From an uncultured delta proteobacterium (GTDB lineage Bacteria > Desulfobacterota > Desulfobacteria > Desulfobacterales > JAFDCJ01): a stretch of DNA of 64,000 nucleotides. The position numbers were made by a program, and so were the translations under genes. Positions 1-64,000 of the stretch are shown here, piece by piece. Below the pieces are notes generated by a model, which worked only from the letters and a program-made list of their open reading frames with translations, was not told the origin of the DNA and did not search any database. The stretch is from assembly GCA_963769935.1 (NCBI GenBank), contig CAVYNY010000030.1, forward strand, positions 32,001 through 96,000, given 5' to 3'. Every line of letters starts with the position of its first letter. Position 1 is the first letter of the stretch.

Positions 1-333
1 ACACCCAAGGAAATCGAAGAGCTCGGCGCTTCCCTCGCCGAATCGGGCAAATCCATCGTTTTGGAATCAGGCCTTGAATCTGACGACGAGGAGGAATCGC
101 CGGAAGCCTACGACGACGAATCGGAAACGCCGGAAGCCTACGACGACGAGCCGGAATCGTCGGAAAGCCCTGAGGAAGTCGACCAATTCCCTGAAGAATA
201 TGAACCGGGAGGGGAAGAAACCCCGGCTGTCCCTGCCAACCCAATCCCCGATGCAGCCAAGGATACCTTGCCGGAAAAGGGGGTTGAAGAACCGGAGGCA
301 GCACCGGCAGAAAATCCTAAGGAGGATCAGTGA
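1..333 (+). CDS. 3' end of a CDS with long acidic low-complexity tail; probably SMC-Scp subunit ScpB (partial)
   Basis: Frame open from base 1 (TPKEIEELGASLAESG...). TPKEIEEL resembles the LPTxKEIEEL end of the ScpB core; a D/E/P-rich tail follows. Confidence 0.45.
   Translation, partial: TPKEIEELGASLAESGKSIVLESGLESDDEEESPEAYDDESETPEAYDDEPESSESPEEVDQFPEEYEPGGEETPAVPANPIPDAAKDTLPEKGVEEPEAAPAENPKEDQ
94..165 (+). repeat. In-frame 30-bp tandem repeat (about 2.4 copies; ESPEAYDDES/ETPEAYDDEP)
   Basis: gaatcgccggaagcctacgacgacgaatcg / gaaacgccggaagcctacgacgacgagccg / gaatcgtcggaa. Confidence 0.85.
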
Positions 334-455
334 TTTCGTAAAGAATGCGATTCCAGAATTAACGATGACGCTGTGGAAAATTTAAAAAAAGCGCTTGATT
401 TATGGATGTAAACTCATTATTTAGGAAAAGCGCTTCAAATCGAAAAAAATTATTC

Positions 456-530
456 GGGCGGTTAACTCAGCGGGAGAGTGCTACCTTCACACGGTAGAAG
501 TCACTGGTTCAAACCCAGTACCGCCTACCA
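456..530 (+). tRNA. tRNA-Val (anticodon CAC)
   Basis: GGGCGGT/ACCGCCT acceptor stem, anticodon arm CTACC-TTCACAC-GGTAG, GGTTCAAAC T-loop, encoded CCA. Confidence 0.97.
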
Positions 531-537
531 GTAAAAT

Positions 538-579
538 AAAGGGCTTGCAGACTTGACAGTTTGTAAGCCCTTTTTCTTT
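538..579 (+). terminator. Rho-independent terminator after tRNA-Val
   Basis: aaagggcttgcagac / gtttgtaagcccttt stem (with G-U pairs) followed by T-run. Confidence 0.8.
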
Positions 580-685
580 ATTCCACATCAACTGAGGAAC
601 TTTCAGATCCAACCCCTATCCATGGCATCCGGTGCCGCCAAACATCCCCTTCCCTCCATAATTTTATCCGAGTTGCTAAAATCTC

Positions 686-740
686 TTGACAATCATAAAA
701 ATATTTGGGAAATATTTCCCAAATTTAAACTTTTCCCAAT
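686..740 (+). promoter_or_regulatory. Sigma70-type -35 box plus perfect 22-bp palindromic operator candidate
   Basis: TTGACA at 686-691; ATTTGGGAAAT|ATTTCCCAAAT at 703-724 covering the expected -10; extra half-site TTTTCCCAAT at 731-740. Confidence 0.7.
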
Positions 741-807
741 CAAAATCATCCTGCAGCTTCTTGAGGATCATTTAAGCTGAAAACCTCGACGCGGGGTCTC
801 AATTCTC

Positions 808-1635
808 ATGGCAGATAAAAAAAATCAGGTGCTTTATGCGGCGATCGCTCGCATTCTGCGCCCTCTCATCCACATCCTTATACGCAACGGCATATCCTAC
901 GTCACCTTCGCCGACCTGGCCAAATGGCTGTTTGTGGACGTGGCCAAACGGGAGTTTGCCATTACAGCCCGCAAGCAGACCATTTCCCGCGTATCTGTCA
1001 TTACCGGTTTAAACCGCAAGGAAGTCAAACGGGTTTCCGAATTGCCCGTACCCGACGACCAAGCCAGCGACGAGCGCTATAATCGCGCAGCCCGGGTAAT
1101 AGCCGGCTGGCGCCGGGATAAAACGTTTCGAGATGCTAAGGGTAAACCGTCTGTTTTGGCGCTCTCCGGAGAGGGGGCGACGTTTCAGACTCTGGTTAAA
1201 AAATACAGCGGTGATATGCCGTTTCGCGCGGTTCTGGACGAATTAGTCCGGGTGGGCGCCGTACTTCAAACCGATGACGGCCGGGTGCACCTTTCAGCCC
1301 GCGCCTATTTGCCGTCCGGCGATGAAACCATGAAAATCCATATTCTCGGCACGGATGTCGCGCATCTTATCTCATCCATCCGGCACAACCTGAAACCGGA
1401 TGCCCGGGGATCCTTTTATCAACGCAAAGTCATGTACGACAACCTGCCGGATGGAGTTTTACCCGCCTTTCGCAAGTTGTCGGCTGAATCCGGCCAAAAG
1501 TTACTGGAAAAACTGGATGGTTGGCTCTCCGATCGTGATCGGGATACCGGGCAAGACGGCAGCGGCACCGACCGCAATGTTGCCGGGCTCGGCATCTACT
1601 ATTTCGAGGAACCTTATGAAGAAAAAGAAGAATAA
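808..1635 (+). CDS. DUF6502-family protein, putative HTH DNA-binding regulator
   Basis: RILRPLIHILIRNG...SRVSVITGLNRKEV (HTH-like), W at VIAGW, FQTLV..YSGD...AVLDEL, C-terminal GLGIYYF; adjacent to DUF5666 gene as is typical. Confidence 0.8.
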   Translation: MADKKNQVLYAAIARILRPLIHILIRNGISYVTFADLAKWLFVDVAKREFAITARKQTISRVSVITGLNRKEVKRVSELPVPDDQASDERYNRAARVIAGWRRDKTFRDAKGKPSVLALSGEGATFQTLVKKYSGDMPFRAVLDELVRVGAVLQTDDGRVHLSARAYLPSGDETMKIHILGTDVAHLISSIRHNLKPDARGSFYQRKVMYDNLPDGVLPAFRKLSAESGQKLLEKLDGWLSDRDRDTGQDGSGTDRNVAGLGIYYFEEPYEEKEE

Positions 1636-3094
1636 AACAACGTTACGCCAAATGACCATTAGGACTGTCATCGGAGCAATTTTGATCTTCATGGCGTTAT
1701 TCACCCAGACGGCCTGCAATGAGGGCGGTGGCGGCGGTCTGCTGGCGGGCGGCGGCATCGGCGGCACCGGCATCAGTGTCGGCACAATCTCCGGATTCGG
1801 CAGTGTTCTCGTCAATGATGTCGATTTTGATACGAAGAAGGCCAAGGTCTTTATCAACGGCAGGCAGGTCGGCGAAGGGGATTCCGACGTCAGGAATAAG
1901 CTTGCTTTGGGTATGGTCGTGCGGGTCGAGGGCAAATTTCTAGGGAACGGCGCCGGCAAAGCCGACCGCATCGTATTTAATGAAAATGTGAAGGGGCCCG
2001 TCACGAACATCGAAACTCTGGATACGGTGATTAAAAAAATCACGGTACTGGGTCAAATTGTTATCATTGACGACGGTACGAATTTTACTGGTACCGATTT
2101 CGACAGCCTAACAGTGGGCAATGTGCTTCAAATCAGCGGCTGGAGGGATGGGTCTGGCGTTATCCAGGCCACCTACATTGCCCTTATTACAGATCCCTCA
2201 GCCGAGGTCACGATCAGAGGTATTATCACGGAAGTAAATGTCCCGCAGAAAAATTTGCACATCAATCGGTTGAGCGTCGATTTTTCACAAGCCGCTCTCA
2301 AGGGATTCCCTGATGATGAACTGCCGGCATTAGGCCAGTTGGTTGTCGCCACAGGGTTTTTGGATGTCAACGGTGCTATGGCTGCTGAAGAAGTCGGCCT
2401 TGAAAATTATCTGGGAGTCGAGGACGCCGATGACGTTGAAATTGAAGGCATTGTCTCGCAGGTTTCATCACCTTCCGATTTCGTCCTGGGGGCGACGGCG
2501 GTTCAAACCGACGCAGCGACCGCATTTAAAGGAATAGAGCCCAGTGACATCGTTGCCGGGACACGACTGTTGGTAAAAGGCGCTCTGACACAAGGCCGCC
2601 TGCTCGCCGATGAGGTGATGGCCAAAGATAAAGTCAATCTCGAAGGTACGGTCGAATCCGTCGACAATGACCGGGCGGAAATCTCGCTTCTCGGACTCGA
2701 CGCTTTAGTTATCCACATCAACAACTTCACCAAAATATTCGGTGATGCAGCCGAGTTGACTGATGTCCGGCAAGGCCAGCATGCGAAAATCCTTGGACTT
2801 TGTCGCCGGAGTAAATAAAGTAGAAGCGCTCCAGATGAAGGTCGAAATAAAGAAAGCGCCAAGGTAAGACTGCAAGGTCCGGTCACGCATATCAACCGTC
2901 CGATCATTTCGGTATTCAGTGTTGACGTAAATACCGACGCCATACCGGAAAATGGATTCGGGACCATGGAGGATGGCCCGGTTTCCCGCAACGATTTTTT
3001 TAATCTGGTAATTAGAGGCGATATAGTCGGTGCCAAGGGGAATTTGATCGGCAACGAAATTGAATGGGGAGAAATCGAACTACTACAGGAATGA
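1616..3094 (+). pseudogene. DUF5666 multi-repeat lipoprotein interrupted by a compensating +1/-1 indel pair (possibly sequencing error)
   Basis: ATG 1616 with GAGGA RBS; signal peptide ending TAC, GGGIGGTG...GTISGFGSV motif and repeated beta-rich units. Stop at 2816-2818, but the +1 frame reads FVAGVNKVEALQMKVE and the original frame resumes KESAKVRLQGPV...EIELLQE* to 3094. Confidence 0.75.
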
Positions 3095-3273
3095 CGCCTT
3101 TAGATTTACCAAACGGTTAGGTCGTCAATTTTATTTTAAAAAAGGAGTTTAGAGAGGCTTAAAAAAACAATGGCTAAATCGGGTCGAGTTTCGGTGAAAG
3201 CCGGGTTCAGGAAAAGAGCATGGGCAACGCCGAAACTTTAGAGAAACCATTAGGCATCAAGGAGGAGGACAAA

Positions 3274-4899
3274 ATGAACACATTTTATAAGCGTCCAGGA
3301 TCAATTTTATTTATAACATTAATAGCCGCAGCGTTTATATTGGTGGGCTGCGGTGGAAGCGGCGGGGGTTCCGACGGCTTTAGTACCGGCTCATCATCCG
3401 GGAGCGGCAATGTAGCTCTACTGTTGGCAGATGGTCCGGCAGAAAACTACGATAACATTTGGATCAGCGTTACCAAGGTTTTACTGATTCCTGCGGATAG
3501 AAATCCCAATGGATCGCCGGTTGTCATATTTGAATCCAATAAGGGGCATGAAATTGATTTACTTGAATTGCGCGATCAGGACTTTTTGTTAACTGTTAAA
3601 AAGCGTGTTCCGGCAGGATGGTATTCAAAGGTCAGGCTGGAAGTCAACGGAATCCGGTCTGAAGGTGGTGACTGCGACAATTTACAATTAAAACTTCCGA
3701 GCGGCAAAATTGATCTTAATCCCCGCAGTGAGTTCGAGGTTCGATCCGGGCAGACGCTTTCGATACGTTTGGACATCGATGCCAACAAATCAATCAACCT
3801 TCATGAAGCCGGAAATTCAGGCAAATGTATATTCCGGCCGGTGGTATTTGTCGATATCGAAACAATCATAACTCCACAGCGCTGTCCCCGGCTTCTAACC
3901 GGAGAAATTATCAGTCTTGTAAAAAACGAAAGAACGGGAGTTGTTGAAGGATTTGCTCTAGATCTTACCGACAACCGGGGGCGTATTGATGTTTGGCTTT
4001 CAGACGATCCCCGCCAGCCTACCATAATTTTTGGAGAAGATGGAAACCGTGTGAGACCCAATGCTCTCCAACCTGGGCAAGAGGTTCGGGTGAGAGGAAA
4101 GATAACATCACAGGGCGACCTCACAGCCTCAGTTGTAGTCATTGGAGATGTTCTAAATGCCAAGGGAATTGTCGTATCCCCGGTTGACAGCGCTTCCATA
4201 TTTCCGCTTAAATTAGATCCTGGACAGAAGCTCATTGGTGAACAGGTCAATGTAGAGGTAACAATGGCAACCCTTGTTCTATTAGGATGCGACGAGGAAG
4301 TGAGCCCTGATGCGATACAGAGAGGCAAGCGCGCCAGGGTTGTCGGCAAATTCGATGTAAATGAAAATGTTCTGCGTGCGGTAGCAATATTCCTGGAGTC
4401 AGAAGAGATATTTGGTGACTTGGTGAGCATTGATCGCGCAACTGGCGGCACAAACCTTGTTGTTGACCTTCAGGACGGAGGTCAATTCAACGTTTTTCTG
4501 CCGCAGGAAACACCGATTTATCTTCAGGGTGATGGGGAGGTACCCCTCGGGTTCCTAAATCAGCTACTGGTTTGCGGTCCAAAGAAAGTACGGATTGCCC
4601 TGGATCCTGAAGAAGCTGAACCAACAGCCCAGGAGGTCCGGGTAGAGCAGGACCGTCTTAATGGTAAGGTAGAAGCGATATCCAGTGACCGGGTAGTTAG
4701 TCTGGAGGGAGGAATACCGGTCAGAATTCAAGAAGGAGCGACAATCCTGTTGAACACAGAGTCTGCTGATATTCCGGTCGACATTGATGTCATAAAAAAC
4801 GGTGATGAGTTGACTCTTTACGGTCTTGAGGCGTGCGATGAAATTGAGGAAAATTTTTATGCCTATGTTGTATTAATCAAGGAATCGTCAACAGATTGA
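3274..4899 (+). CDS. Lipoprotein with N-terminal DUF4382 domain and DUF5666-like repeats
   Basis: GGAGGAGG RBS; lipobox LVGC; LLADGP...IDLLEL...PAGWYSKVRL...LKLPSG...DIDANKSI...IFRPV is the DUF4382 pattern; LQPGQEVRVRG repeats. Confidence 0.75.
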   Translation: MNTFYKRPGSILFITLIAAAFILVGCGGSGGGSDGFSTGSSSGSGNVALLLADGPAENYDNIWISVTKVLLIPADRNPNGSPVVIFESNKGHEIDLLELRDQDFLLTVKKRVPAGWYSKVRLEVNGIRSEGGDCDNLQLKLPSGKIDLNPRSEFEVRSGQTLSIRLDIDANKSINLHEAGNSGKCIFRPVVFVDIETIITPQRCPRLLTGEIISLVKNERTGVVEGFALDLTDNRGRIDVWLSDDPRQPTIIFGEDGNRVRPNALQPGQEVRVRGKITSQGDLTASVVVIGDVLNAKGIVVSPVDSASIFPLKLDPGQKLIGEQVNVEVTMATLVLLGCDEEVSPDAIQRGKRARVVGKFDVNENVLRAVAIFLESEEIFGDLVSIDRATGGTNLVVDLQDGGQFNVFLPQETPIYLQGDGEVPLGFLNQLLVCGPKKVRIALDPEEAEPTAQEVRVEQDRLNGKVEAISSDRVVSLEGGIPVRIQEGATILLNTESADIPVDIDVIKNGDELTLYGLEACDEIEENFYAYVVLIKESSTD

Positions 4900-5023
4900 A
4901 GCACTGACAACTATTATGAGGACTATGATAAGGATGACAAATACTATCAGAAAAAAAAGACAAGGATAAGAATAAATAGTCAGCACAGGTAATAACCCTA
5001 TCGGTTAGCCTGAAAAAGTGGAA

Positions 5024-5049
5024 GTCCGGGGAGCATTTGTTCCCCGGAC
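5024..5049. terminator. GC-rich hairpin, probable terminator or stabiliser after the lipoprotein cluster
   Basis: gtccggggagca-tt-tgttccccggac. Confidence 0.55.
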
Positions 5050-5154
5050 CCCAAAAATTCAAAGCTATCCCAAAAAAGTTTGTATATTCTATACCCGGCT
5101 GCAAAACTGCAATCTCGCAGCGATAGGCAGCCGAGCAAATTTTATTTAAACGCC

Positions 5155-5784
5155 ATGCGAAGATTTACCAAAAATAGTTTTCTCTATGATTTTTCACCAG
5201 AGCTTGTGAAGGAATGGCACCCTTCGGCCAATGGCATGCTGACACCGAGGACTGTAAAAATTGCCTATCATGGAAGGGTGTGGTGGATTTGCGGCCAAAG
5301 CCATGAATGGCAGGCGACCATTAAATCCCGCCTAAATGGCATGAGTTGCCCGTTTTGTGTGCGGGATGGGAATACCATCAATCGGCAGAAAAACACAAAA
5401 AGCCAAGATTTAAACGCGAAGCAAGAGAAGGACCGGACAGCTCTCCAAACACCCTTTACAGCCTTTGAGTCAGATGGGTCTGATGACAACTTGGGCCACG
5501 ATTTTAGGAAAACCAGGCGCTATATGACCAAGGCTACCGCGGTGCTCGAAAATCGGATCTCCGGACATTGGTTTTATACCGATGTTAAAAATTTTAGCGT
5601 CGGCGGGATGTGCTTCGAATCGGCAGCGCCCGTCAAACCCGGCACACAGATCATTATTAAATTGGATCGTGCGCTTCTCACCCCCAATCGCAAAACTTAC
5701 AATTGTATCGTCAGATGGTGCCGAACATTGGACGATGAGGATAAAACATTTTCCGGATACGCCATCGGCGCGAAATATATTTAA
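5155..5784 (+). CDS. Zinc-ribbon (DUF4379-type) domain fused to C-terminal PilZ domain
   Basis: PELVKEWHP..N...VWWIC..HEWQATI..R...CPFC; PilZ motifs RKTRR and NFSVGG, IVRWC, YAIG. Confidence 0.75.
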   Translation: MRRFTKNSFLYDFSPELVKEWHPSANGMLTPRTVKIAYHGRVWWICGQSHEWQATIKSRLNGMSCPFCVRDGNTINRQKNTKSQDLNAKQEKDRTALQTPFTAFESDGSDDNLGHDFRKTRRYMTKATAVLENRISGHWFYTDVKNFSVGGMCFESAAPVKPGTQIIIKLDRALLTPNRKTYNCIVRWCRTLDDEDKTFSGYAIGAKYI

Positions 5785-5955
5785 TCCCCCCTGTTGGATC
5801 CTTTTCCCGGATGGGAATCGCAGTATTTAATCTGCCGATTCAGCTGGCAGTCTAAAAAAAAATCCAACCCACCTCCAACAACCGCCGTGAACTGTGGATT
5901 CCAAAGATCGATCACGCGCTTGACAACGATTGCCGGTGTAACCATTTTTATTGAA

Positions 5956-8607
5956 ATGAACCTGCCGCTGAAAATTCTTTTAGTCGAAGACAATCCCAGC
6001 GATGCCGACCTCATCCAGGAGGTTTTGTCTCCCAACGGCTCGATCGACTTTAAAATCGTATGGGTGTCCCGCCTGTGCGATGCACTCGGCCGTCTGGGTG
6101 AAAACGCAACGGACCTCGCGCTTCTGGATCTCGGCCTGCCGGACAGCCAAGGCATCGACACCGTAAGTTCGGTTGCAAAAGCAGCGCCTTATCTTCCGAT
6201 AGTTGTCCTGACCGGCTTGGATGATGAACCAACCGGGATTGCCGCCGTACATGAAGGTGCCCAGGATTATCTCTTCAAAGGAGATATAAATCCTAATTTG
6301 CTCCGGCGCGCCATTAATTATGCGATGGAACGTAAGAAGATTGAACAGGAACTGAAAGCGAGTGAGACAAGGTTTAAAGAAATATTTGACCATACCGACA
6401 ATGGGGTTGCCGTTTATCGGGCTATAAACGACGGGCACAATTTTATCCTGACGGATCTTAACAAATCAGTTGAGAGAATTGAAAGCATACACCGGATTGA
6501 GGTTATCGGACAAAAAGCAACCCATATCTTTCCCGGCCTGGAGGATTGCGGACTTCTGGAAGTTTTTCAGCGGGTGTGGCTTACCGGTAATCCCGAACAC
6601 CCGCCCATATTTTATTATAAAGATCAGAGGATTTGCGGGTGGCGTGACAGCTATATTAATAAACTCCCATCCGGTGAAATTGTCGCCATTTACAGCGATG
6701 AAACCCAACGCATCCAAGCGCAGCAGGAGTTAAAAGAATCCGAACAGCGATATCGGACAGCCATTGAACATTCCAATGACGGGGTGGCAATTTTGAGGGA
6801 GATGCGGCATGTATATGTCAATCAAAAATATCTTGAAATTTTCGACTACCGGCAACCCGAAGCGCTCATCGACCACCCTATTTCCAAAATACTGCATCCG
6901 GATGATGCGCAAAACGTATTGGATCTCATAAATCGCAGGGAAAAAGGGGAGCCCGCGCCTTCGCGGTATGAATGCAAAGGACTTAAGAAAGATGGACAGA
7001 CCGTATACATCGAAGCCTCGGTTGCCCAAACAACCTTTCAGGGCGATACGGTTACGCTGGCCTATCTGAGAGATATTACCCCGAGAAGAAAGGCCGAAGA
7101 AGACCGCCTGCGCCTGGCAACAGCTATTGAACAGGCATCTGAAATTGTCCTCATCACCAATCGGGATGGCGATATTTTGTATGGTAATCCGGCCCTCGAA
7201 AAAATTTCCGGCTACAATAAAGCGGAACTTATCGGTCAAAATCCCAGAATTCTGAAAAGCGGCAAACATGATCGCGCATTTTATCAATCTATGTGGGGTA
7301 CCTTGATTAGCGGCAATGTGTGGAAAGGTCGCATCGTCAACCGCAGAAAGGACGGAAGTTTGTACGAGGAGGACGCAACTATCACACCGATAAAAGACGC
7401 CAGCGGCGACATAACCAATTACGTTGCCGTGAAACGCGATGTTACCGAGGAGATCAGAAAAGAAAGGCAGCTCCGCCAGGCCCAAAAAATGGAGGCCATC
7501 GGAACCCTAGCAGGTGGAATTGCCCATGATTTCAACAATATTCTGTCTGCCATCATCGGTTATGCGGAACTCACACTGGAGAAAGTCCAAAATAATGAAT
7601 CCCTCCGAAATTACCTGAATGAAATATTCAATGCCGGCGTCCGCGCCAAAGATCTGGTAAAGCAGATACTGGCCTTCAGTCGTCAATCAGAGGAGGAACT
7701 CAGACCGGTTCAAGTCGATCTCATTGTAAAAGAAGTGTTAAAACTGCTCAGGGCCTCCTTGCCGACCACCATCGCGATTCATCAAAACATCCGCAGCAAC
7801 AAGTCGGTGCTGGCAGATCCAACCCAGATTCATCAAATTCTGATGAATCTGGGTACCAATGCCGGCCATTCCATGCGGGATAAAGGCGGTTTATTGGAGG
7901 TAAGTCTTGTTGTTGAGGAATTGGATACCGGGTTTGCGGCCAGGTATCCCGAAGTTACACCCGGCCCCTACCTGAAACTGAGCGTCTGCGATACCGGCCA
8001 CGGGATCTCCCCTGAAAATTTGGACAAAATATTTGATCCGTTTTTTACTACAAAAAAAAGAGGAGAAGGCACCGGAATGGGCTTAGCTGTTGTTCATGGT
8101 ATTGTCAGGAGCCTCGGCGGTGCGATAACGGTTTACAGCGAGTTGGAGAAAGGTACGACTTTTACTGTTTATCTTCCGGTCATCGGCTTGGACAGCACGC
8201 TGGAAATAAAAACAAAGGAACCGCTGCCCTTAGGCACCGAGCGTATCCTCTTCGTTGACGACGAGAAGACTTTGGCCGATTTAGGAAGAAAAATGCTGGA
8301 GCAGCATGGTTATGTGGTAACCACCCGGACCAGCAGTACGGAAGCGCTGGAGCTGTTTAAATCCCAACCGGATGAATTCGATATGGTTATTACCGACTTG
8401 ACCATGCCCAATATGACAGGAAAATATTTAGCGCAGGAAATAATGAAGATACGGCCGAACATACCGGTTATTATCTGCACGGGGTTCAGTGAGGAGGTTA
8501 CCGGCGAAACGGCCAAAGCTGCCGGCATCAAAGCGTTTATCCACAAACCGATGACCAGCGCAGTGCTTATTACTACCGTTCAAAAGGTGTTAAATCATCA
8601 TTTATAA
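5956..8607 (+). CDS. Cytoplasmic hybrid histidine kinase (REC-PAS x3-HisKA-HATPase-REC)
   Basis: [14 protein letters not shown] receiver; PAS repeats; GIAHDFNN H-box; NA, DTGHG, FFTTK, GTGMGL boxes; C-terminal FVDDE/ITDLTMP. Confidence 0.93.
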
Positions 8608-8656
8608 AGGCATCTAACCAGATTCGACAAACTCCGATAGTGAGCCGCCGGTGGCC

Positions 8657-8711
8657 GTATCCTTGTATCCGATATTCACCATCCAGCATCCAGTATCCAC
8701 CATCCGGCATC
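8657..8711. repeat. Degenerate 7-bp tandem repeats (CATCCAG family)
   Basis: gtatccttgtatccgatattcaccatccagcatccagtatccaccatccggcatc between convergent genes. Confidence 0.7.
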
Positions 8712-9054
8712 AATCTCCTATCTTTTTCAGCACCTGACTTTCCTCGCCCTTGTCCATATCGTCCAGCGCATAGCCAAGTGCCGCCTCCAGGAGGGTAGAC
8801 TTGTTATCGATGGCAACACCGGCCAGCTTTAATTCGTGAAACTTGTGGTTAAACCGGTTGAGGAGATCAACGGAAAGATAAAATCCGGCTTTCTTTTTGG
8901 CCGCCGCTGGAACGGCTGGTCCGGTATTGGCTGCTGCTCCGGACGGCGCAGCATCGTCTTGCGGCAAATGCCGGGGATACCCTGTGGCGGTTTCCACCGG
9001 GTCCAACCCTTCTTCATCGAAAAAATCAGGTGTTTTTTTCCTTCCGGGCGCCAT
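8710..9054 (-). CDS. Small ParA-associated protein; disordered N-terminus and putative ribbon-helix-helix C-terminus
   Basis: Overlaps parA stop; KKKAGFYLSVDLLNRF...KSTLLEAAL has a beta-alpha-alpha pattern. Confidence 0.6.
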   Translation of the reverse strand: MAPGRKKTPDFFDEEGLDPVETATGYPRHLPQDDAAPSGAAANTGPAVPAAAKKKAGFYLSVDLLNRFNHKFHELKLAGVAIDNKSTLLEAALGYALDDMDKGEESQVLKKIGD

Positions 9055-9811
9055 GATTTATAATCCTCCTGATCAAATTTTGGTAATCCTGGGCGCCCTG
9101 GGCCCGGGCGTCGTATTCAAATATGGACTGCCCGTGGGCCGGGGCTTCGGACAAACGAACATTGTAGTGAATGGGATCGCATAGTTGCCGGTTGAAAAAT
9201 TTCTGAAGCTGTTCGAAAATTTCCTGGCTGTGCCGCGTTCTGCGATCAAACATCGTGGGCAATATGTATTCCAGCCGCAGATTGAGGTTTAATTTCTGGG
9301 CCGATTGCAGGTACCTGAAAAAAGTTTTTAAACCCTGCAGCGAAGGCCCCTGCAAGGCAACCGGACACAGGACTTCAGTTGCCGCCATGAGGATGTTGAC
9401 GCTCAGCACATCCCAGCCCGGCGCGCAATCAAAAATCAGAAAATCCAGCGAACCCTCTTTGGGAACCAGTTTTTGGGCCAGAACGGTTTGCCGAATCTCC
9501 CGGGACTGCTCCCCCAGCCAGTTTTTCAATTCCACCAGCCGGATACCGCCATCCAGAATCCAAAGGTTTGGCCGGGTTGGATGGATGGTATCGTTTTTAG
9601 AGATATGCTGCCCGTCTTCCAGATGCTCGGTAATGAATTCATAAAGTCCGTAGCTCGGTTTTTCGCCTAAAAATTTAGCGACCTGCCCTTGGGTATCGCA
9701 GTCGACGAGCAATACCCGCTTTCCCTGCGCGGCGAGCCCGCATGCCAGATTAACGGCAGTGGTGGTTTTCCCCACCCCGCCTTTGGCCATGGCAACAGCA
9801 ATTTTTCGCAT
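9026..9811 (-). CDS. parA: ParA/Soj-family ATPase (orphan)
   Basis: Deviant Walker A KGGVGKTTT, LVDCDTQG, IFDCAP, TMFDRR, VRLSEAP. Confidence 0.9.
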   Translation of the reverse strand: MRKIAVAMAKGGVGKTTTAVNLACGLAAQGKRVLLVDCDTQGQVAKFLGEKPSYGLYEFITEHLEDGQHISKNDTIHPTRPNLWILDGGIRLVELKNWLGEQSREIRQTVLAQKLVPKEGSLDFLIFDCAPGWDVLSVNILMAATEVLCPVALQGPSLQGLKTFFRYLQSAQKLNLNLRLEYILPTMFDRRTRHSQEIFEQLQKFFNRQLCDPIHYNVRLSEAPAHGQSIFEYDARAQGAQDYQNLIRRIINHGARKEKNT

Positions 9812-9966
9812 GCGGCAATTCCTTTTCTTATATTCTCGAACTCTTCTGTTCGTATATTATAGAATTATTCCTTAGATGACAAGCATATATGTACAATTTA
9901 ATTTTTTTCAGTTTGATTGAGTAGCAGGCATTCTGGAATCTCAGAGCTGAATGAAGAAGCAGATCA

Positions 9967-9995
9967 TAAGCTGTTAAGCTGATCAGCTGTTAAGC
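9967..9995. repeat. 8-bp tandem repeats (TAAGCTGT family)
   Basis: taagctgt taagctga tcagctgt taagc. Confidence 0.6.
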
Positions 9996-10016
9996 AAAAA
10001 GGAATAAGAATCAAAT

Positions 10017-10847
10017 TCATCTCTGCCCCGTAAGATAGTTTTGATCGAGACGGCCTTCTATAATCGGTAGCGTGTCAAGGGCGGGTGGATGGAAATGAAA
10101 AATATATTCTAAAAACAAGGCGGTAATTCGAAAGGTCGCACCCCAGAGAATTTCGATGCCGCTGCTGTTTTGGAACTGAAAGCAGGGATAGTCGCGGGTC
10201 AAATTCGATGGCTCTGCATCGGCAGGGATTTTCATATGCAAGCGATAGCACCTGTAATTTGCAGAATTCAACAATTCCTGCAGGGGGACATAGAGGATCT
10301 TATCAACTTCCCAATTCGGGAAAAACCGCTGCTGGCGCCGAACCCAGGTAACCATGGGGTATATTTTGCGCTGAAACATCACCAGTTTTTGGGGCGGCAA
10401 CGGACCCAGAAATTTGGCGCCGAAGGGATTTAACCGCATTTCTTCCAAACCTTCCCGCAAACCCGTGGCCCATAAAAGGGCCAGCATCCGGGCTGACTGC
10501 GGATGAACCCGTTTCCAGTGAGACCAGTAGGGCCAGCGGCCAAGAGATGTGATCGGCAGCGAAAAAAGTTTTGCCAGGGGCGCATCAAGGCGGGGAGTTA
10601 TGCTTCCGCCGGGGAAGCAAAGATCCCCGGGTTGCCTGACTCTTAATGATCTTTTGTTTAAAATCAGGCAGGGCTTAGCGGATCTATTTTTTTTACCACG
10701 CTCAAGTCCCAGCAACAGTAGTACACTGGCGCCGGTTTGCCGATTCAGCTCAGAGTCGGAAAATACTTTGGCGGCATCGGTTCGCTCATGCAGTCTGCGA
10801 ATAATTCGGCGAAGCAAGGCGGTCTTGTCGTTTAAAATCTGCAGCAT
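10017..10847 (-). CDS. NUDIX hydrolase, CoA-pyrophosphatase-like, with insertion in the Nudix box
   Basis: LNKRS..VRQPGDLCFPGG...TGLREGLEEM, PNWEV, ILWGAT. Confidence 0.8.
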   Translation of the reverse strand: MLQILNDKTALLRRIIRRLHERTDAAKVFSDSELNRQTGASVLLLLGLERGKKNRSAKPCLILNKRSLRVRQPGDLCFPGGSITPRLDAPLAKLFSLPITSLGRWPYWSHWKRVHPQSARMLALLWATGLREGLEEMRLNPFGAKFLGPLPPQKLVMFQRKIYPMVTWVRRQQRFFPNWEVDKILYVPLQELLNSANYRCYRLHMKIPADAEPSNLTRDYPCFQFQNSSGIEILWGATFRITALFLEYIFHFHPPALDTLPIIEGRLDQNYLTGQR

Positions 10848-10894
10848 GATCTTTTATGCCATTAATTCTCTTTCCCGGCAAGACCCGATCATGA

Positions 10895-11179
10895 ATGCGA
10901 GCTGCGGGTTGTGAGGTACGGGGTGCGTGTTGCGGGGTACGGGGTGCGAGGAATGGCATAGGGCATGGCGCAGAGCGTAAAAAGATGGAAGATGGGAGGG
11001 TGAGAGGTGAGAAAAAACTGGATAGGTGGGATGACGGAAAGATGGGTCTCCTGAATACTTAAGAGCTTACAAACTTAAGAGCTCACGAGCTTATGAACTT
11101 AACAGCTTACCAGCTTCCAGCCTCTGTCGTCTGTTTTCTGCCCTCTGTCGTCTGTTTTCTGTCCTCTGTCCTCTGGCAC
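10895..11179. repeat. Mosaic of 7- and 8-bp tandem repeat families
   Basis: Blocks of GGGTGCG/GGGTACG, GGCATAG, GAAGATGG, AAGAGCTT/ACGAGCTT and CTCTGTC/TTCTGTC. Confidence 0.75.
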
Positions 11180-12136
11180 CTAGAGCGACCGGATCTCTTG
11201 CCGCATGAACACGATGTAGGAGACTGCAAAACAAATGATGGTGACGGCGACCAGAGAAATAATGTAGGGGATGACGATCAGGATACTCTGACTCAAAGGC
11301 AGAGGACCTGAAAAGCGGGACATGGAAAGATTTTCCAGCGGACCCACTGAGATAATTGAGCGGGTGGATTTACGCATGGGATCGATAATGGTTGCGGTGG
11401 CGTCCGTATAAAGTTCCATAGGTGAAATAAGAGTCAGGGATTTTACAAATTTCGCTTGCTTCACGACGGCTTCCGGATTTTGCGGCGATGTATCACTGGC
11501 CAGGGCATTGGCGACAACATTGGCCCCGATTGTCACAAAAAACGAAAAAAAGATCCACAACGCCAACGACGCCAGGGCGGAGGTCGCCGTGCTGCGAAAA
11601 AATATGGAAAATAGAATAGCAACTCCCAGCCAGAAGGAGATATAGATGATACTGATAATTAAATAAATAATAATTCGCCAGATTTCTTCCATGCCGGGAA
11701 CGATACCCATGACAACCAGTCCCAGGCCGGTGATAACCAGCACAATGGACACCATCATGATGGCGATCATCACCACACCGGCCAAAAACTTGCCGTTGAT
11801 GACCACATCACGGTAAATGGGCTGGGAGAGCAGTTTGCTCAGAGTGCCCTCGTTACGCTCGCGGTTGATGGTGTCAAAACCCAGTATCAGTCCTACCAGG
11901 GGGCCGAAAAATGCCACGAACTGTACCAGCGAAAACATCGCTCCGGGAGCGGTAAATAGCATCAGAAAAATGAAGCGGGGTTTGGCAACGCCCTCCAGTT
12001 CATGTCGGATATTGAGGCCGACCATATAGGCGGTGATCAGGCTTACCATGGCAATCAAAGCAAATATGATGGTAAACCGATAGCTGCTGAAATGATCTGC
12101 CAGTTCTTTTTTAACGATGACGTTAACTCCGCTCAC
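11180..12136 (-). CDS. ABC-2 type exporter permease
   Basis: GTG start 12136 after GGAGG; KKELAD, GFDTINRERNEGTL..LLSQP..R...GKF; about 6 TM helices. Confidence 0.88.
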   Translation of the reverse strand: MSGVNVIVKKELADHFSSYRFTIIFALIAMVSLITAYMVGLNIRHELEGVAKPRFIFLMLFTAPGAMFSLVQFVAFFGPLVGLILGFDTINRERNEGTLSKLLSQPIYRDVVINGKFLAGVVMIAIMMVSIVLVITGLGLVVMGIVPGMEEIWRIIIYLIISIIYISFWLGVAILFSIFFRSTATSALASLALWIFFSFFVTIGANVVANALASDTSPQNPEAVVKQAKFVKSLTLISPMELYTDATATIIDPMRKSTRSIISVGPLENLSMSRFSGPLPLSQSILIVIPYIISLVAVTIICFAVSYIVFMRQEIRSL

Positions 12137-12138
12137 GG

Positions 12139-12891
12139 CTATGCCTCCTGGAAATATTTCATGTAAAGTTCTTCTAAGGTATACTTCTCCTGCCCGATGC
12201 CAAGTTTTTCCCGGGCCAGTCGGTCCATAGATCCATGAGCCACCATGCGGCCTTTGATCATGATGCCCACCCGATGGCAAATCCTTTGAACCTGATGCAG
12301 CATGTGGCTGGAGAGCAGAATCGTCATTTTTTTATCGCGGCATAAACCCTCAATCAACTCCATCATGCGGTTGGTCGCATCCGGATCCAAACCGAGGGTC
12401 GGCTCGTCCAGAAACGCCACTTTGGAATCTTTGATCAGCAGCTCGGCCAGACCGAGACGCTGCCGCATTCCCCGGGAGTAGGCGCCGATTTTTTTTAGCG
12501 ATTCGCTGGCCAATCCCACAGACTCAAGGGCGTTTTGAATGCGGCGGTCGGCATCGCCGCCCGAAATACCGTTCAAGTCGGCGACAAAACGCAGCATCTG
12601 GACGGCATTTAAGTCGTTGTAAAATCCCATGTTTTCCTGCAGATAGCCGATCTTCGATTTCACCTTGATCGGCTCCCGGGTGGGGTCGAGCCCCAGAACT
12701 TTGGCAGTGCCGCTGGTGGGCTCCGTCAAACCCAGCAGCATCAGCAGCGTGGTTGTTTTTCCGGCCCCGTTGGGACCCAGAAATCCAAAAATTTCACCTT
12801 CATTTACCGTAAAGGTAAGGTGATCCACGGCCGTAGCGCCGTTGTATATTTTAGTCAGCGCATCAGTTTCAATAATTGACCGGGTTTCCAT
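12139..12891 (-). CDS. ABC transporter ATP-binding protein
   Basis: GPNGAGKTT, YSRGMRQR, FLDEPT, SSH. Confidence 0.93.
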   Translation of the reverse strand: METRSIIETDALTKIYNGATAVDHLTFTVNEGEIFGFLGPNGAGKTTTLLMLLGLTEPTSGTAKVLGLDPTREPIKVKSKIGYLQENMGFYNDLNAVQMLRFVADLNGISGGDADRRIQNALESVGLASESLKKIGAYSRGMRQRLGLAELLIKDSKVAFLDEPTLGLDPDATNRMMELIEGLCRDKKMTILLSSHMLHQVQRICHRVGIMIKGRMVAHGSMDRLAREKLGIGQEKYTLEELYMKYFQEA

Positions 12892-12892
12892 T

Positions 12893-14107
12893 TCAGCGCC
12901 TTCCTATCCAGCGGAATGTGCCGAAAAGTCCGCCAATCACCGCCACAATGATACCGATGCCGATCCAGCCCCAGGCAGCCGAAGCCTTGACAGTGGTCCG
13001 AAACTCAATCATCTTCTGCGCTTTTTCGCCCTCGACATTGACACTGACCGAGTAGTCTCCCACCAGTGCATCTTCGTAAGGCGTGATGGATACTTCAACC
13101 TGCTTGAGATCACCGGGTTCGATGACGTCTATCTTCTCGGGAGTAAATTCAACCTTCCAGTTTTCAGGCTTAAAGGACATGAACTTGATGTTATGATTGG
13201 CGGCCGACCCGGTATTCTTGACATAGAAAGAAATATTGGCGGTTTTGCCCTGCCTGGCGTCCAGCGACAGCAGGCCGCTGGGCGTTCCGACTTCCAGACT
13301 GTAGGTACCGGTCAGAATGACCGCTAATTTTACTTCGCCCTTGGCGTCGCCGGAACTCACGCGGACATTGATCGGGTATTTACCGGCTGCAGCCATGGGG
13401 GGCGGCTTTACCTCAACCGCAATGGACTGGTTCTGATTCGGTTTCAGTCGCAGGCTGGTGATATACTTGCTTTCATAGGCCGGCTTGAAATTGATTTCCC
13501 AGTCTTTGGGACCGCTGGCGAAAAGATCAAAGACCGCGTCTTTGTCCAGTTTGCTGTCCACATCCACGGAGAACTCAAAGGTTGCATCAGAGGCTCCGCT
13601 TATCTCCGGGTAGGAGGTCGTCAGCTTAACCCCCCGGTCTGCCGTCGATTTTGCCTCCGCTGCGGTGACATCCACCTGGATATTCTGTGCCATCTTGAAT
13701 TCGCCGTCCTCGGTTTTGGCTTCAACCCGGAAGTTGTATTTTCCGGGTGTGACATCTTTGCCCGGCTCGGCTTCAAAAGTCAGGGTTTTGTCTTCGCCGC
13801 TCGGAACATAAACACCGGTCACGGTATAGCGGTAGGTTTTGATTTTAGCTTTCCAGCCTTTGGGAATCTCGGAAATCCAGACATCTGCAGTTTCACCGCT
13901 TTTACCCTTGTTGTGAAAGACAATATCCATGCTCACATTTTCATCCGGAGGCACGACAACACCCGGGTATTCGGCGGCCATGGAAAGGGATCTTGCGGGT
14001 CTGTCATCGGCTTTTTCAGTCGCAAAACAAATGCCCGCACTCAACACCAATGCGGAGACCAGCAGGGCTACGAATATAAGGTTGCGACCCGTTTTAGCAC
14101 AATTCAT
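12893..14107 (-). CDS. Exported NEW3 (NPCBM-associated)-like Ig-repeat protein with C-terminal membrane anchor
   Basis: AAGGAG RBS; signal peptide; three P.GW/DW/NW beta-sandwich repeats with G.Y; C-terminal WGWIGIGIIVAV...GRR. Confidence 0.75.
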   Translation of the reverse strand: MNCAKTGRNLIFVALLVSALVLSAGICFATEKADDRPARSLSMAAEYPGVVVPPDENVSMDIVFHNKGKSGETADVWISEIPKGWKAKIKTYRYTVTGVYVPSGEDKTLTFEAEPGKDVTPGKYNFRVEAKTEDGEFKMAQNIQVDVTAAEAKSTADRGVKLTTSYPEISGASDATFEFSVDVDSKLDKDAVFDLFASGPKDWEINFKPAYESKYITSLRLKPNQNQSIAVEVKPPPMAAAGKYPINVRVSSGDAKGEVKLAVILTGTYSLEVGTPSGLLSLDARQGKTANISFYVKNTGSAANHNIKFMSFKPENWKVEFTPEKIDVIEPGDLKQVEVSITPYEDALVGDYSVSVNVEGEKAQKMIEFRTTVKASAAWGWIGIGIIVAVIGGLFGTFRWIGRR

Positions 14108-14145
14108 TGGAAACTTCTCCTTTGCATATTTAATATGAATGCATC

Positions 14146-14176
14146 TCAAAGGGTGGTCATTCTGACCACCCTTTGA
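14146..14176. terminator. Perfect 14-bp hairpin downstream of groEL
   Basis: tcaaagggtggtca-ttc-tgaccaccctttga. Confidence 0.7.
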
Positions 14177-14212
14177 TGATTTTGCTGCCCCGATCGAGTA
14201 GGCCGTAAGCTG

Positions 14213-15853
<1,641 letters not shown>

Positions 15854-15856
15854 TTA

Positions 15857-16144
15857 CTATTCTAATACGCCGAGGATATCATCCTCGCTCATAAAAAGGT
15901 GTTCGACTCCGTCTATCTTAATTTCCGTTCCGGCATACTTGGAGAAAAGAATGTGATCGCCGACCTTAACATCCATCGGCGTTCGCTGGCCATCATCATC
16001 CATCTTGCCGGGACCGGCGGCTACAACTTTCCCACGCTGGGGTTTCTCCTTGGCAGTGTCCGGGATGATAATTCCCCCGGGACTTTTGGCTTCTTCGTCA
16101 ACTCGCAGAACTAAAAGACGATCATTGAGGGGTTTGATCTTCAT
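15857..16144 (-). CDS. groES: Co-chaperonin GroES
   Basis: [25 protein letters not shown]. Confidence 0.99.
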
Positions 16145-16307
16145 ACTTTTTTACCTCCTTGCTAAAGGTTTTTTCGGCGGATCCAGATTAAATAGTTTCA
16201 GCCGCGGCCGGTTATTGCCGCCGATCCGGTTCACCGGCATGCCGCCTACTTTTTAACGATCTGATCCCCGGCCGACATCAGGGCATTTAAAGATATAATG
16301 CCTATTA

Positions 16308-16320
16308 TATCAATATGTTA
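16308..16320 (+). promoter_or_regulatory. IHF-like binding site
   Basis: TATCAATATGTTA matches WATCAANNNNTTR. Confidence 0.4.
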
Positions 16321-16347
16321 AATAGTTTTCATGCGTGTTCCGGCAAA

Positions 16348-16375
16348 AGTATAATCACCGTTGTAAACTTGTCAA
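16348..16375 (-). promoter_or_regulatory. Sigma70-type promoter for groES-groEL
   Basis: Minus strand TTGACA-16nt-TATACT about 200 nt upstream of groES. Confidence 0.6.
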
Positions 16376-16439
16376 GAGGCGGTACTACCGACACAATGAT
16401 GATATCTGAAATAAGTTTGGTAAACCTTCGAGCCGGGAC

Positions 16440-16825
16440 GGTGCGCTGCCGCGCCAGTTCACAGCTCGTAGCTGATGGCTCATAGGGAATAAGGAGGAAG
16501 GTGGAAAGCTCGGACGGTGGGAAGGTGAGGCGCTGGCGCGCCAGCTCATAGCTGAAAGGGAAAAGAAGGAACGTGGGATGGTGAGAGGGTAAGAAGCTAA
16601 GAAGGTTAGAAGATAAGAAGAGCAGAAGGTGAAAAAAACCGGATATTCACGGTCTCAATGCCTTTTTGCCGTGCGCCTTTATCCTTTGGCCTTTATCCTT
16701 TAACCTTTTACCTATCAACCATCAGCTCCGACCTATCAACCGGTGCCCCAACGCCGCCCCGCAATGTGCAACCCGCTACCCGTATTCAATATTCAATCTT
16801 AAATCTTCAGTCTTCAATATCTTCA
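16440..16825. repeat. Mosaic of 7- and 8-bp tandem repeat families
   Basis: Duplicated gcgctg.cgcgccag.tca.agct; AGAAGNTA octamers; CCTTTAT, CAACCCG and TATTCAA/TCTTCAA heptamers. Confidence 0.75.
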
Positions 16826-18172
16826 AACGACTCCCTGATCCAGCATGGCCTCCGCCACTTTCACAAAACCGGTAATGTTGGCGCCGTTTAAATAGTTGCC
16901 CGGAGTACCGTATTCCTCGGCCGCGTCCAGACAGGATTGGTGAATCCCTTTCATGATAATCTTCAATCGTTCATCCACTTCTTCTGCGAGCCAGTTCAGG
17001 CGCATGCTGTTTTGAACCATTTCAAGGCCGGATACCGCAACACCGCCGGCATTGGCCGCTTTGCCGGGTGCATACAGCAGGGGTTTATCCAGAAAGATAT
17101 CGATGGCTTCGGGGGTGCAGGGCATATTGGCACCTTCGCATACCAGTTTGACATTGTTGTTGATAAGATTGTAGGCATCTTTTTCAGCGATCTCGTTCTG
17201 GGTGGCACAGGGAAACGCACAGGTGGCCCGATGATACCACAACGGGTTGTAATCCAGACTGTGGTCAACCGGGGTGTACACGGCGCTGCTGAACTTGTCG
17301 GCATATTCCTGAATTCTTCCGCGCCGGACATTTTTCAGCACTTTCACGTAGGCCAGCTTTTGAGCGTCGATCCCGTCAGGATCATAAATATATCCGGATG
17401 AATCAGAGAGGGTGACCACTTTGGCACCCATTTCGATGAGCTTTTCCGCAGTATGCTGGGCCACATTACCGGAGCCGGAAACCAGACATATCCGGCCGTC
17501 AAAAGTCATATTGCGGGTGGCCAGCATTTCGGCGGCAAAATAGACACAACCGTAGCCGGCTGCCTGGGCGCGGATCAGACTGCCGCCCCAATTAAGGCCT
17601 TTGCCCGTCAGCGCGCCGGTAAACTCGTTGTTCAACTTTTTGAACATGCCGAATAGATAGCCGATCTCCCTGGATCCGACCCCAATATCGCCGGCAACGA
17701 TATCCGTATTGGCACCGATATGAAGGTAAAGCTCGGTCATAAAATTCTGGCAAAACCGCATCATTTCGCCATCCGACTTGCCTTTGGGATCGAAATCGGA
17801 CCCTCCGGCGCCTCCTCCCAGCGGCAAGGTCGTCAGGGCATTTTTAAAGACCTGCTCGAAAGCCAAAAATTTCAGGATGCTTTGATTGACGGAGGGATGA
17901 AAACGTAAGCCGCTTTTATACGGTCCGATGGCACTGTTCATCTCCACGAGGTACCCGCGATTGACCTTTACGTTTCCCACGTCATCCAGCCAGGGCACCC
18001 GAAAAGTAACGATCCGCTCGGGTTCGACGATCCTTTCCACGATGGCCGCCCGATGGTATTGGGGATTTTGATCCAGCACCGGTTTGACGCTGTCCACAAC
18101 TTCAGTTACGGCTTGATAAAATTCTTTTTCATGGGGATCTCTTGCCTTTATGGTTTCCAGAATCGTGGACAT
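16823..18172 (-). CDS. gdhA: NADP-type glutamate dehydrogenase homolog with degenerate active site
   Basis: Full-length GdhA (FRVPW, LRFHPSVN, FEQVFKNAL, GSGNVA, PCATQNE, EGANMP, KAANAGGV), but GGGAGG replaces GGGKGG. Confidence 0.88.
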   Translation of the reverse strand: MSTILETIKARDPHEKEFYQAVTEVVDSVKPVLDQNPQYHRAAIVERIVEPERIVTFRVPWLDDVGNVKVNRGYLVEMNSAIGPYKSGLRFHPSVNQSILKFLAFEQVFKNALTTLPLGGGAGGSDFDPKGKSDGEMMRFCQNFMTELYLHIGANTDIVAGDIGVGSREIGYLFGMFKKLNNEFTGALTGKGLNWGGSLIRAQAAGYGCVYFAAEMLATRNMTFDGRICLVSGSGNVAQHTAEKLIEMGAKVVTLSDSSGYIYDPDGIDAQKLAYVKVLKNVRRGRIQEYADKFSSAVYTPVDHSLDYNPLWYHRATCAFPCATQNEIAEKDAYNLINNNVKLVCEGANMPCTPEAIDIFLDKPLLYAPGKAANAGGVAVSGLEMVQNSMRLNWLAEEVDERLKIIMKGIHQSCLDAAEEYGTPGNYLNGANITGFVKVAEAMLDQGVV

Positions 18173-18229
18173 TTCACCTCCCTGTCAGGATAAAATTTTA
18201 CCCCGGCGAAATTAAAATTCATCACATAA

Positions 18230-18484
18230 TCAGGCTTTCGTGTAAACCCCTTTCTCCAGAGTCTTAATTTTGCCCTGTTTCTTGAGTTTGAAAATTATGT
18301 TGGCAACTTTTTTCTGGTTATAGCCTGTCTTTTCTTTGATGGCAGCGGTACCCGCACCTTTTTTGGCGCGGCCGATGACCGTCAGTACTGCGTCGGCGGC
18401 GGTGGTGGGAGACTTGACAGTTTTGTTATTTGCTACTGATAAAAATTGGCCACCATATCTGGGGCCACCTTTGCTTCTCGGCAA
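18230..18484 (-). pseudogene. Lys-rich winged-helix (nucleoid-protein-like) C-terminal domain, apparently lacking its N-terminus
   Basis: TAADAVLTVIGRAKKG..TAAIKEKTGY..KKVANIIFKLKKQGKIK...GVY; weak start, N-terminal part looks non-coding. Confidence 0.5.
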
Positions 18485-18576
18485 GTATCGTCATATTTTA
18501 CTGGTTTGTCAATCTAATTAATCCGCCGTGAAAAATAGCACTTCCAGGGTTGCGAATTGATCTTTGAAATCGGAGT

Positions 18577-19425
18577 TTACCGGCAGGCAACGACTATTCC
18601 GGACCATAACTCTTCAAATCTTTTCCAGGGCCACTTCTTGCGGCCCGATGATATTGGGTCGCCGACGACCAGAAATTTCGCATTCGTTTCCAACACACAA
18701 ACCATCTGATTCGTTTGGTAGGAAAATTTTATTCCGGCAAGAAAAGGTTTGGCTATATGGCGCAGGTCTTTTAATTCGGGGACCATCAGGGTAACTCGCT
18801 CCGGTCGTCCAAGCTGCCGGAGTTTCTTTTGAAGACCATAGGCTGCCTGTTGGGGAGACACTCCCGCCCGCGGCGCCGTCATGGACAATCCCGCCATTTC
18901 ACCCTCGGTGGCCTTTATCCCCATCGCATTCAACAGGGTGGTCATTGCGGCAGCACCGCAGGTCTCAAACGAACTCTGCCGGCATACACCGTCCACCATC
19001 GTTCCCCTGTAACCATAGATTAGCGGCTTCCCGAGGTGCCAGAAAGTCTGTTGAACAACAACCAGGAATAGTATAACTACCGTAATTAAAACTGCACGAC
19101 GGTTCCGCCGCGGGACGAGATGACTGATAAAGGCAAAAAAGAGAACCGTAAAAGGAAGCCAAAAATCCTTTTGAATTACGGCGTATACGTCGATCGGCAT
19201 AAGGCGCGCCTCGAGCAGAGGGAAAATTGAAAAAATCAATTTCAAAAAAATCGGCAGGAGGGCCAGCAAGGCACCTGCCATTGCCCATTTTCGGCGACCC
19301 ATGTGAACGCGGTTCTTCTGTGGGGTGACGGGTAAAGACGGGTTCTTATTCGATATCGGCACAAAGGCTATAATTGCTGAAATAAAAGCCGTAGCTGTGA
19401 TGATAAAAAATATATTAGGCGCCAT
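18577..19425 (-). CDS. Membrane protein with C-terminal C39 peptidase-like domain
   Basis: About 4 TM helices, then RQSSFETCGAAA, EGEMA, VVGDP..G, W..FEELWSG. Confidence 0.7.
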   Translation of the reverse strand: MAPNIFFIITATAFISAIIAFVPISNKNPSLPVTPQKNRVHMGRRKWAMAGALLALLPIFLKLIFSIFPLLEARLMPIDVYAVIQKDFWLPFTVLFFAFISHLVPRRNRRAVLITVVILFLVVVQQTFWHLGKPLIYGYRGTMVDGVCRQSSFETCGAAAMTTLLNAMGIKATEGEMAGLSMTAPRAGVSPQQAAYGLQKKLRQLGRPERVTLMVPELKDLRHIAKPFLAGIKFSYQTNQMVCVLETNAKFLVVGDPISSGRKKWPWKRFEELWSGIVVACR

Positions 19426-19692
19426 TGTAAAATTCCCTTTTTATACCGCCATCCACAGGAGCAGGCGTCTGAACTATGCGTCTGCGCCGTGGGGTTGGAG
19501 CCGGGCGCAAAGCTTTCGATATCAGATCATACAAAGCGCCATATTCAATTCTGCTTTCGCCGCTTTTATTGATTGATATTTAAACTGCCTGCAAGCTCAG
19601 ACGGGAAGAACGCTGTGAATGTATGCACAATGATTTTTGTCGTTCTGTATATTTATCGGCATTTTACAAGTGAACTTTAGACGGGGGGATGG

Positions 19693-21234
19693 CTAGGGGG
19701 TGAGTTCCTGCTGCAGCCGGGCGATATCTTCAAAATTCCCGCTCACGGATCGATAAAGCTTTAGATACAGCGGGTAAATTTTCTGGTAGAGGACGGCATT
19801 CTCTTTCCGCGGTAGACATGATCTGCCTGCTTTCATGAAATCTTTAAGGCTTTCCAGGGATTGGACCCAGCCGGTGCCGAGCATGGCCCAATACGCCGCA
19901 CCCAGACAGGATGTCTCGCCCCAGGGTGGAACAAGCATTTGGCGGTTCAGGACATCGGTGACAACCTGCAGCCAGAAGTCCGATTGGGTGAACCCGCCCG
20001 AAGCGATAATCTGTTTCACCTCGACGCCGACTTCGGCCAGAACATCGCTCAAGCTCTTGAAACGAAACGCTATGCCTTCCACCAGCGCTCGACTGAGATG
20101 GGTGGCACCATGCGCGAGACCTATACCGAAGAAGGCTGCGCGGGCATTTAGATTCCAATAGGGGCTGCGCTCCCCGGCAAAAAAGGGCAGGCAGATGACG
20201 CCGCCGGACCCCGTCGGCGATTGGCTCGCCAGGGCCAGGACATCTTCAAAGGAAAGGGCCGGCACGGCGGCAGAATCGGAGAACACCTGGTTCAGACAGT
20301 CCCTGAGCCAGGACAGCGCCACCCCACCGTTGTTAATCGCCCCGCCGACAAGCCAGTGCGCTTGATCAACGACGTAGCACCAGCTGCGGGCCTGCCGGTC
20401 AAGAATCGGCTGTGGACACAATACGCGGAGCGCGCCGCTGGTTCCGACCATGCAGGTTGCCTGCCAGGGCAACACCGCTCCGGCCCCCAGATTTGAATTG
20501 GCCGCATCCGAGGAACCGAGTACCACCGGCACTTTCCGGCGAATACCCATTTGGCGGGCCATGTCCGGGTCCAGTCCGTCATGAACCGTCAGTGGGGAGC
20601 CGGGTGCTGTCAGCTGATCTTGTCGGATGCCCGCCGCATCGAGGCACAAGGGTTCCCAGGCGAGTGAATGCGTGTTCAGCAAGCCCGAACCGGCCGCCAG
20701 GCAATAATCCAGCAGGTACTCTCCGGTCAGGCGGGCGAAAACATATTCCTTGGCGGTCACGTACCGCCAGGCGTTCCGGAACACCTCCGGTCTGTTTTCG
20801 CGCAGCCACATGATTTTGTAAAGTGGATACATCCCGTGGATCGGACAACCGGTATACTCGTACAGCCGGGCAGCCAGCGGCAGTCTCCGCACGGCTTCAG
20901 CCTGATCCACAGCCCGTCCGTCCGCCCAGGTGATCACGCCGGTCAGCGGCTCGCCGTGCCGGTCGAGCGCCAACAGGCTGTGAAGCGCTCCGCCGACACT
21001 TATTCCGGCGCACTTGTCCGCAGCGACGCCGGCCCCGGCCAATGCATTTCTAACCGAGGCGATCGCCGCCTGCAGAAGTACCCGGGGGTTCTGCTCCTGC
21101 CATCGATCGTGGGCGTCGCTGCCGGCATATTCGCCCACCCCGAAGCCGAGAATATCAGCGTTTCCATCGATCACGACGCTCTTGCAGCTGCCTGTTCCCA
21201 GATCGATTCCAAGAAACCATGTTGAGTCTGTCAT
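19693..21234 (-). CDS. gntK: FGGY-family carbohydrate kinase, gluconokinase-like
   Basis: GIDLGTGS, ITWAD, TGCPIHGMYP, VGTSGALR, GGAINNGG, LPFFAGERSPYWN, SGGF. Confidence 0.75.
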   Translation of the reverse strand: MTDSTWFLGIDLGTGSCKSVVIDGNADILGFGVGEYAGSDAHDRWQEQNPRVLLQAAIASVRNALAGAGVAADKCAGISVGGALHSLLALDRHGEPLTGVITWADGRAVDQAEAVRRLPLAARLYEYTGCPIHGMYPLYKIMWLRENRPEVFRNAWRYVTAKEYVFARLTGEYLLDYCLAAGSGLLNTHSLAWEPLCLDAAGIRQDQLTAPGSPLTVHDGLDPDMARQMGIRRKVPVVLGSSDAANSNLGAGAVLPWQATCMVGTSGALRVLCPQPILDRQARSWCYVVDQAHWLVGGAINNGGVALSWLRDCLNQVFSDSAAVPALSFEDVLALASQSPTGSGGVICLPFFAGERSPYWNLNARAAFFGIGLAHGATHLSRALVEGIAFRFKSLSDVLAEVGVEVKQIIASGGFTQSDFWLQVVTDVLNRQMLVPPWGETSCLGAAYWAMLGTGWVQSLESLKDFMKAGRSCLPRKENAVLYQKIYPLYLKLYRSVSGNFEDIARLQQELTP

Positions 21235-21377
21235 TTTATCACCAGCCGTCGCTGTTCGTATACAGGGTTCCGTCAATTAAAAATATAAGTGACTAATTTT
21301 GTGAAAATCACGCGCTTAACAAAAATCATGAGATTTTATTGTATTTTAAAACTTTACCAATGCAACTGGTTTAGAAT

Positions 21378-22454
21378 TTACTTTGAGATCATCCTGTGTT
21401 CGTATACTTCCGGGTTGACGATGTGGGCGGGACGTTCTCCCCGCAGGACCGCCAGGCAGGCGTCGAGCGACATCCGGCCCATGGCGTTCACGGCCTCATC
21501 GGTGTGCGCCCCCATGTGAGGCGAAGCAATAACCTGAGGCATCCGCAGCAGCGGATGGTCCGGCCCCGGCGGTTCCTTGCAAAAACAGTCCAGCGCGGCG
21601 CCCGCCAGATGTTCTTTGTCAAGCGCCTGCTGCAGAGCGGCTTCATCGATCAGTTCACCCCGGGCGGTGTTTACCAGCAAGGCGCCCGCTTTCATTTTGT
21701 ACAGAAACTCGGCGTTAACCATGCCGGCGTTGGCGGCGGTGGCCGCGGTATGCAGGGAAACGACATCCGATAATGCCAGCAGCTCATCGAGGGCCACCAG
21801 GCTGACCGCCCCCCCGGCCGCCGCATCCGGCTGAATATAGGGGTCCGAAGCAAGAAGCCGGCAACCGAAAGCACGCAATCTCAGGGCAACCTCCCTGCCG
21901 ATCACCCCGAAGCCAACCAGACCCACGGTCTTGCCCCGCAGACCGACTCCGGCATAGCGGGGCCATTCCCCGCGGCGTGTGGCCTGATCCGCCTGGCAGA
22001 TATGGCGGCCCAGCGCGATCATCAATCCGACGGCCAGTTCGGCCACGGCAGCCGAATTGGCCCCCGGCGTGTTTGCCACGACGATGCCGCGCCGCGTGGC
22101 CGCCGCGACATCCACCCGGTCCACCCCCACCCCGTAACGCGCGATCACCTTCAACCGCTTGGCCGCCGCCAGCGCCGGTGCGTCGATTTGATCCAGGCCG
22201 GCGATCAACCCGTCGGCGTCTATTAGAAGCTCGGCCAGTTCGGCGGATGCGAGGGGTCGGCCGAATGGATTGTAATTCACCGCACCGACTGTTTTTTCCA
22301 GGGTGGACTTAAGATCGGGGTTCCCCTTGGCGAACGAGGTCGGGGTTACCAGGACGCGGCATCCGGAAAGATCTTCACGTTTTTTGGGGCGTATAGCGAA
22401 ATTTGAGACCATCGGGCGTATTCCAGAGTTTTTGGCGGCTTCAGGCTGAACCAT
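21378..22454 (-). CDS. D-isomer-specific 2-hydroxyacid dehydrogenase (SerA-like catalytic part); start uncertain
   Basis: ARYGVGVD, NTPGAN, GFGVIG, NTARG, D.F..EP, PHMGA. Confidence 0.88.
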   Translation of the reverse strand: MVQPEAAKNSGIRPMVSNFAIRPKKREDLSGCRVLVTPTSFAKGNPDLKSTLEKTVGAVNYNPFGRPLASAELAELLIDADGLIAGLDQIDAPALAAAKRLKVIARYGVGVDRVDVAAATRRGIVVANTPGANSAAVAELAVGLMIALGRHICQADQATRRGEWPRYAGVGLRGKTVGLVGFGVIGREVALRLRAFGCRLLASDPYIQPDAAAGGAVSLVALDELLALSDVVSLHTAATAANAGMVNAEFLYKMKAGALLVNTARGELIDEAALQQALDKEHLAGAALDCFCKEPPGPDHPLLRMPQVIASPHMGAHTDEAVNAMGRMSLDACLAVLRGERPAHIVNPEVYEHRMISK

Positions 22455-22608
22455 TTGTCGTGTGTCGAACTTTATACCATTTGCCTATACAAAAAACAAT
22501 TGAATGGACGCGAACCAGCCGTCCGTCCTGAAAAACAACCTGCTGTGGGGTGCAAACGGTGATTTGAAAACTGGAGCAAGTTGTTAAATCGAAGGTCCGG
22601 CGGATCAA

Positions 22609-23760
22609 TTACCAGAGGTTTTGTTCATTTGCTGGATCTAAATTGCCGGTAAACTTCAAAGGCAAAAGCAGCTGTCGATGTTTAGCGGCTTGGCTGGCAT
22701 GGATCGGCTGATCGTCGAAATTGGAAACCGAAATCCCCAGCAATCTGACTTTCTTCACGCCTGCCTCGGTTTTTGACAACAAGGGTCGGATGTATCTCAT
22801 AATAACCGAAGCTCTGTCAGCCGGCTCATCAATCGTAACGCTTCTGGTAATGGACTGAAAATCAAAATATTTAACTTTAAGGGTGACCGTCCGTCCCTTG
22901 GCCTCGCGTTTCAGCAACGAATCTTCCAAATCGCCGGCAAGGCTTTCCAGGATCTCAAGCATCCGGTCCGTATCGTCGATGTCCTGGGCAAAGGTTGTCT
23001 CTTGACCGATGGATTTTCGAATTCGGTTGGGCTCGACCGGCCTGTCATCCAATCCGTGGGCAATGTCATAAAAATAAATTCCCGATTTGCCGAAAAGCTG
23101 TATCAGCTGTTCCTTTTTTAATTTCTTGAGATCGGCACCGGTTTTGATCCCGATTTTGAGCATCTTCTCTTCCGTAACCCTGCCGACTCCGAAGAACTTT
23201 CTGATGGGCAATCTATCGATGAATTCGTCCGCCATTTCAGGGGTAATGACCGTTATCCCATCCGGTTTGTTCATGTCAGAGGCAACTTTGGCCAGAAACT
23301 TGTTGAATGAAACACCGGCTGAGGCAGTGAGTTGGCCGGTCCGCTGATAGATCTGGCGCTTGATTTCACGGGCGATCAGGGTCGCAGACGGCATCTCCTT
23401 GTAATTCTGCGTCACATCGAGAAACGCTTCATCCAGGGACAAAGGCTCAACCAGGCCGGTATATTCATGGAAAATTTCCCTTATTTGGGCCGACACCGCT
23501 CGATACACATCAAATCTGGCCCGCATAAACACGGCATCCGGACAAAGTCGGTAGGCCGTGGCCGAAGCCATGGCAGAGTGCACCCCGAATTTTCTGGCTT
23601 CATAGGAGCACGCCGCCACCACCCCGCGGGAGTTTGGTTCACCGCCCACAATGACAGGTTTGCCCTTTAATTCAGGTCGGTCCCGCTGCTCGACGGAAGC
23701 ATAAAAAGCATCCATGTCGATATGGATTATTTTACGGATAGATGAACCCTTAGGTAGCAT
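22609..23760 (-). CDS. dinB: DNA polymerase IV
   Basis: HIDMDAFYASVE, SYEAR, SLDEA, KPDG; QLLLP clamp-binding-like motif. Confidence 0.96.
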   Translation of the reverse strand: MLPKGSSIRKIIHIDMDAFYASVEQRDRPELKGKPVIVGGEPNSRGVVAACSYEARKFGVHSAMASATAYRLCPDAVFMRARFDVYRAVSAQIREIFHEYTGLVEPLSLDEAFLDVTQNYKEMPSATLIAREIKRQIYQRTGQLTASAGVSFNKFLAKVASDMNKPDGITVITPEMADEFIDRLPIRKFFGVGRVTEEKMLKIGIKTGADLKKLKKEQLIQLFGKSGIYFYDIAHGLDDRPVEPNRIRKSIGQETTFAQDIDDTDRMLEILESLAGDLEDSLLKREAKGRTVTLKVKYFDFQSITRSVTIDEPADRASVIMRYIRPLLSKTEAGVKKVRLLGISVSNFDDQPIHASQAAKHRQLLLPLKFTGNLDPANEQNLW

Positions 23761-24114
23761 AAAATCTTTTCTTGAATTCAGTCGTTGTAATGAAAGTCAT
23801 CGGTAATATTACGCGATCCTGGAATAATGGAATGCTGGAATAAATCTTTATAGGCACTCCGGCTGCCGGCTGATGATAGTTATTCTGGTTTTTACTGAAA
23901 TTTGATCGAATCTGTCAAATCGCCGTGCGAAAGTATTATGATCTTGAGGGCACTGAAACAAAAAATTTAATTTCACATTGATTTCATTGCATTTGGTAAT
24001 TATCTAAATAACTATCGGATCAATCGGCAAAAAAGGCAATATCGACATATTAAAAAAGTAAGGCTTGCCGAGTTCGAGAATTCATACCGGACGTATAAAG
24101 AAGGAAAGCAGGGC

Positions 24115-26253
24115 ATGCAAAAGTCGACCGGGAATCTTCATCAGCGGCTGCGGGTATTGGCTCAAAACCTATGGTGGACATGGCATCCGGAGGTCATCCG
24201 GCTGTTTACCGATCTGGATCAGCATCTTTGGCGGGAGGTGGATCATAATCCGATTGCGTTTTTGAACCGCATGAGTCCCGAAAAGATCGAGCAGCGGGCA
24301 TCCGAACTTGTGCTCCACAGCCGGATAAATCATGCTTTTCGTCGGCTCAACGAATATTTGGAGAAGCCGCTCACCTGGGGCGTCGTACATGGTGGAAGCC
24401 TGTGGAGCCGACCCGTGGTCTATTTTTCGGCAGAATTTGGCTTGCACGAATCGCTTCCGATCTACTCCGGCGGTTTGGGTGTCCTGGCCGGTGATCATCT
24501 GAAGAGTTCGTCCGATCTGGGGATTCCCCTGATCGGAATCGGTCTCTTATATAACCAGGGCTACTTTATGCAGCGCCTGACGAAAGCGGGCTGGCAGGAA
24601 GAAGAATATGTCGACCTGGACGTTAATCAGCTGCCCTTTGAGCCGGTGAGCCGGCCGGACGGCCAGACCCTGGTGATCCGAATCGACACCCGGGATGGAT
24701 TTATACTGGCCAAGCTGTGGCAACTGCAGGTGGGCCGGGTTCGGTTGCTGCTGCTCGACTCGAATGTCGAGGGCAATAAAGATGAGGACCGTATGCTTAC
24801 CTCCCGTCTTTACGGGGGCAATGACCGTACGCGGATTCGTCAGGAGTTGTTATTGGGGATTGGGGGAGCGCGTGTGTTGCAGACGCTCGAAATATTCCCG
24901 GGCGTGCTGCATCTCAACGAGGGCCACAGTGCCTTTGCCATCCTCGAAGAGGTTCGGCGAATCATGGCGGATGATGACATACCGTTCGAGCAGGCGCTGG
25001 CGCTGGTATCGCGCTACACCGTGTTTACGACGCATACACCCGTATCCGCCGGACACGACCGATTCACTCCGGAGCTGTTGGAAGAACATCTGGGGGTTTT
25101 CCGTGAGAAACTGGGATTATCGCATGAAGCGCTGATGGCATTGGGCCGTGTAAATCGAGACGATAAGACCGAGCCGTTTTGCATGACCGTGCTGGCTCTG
25201 AAAAATTCGCGTCACGCCAATGCCGTCTCCTCAATCCACGGGGATATCAGCCGCCGCATGTGGCGCGCACTCTGGCCGGACCGGCCCGAGACCGAGATTC
25301 CGATCGGCCACATCACAAACGGCGTTCATGTGCTGTCTTGGATCGCACCGCCGATGTACAAGCTATTTGAAACACGGCTGGCCCATGATTGGCCGACCCG
25401 CATGATACACCCGGATATTTGGGAAAAGGTATCCGAGATTGATCCCGGAGAGCTGTGGGAGGTCCACCAGATTTTAAATATGCGGTTGATCATTTTTGTC
25501 CGGCGGCGATTGCTCCACCAGGCCCAACGACTGGGGGACCATGAAACCATCCAGCAGATCGATCAAATTCTCGACCCGCATATCCTAACCATCGGTTCGG
25601 CCCGGCGATTTGCGACTTATAAGCGGGGGGACCTTGTTCTGTCTCAACCTGAGCGCCTGGTGAATTTGGTGGCGGATTCGAAGCGGCCGATTCAGATCAT
25701 TTTTGCCGGAAAAGCTCATCCGCGCGACGACGAAGGCAAAAAAATTCTGCAGCGAATCATGCAGTCCACAACTGACCCGGCCCTTAAAAGGCGCCTTGTA
25801 TTCGTCGAAGATTACGATTACAATGTTGCCCGCCACCTGGTGCAAGGAGTGGACGTGTGGTTGAATACCCCGCGGCGACCCTTGGAAGCGTGCGGAACCA
25901 GCGGTCAGAAGGTGGTATTGAACGGAGGATTGAACCTCTCCATTCTTGATGGGTGGTGGAATGAGGCGTTTAACGGCAGAAACGGTTTTCCCATCGGCCA
26001 CGGCGGTATGCACAATGATCCCAATGTGCAGGATCGCCGCGACAGCGAATTTCTTTATGAAGCTCTGGAGCAACAAGTGATACCGCTTTACTACGAACGC
26101 GACGAAAGCGGCATCCCGCATCGCTGGATCGAACGGATTAAAGGGTCCATGCAAAGTCTGGGATGGCGGTTTAACGCCGACCGCATGGTCAGAGACTATG
26201 CCGTGCGGTTTTATCTCCCTGCAACCGGAGCCATATCGACAACGACAGACTAG
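24115..26253 (+). CDS. glgP: Alpha-glucan (glycogen) phosphorylase
   Basis: YSGGLGVLAGD, HLNEGH, ITNGVH, ARRFATYKR, EACGTSGQK (PLP lysine), LDGWW. Confidence 0.95.
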   Translation: MQKSTGNLHQRLRVLAQNLWWTWHPEVIRLFTDLDQHLWREVDHNPIAFLNRMSPEKIEQRASELVLHSRINHAFRRLNEYLEKPLTWGVVHGGSLWSRPVVYFSAEFGLHESLPIYSGGLGVLAGDHLKSSSDLGIPLIGIGLLYNQGYFMQRLTKAGWQEEEYVDLDVNQLPFEPVSRPDGQTLVIRIDTRDGFILAKLWQLQVGRVRLLLLDSNVEGNKDEDRMLTSRLYGGNDRTRIRQELLLGIGGARVLQTLEIFPGVLHLNEGHSAFAILEEVRRIMADDDIPFEQALALVSRYTVFTTHTPVSAGHDRFTPELLEEHLGVFREKLGLSHEALMALGRVNRDDKTEPFCMTVLALKNSRHANAVSSIHGDISRRMWRALWPDRPETEIPIGHITNGVHVLSWIAPPMYKLFETRLAHDWPTRMIHPDIWEKVSEIDPGELWEVHQILNMRLIIFVRRRLLHQAQRLGDHETIQQIDQILDPHILTIGSARRFATYKRGDLVLSQPERLVNLVADSKRPIQIIFAGKAHPRDDEGKKILQRIMQSTTDPALKRRLVFVEDYDYNVARHLVQGVDVWLNTPRRPLEACGTSGQKVVLNGGLNLSILDGWWNEAFNGRNGFPIGHGGMHNDPNVQDRRDSEFLYEALEQQVIPLYYERDESGIPHRWIERIKGSMQSLGWRFNADRMVRDYAVRFYLPATGAISTTTD

Positions 26254-26276
26254 TCAAACGCCCCTCATGATTGGAT

Positions 26277-26585
26277 TTAAGCCCTTGAAATGATAAAAAT
26301 CGTATCGAGTTTCAAGGTCTGGAAAAGCTCATACAAAGTCTGGGAAAGATTTTCGAGCCGAATTTTACCACCGTTCACCGCCATGTCCTTATAGAAAAGC
26401 AGCAGCTTTCCTATGCCGGCGCTGCCGATGTGGGTTACCTTGTGAAAATCAATAATCAGCTCTTTATGCGAGGCTGAATTCAGTTCACGAAATCGCTGCT
26501 TAAGATCTTCGGCACCCTTCTCGTCGATTTCTCCTTTCACCTCAAAGCGTAAGCGGTCGGCTTCAGAAGTTACTGATATTTCCAT
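26277..26585 (-). CDS. STAS-domain anti-sigma factor antagonist
   Basis: VKGEID, IIDF..VTHIGSAGIG with phosphoacceptor Ser. Confidence 0.85.
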   Translation of the reverse strand: MEISVTSEADRLRFEVKGEIDEKGAEDLKQRFRELNSASHKELIIDFHKVTHIGSAGIGKLLLFYKDMAVNGGKIRLENLSQTLYELFQTLKLDTIFIISRA

Positions 26586-26655
26586 GTCATTGTTCCTTCC
26601 TTTTTAGCAGGATTTGTTGGGTTTTGCCTTCTAAGACCCAAACAAGATTGAGGTT

Positions 26656-29328
26656 TTATATTCGGGGAGACGTTTGAACCCCTGTTGGTTGAGCATTCTT
26701 TTTGTAAGACATCACAATATGGCTTCCCTCTTGTTTCCACCCCACTGATTCGGCCAATCTGTTAACGAGGAATATGCCTCTGCCGGAAAATTTGGTAATA
26801 TTCTCCTCAGCCGTGGGATCGGGGACGTTGTCATAATCAAATCCCCTTCCCTCGTCCAGCACCTCGAGATGAAAGTCGTTGCCGAACCGCCAACGAACGG
26901 TCACGGCTTTATCGGCTGCCTGCCGGTTGCCATGTCTCCAGGCATTCAAGATCGTTTCCTCGCAGGCCGTTCTGAGACGCAACTCGGGAGCCCCATACCC
27001 GCGTTGCAGCCATTCGGGTTTCAGGCGGGCATACACCTGCCCGATAAACCGGCAAACATCATCCTGATCCTGCGGCCGCCAGACCTGCTGCCGATAATTT
27101 CTGCGGTCCTCAACTTCCAGGCCCAGCAATGTTATATCATCACCGGATGAGTTTTTGGCGCCGTTCAAGCTATCAGGCAGGAAAACTTCTTCACCACTTA
27201 ATCCGGAAATCATCCCGAGCATGGCAGACATTATCTCGGAAACCGGGGCTTGCGGATCCCGCTGAACAATTTCGCCGATGATTTTTCTCAGCTCCTGTAT
27301 AGTGATTATTTTTCGGCGTTTCCTAAACGGCATTTCGACTAACCCGTCCGTATAAAAAATCAATCTATCACCCGGTTGGAGTCGGCACTCACCGGCTGAA
27401 AAAGCCCGCCCGGCCATGACGGCCATGGGCAGGTTTGTGCCGGCCCCATGGGGCCGTGGAAGTTCGACAATTTCATTTCCCCGAATCAGAAAAAACGGTG
27501 GATGCCCGCATGAAACATACCTGAAATTAAGGGTCTTATGGTCCAGTTCGGCATTGATTGAGGTACAAAAGTCTTCTTCCTGAAAAAGCCCTGAATGACA
27601 GATTTCATCGTTTAGGCAGGCGGTGACTTCTTCAATTCCCGACCCGTTCTTGTTGTTCAAGACGCCATTGTGAATCAGGTCCGTGAGGATGCTTCGCAAC
27701 ACGCAGCCGACTTCATGCCCGGATTGATCTTTCAGGCTGACTACGGTTTTGCCGTGCCCGTTGGGGTTGCCGGCGGCCAAGCGGCGTACGAAAAAATGGT
27801 CACCGCCGGCGGCGTGGCAGGGCAGAAATGCCGCATCCACAAACAAGGATAGACCATCGCCAATATCCGTGTAGCGCGGCGGAGCGGCGTTGATTACTCC
27901 CAGGATATTTTTGGCCAGATCGATGTTGATTTCCTGTTGCCTTAGAAGCGCTTTGATATCGGATATATCCTGCATGCTTTGCACTATGTAGTCATGGCCT
28001 TTGATTGTTGCCCTGGCGGCCGACCGCCTGACCTGAATCGCACCGCGGTTGAGAGTTCGCAGAACACAGTCATCAATCTCGGCCCTTTCACACGGTTCCG
28101 GCCGGGGACACAATCCCAGAACCCTCAGGCACATGTGTTCATGGCAGTCGCGTCCCAGAAGCTCGTATACCTCGCATCCGAACATGGCGGCAACATAAGG
28201 ATTCGCATCAACAATTTTGCTGGTTTTAGGATCAATGATCATTACGCCCGTTTGAATTGTTTTCATAACAGTGCGCAGGTATTCTTCGTTTTCTCGGAGG
28301 GCATCTTCGGCTCGTTTGCGGGCGGTGACGTCGTTTATGAAAGAAAGAGCCGCCGGCCTGCCTTCCCAATCGACCCGGATGGTGTTGACCTCGGCCCATC
28401 GCTCATGGCCGAGTTTATCGACTATCCGCGTCTGGTAAATATTGGAGACATCTTCTCCCTGCATTCTCTTGCGGTGGCGTTGCAGGACTGTTGCGCGATC
28501 AGCCGAGTGTATAAACTCAAAAAAAGGCCGGTTTTGCAACTCTTTATCTGAATATCCCCAAACCTCCTGAACTTTGCGGTTGAGAAATTTGATTTTGCCA
28601 TCCTGGATCACGACAATGCTTTCGTTGGCGTTTTCAACAACCAGCCTGTTTTTACGCTCACTTTCCTGTAAGGCCGTTTCCGCCCGTCTTTGGGCTGTAA
28701 TGGTTTTGTTGACGTTAACCGCCAGCAGAATATTTAAAATAAAAAGAGCGCCGACAAATGCAAACAGATATGAAAACGACTGCCGGAACAACCTGTTTAG
28801 CCGCTTTTGACGGTCGGTAATGTCATAATGAAACTCAAAAGCACCTAGAAATCGGCCAGTGCTCATAAGCGGCACAAATACTTCAACGATATCATCAGTA
28901 GCGACCCGTTCGTCCGCCGACCGGGTTTGTGGGTGCACTTCTTCGGAGTGAACCCGGCCTTTGGCCACGGTGGTGTGGAAATAGTTGCTATCGTTCTTCA
29001 ACCCGATATCTTCAGGGGCGGTGGAATAGATAACCTCCCTGGCTGGCGATAAGATTCGAACTTTCTCGAGCTTAAAGTCTCTCTTGATTATGAAGATCTC
29101 TTTTGTAAGATCCTCTGAAACCATTAATTCCTCTTGGCCGGCAGCTTCCCGCACTGCAATACTTCTTAAATGTTGCGCTGTGCGGATGGCCTCGTTCTCG
29201 ACGTTTTGAGTCTGCAGCTTGCTGAACGCCGGATAAATAATGACAAAGAAAAATAATGGCAAACCGATAATTAAAGCCAAAGAAATGAGCACGACATTTT
29301 TTAATAATTTTATTTTAAAGCGATACAT
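26656..29328 (-). CDS. Membrane sensor: 2 TM / extracytoplasmic domain - PAS x2 - PP2C (SpoIIE) phosphatase - RsbW-like kinase
   Basis: GGDHF, KDQSGH, CGHPP, YTDGLVE, DDITL; then EETILNAWRHGN, DEGRGF, SGRGIFLV. Confidence 0.85.
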   Translation of the reverse strand: MYRFKIKLLKNVVLISLALIIGLPLFFFVIIYPAFSKLQTQNVENEAIRTAQHLRSIAVREAAGQEELMVSEDLTKEIFIIKRDFKLEKVRILSPAREVIYSTAPEDIGLKNDSNYFHTTVAKGRVHSEEVHPQTRSADERVATDDIVEVFVPLMSTGRFLGAFEFHYDITDRQKRLNRLFRQSFSYLFAFVGALFILNILLAVNVNKTITAQRRAETALQESERKNRLVVENANESIVVIQDGKIKFLNRKVQEVWGYSDKELQNRPFFEFIHSADRATVLQRHRKRMQGEDVSNIYQTRIVDKLGHERWAEVNTIRVDWEGRPAALSFINDVTARKRAEDALRENEEYLRTVMKTIQTGVMIIDPKTSKIVDANPYVAAMFGCEVYELLGRDCHEHMCLRVLGLCPRPEPCERAEIDDCVLRTLNRGAIQVRRSAARATIKGHDYIVQSMQDISDIKALLRQQEINIDLAKNILGVINAAPPRYTDIGDGLSLFVDAAFLPCHAAGGDHFFVRRLAAGNPNGHGKTVVSLKDQSGHEVGCVLRSILTDLIHNGVLNNKNGSGIEEVTACLNDEICHSGLFQEEDFCTSINAELDHKTLNFRYVSCGHPPFFLIRGNEIVELPRPHGAGTNLPMAVMAGRAFSAGECRLQPGDRLIFYTDGLVEMPFRKRRKIITIQELRKIIGEIVQRDPQAPVSEIMSAMLGMISGLSGEEVFLPDSLNGAKNSSGDDITLLGLEVEDRRNYRQQVWRPQDQDDVCRFIGQVYARLKPEWLQRGYGAPELRLRTACEETILNAWRHGNRQAADKAVTVRWRFGNDFHLEVLDEGRGFDYDNVPDPTAEENITKFSGRGIFLVNRLAESVGWKQEGSHIVMSYKKNAQPTGVQTSPRI

Positions 29329-29351
29329 AAAAGCCGCTCAATCGCATGAAT

Positions 29352-30881
29352 TCAGATGTCTAAAATGACCTTGCGCCGCCTTTGGGGCATTTTTCCAGCG
29401 GTGGTTAATTTGGTCCCGCTGCGGGTATGGATCGCCGGCCCGGCAGTGACGGTCCGGCCTTCAATTAAGCCGACCAGGTCGCGGACAACCCCCTGCATGG
29501 TTTCGGCCTGGGCCGAAAGTTCCTCGGCCGCCGAAGCGGATTCCTCGGAGGTGGCCGCATTTTGCTGGGTAATCTGCTCAATCCGGCCGGCGGCTGTGCT
29601 GACCTGTTCGATTCCCCTGGAATGCTCACTGCTGGCCGTTGTGATCGCAGCGGTTTTTTCACCCATTACAGTGGCCGATTCGATAATGCCTTCAAAGTCG
29701 GAGTTGACCTCCTTGATGGCGTCGGCGGACTCACTGACCCGCTTGATGGTTGCGTCCAACAACTCCTGAGTGTTTTTGGCGGCCTCCGTGGCCCGGATGG
29801 CCAGATTCCTGACCTCGTCGGCCACCACGGCAAAACCGGCCCCTGCTTCCCCGGCACGAGCCGCCTCCACGGCCGCGTTGAGAGCCAGCAGATTGGTCTG
29901 GAAGGCAATCTCATCGATGGTCTTGATGATTTGGCCGATCCGGCCGCTGTCGGCCTCGATTTGAGCCATCTTGCGGGTCAGGTCTATGAGGGACTTTAAG
30001 GACTGGGCGGATTTTTCGATATTTTCATTCATCAGTTGCCCTGCTCCCCGGGTCAGCTCCGTCGTCTCTTTGCTCGTGGCCGCCATCTCTTCCAGGGCGG
30101 AAACCGTCTCCTGCAGGGAGGCTGCCTGCTCCGATGAGCCTTGGGCCAACGACTGGCTGGATTGGGATACCTGGGCGGCGGTCGAAGCTATCTGCTCGAC
30201 GCCCAGGTCGAGGTCCTCGATGACCTGGTTGATGGGCCCGGCAATTGACCGCGACATTAAATATGATACCAGCAGACCGCCGGCGGCGATGATGGCAATT
30301 AAAACGAAAATAAGCCGGTACGTATGGGCCAACTCCTTTTCAACATCATCGATATATATCCCTGAGCCGATGATCCATTTCCATTGCGGAATCAGCTTTA
30401 CATAAGAAATTTTAGGAACCGGTTTGGCTTCACCCGGTTTCGGCCAGTAGTAATCCACAAAGCCGGCGCCATCCTTGCTGCAGACCTTGACCATTTCCAC
30501 AAACAGCCGCTTGCCATTGGGGTCCTTATTGTCGGTCAAATCCTTTCCATCCAATTCCGGTTTTAAAGGGTGCATAACCATTTTAGGGGTCATGTCATTG
30601 AGCCAGAAATAATCGTTATGCTCATAGCGCATATTTTTAATGGCTGCTCTGGCTCCGGCCTGGGCCTTTTCCAGGGTCATGGTGTTGGATTCTGCCTGTT
30701 TGACATAATATTCCAACACACCCCAGGCCGCCTCCACCAAATTTCTCGTTTTTAAATACCTGGCGTCATACATGTTTTGCTTTAATTTCGGATATAACCA
30801 TAAAAAAATCAGTGCAAAACAGATCGTGATAACAATTCCCAGGGAGAGTATCTTCGTTGAGAGTTTAAATTTGGGGGACAT
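29352..30881 (-). CDS. Methyl-accepting chemotaxis protein with single Cache domain
   Basis: YFW...MVMHP...KDPNGK...YYWPKPG...[29 protein letters not shown]. Confidence 0.95.
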
Positions 30882-30938
30882 TGAATTTTCCTTTTATAAA
30901 ATTACTGGAATTGAAATAAATAATCAGGCAACAAATAT

Positions 30939-30965
30939 GTATCGGCTTTAAGTCCTTATTCTTTA
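30939..30965 (-). promoter_or_regulatory. Sigma28 (FliA)-type promoter for the MCP operon
   Basis: Minus strand TAAA-15nt-GCCGATAC versus consensus TAAA-N15-GCCGATAA, about 58 nt upstream of MCP ATG. Confidence 0.75.
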
Positions 30966-31072
30966 ATCGGAAAATGTCCAAAAACTTGAGAACCTTGCTA
31001 AGATACTTATATTGGGCAGTAGCGAAAGCATAAACGGGTTGTAATCGATGATTTTTGCAAAAGGATATAAAA

Positions 31073-31597
31073 ATGAAACTACCGGACATTCAAATCAAAA
31101 AAATCCTGTATGCCACCGATCTATCGGAAGCTGCTGTCCACGCCTTTGCTTATGCCGCAAACCTTGCCAACACGTACGGTGCCGGCATTACAATTCTGCA
31201 TGTGATTGCCGAAATCCAAGGGGAAGAATTTATATTGAACATGATCGACAGCGACACCTGGAGCGAGATCAAACGGCGTCATTATTCCGAAGCCAGGGAA
31301 ATACTGAGAGGCAATAAAAGAGATCATGTCGCCATAAAGGAAGTTCTCCAGGCATTTTCCGAGGGAGTAAAGGCCAATGCGGAAAATCAGACCTTTGTTA
31401 CCGACGAAATTTTAATCGAATCCGGCACCCCCGCCGAAACTATTGTGCAAACTGCGCAGAAACAGCATTGTGATCTGATCGTCATGGGCACCCACGGCCA
31501 CGGCATCATCGCCGATGTCCTGATGGGCAGCACCGCCAAATGGGTGATCAAACATTCGCCAATCCCGGTTTTGATCGTGCGATTGCCCAAGGAGTGA
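31073..31597 (+). CDS. Universal stress protein
   Basis: KKILYATDLS, LIVMGTHG, MGSTAKWV, PVLIV. Confidence 0.92.
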   Translation: MKLPDIQIKKILYATDLSEAAVHAFAYAANLANTYGAGITILHVIAEIQGEEFILNMIDSDTWSEIKRRHYSEAREILRGNKRDHVAIKEVLQAFSEGVKANAENQTFVTDEILIESGTPAETIVQTAQKQHCDLIVMGTHGHGIIADVLMGSTAKWVIKHSPIPVLIVRLPKE

Positions 31598-31974
31598 AAA
31601 AGCCGAGTACAGAGTGCCATCGGAATGAAGAATATCATCCCGCAGGGGTTGGTGCTAACGTAGTAGGCATATGAGCGCGTCCGCTGGCCTGAAAAACGGC
31701 CAGTCAGACCAATCAAGGAGACTTTGTTAGATGTCGGCACCGAGTCTGTAAGGTCCTCTATGGTTGAGCGGTTTATGAAACGCGATATATTGCGCGGGTC
31801 AGTTGCTCATCAGTGGTTAAAAACCAAATCCCACCGAGCATGGATTCGGTTCTGACCCACACCTGAAAAGGTTTCACAGTTGAACCAGCTCGAATCATAT
31901 GGCACGGGAGGAAATTTCCGTGAGCCTGGCTCCCCGCCGTTGTTCTGGTCTCCCCTCGGCAGAATCCCAAGACT

Positions 31975-32683
31975 TCATCCGCCCAGATAAAGCCGCTGGA
32001 CATCCGGGTTGTCTAATAGTTGTCGGCCGGTTCCCGCCAGCCGGTTGCGGCCCAATTCCAGAACATACCCCCTGTGGGAGACAGAAAGCGCTTTGCGGGC
32101 GTTTTGCTCGACCAACAGAAAGGATGTACCCTCTTTGTTCATTTCCCGGATTTCCTCGAAAATAAGGTCAACAACCATGGGCGAAAGGCCGAGGGAAGGT
32201 TCATCCAACAGGACAAGTTGCGGCCGCAGAAGAAGAATACGGCTAAGCGCCAGCATCTGGCGCTGGCCGCCGGAAAGTTCCCGGGCAGAACGCGTTTTCA
32301 TTTCTTTTAGGGCGGGAAATTTTTCCAGTGCCTTTTCAATGCACCGGTGAAGTTTTTCATGGTCCTGCAGGAGTAAACCGGCCATTTCCAGATTTTCCAG
32401 CACCGTTAGATTGGGAAAGATGTTATCACCCTGGGGGATAAAAATGAGTCCCTTGCGGCCCTTTCTTCGCAACGCCGACGCAAGTCGCGTCCTCCCCATT
32501 GAACAGGACCTTTCCAGCGACCGGTGTAATCTGACCTGCAACTGTCCTCAACACGGTGGATTTCCCCGCCCCGTTGGGACCGATTAAACAAACTATCTCC
32601 CCTCTATCAACGTAAAGATCGACATCGTACAAGACGGTAAGGGGCCCGTACCCGGCGGTGATCTTGCTCAGCTCAAGCAGCAT
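31975..32683 (-). pseudogene. livF: LivF-like ABC ATPase, frameshifted (+1 near 32460)
   Basis: GPNGAGKST in one frame; PQG, LSGGQRQM, LDEPSLG, VEQN in another. Confidence 0.8.
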
Positions 32684-33440
32684 GGTCTTCGCTTCCCAAA
32701 TACGCTTCAATAACCCGGGAGTTTTGTCTGGCTTCAGAAGGTGTGCCGGAAAATATAAGGCTTCCGGAGTCCATTACGAAAACCTTTTCGCAAATTTCCG
32801 CCACCAGCGGCATGTTATGTTCGATCATAAAAACCTGGATTCCTCTGCGGACGAGTTCCCTGATGACCTCCACCAGCTGCCGGATCAGAGTCGGATTGAT
32901 CCCGGCCGTAGGCTCATCAAGCAGGATCATTTTGGGTTCGGCCATGAGCACCCTGCCCAGCTCAAGGAGCTTCTGCTGGCCAAAGCTCAACCGACCGGCG
33001 AGTCGTTGGTCGAGGTGGTTAAGCTTTAAAAGCTCCAGGATTTGCAAAGCCCTTTCTCTATTCCGGCGCTCCTGCAAATTCACCCGGCGCGGTTGGAAAA
33101 AAACAGAAGCGATGTGTTCGCCGGTCTGCCCGGGGGATGCCGCCATCAAATTCTCCAGCGCGGATAAAAAAGGTAGAACTCGGGTTTGCTGGAATGTACG
33201 GACCAGCCCTCGTCGGCTGATGACATACGGAGCCAGCCCACTGATCCGCTTGTTGTTAAAATGGATTTTTCCCCTGTCCAGCTTGTAAAAACCTGTGATC
33301 AGATGAAACAGGGTTGTCTTCCCGCTGCCGTTGGGACCTACCAATCCCGTAATGCCTGTATCATCGAGCTGAAAGGTAACAGCCATGGACTGCCGTCAGG
33401 CCGCCGAAACTTTTTGTGGCTTCGTCTATCTTTGAAGCAT
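32673..33440 (-). pseudogene. livG: LivG-like ABC ATPase, indels in first 20 codons
   Basis: ATG at 33440; TKSFGGLTAVHG is out of frame with GPNGSGKTT, RTFQ, LSFGQQK, DEPTAG. Confidence 0.8.
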
Positions 33441-33443
33441 CGT

Positions 33444-34316
33444 TTACGCCTTATATTCGGGTAAAAGTCCTTCCGGCCGCTTGAGCATGAGTAGGATGAG
33501 ACTGCGCCATATACCATCCCCTGAATCGGGGCCACAAATCGAGCAAAATCTGCGGGGATCGGAAGAAACCGGAGAATTTCCTGAAAGAAAACGACGACAA
33601 ATGCGCCCAGAATCGGACCCCAATGCGTCCCTCGCCCACCCAGCACCACACAAAGCAGGACCAGGATCGTCTCGGTTAAGGGTAAAGTCGGCCGGGCTGA
33701 TGTAGGAAATATAATGGGCCCAGAGGCTTCCAGCCAGTCCTGCCAGAATTGAACCGGCGGCCACGGCCCGGATTTTAAAAGACAGGGTATTTTTGCCAAG
33801 GGCCTGGGCGACATATTCATCCTCCCGGATCACCTTGAGGGCCCGCCCGAAAGGGGACCGGGTAAGGCGGCGGGCCACAAGGAAAACCAGCAGGGTCAGC
33901 AGCGTGCAAAATATCAAAAAGCGGGGAAGTCCGGCGACACCCTCACCAATCCAGGCTGGGCGGGAAATTCCGGGAAGTCCCATGGGGCCTTTTGTGAGCC
34001 ACCGTTCGTTGAGGAAAAAGAGCCTGATAATTTCACCAAAGGAAAGGGTGGCAATGCCGAAGTAATCCCCCGACAGCCGGAGCGCCGGTATTGCCAGCAG
34101 GGCACCCACCGCCCCGGAAAGGACCATGCCGCAGACCATTGCCAGGGAGACCGGATAGCCGGCAAGACTCAGCAAGGCAGACGTGTACGCGCCGATACCA
34201 AAAAAAGCCACATGCCCGAAATTGTACAGCCCCGCAAACCCGAGTTCCAGGTTCAGGGATATGGCAAAAATAGCATAAATCAAGGACACGATAAAAATAT
34301 GAAGCAAATAGTCCAT
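33444..34316 (-). pseudogene. livM: LivM-like permease with compensating +1/-1 indels (~33678, ~33500)
   Basis: GLYNFGHVAF, RLSGDY, SPFGR; true segment TETILVLLCVVLGG...GAV lies in the alternative frame. Confidence 0.8.
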
Positions 34317-34319
34317 CGA

Positions 34320-35193
34320 CTAACGGACCCCTCCCAATATTCCAAAAATTCCCCTGGGACGATAAAGAAGCATCAGAATAATCAGGGCAAAGGAGACAAA
34401 GTCCTTGTAACCCGGAGAGATAAACGCCACGCTAAAATTTTCAGCAACACCGATAACGAGGCCGCCCAACAGTGCGCCCCACACATTGCCGGCCCCGCCC
34501 AACAGGACGGCGGCAAAGGTCTTGATCAGGTTGGTCAGACCCATCATGGGCTCCAGGTTGGTGTCCACCGCCAGCAGGATCCCTCCGGCGGCTGAAAATA
34601 AAGACGCCAGGACCCATACCGCCGCACTCACCTTTTTAATGCTGATACCCATAATCTGCGCCAGGGCCATATTGTCGGCAACCGCCCGGAGGCTTTTCCC
34701 CAGCATTGTGTGTGATAGGATGACATACAGGGTTGCCAGAAATAAAATGGCGGCTGCCACCATTGTTATTTGCGCAGATGTAATGCTCAGCCCGGCGAAT
34801 TCCATGCCTCGGGTCGGCATCAACCCGTACGTCTGTAAATCCGAACCCCAGATAAGCCTGATGGAATTTCTCAGAAAGTAGGAAAGCCCGATGGAGGCAA
34901 TCAGAAGCGTAATTCGATTGCCGTGCCTCAGGGGTGCGAACACAAACCGGTCCTGGGCCAGACCGATCAGGGCGGTAATCACCAGGGCCGGCAGGGCCGC
35001 GAGATAGATGGGCAAAGAAAAGGGTGACCGGGTGAAAAAAAGGAACCAGGTAGGCCCCCCAGGCAATGAGTTCTCCGTGGGCGAAGTTTATAAACCGAAA
35101 AACCCCATACACCATGGTGAGGCCCACCGCAAAGAGGGCATAAATGGAGCCGGCGATGATGCCGTTTAAAATAAGCTGCGCATAATATTCCAT
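34320..35193 (-). pseudogene. livH: LivH-like permease, +1 indel near 35040
   Basis: GSIYAL.A.GL...NFAHGE in one frame; LGKSLRAV, LLGGAG, RPRG in another. Confidence 0.8.
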
Positions 35194-35203
35194 GACCGGA
35201 AAG

Positions 35204-36315
35204 TTATTTGTAATCGGTGATCTTGCCGTCTTTCACGGTCCAGCGGCCGTAGGCGGCACCGACATCGCCGTTTTCATCGAAGGTTTTGTCGCCCGTGGCC
35301 CCCACATACCCTTTGCTGGCTGTTATCAACACGCTGCGAATGTCGGACGAAGACATTGATTTGGCCTGTTTGAGGGCTGCAGCCGTCAGCTTGACCATAT
35401 CATAATTGTATTCGCCGAAGATCGGGGTTTTTTGGCCCGGATATTTTTTTCCCACCCATCTTTAAAGGCTTTATACTGGCTGGTTTGCTGCGAAAATGTG
35501 GGGTAGGTCCCGATGACGCCTTCGGCCGCCACTCCGGCCAACTCCACCAGCTTGGGCGATTTGGCGGCCGAACCCATGAGCCATTGGACCTCAACTTTGG
35601 ACTCATAGGCCTGTTTGAGCATGATTGCGCCTTCCTTGATGTAGGTCAGGTTGACCACCGCGCGGGGTGAGTCCTTTTTAATGCGCAAAATTTCACTGCG
35701 GTAGTCCGTTTTGCCTTCATCATAGGCAAATTCGTCAATTAATTTGCCGCCTCTTTTCAGAAAATTATCTTTAAACACCTCGGCCAGACCCACTCCCCAG
35801 TCGTTATTGATGTAAGTCAGCACGACTTCCTTATAGTTCAGAAACTCGGTCAGTTCAGCCACCCCTTTGCCCTGGAGAAGATCCGAGGGAAAAACTCTAA
35901 AGACATAGGACCCGCATTGGCTGATGGATGCGGCGGCACTTTCGGCGCCAATCAGGATGGTCTCATTTTGCTGGGCAATCGGGCAGACGGCCAGAAAGTT
36001 GGAACTGGCGGCCGGACCGAAAATAACCGGGAATTTATCGATGGTTATCAGTTTCTGAATGGCCGAAACCGAACCTTTGGAGGTGGAGTTATTATCTTCA
36101 AAGACGATTTTCATGGGGTTGCCGTTAATTCCTCCCGCGGCATTGACCTCATCCAGCGCCAGCAGCATGGCCTTCTGAAATCCCTCACCATAAACAGCCA
36201 GCTTGCCGGTGAGCGGGGTCACGGCACCTACCGTTATCTCGTCAGCGGCCGACACAGGCCATCCAAAGCATAAGAGCGAAACGGCAACGATCAACATGAC
36301 AATGATCTTTTTCAC
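35204..36315 (-). pseudogene. LivJ/K-like substrate-binding protein, -1 in an A7 run (35444-35450)
   Basis: GTG start after GGAGG; signal peptide, PLTG, NAAGGING, YVFR; C-terminal YD...GATG..TFDENGD in another frame. Confidence 0.8.
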
Positions 36316-36354
36316 GGGGGCCTCCTTTCTTTTTCACTGGGGCTTTTTTTACTG

Positions 36355-36795
36355 TTATGGCTTTTGGTTGCCTTTCTGAATAAATTTTTTCATGGTCAGC
36401 TTATTTTTGCCCTGCGTTCTTTCATAGGCAATATTATCTATCAATTTTCTGATAATGAGAATTCCAAGCCCTCCGATATTGGCGCTTTCAACATTAGCGG
36501 GAAAATCCGGATCTATTTTTTCAAGGGGATTAAAAGGTATGCCATCGTCTTCAATGTTAATAACCAGGAACTGGTTATCTGCAGCCTGGACGGTAAATTT
36601 AACGATATGCTCCAAATCGTCTTTAAAGCCGTATGAGACTATATTTGTAAACAGTTCATCCAGGCAGATATTTATCCGTAATATGGAATCGGCCTGGAGC
36701 CCGGCATCTCTTCCCCAGTGATTTAAATACCGGTTTAAGTTTTTTAGCTCGGATAGATCATTTTTTAGCTCAAATTTATATTTTTGCGCTGCCAT
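36355..36795 (-). CDS. RsbW-like anti-sigma factor / Ser kinase
   Basis: LDELFTNIVSYG, IEDDGIPFNP, GGLGI. Confidence 0.88.
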   Translation of the reverse strand: MAAQKYKFELKNDLSELKNLNRYLNHWGRDAGLQADSILRINICLDELFTNIVSYGFKDDLEHIVKFTVQAADNQFLVINIEDDGIPFNPLEKIDPDFPANVESANIGGLGILIIRKLIDNIAYERTQGKNKLTMKKFIQKGNQKP

Positions 36796-37011
36796 AAACG
36801 GCCTTTTCTGCGGTTGGTTGCTGCCTGTCAGCCACATCGGCAATGGTCGACATCTATTGGTGATACCGTTCAGTTCAAACTAAAAAGCCTTCAAAGCATC
36901 TTCCATGGTGTCAAGGACAGGTTGCCTGCTCTATACACCAAGGTCATTCCGATTAGGTCCGCCCTGCGCGGATAACACCTGTCCCTATTTTTAATCCGTT
37001 TGGACTCGTAT

Positions 37012-37389
37012 TTATTCTGAACCGTCCAGCAGTTTCTTAATGCAGGCTTTCAGATCCGCTATTTTTACCGGCTTTGGGAAAAAATCATCCACGTGTTCTC
37101 GGAACGCTTCGATGGAGGCATCCATACTTGCAAAAGCGGTAATCATTATGACATTGACTTTGGGCAATTCCTTTTTGATGATTCTCAGTACCTCCATGCC
37201 GTCAATATCCTTCATTTTCAGATCCGTAATGACGACGTCAAACTTTTCTTCCTTTAATCTTGCAAGCGCCGGTTTTGCATCCAGGAAAGTCTCCACGGCA
37301 TAACCATCCTGTTCAAAAACAGTTTTGATCATCTTGCCGACAATGTTTTCGTCATCGATCACCATGATTCTATATTGATTCATCTCCAT
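37012..37389 (-). CDS. Single-domain response regulator
   Basis: VIDDE, ITDLKM, ITAF, KP. Confidence 0.92.
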   Translation of the reverse strand: MEMNQYRIMVIDDENIVGKMIKTVFEQDGYAVETFLDAKPALARLKEEKFDVVITDLKMKDIDGMEVLRIIKKELPKVNVIMITAFASMDASIEAFREHVDDFFPKPVKIADLKACIKKLLDGSE

Positions 37390-38788
37390 CCTCCCTTCCC
37401 GTGTAAATAGGTAATTCTATAACAAAAGTTGTACCGACTCCCACCTCGCTCCTTACGTCCATCTTCCCATTATGTCTTCGTACAATACCATAACTGATAG
37501 ACAGACCCAATCCCGTACCCTCCACACCCTTGGTGCTGAAAAAGGGGTCAAAGATATAAGAAATAAACTCTTGGGGAATTCCTTTGCCGGTATCTTCGAC
37601 TTCTATGATGATATTGCCTTGATTTTTTGCAAGCTTGGTACGAATGGAAACGGTCCCTCCCGAGGGCATGGCATAAACGGCGTTGCTTAGTAAATTAACC
37701 AGTACTTCCCGGATTTTGTCCTCATCGACAAAAACCGCGGGAAGGTCTTCTTTAAGATCCAGTTGACTTTTGATTCCTGAAATATCAAGCGTATTTTGGA
37801 CCAGTTTAAGAGAATTTTTTATGACGTTATTGATATTGGCAACTTTGAAATCAGCTTTCTTGGGTCTTGAAAAGTCAAGCAGATCCTGAACAATCTTTTT
37901 GATTCTTTCGCTTTCCGCCAGCACCGTTGTCATATACTCTATCCTGTCTTCGTTGCGGAGACGATCATAGAGTTCTAAATAAGTCTGGGCCACCATCGAT
38001 ATGTTATTGAGCGGGTTGCCAAGCTCGTGGGCCACGCCGGAGGTGAGAATGCCTAAAGATGCCAGTTTCTTGGATTGGATAAGCTGCTCATGGCGAGTCT
38101 CGAGTTCTTCACACATCGTGTTGATAGCCTTCATGACGGAGCCCAGTTCATTGTCGGGTATGTTCCCTTCTATTTTCATGAAGTTTCCCGCCGATATGAC
38201 ACTGGCCGTTTTTTCTATGCGGCGAAGATTTTTGAACATTCTTGAAAAAAATAAATAGGAGCTCGTTATGGCGACAAAAATGATGACGCAGAAAAAAGCC
38301 AGTAATGTCTTTTTTGAAGCAGATAGAATTTCATTAATCGATTTTCTCTCAAGGCTGATCATATTCTCAGAAAACAGCCTCAATTTCCGCCCGGACTCCC
38401 GCACCTTCGCTTGCATATCCGCCGCCGTTTGATTATTCTTCCCTAACTTATCAATTTCTTGCTCATATTCCTTGAGATATGATGTAAATTTCTTCCAGTT
38501 TTTCTCGCCGATGGCCCTGAGTATATCCGGGCTCAGGCTTTCAACCGTACCATGGCTTTCCTTCAACTCACTTTTTATCGATGAAAGTTCAGAGGGATCT
38601 TTATAGAGAAAATAATTCTTTTCTGAAAGCCTCATCGTTAGAAAAGAGGCGTTAAGACTGTCGGCTATTTCAGCAAAACGCAACTTGGCAAGAATAAGAT
38701 CGATTTCATGATATGAAAAAGCTGCTATCAGGATGATAGAGATAATGCCAAGGGCATTACCGAGTGTGATTTTATGCACCAGCCTCAT
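37370..38788 (-). CDS. Membrane sensor histidine kinase (HAMP)
   Basis: 2 TM; GVAHELGNPL, NA, DTGKG, FFSTK, GTGLGL. Confidence 0.93.
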   Translation of the reverse strand: MRLVHKITLGNALGIISIILIAAFSYHEIDLILAKLRFAEIADSLNASFLTMRLSEKNYFLYKDPSELSSIKSELKESHGTVESLSPDILRAIGEKNWKKFTSYLKEYEQEIDKLGKNNQTAADMQAKVRESGRKLRLFSENMISLERKSINEILSASKKTLLAFFCVIIFVAITSSYLFFSRMFKNLRRIEKTASVISAGNFMKIEGNIPDNELGSVMKAINTMCEELETRHEQLIQSKKLASLGILTSGVAHELGNPLNNISMVAQTYLELYDRLRNEDRIEYMTTVLAESERIKKIVQDLLDFSRPKKADFKVANINNVIKNSLKLVQNTLDISGIKSQLDLKEDLPAVFVDEDKIREVLVNLLSNAVYAMPSGGTVSIRTKLAKNQGNIIIEVEDTGKGIPQEFISYIFDPFFSTKGVEGTGLGLSISYGIVRRHNGKMDVRSEVGVGTTFVIELPIYTGREDGDESI

Positions 38789-38798
38789 AATTGCTTCG

Positions 38799-39596
38799 CT
38801 AATACACGGGGATTACATTGACCCTGACCTCTTCTACGCCCGGCATTTCCTGCAGGATTGCGCGGATATCGTCCGCCAGGGCTTCTTCCTGGGCCAGACT
38901 GCGCTTGATGTGGACGACAACCGTATGGTCCTCGACCGAGACCTCAACATCGGAGTAAAAGTTCATCAAATCCGATTTTACCCTGGCGGCCAAACATTCG
39001 TTCGCAAGAATTCTGCGCGACTCGGCAGTCGTTTGAAAAGAAGGCAGTCTCACCGTGGCCAGAATTTTATCAACGGCATCATCGATGGACAGTCTCCCGA
39101 TGACCAGGCCAAGATCATACAAGCTCAGCTCCCAGGGGTCCTTGCCATGGAAATACATTGCCCACTTTTTGCGTTCCTTATCAAACTTCTTAATGGTTTT
39201 CAGCGCCGCTGTCTTCGAGACATTTTCCCTTTCCATGATGAGCTTCACCCGCTCCTCGGTAGTGGCGGAAATCAGGACTTTGAGGATATTCGGAATTCCT
39301 TCAAGCAGAAATTGTCCCGCCAGCCCATGATAGACCACATTATCTTTGGCGGCATATTCCAACAGGGCAGCACGGATATAAGCGACGTACTTCTTTTTGC
39401 CATAGCTGAATCGGTCACGCAGAGTAGGGGCGTTTTCAACAGCCTTCTTCAACCAATTTTCCGGAACATCGAATTCCTGGGAGGCAAGATTGATAATTTC
39501 GTCAGAAATACAATCATAATTCAGCTCGCGCGCCACGCTCTCCGCGATCTGCTTGCCATGGCTATAAGAAGCTCTGGCGACAGCAATGATAGACAT
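38799..39596 (-). CDS. Cytidylate-kinase-like family protein with BON-like C-terminus
   Basis: IAVARASYSHG, NVVYHGLAG, LKV.I.A..EERV, LYDL; LAARVK...PGVEEV. Confidence 0.8.
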   Translation of the reverse strand: MSIIAVARASYSHGKQIAESVARELNYDCISDEIINLASQEFDVPENWLKKAVENAPTLRDRFSYGKKKYVAYIRAALLEYAAKDNVVYHGLAGQFLLEGIPNILKVLISATTEERVKLIMERENVSKTAALKTIKKFDKERKKWAMYFHGKDPWELSLYDLGLVIGRLSIDDAVDKILATVRLPSFQTTAESRRILANECLAARVKSDLMNFYSDVEVSVEDHTVVVHIKRSLAQEEALADDIRAILQEMPGVEEVRVNVIPVY

Positions 39597-39694
39597 ACCA
39601 ACCTCCTGTTTATACAATTATCGGAGAAGTGAAAGACTCCAGGCGGCCCTTGCAATTCACCCAAGCCCGGAGGGCTTTCCAATGTCGATGCGAT

Positions 39695-40114
39695 CTAACC
39701 TACGGAAATCAACCCCAACACTCCGATCAGTACAATCACCCCGGCAATACACGCCAGCGAGCCGTATATCCAGTCGCGCTCCTTGAAAAGCGCCGCTGAG
39801 GATAGAAAAAGTGCCGGCACCACTGAAAAAACAGCCAGAGCAATCCCTAGGGCACACAAACCATCGCCGGTTGTCAGATGAGAAAGGTACCAGTGCCCCA
39901 TGGGCAGCGAACCCGTGGCGCCTTGCCAAATTTGAGAGACGGACTCACCCTGCCATACCGTGGACAACCAGTAAGAGACCGGCACAAAGTTGTCTCCCAA
40001 AAAAGCCAACACCGATCCGACAATTACAATGAGAGAGCCCGTTAACACGCCCCAATAAACGATCCCGCCGTATATTACTCCGGCAAGCGGCGGCTTCAGT
40101 TGGTCCTTTTGCAT
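39695..40114 (-). CDS. Small membrane protein (DUF1634-like), TauE partner
   Basis: 3 TM helices, GHWY...GDGL; directly after TauE gene. Confidence 0.6.
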   Translation of the reverse strand: MQKDQLKPPLAGVIYGGIVYWGVLTGSLIVIVGSVLAFLGDNFVPVSYWLSTVWQGESVSQIWQGATGSLPMGHWYLSHLTTGDGLCALGIALAVFSVVPALFLSSAALFKERDWIYGSLACIAGVIVLIGVLGLISVG

Positions 40115-40123
40115 AACTCGCTC

Positions 40124-41218
40124 CTACAAAATGGGTATATGTATCCCGAAGGCTCCTTCCAGTCCGCGCGCGATCAGCTTAACCGATGAAACCAGGAGGA
40201 TAATAATCAGAACTTTTCGCACAAAACCGGCCCTGATCCTGATTAAAAGGTGTGCTCCCAGGATTCCACCGACGACGTGTCCCAGCATCCATGGAGCGGC
40301 AAGAATGGAAATGAGGGCTCCATATGTTAGGTAGGTCCAGATAGCCGTCGCGTCGCTTATGGCCAGCAGGACGCCGCTGGATGCCGCCGCAACCTTGACC
40401 GGCGCCAACATGACAAGGTTCAGGGTTCCGGTGAGAAATGCACCTCCTCCCATCCCGAAGAAGCCACCGATAAAACCAAGAAGGATAAACAGAAATCCTC
40501 CCAGCAGGGCCTTTACCATCTGGTACTCGACCACCTGCCCCAGTGATTCTTCCCAATAGGAACCGCTTAGTCCCAGTTTGAGGGAAAACCGATCGATGAA
40601 TTTAGGTTCAGGATATTCGGTTTTGCCCCCGCCGGTGAATAGAAAATAAGCGATGACAAGCATCAGAATCCCAAGCGAAAGGCGAACCGCGCCGTCACCC
40701 TTGGCTCCCAAAGCGTCATGCAAGTAAATGGCGCTGACGCTGCCGGTGAGAGCTCCGATAGTGATGGGGACCGCGCAATAAAAGGTGACTCTTAAGTTGG
40801 CCAGTTTCGTCTTCATAAAGGGTCCGGATGAAATCAAACCGCCGAACATGGCCACTACCAGGCCGGTAGCCCTTACTACCAGGCTGTCTATGGAAGTAAA
40901 GCCCAGCATGATCGGCGTAAACATTACTCCGCCGCCGATGCCGGCGATGACCGCGATAATGGCTATGACCGTACTGATCAAAAAAGATCCGATGATGATC
41001 AGCCACATGGCTAACGGCGAGAGGACCTGCGTCGCGTGTACCTTTGAAAATACCGCCATCACAATGTAACCGCAGGTAATTAGAATGATAAGTATGGTCA
41101 ACTCCGGAACCTTGAGGGCGAGGGCCTGCAGTATCCCCTTCCTTTTGGTTCTCTTTCTATGCACCCCGCTGGATTCATAACTTTGTGCAACATCAGATTG
41201 CCCCTGTCTATGTTCCAT
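40124..41218 (-). CDS. TauE/SafE-family (TSUP) transporter
   Basis: GIGGGVMFTP and GMGGGAF repeats, PVKVAAAS, many TM helices. Confidence 0.88.
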   Translation of the reverse strand: MEHRQGQSDVAQSYESSGVHRKRTKRKGILQALALKVPELTILIILITCGYIVMAVFSKVHATQVLSPLAMWLIIIGSFLISTVIAIIAVIAGIGGGVMFTPIMLGFTSIDSLVVRATGLVVAMFGGLISSGPFMKTKLANLRVTFYCAVPITIGALTGSVSAIYLHDALGAKGDGAVRLSLGILMLVIAYFLFTGGGKTEYPEPKFIDRFSLKLGLSGSYWEESLGQVVEYQMVKALLGGFLFILLGFIGGFFGMGGGAFLTGTLNLVMLAPVKVAAASSGVLLAISDATAIWTYLTYGALISILAAPWMLGHVVGGILGAHLLIRIRAGFVRKVLIIILLVSSVKLIARGLEGAFGIHIPIL

Positions 41219-41412
41219 ATCACGCGACTCCCCGGTTCAGATTGGATCCCAATATATAGAAAGTGAAAAAACGGCGTTGCCGAAAAACAGGCGCACAGTC
41301 AGGCCTGTGGACAAGCAGGCGCTACGACGCCGGGAGATACGGCGAAGTCTGTCAAGCCGCCGCGGCCCTCATCATTTGTGACCTCTTTGGTCTTCTAACA
41401 CCGTAAAGGTCA

Positions 41413-42219
41413 TTAGTCCAGAGGGTTTTTCGCCTTTACACCCACCGTGATTTCCCTCACGCCCTCAATGGATTTGGCGACAACTTCGATGTCATTAACG
41501 ACGCCCCTTTCACGGGTCAACAGTGCGGCTGTATGGACTTGGACGTTGCCTTGGGAGGCAACAACATCGACGTCGGGCTCGAGATCCACAATAGCGGCTC
41601 TGACCTCGGCTGCAAGGGCCAGATCCTCCAGGTGCTGCTGTGATTCAGGGCTGGTTTTAAAACGATCCAGCGCCAGCGTTTCGCAGATGATGTGGACGGC
41701 ATCATCGGTTGTGATCTTTTTGATATGGATAAGCAGATCGTAGAGCCCGGGGTCATGGGTGTCTATTCCGTAGAGGTGGATACTCCATTTCCGGCGCTCT
41801 TCATCATCACTTTGCAGAATACGAAGCGCTTCCTTCCGGGAAATTCCCTCCCGTTGAGCTTCATTCTTAACCCGCTCATCAAGGTCGGCAATTATCCTCA
41901 CTTTAAGTACGTGAGCGACATCCTTCACAAAAAAGTGCCCCGCCAGACCGCAATAGACCACATTATCTTTGCGAAAATGCTTGAGGATTTCAGCCCGAAT
42001 GGAGGCAATATATTTCTCTTTGCGATAGCCGATTCGATCCAGAATAGACGGTGCATCATGGATCGCACGGACAAGTTTAACCTCCTCAACATTGAATTCC
42101 CTGGAAGCCTCCAGAATTACTCCCCGCGAGATACACTCGTATCCGAGCTTCTCGGCGAGTTTTTCGGCCACCTCCCTGCCTTTGCTGTAAGATCCCTGGG
42201 ATATAGTTACGATTGCCAT
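41413..42219 (-). CDS. Second cytidylate-kinase-like protein with BON-like C-terminus
   Basis: IVTISQGSYSKG, NVVYCGLAG, LKVRIIA, LYDL; LAAEVR...EGVREI. Confidence 0.8.
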   Translation of the reverse strand: MAIVTISQGSYSKGREVAEKLAEKLGYECISRGVILEASREFNVEEVKLVRAIHDAPSILDRIGYRKEKYIASIRAEILKHFRKDNVVYCGLAGHFFVKDVAHVLKVRIIADLDERVKNEAQREGISRKEALRILQSDDEERRKWSIHLYGIDTHDPGLYDLLIHIKKITTDDAVHIICETLALDRFKTSPESQQHLEDLALAAEVRAAIVDLEPDVDVVASQGNVQVHTAALLTRERGVVNDIEVVAKSIEGVREITVGVKAKNPLD

Positions 42220-42651
42220 ATCTAAAGTCCCTCCTGTAGTTAATTGCAATTTAAGCCGCCGGTTTTCATGAAACGGACTTAAACGAATTCATCCAGAATA
42301 ATTTGCAGTATAAGTCTCCCGGATAATAAATGCAACTTCATGGTTGTTAATTGTTATGAGCCCTTGGGGATGCAGCATCAGCATGCGGGGCTGTCAGATA
42401 AACCGCGATAACGAAATCAGCCTTAGACTGACAAGTAAATCTGACGATTACCGACATCCAGGGGTATCAATCAATATTATTTTTTAAAGCGGCCTGCGAT
42501 GTCCCAGGCTGACCTATGCGATTTTTTTTGGACCAGGACAAATCCACCGATGGATTGTGTGGTCGATCAAATGTTCCGACACCGCTGCCGCTGCAACACG
42601 CTTGCGAGGAGAGCTTGAAAAAAATAAGTTCAGAGAGTTTCGGGCTAACCC

Positions 42652-42828
42652 GTTCTTATCATCGAGCACGGGCGCGAGCTCCTGGCCCACGGTATGCCGC
42701 TGATGGGGACGACGGTCGAGGCCGCGCGGCGGCGTCGACCGATCCCTGTGACCTCCTTTGCCTTCATTCTCGGGGGGCTGCCGCTGGCCGTCGCCGAAGG
42801 TGCCGGCGCCGCTGGCCGGCAGGCGCTT
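42652..42828 (+). pseudogene. Remnant of RND efflux permease C-terminal TMs
   Basis: VLIIEHGREL...VEAARRRRPIPVTSFAFILGGLPLAVAEGAGA resembles AcrB-family ILIVEFA...EAARLRLRPILMTS.AF.LG.LPL. Confidence 0.7.
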
Positions 42829-43168
42829 CCCACGATGATGGCCTTCCCGCCCAGCAGGTATGAGTCCCCTGCCAGATGTCAGACAAACAATGACACAAGT
42901 ATTCTGAAAATTCCTACACGATAATCAGACGGCGGCCGATAGAAAATGGCCGAAGGCCGCCTTACCATATGCTCAAACAGGAGCTGCCGGTTCGGAAGTG
43001 CGGGGTCGTGCCGAGCGATGCGATTTCAGATCGGGCGAATCCAAGTTTGGTAGAGTCGCGCAAGGCTCTAACTTGGCGGATTCGCAGTCTAGGGCGACAT
43101 CCGTGACGCCGACGGGCGGGCGAACAACAAAATGTGTGAGAGCAATAATTATTGCAAAGGAGAAAGTC

Positions 43169-43567
43169 ATGAAAAAAGTATCTTTATTCGGAGCGGTTTG
43201 TATGTCTGTGCTCATGGCCGTATTCATGGTTGCCACCGGGGCAACGGCATCCGGCAATATGGGCAAAATGTCAGCGAAAACATATCAGGCCGAGCACGCT
43301 GCCGACATGAAGGCCCAGAAGATGGGTGAGATTTTCAGCATGGCGGGAACGGTGAAAGCGGTAGATCCTGAGTACAACACCGCAGTAGTCGAATGTCCGC
43401 TGAGTGGGCAGATGTTTACGGTGGCCGGGCCGCTCGCCCCGAAGGCCGACCTGCTGATCGGAGGCAAGACTGCTCAGCTGAAAAATTTCACCCAAGGCGA
43501 GCATGTCAATGTGAAATGGCAAGCGACCGAGAATGGACATTTGATTCTCAGGCTTGCGGCGAAATGA
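43169..43567 (+). CDS. Exported small beta-barrel protein (CusF/OB-fold-like), Met-rich N-terminus
   Basis: AAGGAG RBS; signal peptide; GTVKAVD...LKNFTQGEHVNVKW pattern. Confidence 0.6.
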   Translation: MKKVSLFGAVCMSVLMAVFMVATGATASGNMGKMSAKTYQAEHAADMKAQKMGEIFSMAGTVKAVDPEYNTAVVECPLSGQMFTVAGPLAPKADLLIGGKTAQLKNFTQGEHVNVKWQATENGHLILRLAAK

Positions 43568-43594
43568 TCGCCGAAGGACAAGCTGTTCCGGTCT

Positions 43595-43674
43595 AGGGGT
43601 CTATCCTGAAAAAAAGAGGGTAGACTCCTCAAATTTGGATCTGACAATAATGGCGCCGCGAAGCGCCATTATTT
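43595..43674. terminator. Two consecutive hairpins after the exported protein gene
   Basis: aggggtctatcct/agggtagactcct and aataatggcgc/gcgccattatt. Confidence 0.5.
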
Positions 43675-43717
43675 CAGGTTTCATCAACACCGCTGGACAC
43701 CGAAGGCAAACAGTTTA

Positions 43718-44155
43718 GTGGCGTATGTTTGCATCTTGAATTTTAAGGACCGCTGGCAGAGCAAGGGCTTCATGTGGGAAGATCAGCCGGTGCTCGCGCA
43801 CGGCGACGTGACGCCCACCAACATCTTGTTCGGCGATGAACTCTGGGTGATCGCCGTCGATTTGGAGCGAATGAAATTGGGCGACCGGGTTTTTGACTTG
43901 GGCAGGCTGACCGGTGAGATCAAACATTTTTTTATGCAGTATGCCGGCAAGAAAGACTTGGCAGAACCTTACATCGGCCACTTCCTCTGGGAATACGCCG
44001 GTCATTTCCAAGATCAGCGCGGCACTTTTGCCGCCGTTACCCGCCGCCTGCCCTATTATATGGGACTCAACCTGTTGCGGATCGCCCGCAATCCATGGTT
44101 TGATACCGGCTACCGGCGCCGATTGCTTAAGGAAGCCAAGCTGACCTTGCGGTAG
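43718..44155 (+). pseudogene. APH/choline-kinase-like phosphotransferase, C-terminal half only
   Basis: HGDVTPTN, VDLE, FDLG present; no N-lobe and no good start. Confidence 0.65.
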
Positions 44156-44248
44156 TGAAGCATCCCAGCCTAGAAAGCCAGGATTTCACTTGACTCCAGA
44201 CGGCTTGCCTTGGACGTCAGAAAACCCATGGAATAATGGAATAAATAT

Positions 44249-44977
44249 ATGCGGATAAAAGGCATTCTTTTTGATCTGTACGGGACGCTCATCGATATCG
44301 AGACCGACGAATCCTTGGATAAGATTTACCGGGGCATCAGCCGCTTTTTGATCTATCAGGGAATAAACCTGCGCTGGCAAAATCTCCGCGACCTTTACTA
44401 CGCGATCATGCAGGAGCAGCGGCAAGCCAGCAGCGAGCAGCATCCGGAAATAGACGTTGAGGCAATCTGGGATGCGCTGCTTGCCCGGCAGGGTCTGGCC
44501 TCCGAAGCCAAGCGGCGCGGCCTGAAAAGGTATTTGGCCCAGCTTTACCGCGGGCTGTCTCTCAAGCGCCTGAAACGCTTCGCGTATGTAAAGCGCGTAT
44601 TGAATACCCTCCGGCGCCCTTATCGCATGGCGATTGTCTCCGATGCCCAACCCTGCTTTGCGGGGGCCGAAATCCGGACGGTAAAGCTGGAAGGCTATTT
44701 CGATCCGCTCATCATATCGGCCAACTGCGGGTTTCGAAAACCGGATCCGCGTATGATCCGACTGGCATTGGATAAGATCAGGTTGACACCGGGCGAAGTG
44801 ATCTTCGTCGGCAACGATATGTATCGCGATATTTACTGTGCCCAACAACTGGGAATAAAAACCGTTTTTTTCGCTTCCACCTCGGGCGCTCAATCCTACG
44901 AGGAGGTTGTCCCGGACTTCCGCATTGCCCAATTCAAGGATTTGCTGCCGGCGGTGAAAGCCCTGGCGCAGGATTGA
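44249..44977 (+). CDS. HAD-superfamily hydrolase
   Basis: FDLYGTL, VSD, KPD, VGND..DI. Confidence 0.88.
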   Translation: MRIKGILFDLYGTLIDIETDESLDKIYRGISRFLIYQGINLRWQNLRDLYYAIMQEQRQASSEQHPEIDVEAIWDALLARQGLASEAKRRGLKRYLAQLYRGLSLKRLKRFAYVKRVLNTLRRPYRMAIVSDAQPCFAGAEIRTVKLEGYFDPLIISANCGFRKPDPRMIRLALDKIRLTPGEVIFVGNDMYRDIYCAQQLGIKTVFFASTSGAQSYEEVVPDFRIAQFKDLLPAVKALAQD

Positions 44978-45184
44978 ATTTATTTTGGCAGCCGATAAGT
45001 ACCATCCAGCCTGGATACCATATTGCCATAGCGTTCCAGGAGATCCGAACAGGCTTTTTCAAACTCCGCTTCGGTTAATTCACCCTTCTTATGCAAAGCT
45101 TCAATTGCCGAATATTCATTTTCATACCATCGTTCTGGATCAAAGTTATAGGTCATCGACGATAATCCTTTGGGGAATCAGCCA

Positions 45185-46180
45185 TTAATTTGAGGAAAAC
45201 GCTTCGTCGAATACCCGGTTTGACGGCTTGAAATCGATCTGCTTCACGAACGCCGCAGCTTCGCTGGCGCCGATTTCGCGATCCATGGCCGCGTCTTCCC
45301 ACTCCACGGAGAGTGGGCCGTCATACTTAAGGATATTCAAGGCTCGGATGATCTCTTCAAAGTCGATCTGCCCGCGTCCCAGGGAACGGAAGTCCCATCC
45401 CCGCCCCGGTTCGCCGAAATTCAAGTAGCTGCCGAGGATCCCCGAGGTGCCGTCCAGAGAAACAATGGCATCCTTCATGTGCACATGGTAGATCCGGTCC
45501 GGAAAAGCCTTGAGAAATTTTACGGGATCCACTCCCTGCCATTCAAGGTGGCTGGGATCGAAGTTGAACCCGAACGCCTCCCTGCGGCCGATGGCCTCGA
45601 GGGTCCTCTGCGCAGTGATGAGGTCAAAGGCGATCTCGGTGGGATGCACCTCGAGGGCGAATTTGACGCCGTTTTCATCAAAGACGTCCAGAATCGGGTT
45701 CCACATATCCGCAAAGTATCTAAACCCCTCTTCGATTTGATCTTTGCTGACCGGCGGAAAAGAGTAGATAAGATGCCATATGGAAGAACCGGTAAAGCCG
45801 TTGACAACCTTCAATCCCATGTTTCTGGCTGCGACGGCGGTCTGTTTCATGGTTTCCACCGCCCAGGCTCTTTTCTTTTCCGGGTCTCCGGCACAGTCTG
45901 CCGGCGCAAAGCCGTCGGAACGGGCATCGTTGTTGAGATCGCATACCAGCTGTCCGGCAAGGTGATGCGATATGGAATAGACGCTCAGATTGTTTTCTTT
46001 GAGGATATTTTTCTGCCCTTCACAATAAGCCGGATCGGCGGCTCCTCTGGCCGGATCGAAATGATCGCCCCAGCAGGCGAGTTCCAGCCCGTCATATCCC
46101 CACTCACTGGCCTTTTTTGCCAGTTCGGTTAATGGCAGGTCGGCAAATTGTCCGGTAAAAAGTGTTACGGGTCGTGCCAT
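45185..46180 (-). CDS. Sugar phosphate isomerase/epimerase (xylose-isomerase-like TIM barrel)
   Basis: GYDGLE, LEVHP, FDPSH, HVHMKD, SVEWED. Confidence 0.85.
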   Translation of the reverse strand: MARPVTLFTGQFADLPLTELAKKASEWGYDGLELACWGDHFDPARGAADPAYCEGQKNILKENNLSVYSISHHLAGQLVCDLNNDARSDGFAPADCAGDPEKKRAWAVETMKQTAVAARNMGLKVVNGFTGSSIWHLIYSFPPVSKDQIEEGFRYFADMWNPILDVFDENGVKFALEVHPTEIAFDLITAQRTLEAIGRREAFGFNFDPSHLEWQGVDPVKFLKAFPDRIYHVHMKDAIVSLDGTSGILGSYLNFGEPGRGWDFRSLGRGQIDFEEIIRALNILKYDGPLSVEWEDAAMDREIGASEAAAFVKQIDFKPSNRVFDEAFSSN

Positions 46181-46230
46181 GATTTACCTCCTTAGTTCAA
46201 AATGGATAACGATATGGAATATTCAAGCCT

Positions 46231-47397
46231 CTAATTGTAGCGCTTCATGGGGTACCACTTCTGATCGCTTTTGCCGCTTTCCACGGCCGATTCAATAAAT
46301 GCAAGCCCTCGGGCACCATCAATTACCGTTGGAAAATCAAGCTCAAGCGCTGTGGGCTGCCTACCCTCCAGCTTGGCCCGGATCGTATCGGTAACATTCA
46401 TATAGATGTTGGCAAAGGCCTCTATGAAGGCTTCGGGATGCCCGGCCGGCAGTCGGGTAGCCCGCCGGGCTGCTTCGCACAGGTACCCGTTGCCGCGGCG
46501 ATACAGCTGGGCCGGTCCTTCGTTGGTCCTGAACCATAGCTGGTTGGGCTCCTCCTGGTGCCACTCCAGCGCAGCCTTGACGCCGTAAACCCGAATGCGG
46601 AGGTTGTTTTCTTCTCCAGCCGAAAACTGGGAGGCGTAAAGAATTCCACAAGCGCCATTCTCGAAATGGAGCAGAATATTGCCATCGTTATCCAGGGGAC
46701 GCTCAAAAATACTCTTCAGGTCGGCACAGATCTCTGTCAGCTCCAGGCCCGTGATATAATGGGCGAGGTTGTGACAGTGGGATCCGATGTCTCCCATACA
46801 ATTGGAAACACCCGACTGCTTGGGATCGGTCCGCCAGGCGGCCTGTTTCTGCCCCTCCTGTTCGATCGGCGCGAGAAGCCAACCCTGGGGATACTCGACA
46901 ACAATTTTCAGAATTTCACCCAATTCACCGTTTTGCACCATATGGCGGGCCTGCTTTACCATGGGGTAACCGGTGTAGTTATGGGTCAGGGCAAATACGA
47001 TGCCCGACTGTTCGACCACGTCAACCAGTTGCTTGGCTTCTGCCAGGGAGTAGGTCATAGGTTTGTCGCAGATGATATGGATGCCTGAATCGGCAAAAAT
47101 CTTGGCAACCGGGAAGTGCATCTTGTTGGGGGTTACAATGGATACAAAATCGATCCGCTCACCCGGCGGCATTTTTGATTCAGCCTCGGCCATCTCGGAA
47201 TAGGTCCCATAAGATCGCTCTGCGGGCAGCAGCAGTTCCCGCGCCGATGCTGCCGCCTTTGCCGGATCGGAAGAGAGGGCCCCTGCAACCAGTTCAACCT
47301 TACCGTCCAGCAATGCAGCCCGGCGGTGAACCGCACCGATGAAAGCGTCCTTTCCACCTCCGACCATGCCCATTTTCAATTTACGTTCCAGTGTCAT
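46231..47397 (-). CDS. Gfo/Idh/MocA-family NAD(P) oxidoreductase
   Basis: GMVGGG, TPN..H, CDKP, DIGSH. Confidence 0.9.
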
Positions 47398-47497
47398 GGT
47401 GTCTCCTTTTAAAATTCCTAGAGATTAATTTTCTCTGTTCTGGTTGTTGATTTTCTATAATTTGCTGAAGCAAAAATGACTACATCGGCATGAAAAT

Positions 47498-47520
47498 ATT
47501 AATTTAAACATTGAATCAAA
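47498..47520. promoter_or_regulatory. Putative ROK operator 1
   Basis: ATTAATT-taaacattg-AATCAAA (TT-N9-AA). Confidence 0.55.
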
Positions 47521-47683
47521 TCTCGCAAATTAACTTGCACCAGCCCCCATATTTTGTCAAGATGAATCTATTCCAAGAAATTTCATTGTAATTGAAATTA
47601 AAATATTATATATTTTTTCAACATGTTATATTGCTTTTCAGCAGTCATGGCGCTATGGTGCCGCCGCCAGTACCCGACTGTGA

Positions 47684-47706
47684 ATTAATTTAAACTTAAA
47701 AATAAT
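47684..47706. promoter_or_regulatory. Putative ROK operator 2
   Basis: ATTAATT-taaacttaa-AAATAAT. Confidence 0.6.
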
Positions 47707-47721
47707 GATGGACGAACAAAT

Positions 47722-48936
47722 ATGCAGGCCGCGAATCGTGAAATTACCAAAGCCATCAACCAGTTCAATATTCTGAACACCATCCGCAAGTCAGGCCTGA
47801 TCTCCCGGATTGAGATCGCCCAACTGACAGGCCAGAGCAGGGCGGCGGTGACCAATGTGACGGCCCACCTTATTAGAGAGGGTACGATCCTGGAAAAACA
47901 GACGAAACCCTCTGGTTCGAGGGGGCGCCGCCGGGTGATGCTGGCATTGAATCCCTCGGCCGCCTACGTGGTCGGCGTTAAGCTTTCCGCTTTCCAACTC
48001 AGCTTTGCGGTCACCAACATGCAGGCTGATGTTATCTCCTCGCTGACTGTGCCCGTTAGAATAGGGAAACGCTCCGCTGAATTCGTGACTGATCTGATGG
48101 AAGAAGGAATTCGCCATTGTGTCGCCAAAGCGAAACTCGGGATGAAGATGATTGCAGGCATCGGCGTCGGCATACCGGGTTTTGTGGACAGCCAGAAGGG
48201 CATTACGTATTGGTCACCGCTTTACAGTCAGGGCAACGCCTACTTGAAGGACATGATTCAGGGCCGTTTTAAAATTCCGACGTATATTGAAAACGATGCC
48301 AATACGGTTACCCTTGCCGAGCAGTGGTTCGGTGAAGGCATGGGCGTCGACAATTTTCTCGTGGTAACGGTTGAGCATGGTGTCGGCATGGGAATTGTGG
48401 TAAACGGGCAAATCTACCGCGGAGAGCGGGGAATCGGCGCCGAATTCGGACATCTTGTGATCCGGCCCGGCGGGGAGCCCTGCCGCTGCGGGAAACGGGG
48501 ATGCATCGAGTCTTATGTGGCCGATTACAAGGTGCTCGAAGCGGGTATCAAAGCTGCTGAAGACGGACTCTGGAAATATGAAGACATTTCGTCCCTGACC
48601 ATAGAAGATCTGACCGCGATCGCCGCCAAGGGAGAGCCCGTGCTCAAAGAAATTTTCAAGCGCAGCGGCGAAATATTGGGGCTGGGAATTTCGGGCTTGA
48701 TACAGCTATTCAATCCCAAAAAAATAATTATTGCCGGTGAGGGCGTGCGCGCCGGAAGCCTTTTGTTTAAGTCGATGCACAAAACCATTGCAACTAACAC
48801 CAGCAAAGAGCTCCTTGCGTCCCTGGAAATCATCATTCAAAAGTGGCAGGATACCGATTGGGCCAGAGGGGCCGCCAGCCTTGTTCTGCAAGAACTCTAC
48901 AAATCACCCTTCAACAGCCTCAGACCGATCATCTGA
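47722..48936 (+). CDS. ROK-family transcriptional repressor (XylR/NagC-like)
   Basis: N-terminal HTH SRIEIA..TG.S.AAV, GRRR linker, ENDAN, EFGH, CRCGKRGCIE. Confidence 0.92.
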   Translation: MQAANREITKAINQFNILNTIRKSGLISRIEIAQLTGQSRAAVTNVTAHLIREGTILEKQTKPSGSRGRRRVMLALNPSAAYVVGVKLSAFQLSFAVTNMQADVISSLTVPVRIGKRSAEFVTDLMEEGIRHCVAKAKLGMKMIAGIGVGIPGFVDSQKGITYWSPLYSQGNAYLKDMIQGRFKIPTYIENDANTVTLAEQWFGEGMGVDNFLVVTVEHGVGMGIVVNGQIYRGERGIGAEFGHLVIRPGGEPCRCGKRGCIESYVADYKVLEAGIKAAEDGLWKYEDISSLTIEDLTAIAAKGEPVLKEIFKRSGEILGLGISGLIQLFNPKKIIIAGEGVRAGSLLFKSMHKTIATNTSKELLASLEIIIQKWQDTDWARGAASLVLQELYKSPFNSLRPII

Positions 48937-49033
48937 CAATTACTCCAAAATTGAAAGCCTAATCTCCTCTGGGGTGAAGTCAAATCCTGGCCCTCTGGGT
49001 CAGGATTCTTTACTGATCATGGTTGCGCAAGTT

Positions 49034-50344
49034 TTATACATACGCAGCCAAAATGCTTTCCAGCATTTCCTGGCGACCGCTTTGAAGTGCGGGTTCACCT
49101 TTATCAAGGATATACTGCTCCAGAGTTTCAAAGGAGGCTGCTCCCGATAATATGTCATGGCCGAGACCAAGGTCATAGCTGGCGTAACGACGCCGGACAA
49201 AATCATCCAGGATGCCGTCTTCAATTATCTTCTGAGCAGATAGAAGGCCCCGCGCAAACGTATCCATACCGCTAATGTGGGCATAAAACAAATCCATCTC
49301 GTCACAGGAACCGCGCCTTGGTTTGGCATCAAAATTCAGCCCGCCGCTCCCCAGCCCGCCGATCTTGAGAACTACCAGCATGGCGCGCGTGCTGGCCAAA
49401 GGGTCGGTGGGGTACTGGTCGGTATCCCAGCCCAGCAAGGGATCGCCCACGTTGGCATCGATGCTGCCCAACTTGCCGTTGATGGCCGCAACGGTCAGGT
49501 CGTGTTCAAATGAATGCCCGGCCAGAGTGGCGTGATTGGCTTCGATATTGAGCTTGAAATGATCCAGCAGATCATATTTTCTCAAGAAACCCAGTACCGT
49601 AGCCGCATCGAAGTCGTACTGGTGCTTGGTGGGCTCTTTCGGTTTGGGTTCGATCAGAAATGGTCCTTGGAACCCGATGGAACGGGCATAGTCCACGGCC
49701 ATGTGAAAAAAACGTGCCATTTGTTCCTCTTCGCGCTCCATGTCCGTGTTGAGAAGTGTTTCGTAGCCTTCGCGGCCTCCCCAGAATACATAATTGGCGC
49801 CCCCGAGTTCCTTGGTGGCGGCAATGGCATGTTTAACCTGGGCCGCGGCATAGGCAAACACATGCGCATCCGGGTTGGTTGCCGCCCCGTGGGTGTATCG
49901 CGGGTTGCCGAAAAGATTAGCCGTACCCCACAGCAATCGGATGCCGGTTTCAGACTGCAGGACTGAAGCCTTCTGCACCATCTTTTCAAGGTTTCTACAG
50001 GATTCGGCCAAGCTTTCACCCTCAGGAGCCATGTCCCGGTCATGGAAACAATAGAAAGGCGCTCCCAGTTTCCGGGTAAACTCGAAGGCCGCATGCAGGG
50101 TATGTTCGGCCTTTTCCATGGGGGTTTTGCTCTGTGCCCAAGGCCGGACAAAAACCGGATCCCCAAAGGGGTCGCTGCCGCTGGATTTAAACGTGTGCCA
50201 ATAAGCAACTGAAAAGCGAAGGTGCTCTGCCATGGTTTTTCCGGCTACAATCTGCTCTGGATTATAGTACTTAAAGGCCAGTGGTTCCTTCGAGGCCTTG
50301 CCCTGAAAGGGTATTTTATCCTTGATTTGCGGAAAATATTCCAT
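49034..50344 (-). CDS. xylA: Xylose isomerase (class II)
   Basis: [47 protein letters not shown]. Confidence 0.96.
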
Positions 50345-50425
50345 TTTTATTCCTCCTTTTCGCGGAAGTGGCAACGCGGCCCTCCACACCCGGCAAGGTG
50401 CGAGAGCGGTCCGCCCGGCCAATCA

Positions 50426-50448
50426 ATTAATTCAGAAAATAAATTAAT
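50426..50448. promoter_or_regulatory. Putative ROK operator 3 (xylA)
   Basis: ATTAATT-cagaaaata-AATTAAT, perfect arms. Confidence 0.65.
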
Positions 50449-50720
50449 CTAATCCGGCAACTCGTATTATACGGGCTTGTCGCCCGCGCATTGATCAAAA
50501 TTAAACATTAAATTTCAGGTAGTTAAAATAAAAGAGCCCTAAGCACCCTCTGGCCATGCAAGGTCTTGCTCGATCTTCTATCAGGAACACACCGGCCAGA
50601 CAAGCGAAATATCGGATTCCACGGACTATAAATATTCAAACCTGTTTTTGGATATTATATATTATGCAATAATATCAGAATGATATCTATCATAATCGTT
50701 GGACGGTATGTGCCGAAAAA

Positions 50721-50743
50721 ATAAATTTTTGTAAAAAATTAAT
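50721..50743. promoter_or_regulatory. Putative ROK operator 4 (ABC operon)
   Basis: ATAAATT-tttgtaaaa-AATTAAT. Confidence 0.6.
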
Positions 50744-50933
50744 CCTTGATTTAGATATCAAAATCTGTCAGTTTGTATTCACTCTTTCCTGTGATATCGT
50801 GCGCAGGGCAACCAGGCGATGCGGGCACGGTACAATGCCCGTGAGCCGAATCCGGTCCCATCCCGGCACCTGCTTGCAACGCCGAGCCTGGCGTCTCTTT
50901 TTGACAGTCAAATCGGCTATGGAACATCAAGCT

Positions 50934-52451
50934 ATGAGCGATCCGATACTGACCGCAACCTCCATTGTTAAGGAATTTTCAGGGGTCCGGGTATTGAACG
51001 ACATCAACCTGGAAATTTCCGGCGGAGAGGTGTTCGGGATCATCGGCGAAAACGGGGCCGGCAAATCCACACTGATTAAAATTTTCAGCGGCATTTACCA
51101 AGCTACCTCGGGTGACCTTTTTCTGGAGGGACAAAAGATCGACGTCAAAAACCCTATCATGGCCAAAAAGCTTGGGATCAGCACCGTGCCGCAAGAGTTT
51201 AATCTGATCGGCCCCCTCAGCGTGTTTGAAAATATATTCCTGGGCAGTGAAATCAGAAAGTACCTGCTGCTGGACAAAGCCGCCATGAAACGCCGGACCG
51301 TTCAGCTGCTGCAGGAGCTCAACAGTAAGATTTCACCCGACACGCTGGTGGACTCGCTCAGCGTGGCCGAAAAACAGATCGTAGAAATTGCGAAAGCACT
51401 GGTGCACGACTCCAAAATTCTCATTATGGATGAACCCACCACGGTTTTGACCAAAGACGAAACCGGTGTGCTCTTCGGCCGCCTGCGCCAGCTGAAACGC
51501 AAGGGTGTCTCCATCCTCTTCATATCCCACAAACTTAAGGAAATCAGGGAAATTTGCGATAGGGTCATGGTTTTACGTGACGGTCAGCAAATCAGCATCG
51601 ACAAAGCCGACCAGATAGATGAACACGAAATGGCCCACCGCATGGTGGGCCGGGAGCTCACGCAGATCTTTCCGAAGAAAACATTGGCTCAGGATGAACC
51701 TGCGCTTGAGATAAAGGGCCTTGAGGTGGCCGATTCCGTGCATGGGGTTCATTTTTCCTTGGCCAGAGGCGAGGTGCTGGGCATGGCCGGCCTGCGGGGG
51801 TCCGGTCAGACCGAACTGGCAGAGGCCATCATGGGAATCACAAGGATGAAAGCCGGCGAGGTATTGGTGCACGGCAAACCTGTCGCCATTCGATCTCCCC
51901 GCCATGCGGTTCAAGAAAAAATCGCCTATCTTTCAGACGACCGCCAGGGGAAGGGCATCATCGTCAATTTCGATGTTCCCAGCAACATTACCTTGATTTC
52001 CCTGAAAAACTATTCCAGGATACTGATCAACAAGCGCAAAGAGTACCATAGTGCCCAAAACTACGTGAAAAAATTTAGTATCCGGGCGGCATCCCTGGCC
52101 TATGAACTGCAGTATCTGAGCGGCGGAAATCAACAGAAAGTCTATTTATCAAAATGGATGGACACCCGCCCCGAGGTGCTGATACTCAATGAACCCACCC
52201 GGGGGATCGACGTCAACGCCAAAAGCGAAATTTACCATTTTGTGCACTCCCTTGCAGAGAGCGGTATTGCCTGCCTGGTCATATCTTCCGAACTGGAGGA
52301 AGTTATCGGTTTGTGCTCGCGAGTTCTGGTCATGCGGGCCGGAAAAATTGCCGGTGAACTGACCGGTGATGAAATCAATGAAGAGACGATCATGCTATAC
52401 GCCACCGGACTCCAGGACACCGGAACTACAGACGGAATGACAATTCAATGA
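50934..52451 (+). CDS. Sugar ABC ATPase (RbsA/MglA-type, two domains)
   Basis: GENGAGKST, MDEPT, LSGGNQQK, EPTRGIDV. Confidence 0.93.
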   Translation: MSDPILTATSIVKEFSGVRVLNDINLEISGGEVFGIIGENGAGKSTLIKIFSGIYQATSGDLFLEGQKIDVKNPIMAKKLGISTVPQEFNLIGPLSVFENIFLGSEIRKYLLLDKAAMKRRTVQLLQELNSKISPDTLVDSLSVAEKQIVEIAKALVHDSKILIMDEPTTVLTKDETGVLFGRLRQLKRKGVSILFISHKLKEIREICDRVMVLRDGQQISIDKADQIDEHEMAHRMVGRELTQIFPKKTLAQDEPALEIKGLEVADSVHGVHFSLARGEVLGMAGLRGSGQTELAEAIMGITRMKAGEVLVHGKPVAIRSPRHAVQEKIAYLSDDRQGKGIIVNFDVPSNITLISLKNYSRILINKRKEYHSAQNYVKKFSIRAASLAYELQYLSGGNQQKVYLSKWMDTRPEVLILNEPTRGIDVNAKSEIYHFVHSLAESGIACLVISSELEEVIGLCSRVLVMRAGKIAGELTGDEINEETIMLYATGLQDTGTTDGMTIQ

Positions 52452-53392
52452 AAAGAAAGTTCGATTTTGCCAAATATGCCCCGATTTTTGCCCTTGTTAT
52501 CCTGTTCATTATTTCATCATTGGCCAGCCCCTATTTCCTGAATTTTAAAAATATAACCAATATTTTGCGCCAATCGTCGTATACCGGCATCATCGCTCTG
52601 GGAATGACCTTCGTCATCATCTCGGGCGGAATCGACCTGTCGGTTGGATCTATGGTCGCACTTATCGGGGGCATTGTCATCCTGCTGCTCAATTACTTCG
52701 GCGGCGATCCCATGGCGATCGCCGGGGCCATTCTGGCCGGAATGTGCCTGGGCCTGATCGCCGGCGGGCTCAACGGACTTATCGTCACCAAAGGCAAGAT
52801 TGCACCCTTCATTGCCACATTGGGGACCATGTCCATTTTCAGGTCCCTGACTCTTTACATCAGCAACGCCGGTGAGTTCCGCTCAGCCAGCGATATATAT
52901 CCGGTCATCGGTTCCGGGTACTTTCTCAACCTGCCGATTCCGGTCTGGATATTTTTCGGTCTGGCTGTTGTCTTTCACATCCTCTTAAATAACACGCGCT
53001 ACGGCCGGTATGTCTGTGCCGTGGGAGCCAGCGAAAAGGTGGCTGTTTACTCGGCAATCAAAATTGATTGGGTCAAAATGATGACCTATGCCCTGACCGG
53101 GCTGTCCGTTGCCGTCACCTCCATCATGCTCTCATCGCGGTTGAACTCTGTCAGTTCATCCAATGCAGGTGTCTTTTACGAACTGGATGCCATTGCAGCG
53201 GTGGTTATCGGCGGGACCTCCCTGTCCGGAGGAATCGGTACGATCATGGGGACTGTGATCGGGGCTATTATTCTGGGCATGATCAACAATATGCTCAACA
53301 TGGTAGGCGTATCCCCTTACTTACAGGGTACTGTAAAGGGCTTGGTGATTATTTTTGCCGTTCTTGTTCAATACAAACGCAGGAACAATTAA
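52448..53392 (+). CDS. Sugar ABC permease (RbsC-type)
   Basis: GGIDLSVG, PFIATLG, YELDAIAAVVIGG. Confidence 0.93.
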   Translation: MKRKFDFAKYAPIFALVILFIISSLASPYFLNFKNITNILRQSSYTGIIALGMTFVIISGGIDLSVGSMVALIGGIVILLLNYFGGDPMAIAGAILAGMCLGLIAGGLNGLIVTKGKIAPFIATLGTMSIFRSLTLYISNAGEFRSASDIYPVIGSGYFLNLPIPVWIFFGLAVVFHILLNNTRYGRYVCAVGASEKVAVYSAIKIDWVKMMTYALTGLSVAVTSIMLSSRLNSVSSSNAGVFYELDAIAAVVIGGTSLSGGIGTIMGTVIGAIILGMINNMLNMVGVSPYLQGTVKGLVIIFAVLVQYKRRNN

Positions 53393-53444
53393 TTCATCCG
53401 GCGCAGGCCGGAAAATATGTAACCTAAACAAAGGAGGTAGGAAT

Positions 53445-54413
53445 ATGTTGAAACGTTTAATTTCAGTGGCTATTGCAGTGTTGTTTATCTTTTCCGTATC
53501 CGCAGCTTTCGGAGCCGACAAAATCAAGATCGGCGTCTCCATCCCCAGTGCCGATCACGGGTGGACCGGCGGCATCGTGTGGTGGGCCAAAAAAGCCATA
53601 GACGATTGGCACAAAAAGGATCCAAATATCGAATTCTTCCTGGTGACCGCTGATACACCGGCTAAACAGGTGGGGGACGTCGAAGACCTGATGGTAAAAG
53701 GCATCAATGGACTGGTCATTCTACCGCATGACTCCGCACCGCTGACACCCACTGTGGCCGAAGTCCACAGCAAAGGGGTCTACACCGTGGTCGTCGATCG
53801 GGGCCTGACCAAGGATGCCCAGGATGTTTACATTGCCGGCAACAACCCGGGTCTCGGCAGGGTGAGCGGCGAGTGGATGGCGAAAGAACTGGGTGGCAAG
53901 GGCGACATCGTGGTCTTGGAAGGTATCCCTTGTGTCATCAACACCGAACGCGTTGAAGCCTTCAACAAGGTCATGGAACAGTACCCGGGGATTAAAATCC
54001 TCGACTCGCAGCCGGCCTATTGGTCAACGCAAAAAGGGCTGGAGATCATGGAAAACTACCTTCAGAAATATCCAAAAATCGATGCCGTCTGGGCCCAGGA
54101 CGATGACGTTCTGAAGGGTGTGCTGCAGGCTTACAAAGAGTCCGGAAGAAATGACATCAAATTATTTCTGGGGGGTGCCGGTTCCAAGGATGTCGTCAAG
54201 ATGATCATGGACGGGAATAAACTGGTCCGCGCCGATGTCACCTACCCGCCTTCGATGGTGGCAACGGCTATCAGCCTTGCGGCGATGGGATTGCGCGACC
54301 AGCCGCTGAGTGGATTCTACCAGAAAAAGATCCCGTCAAAAATCGTTTTGGCAGCGGAACTGATCACCAAGGAAAATGCCAAAGACTACTACGAACCGAA
54401 GTCCATTTACTAA
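53445..54413 (+). CDS. Sugar ABC substrate-binding protein
   Basis: GGAGG RBS, signal peptide, DHGWTGG, VVDR, ER..F, QDD. Confidence 0.9.
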   Translation: MLKRLISVAIAVLFIFSVSAAFGADKIKIGVSIPSADHGWTGGIVWWAKKAIDDWHKKDPNIEFFLVTADTPAKQVGDVEDLMVKGINGLVILPHDSAPLTPTVAEVHSKGVYTVVVDRGLTKDAQDVYIAGNNPGLGRVSGEWMAKELGGKGDIVVLEGIPCVINTERVEAFNKVMEQYPGIKILDSQPAYWSTQKGLEIMENYLQKYPKIDAVWAQDDDVLKGVLQAYKESGRNDIKLFLGGAGSKDVVKMIMDGNKLVRADVTYPPSMVATAISLAAMGLRDQPLSGFYQKKIPSKIVLAAELITKENAKDYYEPKSIY

Positions 54414-54514
54414 AATAAAGCCTAGCGTGAATCCTTTTAGCGGGCCGGAAACAGCCGCACACCTTGTATGCCCGGCCCGCATGTATTCCGACATCGCACG
54501 ATCAAGAGAAAGGC

Positions 54515-55546
54515 ATGAACAGTTATGATCGGTATACGGGTGTCCTGAACGGCACACCCGTTGATATCCTTCCCCGAACCCCGATTCTGATGCAGTATGC
54601 TGCCGAGCATATTGGTGCCGACTATGCCGGATTTGCTTCGGATCACCGCATCCTGGTCAAGGCGAACCTGACATGTGCAGCAGAGTTCGGCTTCGACCAG
54701 ATCAGCTGTATATCTGATCCCTACCGGGAGACACAAGGCTTTGGCGCCTCAATTACATATCTCAAAAGCAGTCCCCCCATCAGCACCCACCCCCTGAAGG
54801 AGAACAAAAGTCTGGCTTCCCTGACCAAACCGGATCCGCTGGCTTCGGATCGGATGTCGGATAGAATAAACGCGGTCCGCGCCTATAAAAGACAATGCGG
54901 CCATGCCTATTCTATTTTAGGATGGATCGAGGGTCCGGCGGCCGAAGCCGCCAATCTGCGCGACGTAAGCGACTTTCTGATGGACCTGATAACCGACGAG
55001 CCTTTTGCCTGTGAGCTGATGGATGTCTGTGTGGAGACAGGAATCAAGTTCGCCGGGGCTCAGGTGCAGGCCGGCGCAGATACCATCGGCATCGGCGATG
55101 CCATCGCCAGCCAGGTATCGCCGGCTATGTATGAAAGACTGATTCAACCCCGGGAGAGGCGGTTGATCGCGGCCGTCAAAGAAATGGGCGCCTTTGTAAA
55201 ACTGCACATTTGCGGCAACATCACGCATCTATTGCCGGGGATTGCCGATCTTGACATCGATATCCTCGACGTGGACCACATGGTCAGGATGCGAACGGTC
55301 CGGGATGTTATCGGGCACGGTGTTGCACTTGCCGGCAACATCGATCCCGTCGGCGGGATTCTCCAGGGGACCCCGGACCTGATCCGGCGAAAGGTTCTGG
55401 AGACCTATGAACTTGTCGGCAATCCCTTTATCGTTAATGCCGGTTGCGAAATTCCTTCCGGAACTCCCCCTGAAAATCTTAAAGCGCTGTGTGAACCTGT
55501 TCCTTATCGGCCTGAAAGCAGTAGAAAGAGGGGCAATGGGAGTTAA
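54515..55546 (+). CDS. Uroporphyrinogen-decarboxylase-fold protein, MtaA/CmuA (MT2)-like methyltransferase
   Basis: EGP, GAD.I.IGD, LHICG (HxC), GNIDP, AGCEI (third Zn ligand). Confidence 0.8.
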   Translation: MNSYDRYTGVLNGTPVDILPRTPILMQYAAEHIGADYAGFASDHRILVKANLTCAAEFGFDQISCISDPYRETQGFGASITYLKSSPPISTHPLKENKSLASLTKPDPLASDRMSDRINAVRAYKRQCGHAYSILGWIEGPAAEAANLRDVSDFLMDLITDEPFACELMDVCVETGIKFAGAQVQAGADTIGIGDAIASQVSPAMYERLIQPRERRLIAAVKEMGAFVKLHICGNITHLLPGIADLDIDILDVDHMVRMRTVRDVIGHGVALAGNIDPVGGILQGTPDLIRRKVLETYELVGNPFIVNAGCEIPSGTPPENLKALCEPVPYRPESSRKRGNGS

Positions 55547-55698
55547 ACACCCCTTGAAACAAAGCTCAAGTATTTCCAGCAAGGCGGTCAACCTTTCGAT
55601 GTGATCTTTGATTCTGGTGGCCCGCAAGAACTGATCGGAATCCATATTATCTGTTAATGCCGCTTAAACGCATACCCATAAACAAAAGGAGGGTGCAC

Positions 55699-56745
55699 AT
55701 GCAAAAAATATTAAAGGGTATTGGTTGTATGTTTATCGCCGTCGCCGCGCTCGCTGTCGTTAGCGGGGCCGCATACGCGAAATCACTGATCGTCGGTGTG
55801 AGCTGGTCCAACTTTCAGGAAGAACGTTGGAAAACGGACGAGGCTGCTATGAAGGGACGACTGCAGGAGCTGGGCGCCAAATATATCAGCGCCGATGCGC
55901 AGGCCGATGCCACCAAGCAGATTGCCGACGTTGAAAACTTGATCGCCCGGGGCTGCGATGCCCTGATCATCCTGGCCTACGACGCAGATGCCATCACGCC
56001 GGCCATCTCAAAGGCCAAGGCCGAAGGCATACCTGTTGTTGGTTATGATCGCCTGATCGAAGATCCATATGCTTTTTATCTGACTTTCGATAACAAGGAA
56101 GTCGGCCGGATGCAGGCGCGCGAGGTCTTCAAAGTCAAGCCCGAGGGCAACTACGTTTTTATCAAGGGCTCCCCTACCGATCCCAATGCTGATTTCTTGC
56201 ACGCGGGGCAGCTCGAGGTGCTGAAAAAAGCCATGGATGCCGGCAAAATCAAAAACGTGGGTGAACAGTATACTGAGGGTTGGAAGCCCGAGGTCGCGCA
56301 AAAGAACATGGAGCAGATCCTGACCGCCAACAACAACAAAGTTGACGCGGTTGTGGCTTCCAATGACGGTACCGCCGGAGGTGTTGTGGCGGCGCTTACA
56401 GCTCAAGGCATGGAAGGCATCACGCCGGTATCCGGCCAGGACGGCGACCACGCCGCGCTGAACCGCGTTGCCAGAGGCATCCAGACCGTATCTGTTTGGA
56501 AGGACGCTCGCGAATTGGGCAAAGCCGCAGCCGATATCGCTGTGGCCCTGGCCAATGGCAAAAAGATCGACAACGCCATCCAGTGGGCCGGTGGTCCCAA
56601 AGGTGTTGCGATGAATGCTATTCTGCTAAAACCGGTGCCCATCACCCGGGAAAATTTAAACGTGGTGATTGACGCCGGCTGGGTGAGTAAGCAGGTGGTT
56701 TGCCAGGGTGTTGATAGCGCCAATGCACCTGCGGCATGTAAATAA
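55699..56745 (+). CDS. xylF: D-xylose ABC substrate-binding protein
   Basis: [43 protein letters not shown]. Confidence 0.9.
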
Positions 56746-56758
56746 AAATTGCTTTTGG

Positions 56759-56800
56759 AGGGCATTCCATTTAGATCCTGGAATGCCCTTTTTCCTTTTT
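56759..56800 (+). terminator. Intercistronic hairpin with T-run after xylF
   Basis: agggcattcca/tggaatgccct followed by ttttccttttt. Confidence 0.7.
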
Positions 56801-56863
56801 ATCGGCAATTATTGTCATAGAACCGGGGAAGGTCGATTTTAAAGTTTCTTGCGGAGTCAGTCT

Positions 56864-58093
56864 ATGTCCAACCAGGCCCAGCAGGCAGCAGTGAATGAAA
56901 GTGTGCTATCGCGACTCCTCCGACAAGTCGACATCGACAATCGAATGCTGGCCATGATCGCCGCCTTGCTCGTGATATGGGTTACACTGAATATCATGAC
57001 CGACGGCATTTTTTTCACGGCCCGGAACATGTACAATTTGGCGGTACAGTCGAGCGTCGTGGGGATTATGGCGACGGGCATGGTCCTTGTAATTGTCAGT
57101 CGACACATCGATTTATCTGTAGGATCGCTGCTGGGTTTCACGGGTATGGTCATTGCCTATCTGCAAGTCCACGTGTTCCCCCTCGGTGCGGCCTGGAACT
57201 GGCCCTTGACGATCCTTTGTGGTTTGGCCCTGGGCGGGCTTATAGGATTGTGGCAGGGCTGGTGGATTTCATACCGCGGGGTTCCTTCCTTTGTCACCAC
57301 ATTAGCAGGGCTGTTGATATTTCGCGGTGCCGCATATCTCGTAACCGATGGCCGGACCGTGGCGCCCATGGACAAAACCTACCAAATCCTGGGAGGCGGC
57401 ATCGACGGCTCCATTGGGGCGGCATGGAGCTGGATACTGGGTGGTTTGGCCATCACCTGGATGCTGATCAACACCATAATGGTGCGCAGGAGCTGCCGCA
57501 AATATGGGTTCAAATTAAAACCGCTTTGGGCCCAGCTGCTAATTCTGACCATCGGAACGGCCCTGATATGCGGCTTTGTTCTGGTAATGAATGCATATTA
57601 CAAACCCAGGACGGAGATTCCGCGCGGCATACCCGTACCGGTGCTGATCATGATCTGTGTGGTGGTGGGCATGAGCCTTCTGGCCAAAATTACCCGATTC
57701 GGCCGATATGTCTTCGCCATCGGGGGCAACCTTGAAGCGGCTGAGCTGGCGGGTATCGCGGTTAAAAAGATCACCACCCTCGTGTTTGTGGTCATGGGCA
57801 TACTCTGCGCTGTCGCTGCGGTAATTACCACGGCCCGGTTGAACGCCGGAGCGAATTCCATGGGTATGCTGGCCGAGCTCAACGTCATTGCCGCCGCCGT
57901 CATCGGCGGAGCTTCGCTGGCTGGTGGTCAGGGTACCATCACCGGCGCTATTCTGGGCGCGGTGATCATGCAAAGTCTGGACAACGGGATAGTTCTTTTG
58001 GGTATTTCCAGCGCCATGCGCCAATTGGTTATCGGCGCTGTTCTGATCATCGCCGTATGGTTTGACGTAGTTTACAGCAAAAGCAGGCCATAG
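56864..58093 (+). CDS. xylH: Xylose ABC permease
   Basis: [35 protein letters not shown]. Confidence 0.88.
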
Positions 58094-58104
58094 GGAGAAA
58101 CGGC

Positions 58105-58854
58105 ATGCGCCAAAGGCCTTTAGTTGAGATGGTTAATATCCACAAGCGATTTGGCGGTGTGCATGCCGTTAACGGCGTAAGCATCGATCTCTATCCCGGC
58201 GAGGTCGCCGGTATTCTGGGTCACAATGGTGCGGGGAAAACTGTCTTGATGAAGGCTCTTTCCGGAGCCATTCCCTGCGACGAGGGCGAGATTCGCATCA
58301 ATGGTGAAAAAGTACGCATCGACTCTCCGCGGGATGCACGCAAATACGGCATTGAAACCATATACCAGACCCTGGCGTTGGCTGACAATCTGGATGCGCC
58401 CAACAATCTGTTTTTGGGAAGGGAAATCATGACGCCCTATGGGACACTCAACGATCGCGCGATGGAAAATGAAGCCCGCAAGGTCATCGCCCGGCTGAAT
58501 CCCAATTTTACAAACATCACCGATGCGGTTAAAAATATGTCCGGTGGTCAGCGTCAATCCGTAGCTATCGCCAGAGCCATATACTTCAACGCCAAAATTC
58601 TAATCATGGACGAACCCACCGCGGCCCTCGGACCCCAAGAGACGGCCATGGTCTCTGAATTGATTAAGCAGCTCAAAAGCGAGGGCATCGGTATCTTTCT
58701 GATCAGCCATGACCTGCATGACGTATTCGACCTGTCAGACCGCGTATCGGTCATCAAGAACGGCAAGTTGATCGGAACCCGGCGGACCCGGGACGTCACC
58801 AAAGACGAAGTTCTGGGTATGATTATCATGGGCAAGCTTCCGAAGGCAGACTGA
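58105..58854 (+). CDS. xylG: Xylose ABC ATPase (single domain)
   Basis: [24 protein letters not shown]. Confidence 0.85.
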
Positions 58855-58985
58855 TCGGACTTAACTGTAAATCGGCAAAAAATTGCATCAATTCTCTTGA
58901 CTTCCATGAATTCAAGGAGTTATTAATCATTTGCTGAGAAAGTAAAGCCTTATCAAGCGTCTACCTTAACAAAGGAGGAATCAGC

Positions 58986-59483
58986 ATGGACCTTAAAGAA
59001 GCTTTTAAAGTAGCGATGCAGGGGGAAATCGAAGGAAGAGAACTTTACGCCGCGGCCGCGGAAAAAGTATCCGATGCCAAGGCCAAAAAGGTCTTTTCAA
59101 ATCTGTCCAAAGAGGAAAACCTGCATTTCGAACATTTGCAGAAGCTGGCCCAGTCCCATTTCGAAGGCAAGCCGGTCGTTATCCCCCAGCTGGCGAAGAT
59201 AGAAACCTTTGGTGATGCCGAGAGCCCTATTTTTACGCGGGAGTTTAAAGATTTTGTCAAGGGACGGCATTTTGAAATTGCCACCCTGTCTATCGGCGTG
59301 AAGCTGGAACTGGAATCTTCCAAATTCTACCGCGAAATGGCGGAAAGCACGGAAGATAAATCACTGAAGGACTTTTTCCGCTATCTGGCCGACTGGGAAA
59401 ATGGGCACTACCAGGCGTTGAAACAGCAGCTCGGTTTTCTCCGGGAACACTACGAGCTTCAAAACAGTATGTTCCGGTTTTAA
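58986..59483 (+). CDS. Rubrerythrin-like / ferritin-family diiron protein (no rubredoxin domain)
   Basis: Two E..G/S..Y...EExH repeats (EENLH, WENGH). Confidence 0.85.
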   Translation: MDLKEAFKVAMQGEIEGRELYAAAAEKVSDAKAKKVFSNLSKEENLHFEHLQKLAQSHFEGKPVVIPQLAKIETFGDAESPIFTREFKDFVKGRHFEIATLSIGVKLELESSKFYREMAESTEDKSLKDFFRYLADWENGHYQALKQQLGFLREHYELQNSMFRF

Positions 59484-59950
59484 AGAGTTTGTCTATGCGT
59501 TCGGGCCTCCTCCCATTCGGGCCGATTTGCCGCTCCTTCCCCTGATGAGCCTGATGGAAATGTCCCACAGGCTGCTCATGCCCGTTTTATTTAGAAAAGG
59601 TCCTGAAGTGGAGGCCCCGATTCATTCGGCTTTCTGATGAAGGAAAGGTGGCGGATGCTTTCGCATAGACATGTGCCTGGTTCTACAGCGGACTGGCTCG
59701 CAAGGGCACCGGCCTCTCTGCCCTAAAGATCCTGAGGCTTAAATTTTTGCCCAACAATACGGGCACTTGTCACCACGTGTATTTCTGCCATTTCCCAAAT
59801 AATCGGATACCCACCTTTGTGATAAGCTCTCACCTCATCGCAGCCTTTAAAACCAAGGAATCCCCTGAGCTTTCCATAAGCTAAGTCCGGATAACCAAAG
59901 GGGCTTCCTCTGCCAAGCCTGAAAAAATCAGCCCGTTTGCGACTTTTTTG

Positions 59951-59981
59951 TTGACAATTTGAGTTAAGGGTATTTAATCAT
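59951..59981 (+). promoter_or_regulatory. Sigma70-type promoter for cstA operon
   Basis: TTGACA-16nt-TTTAAT. Confidence 0.5.
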
Positions 59982-60138
59982 TAGGAGCAACCCGATATAA
60001 TCATGCTGGCATCTTCCTGGTCTCTGGTTTTGATTTTCAGAGAAGGGAGGATTGGGAAAATTACCTGCTTTTTGCTTTTTTTCGGATGCTGCCGGAGAGA
60101 CAGCACAAACCCAACTTCAGTTGAAGAGGAGGAAGCTG

Positions 60139-61863
60139 ATGACCACAGTTATTATCGTAATTGGTTTTGCCCTTTACCTGTTGCTTTATTTTACTTACGG
60201 GAAGAAAATTGAAAGGGACGTTTTGAAGGTTTCGGACGACAATAAGGCGCCGTCCGAAACTCTCTATGACGGCGTTGATTACATACCGGCACGACGGGCG
60301 GTGCTCTTCGGACATCACTTTGCCTCCATCGCCGGTGCAGCCCCAATTATCGGGCCCGCCATCGCAATCTGCTGGGGCTGGCTTCCCGGCCTGCTGTGGG
60401 TTTGGTTCGGCAATGCCTTTATCGGAGCCGTTCACGATTATCTGGCGCTGATGTCCTCAGTGCGCTATGACGGCAAGTCGGTTCAGTTTGTCGCTTCGGA
60501 CCTCATCGGCAAAAGGACCGGGACCGCTTTTTACTGGATCGTCTTTTTTCTTTTAATTCTGGTCGTTGCCGCCTTTGCCGCCATTATCGGCGGGATGTTC
60601 GTCAGAACCCCGGAAATTTCCTCCGCATACGCATGGAAAATTTTTGCGGCACTCATTTTGGGGACGCTGATCTATCGGGTCAAAATGAATTTTACCGTCG
60701 CCACCATTATCGGTATCATTATGCTGGCCCTGGCCATCTTTCTGGGAACCAAGACCCCCATCACGGCGAGTTACGGCGTATGGATGTGGGTATTTTTCTT
60801 CTACATCATCGTTGCCGCGGCGATTCCCGTCAATGTGCTCCTGCAGCCCAGGGATTATCTCAATTCTTTTCTGCTTTACGCAGGCCTGCTCGTGGGTTTC
60901 GTGGCGGCGATTTTTGCCATCAAGGGGTTTGAAATCCCCGTCTTTTCAAGCTTTTCACCGGTTCTGCTCGGCGGAAAGCCGACCCCCTTCTGGCCGGCAA
61001 TCCCGCTGGTGATCGCCTGCGGATCGCTTTCCGGCTTTCATGCCCTGGTGGCCTCCGGAACCTCGTCCAAACAGCTGACCAAGGAAACCGATGCCCTGGC
61101 CATTGGGTATGGCGCCATGTTCACCGAAGGATTTCTATCCACCATCGTGATCGTATCAATTGCCGGTTTCGGTTACACGGCACTGAAAAACGCCGGGGTC
61201 ACTCCTGAAGCTTTAAATTTCGGAAACTGGGCTGCGGCGTTCACCAAGGTCTCGGCCTCCGTTAAGCTTTCAGCGGCAAACCTTTTCGTTCAATCCTATA
61301 CCGACATGGTTGCCGCCACCTGGCTGAACTTTATACCCGGCATTTATGTAAAGGTGATAGCCGGCATGTGGGTCGCCTCTTTTGCCATGACCACGCTCGA
61401 CACTACCAATCGCCTGGGCCGTTATTGCCTGGTTGAAATGTTGGCGCCGCTCAAGGACCGCGCCACCGGCCTGCACAATGTACTGACGAACCGCTGGGTC
61501 GCTTCCGTGATCCCGGCCGCTATCGGCATCTGGCTGGCCGCATCCGGAAACTGGCTGGTCATCTGGGGCTCATTCGGCGCGGCCAACCAATTGATTGCGT
61601 CCATTGCCTTGATGACCGGCGCCGCCTATGTAGCCAAAAGAATGAAATCCGCTTTCGCCAACATAGCGGTTATTCCGGCCTGGCTGCTGTGGATTACGGT
61701 GACGGCGGGGATTGTCTGGTTCATCTTCAACGTCCAGATCGACGCCATCGCCAAACGGCCCGGACCGGGCTGGACCATCATGGTTCTGCTGGTGGTCATG
61801 TTTGTATTGAACTTCGTATTTATTTACGACTTTATCAAATCAAAATCCTACAAGGTCGAATAG
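60139..61863 (+). CDS. cstA: Carbon starvation protein A family transporter
   Basis: DGVDY.P, FGHHFASIAGAAPIIGP, GAVHDY, LLQPRDY, IACGSLSGFH, TTLDT.R, FGAANQL. Confidence 0.93.
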   Translation: MTTVIIVIGFALYLLLYFTYGKKIERDVLKVSDDNKAPSETLYDGVDYIPARRAVLFGHHFASIAGAAPIIGPAIAICWGWLPGLLWVWFGNAFIGAVHDYLALMSSVRYDGKSVQFVASDLIGKRTGTAFYWIVFFLLILVVAAFAAIIGGMFVRTPEISSAYAWKIFAALILGTLIYRVKMNFTVATIIGIIMLALAIFLGTKTPITASYGVWMWVFFFYIIVAAAIPVNVLLQPRDYLNSFLLYAGLLVGFVAAIFAIKGFEIPVFSSFSPVLLGGKPTPFWPAIPLVIACGSLSGFHALVASGTSSKQLTKETDALAIGYGAMFTEGFLSTIVIVSIAGFGYTALKNAGVTPEALNFGNWAAAFTKVSASVKLSAANLFVQSYTDMVAATWLNFIPGIYVKVIAGMWVASFAMTTLDTTNRLGRYCLVEMLAPLKDRATGLHNVLTNRWVASVIPAAIGIWLAASGNWLVIWGSFGAANQLIASIALMTGAAYVAKRMKSAFANIAVIPAWLLWITVTAGIVWFIFNVQIDAIAKRPGPGWTIMVLLVVMFVLNFVFIYDFIKSKSYKVE

Positions 61864-61948
61864 CTTGACCGATACATTGCATGCATGGTGCCTGGCAGGG
61901 TCAATCGATGCCAGGCACCATGTACTTTCCATGCGGGGGTTAACCTTA

Positions 61949-62230
61949 ATGAAGGTTTCGGTTTTTGATTTTCTCAGAACCGTGTTTTGCGACCTGGACA
62001 ACAGCCACCGGGCGAATGTGTGTTCATTAACGATTATCGAGATGGAAGAACTGCAGAATATTTTTGCATTGCTGTTGCTGGGATCGTTTATTGGGTTGCC
62101 TGCCCCGCCGTCCTTTTTGGCGGTCGAACTTCTGCCGTACATGCAAAAAGAGCTGGAAATCCTGAATAAACGGGCCGGCAGTGCCAATGACATGTTGTCG
62201 GAAATGTTCGGATCGCTTGGGGTCGGCTGA
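61949..62230 (+). CDS. Small CstA/ArsA-associated protein with one hydrophobic segment
   Basis: EELQNIFALLLLGSFIGLPAPP...ELLPYM; stop abuts ATPase start. Confidence 0.7.
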   Translation: MKVSVFDFLRTVFCDLDNSHRANVCSLTIIEMEELQNIFALLLLGSFIGLPAPPSFLAVELLPYMQKELEILNKRAGSANDMLSEMFGSLGVG

Positions 62231-63157
62231 ATGAATTTTTTTTTCTTTACCGGTAAAGGAGGGGTCGGGAAATCCACCCTGGCAGCCGCTTCGGCCTGGC
62301 AGTTGTCTCAAAAGTACCGAGTCTTGATCGTTTCGCTGGATCCGGCCCACAACCTGGGTGATATTTTTGGGGTTGATATTCGGGGCGAACGACGCTTTTC
62401 AGAGTCGCTTCACCTGAAAGAGGTAGATTTCAAGAAACAGGCGAAGGCCTATTTAAAGAAGGAAATCAAAACACTTTCCGACAGTTACAAATATCTCCAG
62501 ACGCTGAATCTTGACACTTATTTTTCCGTTTTGAAATATTCTCCCGGCATCGAAGAATATGCTTTGCTGACCAGCATCGAGGAGACGATTCGCAACGGAT
62601 CCGGTTTCGATTATATCATTTTCGATACCCCGCCAACGGGCTTGACCCTGCGGTTTCTGGCGTTGCCGCAGGTAACCATTACCTGGATCGACCGCCTGAT
62701 TCAAATCCGGCAAAAAATTCTGGAAAAATTTTATACCATCCGCCGGATTAAAGGACCGCAAAGCACCGCAGAAACACTCTTGTCCTTTGACGAAAAAGAT
62801 GACGACATTCTGCAGAAGCTTTATTCTCTCAAATCGGGTTATCAGTCGCTCAGCCGCACCCTTCAGGGGGATGCTTGCTCGATCGCACTGGTCTTTAATC
62901 CGGATTTGTTGTCGCTGAAGGAATCTCTGCGGTTGATCGAAGGACTCGATGAACTGCACCTCCCGCTGCGTTTGCTTCTTCACAACAAGATTTCTCCGAG
63001 CAACCGGGAAATCGCCGAACGGGTGGAAGCCGAAATCGGTAAGGCGGCCGCTGCGCCGTTGATGCGGATTCGCCTGCAGTCGGACTTTCAAAAAGACAAA
63101 ACGTATAGGCTATATGATCTCGAAGAAGATCTTACACCTTATCTTGAGCGGTCCTGA
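62231..63157 (+). CDS. ArsA/Get3-family ATPase (single domain, no metalloid-binding Cys set)
   Basis: GKGGVGKST, SLDPAHNLGD, PGIEE, FDTPPTG..LRFL. Confidence 0.9.
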   Translation: MNFFFFTGKGGVGKSTLAAASAWQLSQKYRVLIVSLDPAHNLGDIFGVDIRGERRFSESLHLKEVDFKKQAKAYLKKEIKTLSDSYKYLQTLNLDTYFSVLKYSPGIEEYALLTSIEETIRNGSGFDYIIFDTPPTGLTLRFLALPQVTITWIDRLIQIRQKILEKFYTIRRIKGPQSTAETLLSFDEKDDDILQKLYSLKSGYQSLSRTLQGDACSIALVFNPDLLSLKESLRLIEGLDELHLPLRLLLHNKISPSNREIAERVEAEIGKAAAAPLMRIRLQSDFQKDKTYRLYDLEEDLTPYLERS

Positions 63158-63165
63158 AGGGAAAA

Positions 63166-63822
63166 ATGTTTGCACACCAAAATATCGTCACCCAGCCTGT
63201 TTTTTTCCTGTTCATCGGCTTTTCCTGCCTGCTGTCAGCCGTCTATTTCTGGGGAAGACGCGCAAATCAACGGCTTTATCTTTCCGCTTTCGCTGATCTG
63301 ACGGATGTGATCAAGCCTGACGATCAGACCTTTACCAATATCGGTGGGGTCGTCGGTTACCACGCCAACTTCATCCTTAAAAAAGAAAGCGTCTTTTCCA
63401 AAGTGGACGCCACCATTACACTGCTTCCCAGGCATTCTCTGCTTTACATGCCCCTCTCGAAACTGATCATGAAATTTGATCGGCTGTTTATCACCCTGTA
63501 CCTGAAAACCGCGCTCGCCGGTGAGGGGCACCTGATTGAAAAGCGCTATGCCGGATTTCGGGCGCCGAAAATAACCAACGCTCCCCGGCTGGAAAAAATT
63601 GAGATCAAATGGGGTAATTACGATTTTTTGCTTTATTTTGAGCAATATAAAATGCGTGATCAACTCATGTCTTTTGTAAAAAAAAACCCAGACCCCGGAA
63701 GCATCCGACATATTGCTATTGTTGCCAGCGAGCGGAAATGCTATCTTTTCATGATACCAAAGCGGGGCAGGGTCAAGGAGAACTTTACACCCGTTTACCG
63801 CTGGCTTGGCTCAGTGTCATAA
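63166..63822 (+). CDS. Hypothetical protein with N-terminal TM anchor; possible CCDC47/DUF1682-like
   Basis: TM followed by YFWGRRANQRL; LLPRHSLL...FDRLFI; 8 nt after ATPase stop. Confidence 0.6.
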   Translation: MFAHQNIVTQPVFFLFIGFSCLLSAVYFWGRRANQRLYLSAFADLTDVIKPDDQTFTNIGGVVGYHANFILKKESVFSKVDATITLLPRHSLLYMPLSKLIMKFDRLFITLYLKTALAGEGHLIEKRYAGFRAPKITNAPRLEKIEIKWGNYDFLLYFEQYKMRDQLMSFVKKNPDPGSIRHIAIVASERKCYLFMIPKRGRVKENFTPVYRWLGSVS

Positions 63823-64000
63823 ATGTCTTTCTTTAATTTTCTAGCCAGATCGGTTTGAAAATATTTGACCTTAACGGGCGCAATTTGAGCAATATCCCGC
63901 CTAAATATATACGCGCCCCTATCCTCCTTCACAAAATCCTTCTCGGAGATATATCCTTCTATACAGACAGTGATTCAGCCAGGCCGGATCCTGAATCATT

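Follow-up and report, generated by a model that had tools for sequence, protein, structure and literature searches.

The window analysed here, a stretch of 64,000 nucleotides from an uncultured delta proteobacterium (genome G000), encodes a full-length homologue of NADP-type glutamate dehydrogenase (GDH), P0001, in which an alanine occupies the place of the catalytic lysine. P0001 is a real and selected protein, and likely a non-catalytic one. The open reading frame runs from 18172 to 16823 on the minus strand and encodes 449 aa with zero internal stops; Ala122 aligns with K128 of the E. coli enzyme. The GGGAGG, YKSG, DIVAGD and RAQAAGYG motifs, the intact GSGNVA motif and the full ORF that the first-pass annotation had listed were all confirmed in the sequence. 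P0001 and its relatives are referred to below as clade P1. The features, with E. coli equivalents in brackets, are as follows.

18230..18484, minus strand: 84-aa basic ORF upstream of P0001, equivalent to the C-terminal part of a protein that has 136 aa in relatives.
18175..18182, minus strand: Shine-Dalgarno-like GGGAGGTG, immediately 5' of the P0001 ATG, read from the sequence.
16823..18172, minus strand: P0001, lysine-less GDH paralogue of clade P1, an intact 449-aa NADP-type GDH homologue with a PRK09414 match.
17915..17917, minus strand: Lys86 (K92), gamma-carboxylate ligand according to the accessible text of PMC12301742, kept in 82/82 clade sequences.
17882..17884, minus strand: Gln97 (L103), clade-fixed in the clade alignment, signature NQSILKF.
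17843..17854, minus strand: Gln107 and Lys110 (Q113, K116), alpha-carboxylate ligands according to the same accessible text, each kept in 82/82.
17807..17809, minus strand: codon GCC for Ala122 instead of the catalytic lysine (K128), by alignment; the plus strand reads ggc.
17687..17698, minus strand: V159-A160-G161-D162 loop; D162 (D168, imine-binding Asp) is kept and the preceding three positions are relaxed.
17570..17572, minus strand: Arg201 (R207), substrate and nicotinamide-ribose ligand, kept in 82/82.
17558..17566, minus strand: QAA at 203-205, with E209Q and T211A, clade-fixed in 82/82.
17459..17476, minus strand: Rossmann motif GSGNVA at 233-238, intact in the sequence and the clade alignment.
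17030..17032, minus strand: Ser381 (S380), gamma-carboxylate ligand, kept in 82/82.

P0001 scores 706 bits against the NCBIfam model for NADP-GDH (PRK09414), above the cut-off of 536, and carries the PF02812 and PF00208 domains with full-length homology to NADP-specific hexameric GDH. Among solved structures it is closest to the GDH chains of Corynebacterium and of the E. coli type (E ~1e-161). In length, domains, Rossmann motif, carboxylate ligands, Asp168 and 2'-phosphate contacts it resembles the hexameric NADP-GDHs of E. coli (GdhA, 4BHT/3SBO), C. glutamicum (5IJZ/5GUD) and S. pombe (Gdh1), whereas in P1 K128, T211, E209 and L103 are replaced and G93, G94, G129, P165, A166 and G167 are relaxed. 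Proteins of this type are automatically annotated as NADP-specific GDH. Since P0001 lacks the catalytic lysine, it should not be filed as an active GDH despite its family membership. The AlphaFold2 model of P0001, built with a 68-row clade alignment, reached a pLDDT of 49 and a pTM of 0.37, too low to be used.

After de-duplication at 95%, 82 P1 sequences were set against 45 canonical sequences, excluding P0006, L087 and L121 from the first set and five distant rows from the second; the two sets are similar in spread (mean identity 82% and 80%). Four switches are fixed in all 82 P1 sequences: K128 to A, S or G (75, 6 and 1 sequences, with no lysine), T211A, E209Q and L103Q. The lysine is invariant in 53/53 canonical rows, and position 211 is alanine in 82/82 P1 and threonine in 45/45 canonical sequences. 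Mutagenesis of the catalytic lysine of GDH was reportedly carried out by McPherson in 1988 and Cho in 2001. Around these switches, G93, G94, G129, P165, A166, G167 and P208 are relaxed, and the cavity varies at G93 (S/G/T), G94 (G/A/S), P165 (six states), A166 (A/T/G/S) and G167 (G/P/S). YKSG, DIVAGD and the A of RAQ are not constant within the clade. Canonical-invariant positions are changed or relaxed at 10/19 sites in four active-site loops, which were chosen post hoc, versus 16/207 elsewhere. Q97, Q203, C209, H240, Y334 and V386 are residues newly fixed in the clade. The charged positions 75, 150 and 265, canonical-invariant and outside the active site, are lost in P1, which might alter its subunit contacts.

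In the accessible text of PMC12301742, S. pombe Gdh1 with 2-iminoglutarate and NADP+ contacts the alpha-carboxylate through the equivalents of Q113, K116, K128 and N348, the gamma-carboxylate through those of K92, R207 and S380, the imine through that of D168, and the NADP 2'-phosphate through those of S264, K136 and K286, the transfer to E. coli numbering being ours. All 82 P1 sequences carry K92, R96, Q113, K116, K136, D168, R207, N242, D263, S264, V377 and S380; K286 (K280 in P0001) is invariant in 68 aligned rows, and N348 is kept in 70/82, with serine in the other 12/82. By alignment, P1 keeps all the predicted substrate and NADP ligands equivalent to those of Gdh1 except K128, with N348 in 70/82. 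The first-pass annotation stated that this lysine forms the Schiff base, which is overstated, as ammonia attacks 2-oxoglutarate directly and the equivalent Lys113 binds the alpha-carboxylate in the accessible text of PMC12301742. As to catalysis, the parts available of PMC8784811 describe the equivalent lysine as the key catalytic residue, and those of PMC1716157 describe the third lysine as catalytic rather than binding and, in a published model, place the threonine equivalent to T211 near the nicotinamide C4.

A related sub-clade, P4, is more degenerate than P1: besides K128 it has lost K116, N242 and mostly S380. Because P4 has lost them, these three residues are not needed for the fold alone or in a retained lysine-less GDH, and their invariance in P1 therefore points to ligand binding. 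A point against this is that two divergent relatives (L154 and L192) have K92 replaced by serine.

Loss of the lysine extends across the clade. Among the best 120 of 8000 homologues scored, 118 of the 119 other than P0001 itself (80-96% identity) carry A, S or G at the site, and the only one to keep the lysine is P0006 (68% identity, 653 aa). This agrees with the first-pass view that the substitution is no simple error, and a sequencing error is ruled out on the same count. The codon argument made there, three changes from a lysine codon, is true of the GCC of P0001 but not of its relatives, whose alanine codons include GCA and GCG, only two changes away; three different alanine codons are used at the site within the clade. 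A pattern derived from residues 195-208, outside which the lysine position lies, was scanned against GTDB and found 34 loci, mostly from Desulfobacterales. The pattern-bearing gene lacks the lysine in 32/32 loci that cover position 122, the other two being truncated. Within the genus, 21/23 genomes carry P1 (five partial and one, that of G008, frameshifted). The lysine-less motif matched 34/401 genomes of the order, from nine genera, and gave no match in 400 other genomes of the phylum sample, only 14 of them from the same order and with no positive control among them; both counts are lower bounds, as the pattern misses variants such as DFEPK.

Lysine-less GDHs were also found further afield. 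In a metagenome scan for the motif, 80 of the 120 matching stretches were analysed; four contain a canonical and lysine-less tandem, of which three come from lineages unrelated to P1, while a divergent, eukaryote-like family whose genes are mostly intron-split accounts for 18. This NADP-GDH family (L148, L176, L197 and 15 mostly intron-split loci) has K92R, K128A/G and mostly D168E, and we take it to resemble a plant NADP-GDH-like gene. Three metagenome contigs (L136, L205 and L208) carry unrelated tandems of a canonical and a lysine-less gene (K to Q, K to E and K to A), 47-58% identical to P0001. In genome G051 (L077, L087, L089 and L255), a canonical NADP-type GDH is accompanied by a P1-like copy, by one with K to H, and by a short-type GDH that adjoins a receiver/dikinase-like gene. 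On a 75-row FastTree, the state of the lysine needs 7 changes, at least 6 of them forced by strong branches. As reconstructed from these sequences, the lysine is lost independently at least six to seven times, to different residues.

We then estimated dN/dS by pairwise Nei-Gojobori among the sequences of the genus. The median is 0.066 for P1 (15 sequences, 101/105 pairs unsaturated), 0.047 for the canonical gene (17 sequences) and 0.064 for P2, a second lysine-less GDH described below (12 sequences); in the ten closest P1 pairs (dS 0.2-0.7) it lies between 0.04 and 0.10. P1 is under purifying selection. Its median dN is 0.104 versus 0.063 for GdhA, and P1 is the higher in 55/55 matched, non-independent genome pairs. 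A frameshift affects the P1 copy of G008 and likewise the canonical copies of G001 and G017. Decay of a pseudogene is ruled out by a dN/dS of about 0.07 and the clade-wide loss. The first-pass annotation had suggested a search for orthologs sharing the loss of the lysine and a dN/dS estimate, with substitutions unique to this genome and relaxed selection as one result that would speak against a pseudoenzyme; we find the loss in the whole clade, under purifying selection.

A near-identical P1 sequence is present in four metatranscriptomes from sediment, all of one study, in which the strains differ from G000 by about 1%. One RNA contig covers 16790-18405 with 14 differences, and P1 and canonical gdhA are both covered by contigs in 4/4 RNA runs, a matter of presence only, with neither level nor strand. 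The bins 16331-16517 and 18575-19135 are uncovered, which provides a weak control against DNA carry-over. The 3' part of the upstream 84-aa ORF shares one RNA contig with P1, and a promoter and terminator scan for the P1 gene gave nothing convincing. Downstream of P1, positions 16500-16830 contain short purine-rich or AT-rich repeated units (agaag..., ttatcct..., ttcaat...) of the sort also seen on either side of canonical gdhA, and RNA contigs joined there; they are probably a family of intergenic repeats.

A canonical gdhA had been proposed as something to look for in the genome, and one was found. By tblastn, G000 contains a second full-length GDH at C22:261913-263259, 74% identical to P0001, with YKGG, GGGKGG, DVPAGD and RPEATGYG all intact. 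It lies on a different contig from P1 and next to no other gdh gene; its neighbours are a GGDEF-like gene, so called after a motif recognised by eye, and a gene for a membrane protein. The genome also has a third, distant GDH match (C13, 32%, 638 aa) and ordinary glutamate synthase genes. Among the 23 genomes of the genus, the canonical gene is present in 21 and both genes in 19, so that 19/21 P1-bearing genomes hold canonical gdhA; outside the genus this is true of 11/11 P1-lineage genomes at least 90% complete. When genomes bearing a lysine-less gene were re-searched, 19/27 had the canonical motif, including 15/16 of high quality. Neither a canonical gene nor its motif turned up in four P1-bearing genomes that are 82-87% complete (G007, G011, G598 and G707); G011 has only a C-terminal piece of a canonical-looking GDH and G007 (82% complete) has none. 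Because some GDH is present in 57/61 sampled genomes of the order, this co-occurrence is weak as support.

Trees were built with FastTree and, on 34 rows with the motif columns removed, with IQ-TREE, whose bootstrap had not fully settled. In the latter, P1, P4, L087 and L121 form one clade (100/99), which groups (88/99) with canonical enzymes of other families and not with the GdhA of its own genome; P1/P4 is therefore an old paralogue. P1 and P2 may or may not share one origin: they fall together with a support of 77 in FastTree and in 22% of the bootstrap trees of the 34-row IQ-TREE. P4 genes lie 30-180 bp behind canonical gdhA in L100, L102, L108 and L110 (GTDB) and in L169, and L258 has the same arrangement. 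A receiver/dikinase-like gene of about 1000 aa follows P4 in L100 and L102, and genes for 2-oxoacid:ferredoxin oxidoreductase-like subunits, identified by eye, lie upstream of gdhA-P4 in L102, L108 and L110. G000 itself has two receiver/dikinase-like genes (C16:32368-35274 and C18:199828-202783), of a type usually beside gdh but in this genome linked to none; the one on C18 seems to carry a frameshift near residue 353.

Linkage to gdhA was absent from the P1 loci examined, and no neighbour common to the whole P1 clade was found in the loci compared. The neighbours vary by lineage: Nudix-like and ParA genes, an ABC transporter, groES-groEL or a small basic protein. Where Nudix/ParA or ABC genes adjoin P1, this looks like plain synteny that extends over one or two families. 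In the window, positions 8710-14149 (minus strand) encode a NEW3-domain protein, an ABC ATPase and a permease, then a Nudix-like protein (276 aa), ParA and a 114-aa small protein; many relatives have parts of this block immediately next to P1. The groES-groEL genes (14213-16144, minus strand; best sigma-70-like match nearby at 16375-16348) follow P1 in the same direction, likewise in L147 and L179, and follow a P1-type gene in a second family (L087, L162, L186, L279, L282 and L284); this adjacency is either ancestral synteny or coincidence. The 84-aa ORF at 18230-18484 matches only residues 71-136 of the 136-aa protein found upstream of P1 in relatives, and at least five copies of its family occur in G000. 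Its C-terminal 66 aa gave no Pfam match; the product looks like a small DNA-binding protein and is probably a mere neighbour of P1.

The second lysine-less GDH, P2 (K128Q, D168G, N348D), occurs in 13/23 genomes of the genus, with stops interrupting one copy. In 13/14 distinct loci a gene for a 527-aa PF01645 flavoprotein precedes it by about 50-75 bp; in the broken 14th locus a fragment of the flavoprotein gene lies further upstream. The flavoprotein is glutamate-synthase-like and highly conserved, with an N-terminal CxxCxxxCxxxC motif (one locus of the pair is L044:349-3337, on G012:C648), and it also neighbours other K to Q lineages (L138, L152, L158, L160, L195, L204, L280, L281, L283 and L285). 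Neither P2 nor a homologue of this flavoprotein was found in G000. Genome G749 (100% complete) has a flavoprotein-linked lysine-less copy and no match to the canonical motif. A complex prediction of P2 with the flavoprotein (L044) gave no answer (0.00) and was counted neither for nor against binding.

According to the accessible portions of PMC9570180 and bioRxiv 2025.10.31.685773, GdhA of Thermus thermophilus is the inactive regulatory subunit of a GdhA/GdhB hetero-hexamer (PDB 3AOE). The first-pass annotation drew a parallel with this protein. The regulatory precedent holds, as far as the text of PMC9570180 was available, but P0001 is not an orthologue: it matches chain 3aoe_E, taken as GdhA from its 4-chain count, with E 7.9e-37 versus 1e-161 for NADP-type chains. 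The two belong to different GDH subfamilies, so that P0001, a member of the E. coli-type NADP family, would resemble Thermus GdhA by convergence. Both are full-length GDH paralogues found beside a catalytic paralogue in one genome, and for P0001 too a non-catalytic regulatory role is proposed. Unlike Thermus GdhA, P1 is unlinked to its 74%-identical putative partner, adjacency being found only in the related P4. The gdhA gene of Thermus presumably adjoins that of its catalytic partner, and the work on the GdhA/GdhB pair is said to be that of Tomita in 2010, 2011 and 2019. Another contrast given with Thermus GdhA is that P1 keeps the substrate and NADP pocket except K128.

In B. subtilis, the GudB-GltAB counter-enzyme complex uses the GDH hexamer as a regulation platform through protein contact, according to the accessible part of bioRxiv 2021.04.12.439528. 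Within that limit it is a possible analogue for P2 beside the gene of the glutamate-synthase-like flavoprotein. Unlike GudB, an active NAD-type enzyme that is inhibited, the lysine-less GDHs themselves lack the catalytic residue, and G000 has neither P2 nor the flavoprotein. Drosophila Bb8 was considered as a precedent and rejected, as the available text of PMC10652781 describes it as active. We found no description of a lysine-less NADP-type GDH in Desulfobacterales in the literature covered, from which subscription journals were mostly absent, and no bacterial GDH with an inactive subunit other than that of Thermus in the accessible literature.

With K128 and T211 both missing and with relaxed loops at the amine site, P0001 very probably has no GDH turnover. 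It probably still binds 2-oxoglutarate or glutamate and NADP(H), and we see an even chance that it is a ligand-binding, non-catalytic subunit that co-assembles with GdhA and tunes it, in convergence with Thermus GdhA. P0001, with no turnover of its own, would bind 2-oxoglutarate or glutamate with NADP(H) as a dead-end complex, upon which the cleft would close; it would enter mixed hexamers with the 74%-identical GdhA, where the activity of the catalytic subunits would depend on whether P0001 is open or closed, or on how much of the hexamer it makes up. In favour of this reading are the clade-wide loss under purifying selection, the invariant ligand residues, the canonical gene in the same genome, the P4 and unrelated tandems, the coverage of both genes in the RNA runs and the Thermus precedent. 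Against it, P1 is unlinked to gdhA and is not the sister of its own genome's GdhA, the canonical gene was missed in four P1-bearing genomes, and the three charged positions outside the active site are lost. The lack of linkage also favours a stand-alone pseudoenzyme sensor or scaffold, a rather unlikely reading in which P0001 forms its own hexamer, binds the same ligands and signals to a protein other than GdhA, such as a regulator, glutamate synthase or the receiver/dikinase-like protein frequent beside gdh genes. Since P2 lies behind the flavoprotein gene in the same genus and G749 lacks a canonical motif match, lysine-less GDHs can have non-GDH partners; in addition, a receiver/dikinase-like gene follows P4 in two loci, two such genes exist in G000, and GDH scaffolds GltAB in B. 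subtilis (accessible part of bioRxiv 2021.04.12.439528). On the other hand, the 527-aa flavoprotein lacks a homologue in G000, P1 has no neighbour common to all of its clade and the related P4 sits directly after gdhA.

It is improbable that P0001 has become a new enzyme, an opine-like or N-alkyl-glutamate-like dehydrogenase or a 2-oxoacid reductase, with the cavity left by the lysine taking another amine or a pre-formed imine to be reduced via D168 and NADPH. The invariant carboxylate ligands, D168 and cofactor site and the several novel clade-fixed residues would suit such a reaction, and the available text of PMC8784811 reports that few mutations re-purpose the pocket of E. coli GDH, at different residues. 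However, variability is greatest among the residues around the cavity, which is not what a new catalytic site would show. In addition, T211 is gone, P1 has no conserved pathway gene beside it, and the repeated losses of the lysine led to different residues. A passive subunit, controlled through its expression and with no ligand sensing, whose only effect on GdhA hexamers is dilution, stabilisation or inhibition, would agree with the lost catalysis, with the strong conservation overall and with a gene transcribed from its own locus, but it leaves unexplained the invariance of the ligand side chains over 82 sequences, which P4 shows to be dispensable; we think it more improbable still. Least probable of all is that P0001 is a slow GDH, a sequencing error or a decaying pseudogene. 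The automatic annotation as NADP-specific GDH, the higher dN of P1 in the 55/55 non-independent pairs and the frameshifted copy of G008 speak for it; the clade-wide loss, the three alanine codons, the dN/dS of about 0.07 and the frameshifts in canonical copies of G001 and G017 speak against error or decay, and the invariance in 53/53 canonical rows of a lysine described as catalytic speaks against slow turnover.

It is possible, though doubtful, that some Desulfobacterales control their glutamate metabolism with a kit of such proteins, with active GdhA, P1 as a reader of 2-oxoglutarate/glutamate and NADP(H) in mixed hexamers and P2 serving a stand-alone glutamate-synthase-like flavoprotein. 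With at least six independent losses of the lysine, dead GDH subunits would on that view be a widespread means of regulation that has been overlooked, demonstrated first in the NADP family of the E. coli type, and regulators would make up many of the proteins now called NADP-specific GDH. Bacterial NADP-GDHs are treated as homohexamers. If P1 works as proposed, uncultured sediment Desulfobacterales would have evolved inactive regulatory subunits anew, within the main family of biosynthetic GDHs. The P1-GdhA pair offers a natural probe of communication between GDH subunits, and naming lysine-less proteins NADP-specific GDH inflates the capacity for ammonium assimilation inferred from metagenomes.

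Follow-up and report, generated by a model that had tools for sequence, protein, structure and literature searches.

A bacterial cstA operon with a Get3/ArsA-like ATPase and a membrane-anchored protein of predicted CCDC47/TtfA fold: accessory complex or biogenesis module?

Why is the gene of a CstA-family secondary transporter followed by genes for a small helical protein, a Get3/ArsA-like ATPase and a membrane-anchored protein, and do these proteins help to build the transporter or act on it once it is built? The question is raised by an operon in the window, the whole 64,000-nucleotide stretch of DNA that was analysed. Four genes on the forward strand, cstA (60139-61863; 574 aa from ATG), cstX (61949-62230; 93 aa, helical), the ATPase gene (62231-63157; 308 aa) and cstY (63166-63822; 218 aa), are separated by 85, 0 and 8 bp, which agrees with the description, in a sequence-only reading of this DNA, of four co-oriented genes with the last three tightly packed. 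A scan for a promoter or terminator upstream of the operon gave nothing convincing, and an antisense open reading frame (62453-63091) without a family match was set aside as a shadow. The cluster as such has been described before. In the available text of Castillo & Saier 2010 (PMC2963123), cstA occurs with cstX (about 90 aa) and a single-domain ArsA homologue of about 300-330 aa that has no ArsA cysteines, the clusters contain no arsR, and cstY, encoding a protein of about 210 aa with one transmembrane segment and no assigned fold, appears in five archaea only. With the cluster and all four names published there, the sequence-only reading was correct that neighbourhoods of cstA, a small protein and an ArsA-like ATPase occur in prokaryotes. 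The window operon has the same four components and sizes and also no arsR, but it is bacterial where the 2010 clusters with cstY were archaeal, and its CstY has a predicted CCDC47 fold. We equate the fourth gene with the 2010 cstY by size, topology and gene context, and by a lead from an Atlas neighbour cluster of CstY that is 70% Archaea (score 0.96, a lead only). The window operon is a bacterial case of a kind of cluster known since 2010, and it sharpens the question then asked about ArsA-like ATPases beside CstA into one of steady-state partner versus biogenesis factor.

The ATPase is a single-domain member of the Get3/TRC40/ArsA family that is not of the arsenite type. It scored 167 bits against TIGR00345 (TRC40/GET3/ArsA; cut-off 135) and aligned with the archaeal Get3-like proteins 3ug6 and 3zq6 across residues 2-258, the insert region included, confirming its earlier assignment as a Get3/ArsA-like single-domain ATPase. 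The alternative that an arsenite-resistance ATPase stands beside cstA by accident could appeal to a Pfam ArsA_ATPase match, but it is extremely improbable and already largely refuted. The score against TIGR04291 (arsenical ArsA) was 83 bits, with a cut-off of 650 and a match to residues 2-154 only, and the alignment to ArsA spans only about 150 residues. Arsenite-pump ArsA has two tandem domains and metalloid-binding cysteines, whereas the 308-aa window ATPase has neither; its one Cys, as had been noticed before, is C216, and the ArsA CTTE position holds none. In a quick tree with one ArsA sequence, a clade of their own (99) united the ATPases of cstY operons and excluded ArsA, the paired CstA ATPases and the alpha-crystallin and Bag-like types, so that the grouping with arsenite ArsA named beforehand as a refuting outcome was not seen. 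Family searches, glutaredoxin-type ArsC excepted, found no acr3, ArsB-family, LMWPc/ArsC-type or ArsR-type match on the contig, in line with the claim that no arsB, acr3, arsC or arsR lies in the window; such ars-type genes are on other contigs of the genome.

The nucleotide-binding site of the ATPase is intact. Both the P-loop (GKGGVGKS, residues 8-15, 62252-62275 on the forward strand) and switch I are intact in 90/90 ATPases of cstY operons, and switch II (DTPPTGL in the window protein, residues 132-138, 62624-62644, forward strand) reads DT[P/A]PTGL in all 90, whereas PDB homologues, ArsA and Get3 have DTAPTGH, with His in place of Leu. No CxxC (0/90) and no conserved Cys occur in these sequences, and the Met count of the groove region is 0-1 in 70 of the 90 and zero in the window ATPase (residues 60-215). 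The protein resembles Get3/TRC40 and the bacterial and archaeal Get3-like proteins in its single domain, its insert region and its lack of arsenite-binding cysteines, but differs from Get3/TRC40 in having no CxxC, no groove-region methionine and no identified Get1/Get2 partner. By description, the locus resembles single-domain groups 9 and 10 of Farkas 2019 (PMC6593721), in the available text of which no mention of CstA was found and the TRC40 insert is stated not to be predictive of targeting. Our search of the literature, subscription papers outside its scope, found none that joins CstA, ArsA and Get3.

CstY is predicted to carry the CCDC47/TtfA fold, a membrane helix (residues 12-30, 63199-63255, forward strand; hydropathy 2.0) followed by a globular domain, and the structure closest to its model is that of CCDC47, the likeness extending to the Asterix-holding membrane helix. 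The sequence signal for this likeness is weak but recurring, and stays below the cut-off. The single Pfam match of CstY is CCDC47 (PF07946), at 18.7 bits (E 0.001) and below the gathering score of 27.7; the best score met, 26.2 bits for a paralogue, is still under it, and precomputed PF07946 labels are found on a few homologues. With the membrane helix taken away, the match was gone in 7 of 8 proteins and remained in one at E 0.021. Run over 301 genomes, the Pfam model gave eight matches at E<=0.05, none above the cut-off: two, among them the best, were cstY genes, five covered the model's C-terminal part (positions 234-319) and one was stop-interrupted, while the window's own cstY was missed. 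Profiles of CstY (A1, A2 and A9, with 96, 19 and 123 rows) retrieved no CCDC47 PDB chain at E<=10. The earlier suggestion of a CCDC47-like fourth protein is thus supported by the predicted fold, with the Pfam signal short of its threshold; the motifs quoted for it are present, but their spacers were miscounted (RL-YLS-AF has three residues, and SLL to FDRLFI ten, not eight). G30 and N34 are conserved in at least 90% of 123 diverse homologues. Since the basic GRRAN lies directly after the transmembrane helix, the globular domain is likely on the cytoplasmic side.

Members of the CstY family are 190-239 aa long, and the C-terminus of CstY falls at CCDC47 residue 394 (rabbit) or 364 (Chaetomium), before the latch helices. 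In CCDC47 these helices contact the ribosome and Sec61, and the roles of the protein depend either on the latch, for Sec61 blocking, or on Asterix, for helix binding. Compared with CCDC47 (PDB 7TM3/7TUT, 9I78, 6W6L; PMC9630114, PMC12572126, PMC9816642; chain 4 of 7TM3/7TUT identified by entry titles, residue ranges and the 9I78 paper), CstY has the predicted membrane helix and globular domain in common at 10-12% identity, but it is without the luminal N-terminal region, the C-terminal latch helices and a recognisable Asterix, and it is encoded in a transporter operon with a patchy distribution. It is very probable, in our judgement, that CstY and the CCDC47 core share descent. Through the predicted fold, CCDC47 is also linked to TtfA of mycobacteria, the partner of the drug target MmpL3. 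TtfA (Rv0383c/MSMEG_0736; PDB 6T84) would have both fold and topology in common with CstY, at 9% identity. It is described as a membrane-anchored bacterial partner on which a specific transporter depends for function; it is essential, and the transporter is a lipid flippase of the RND type (PMC6593404), whereas CstY is patchy, CstA-linked and once MFS-linked. A structural link of CstY, CCDC47 and TtfA was not found in the literature searched, supplements and subscription papers being outside its scope, and CCDC47 is not mentioned in the main text of a paper on Asgard structures (PMC12962969). In the available text of Sundaram et al. 2022 (PMC9630114), prokaryotes are stated to lack PAT components. 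A broader speculation, which we regard as unlikely, is that CstY is a branch of a wide family in bacteria and archaea (407 or more clusters at 50% identity, TtfA being a distant member) that gave rise to eukaryotic CCDC47, and that the cstA operon is a client-specific forerunner of PAT and GET, in which CstY and CstX would hold marginal CstA helices and the Get3-like ATPase would deliver or release them, the ribosome latch being a later eukaryotic addition. Common descent by itself, with a CCDC47-core family in prokaryotes, would revise the statement that they lack PAT components, and CstY would offer a small, tractable model for the CCDC47 globular domain.

CstX has a core of the form F-x-L-x3-G-x3-G-x-P-x2-P...LLP, and its listed homologues carry precomputed PF25952 (120 rows, 119/120 checked by eye); the cory-CC-star model NF041419 matched it weakly (27.8 bits, cut-off 80). 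It had been described as a 93-aa hydrophobic protein, of which the small reading frame stands; its hydrophobicity comes down to one modest, proline-broken stretch (residues 41-59, Kyte-Doolittle 1.76), so CstX is not a multipass protein. The predicted model has helices at 2-44, 55-77 and 82-89 (pTM 0.57), a fold search found no PDB match at E<=0.001, Asterix included, and the alignment contains no conserved Cys. CstX is likely a membrane-surface or re-entrant adaptor. Many operons have cstX without cstY, often with two ATPase genes; in 14 of 16 cstA-type loci the sequence extends far enough to show this arrangement, a pair of ATPase genes with cstY absent from the same strand.

The gene arrangement exceeds chance. 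Among the best 80 of 159 related GTDB loci, the ATPase gene adjoins cstY in 80/80, cstX in 77/80 and cstA in 73/80, so the co-occurrence proposed earlier is real, and every locus among them without cstX or cstA in view has less than 1.4 kb of contig upstream; these 80 are not independent, since they are at least 53% identical to the query. More distant cases show the same picture: of 11 other genomes found in a phylum sample of 301, ten have the complete set in order and G181 has cstA-cstY only, and the set is complete in 5/5 metagenome loci. The named homologues are from Desulfobacterales and Syntrophales. A profile search with CstY reached 407 clusters at 50% identity, and named members among the best 150 listed include TA06, WOR-3, Bacteroidota and Auribacterota; Atlas neighbours, as leads, include Chloroflexota and archaea. 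In the 301 genomes cstA occurs in 159, cstX-like genes in at least 46 (a lower bound, as the profile misses some genes) and clear cstY in 14, of which 2 match partly by construction; three weak partial matches (E 7e-4 to 8e-3) had been removed from an initial 17. The cstY-linked CstA proteins form one clade in a quick tree (SH-aLRT 100), with cstY in 17 of its 18 sampled rows, rows that were mostly chosen through cstY. Twenty further CstA loci were scored, 16 as standing alone (36-43% identity to the query CstA), 2 with cstX and ATPase and 2 unplaced in the tree. CstA homologues are mostly without cstX, ATPase or cstY beside them.

These observations bear on whether the operon is a dedicated biogenesis module, with CstY and CstX as a PAT-like chaperone pair and the ATPase shielding hydrophobic segments of CstA or CstX. 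Such a module, which we consider rather unlikely, would suit the CCDC47 likeness with its Asterix-holding helix, the size of CstX, close to that of Asterix (about 10 kDa, PMC9816642), the TRC40-insert region of the ATPase, the adjacent cstX-cstY behind an unrelated MFS transporter in genome G002, and the way cstY follows one CstA clade, which might fold poorly alone. Against it, the latch helices are missing from CstY, CstX offers a single weak hydrophobic stretch and matched no Asterix chain in the PDB, and cstX is far commoner than cstY (at least 46 versus 14 of 301 genomes). In addition, cstY occurs without cstX in G181 and G048, although CCDC47 and Asterix are obligate partners (PMC9816642), 16 of the 20 further CstA loci stand alone, the ATPases have neither CxxC nor, in most, more than one groove-region Met, and the insert is no predictor of targeting (Farkas 2019). 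A prediction of CstA, CstX and CstY as a complex, in which CstY scored 0.00 against a mark of 0.32, is neutral either way.

We tentatively favour, with somewhat less than even confidence, a reading in which CstX, the ATPase and CstY form an ATP-switched accessory complex on CstA rather than inserting it; we infer all contacts, the substrate and which way control runs. CstY would be a membrane-anchored partner subunit beside the finished CstA, CstX a membrane adaptor that brings in the dimeric Get3-like ATPase, and cycles of ATP would switch or remodel the transporter. This accessory complex is preferred because CstY lacks the latch and an evident Asterix, because TtfA sets a precedent, and because CstY stays beside transporters: in G181 cstY adjoins cstA with neither cstX nor the ATPase gene, and in G002 and G048 a distant form follows an MFS transporter of lactate type. 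The sequence-only reading had left the choice between insertion factors and an ATP-driven regulator of CstA; the regulator fits better, and the step from homology to PAT- or GET-like function is unsupported, given a missing latch, a CstX with no detected likeness to Asterix, an ATPase without CxxC or groove Met and CstA homologues that mostly occur without these genes.

Two other kinds of action on CstA were weighed. Characterised CstA/BtsT proteins are ion-coupled importers in which no such ATPase is involved. This weighs against the 2010 proposal that the ATPase energises CstA as ArsA does ArsB, with CstX as the linker that couples hydrolysis and CstY as a non-essential auxiliary, as does the CstA of the same clade without an operon ATPase in G181; co-evolution and operon linkage (PMC2963123, in the text available), intact ATPase motifs and the common two-ATPase variant, which could form an ArsA-like pseudodimer, make it conceivable, yet we think it quite unlikely. 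Less probable still is a role of the ATPase and the small proteins in bringing a metal or an Fe-S-related cofactor to CstA or taking it away. A CxxC gene of PF01883 (DUF59/SufT-like) lies between the ATPase gene and cstY in three loci (L095, L098, L146), a DUF59 look-alike in a fourth (L096) and a related neighbour gene, with no family match at 1e-10, in 14 further loci; stand-alone cstX genes lie ahead of nikR, and in E. coli the partners of CstA carry Cys-Cys at their end (bioRxiv 2022.07.06.499078). But a DUF59 gene is absent from the window operon, the ATPase has no conserved Cys and no longer the switch II His, and the CstX alignment shows no conserved Cys.

CstA itself matches PF02554 (E 3.5e-123), has at least 12 hydrophobic segments by hydropathy, has no sequence match among PDB chains and is the only cstA of its genome; the family model NF011590 names CstA a pyruvate/proton symporter. 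The E. coli pyruvate importer CstA-YbdD (PMC5847655) is likewise encoded by a CstA-family gene followed by that of a small partner, although CstX has no Pfam match to the YbdD family and no Cys-Cys end. What the CstA of the window carries is most probably a small carboxylate, for example pyruvate, glyoxylate or lactate, or else a peptide; the E. coli precedent and the 2-hydroxyacid and 2-oxoacid enzymes encoded nearby point to the carboxylate.

The paired ATPases of the variant cstA-cstX-ATPase-ATPase, a common arrangement without cstY that carries one or two copies of cstX (loci L147-L162), fall in two separate clades, and switch II of the first is altered (DLVPLGH), which suggests that the two proteins form a heterodimer. 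The window's genome has a second Get3-like ATPase of its own (G000, contig C10, 222489-223760; locus L195), which by tree position and length is of the longer alpha-crystallin type and is not linked to cstA. Other variants affect single genes of the operon. Two full-length cstY paralogues are present in 14 of the best 80 of 159 related genome loci (L009, L011, L012, L014, L016, L017, L040, L051, L055, L060, L063, L068, L077 and L079), and cstA stands in tandem in L015 and L064. Locus L020 retains cstA-cstX-cstY with only a short ATPase remnant (about 50 codons matched). In P0435 (323 aa), known from a single Logan record, the C-terminal part of the ATPase is apparently fused to CstY, and this fusion may be an assembly error.

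The CstY model is matched by both TtfA (PDB 6T84) and CCDC47 (7TM3/9I78), and this shared match to a predicted structure implies that TtfA and CCDC47 have a common fold; our literature search found no paper naming both proteins. Distant cstY-like genes (16% identity) also lie behind a lactate MFS transporter of the SfMCT family in genomes G002 (contig C1; L163, 2382-4682) and G048 (contig C5; L196, 7054-9107). In G002, a second cstX sits between transporter and cstY-like gene, and the set faces a cstA-cstX-ATPase-ATPase operon. In G048, cstX is absent and cstA is reduced to a short fragment; the cstY-like gene is nonetheless intact (91% identical).

Between the ATPase gene and cstY, a gene of about 90 codons encodes a DUF59/PF01883 protein with a CxxC motif in L095 (5540-5812), L098 (5596-5871) and L146 (5667-5939), with a look-alike in L096 (3409-3684); 14 further loci have a similar gene nearby on the opposite strand. 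Upstream of cstA in the window lies a rubrerythrin/ferritin-like gene (58986-59483), relatives of which occur near the operon, frequently downstream, in 18 other loci. Stand-alone cstX-family genes with no adjoining cstA, as in L164 (3893-4661), L165 (3057-3784), L166 (4651-5442) and L104-L108, have nikR directly downstream, its identity being confirmed for L164.
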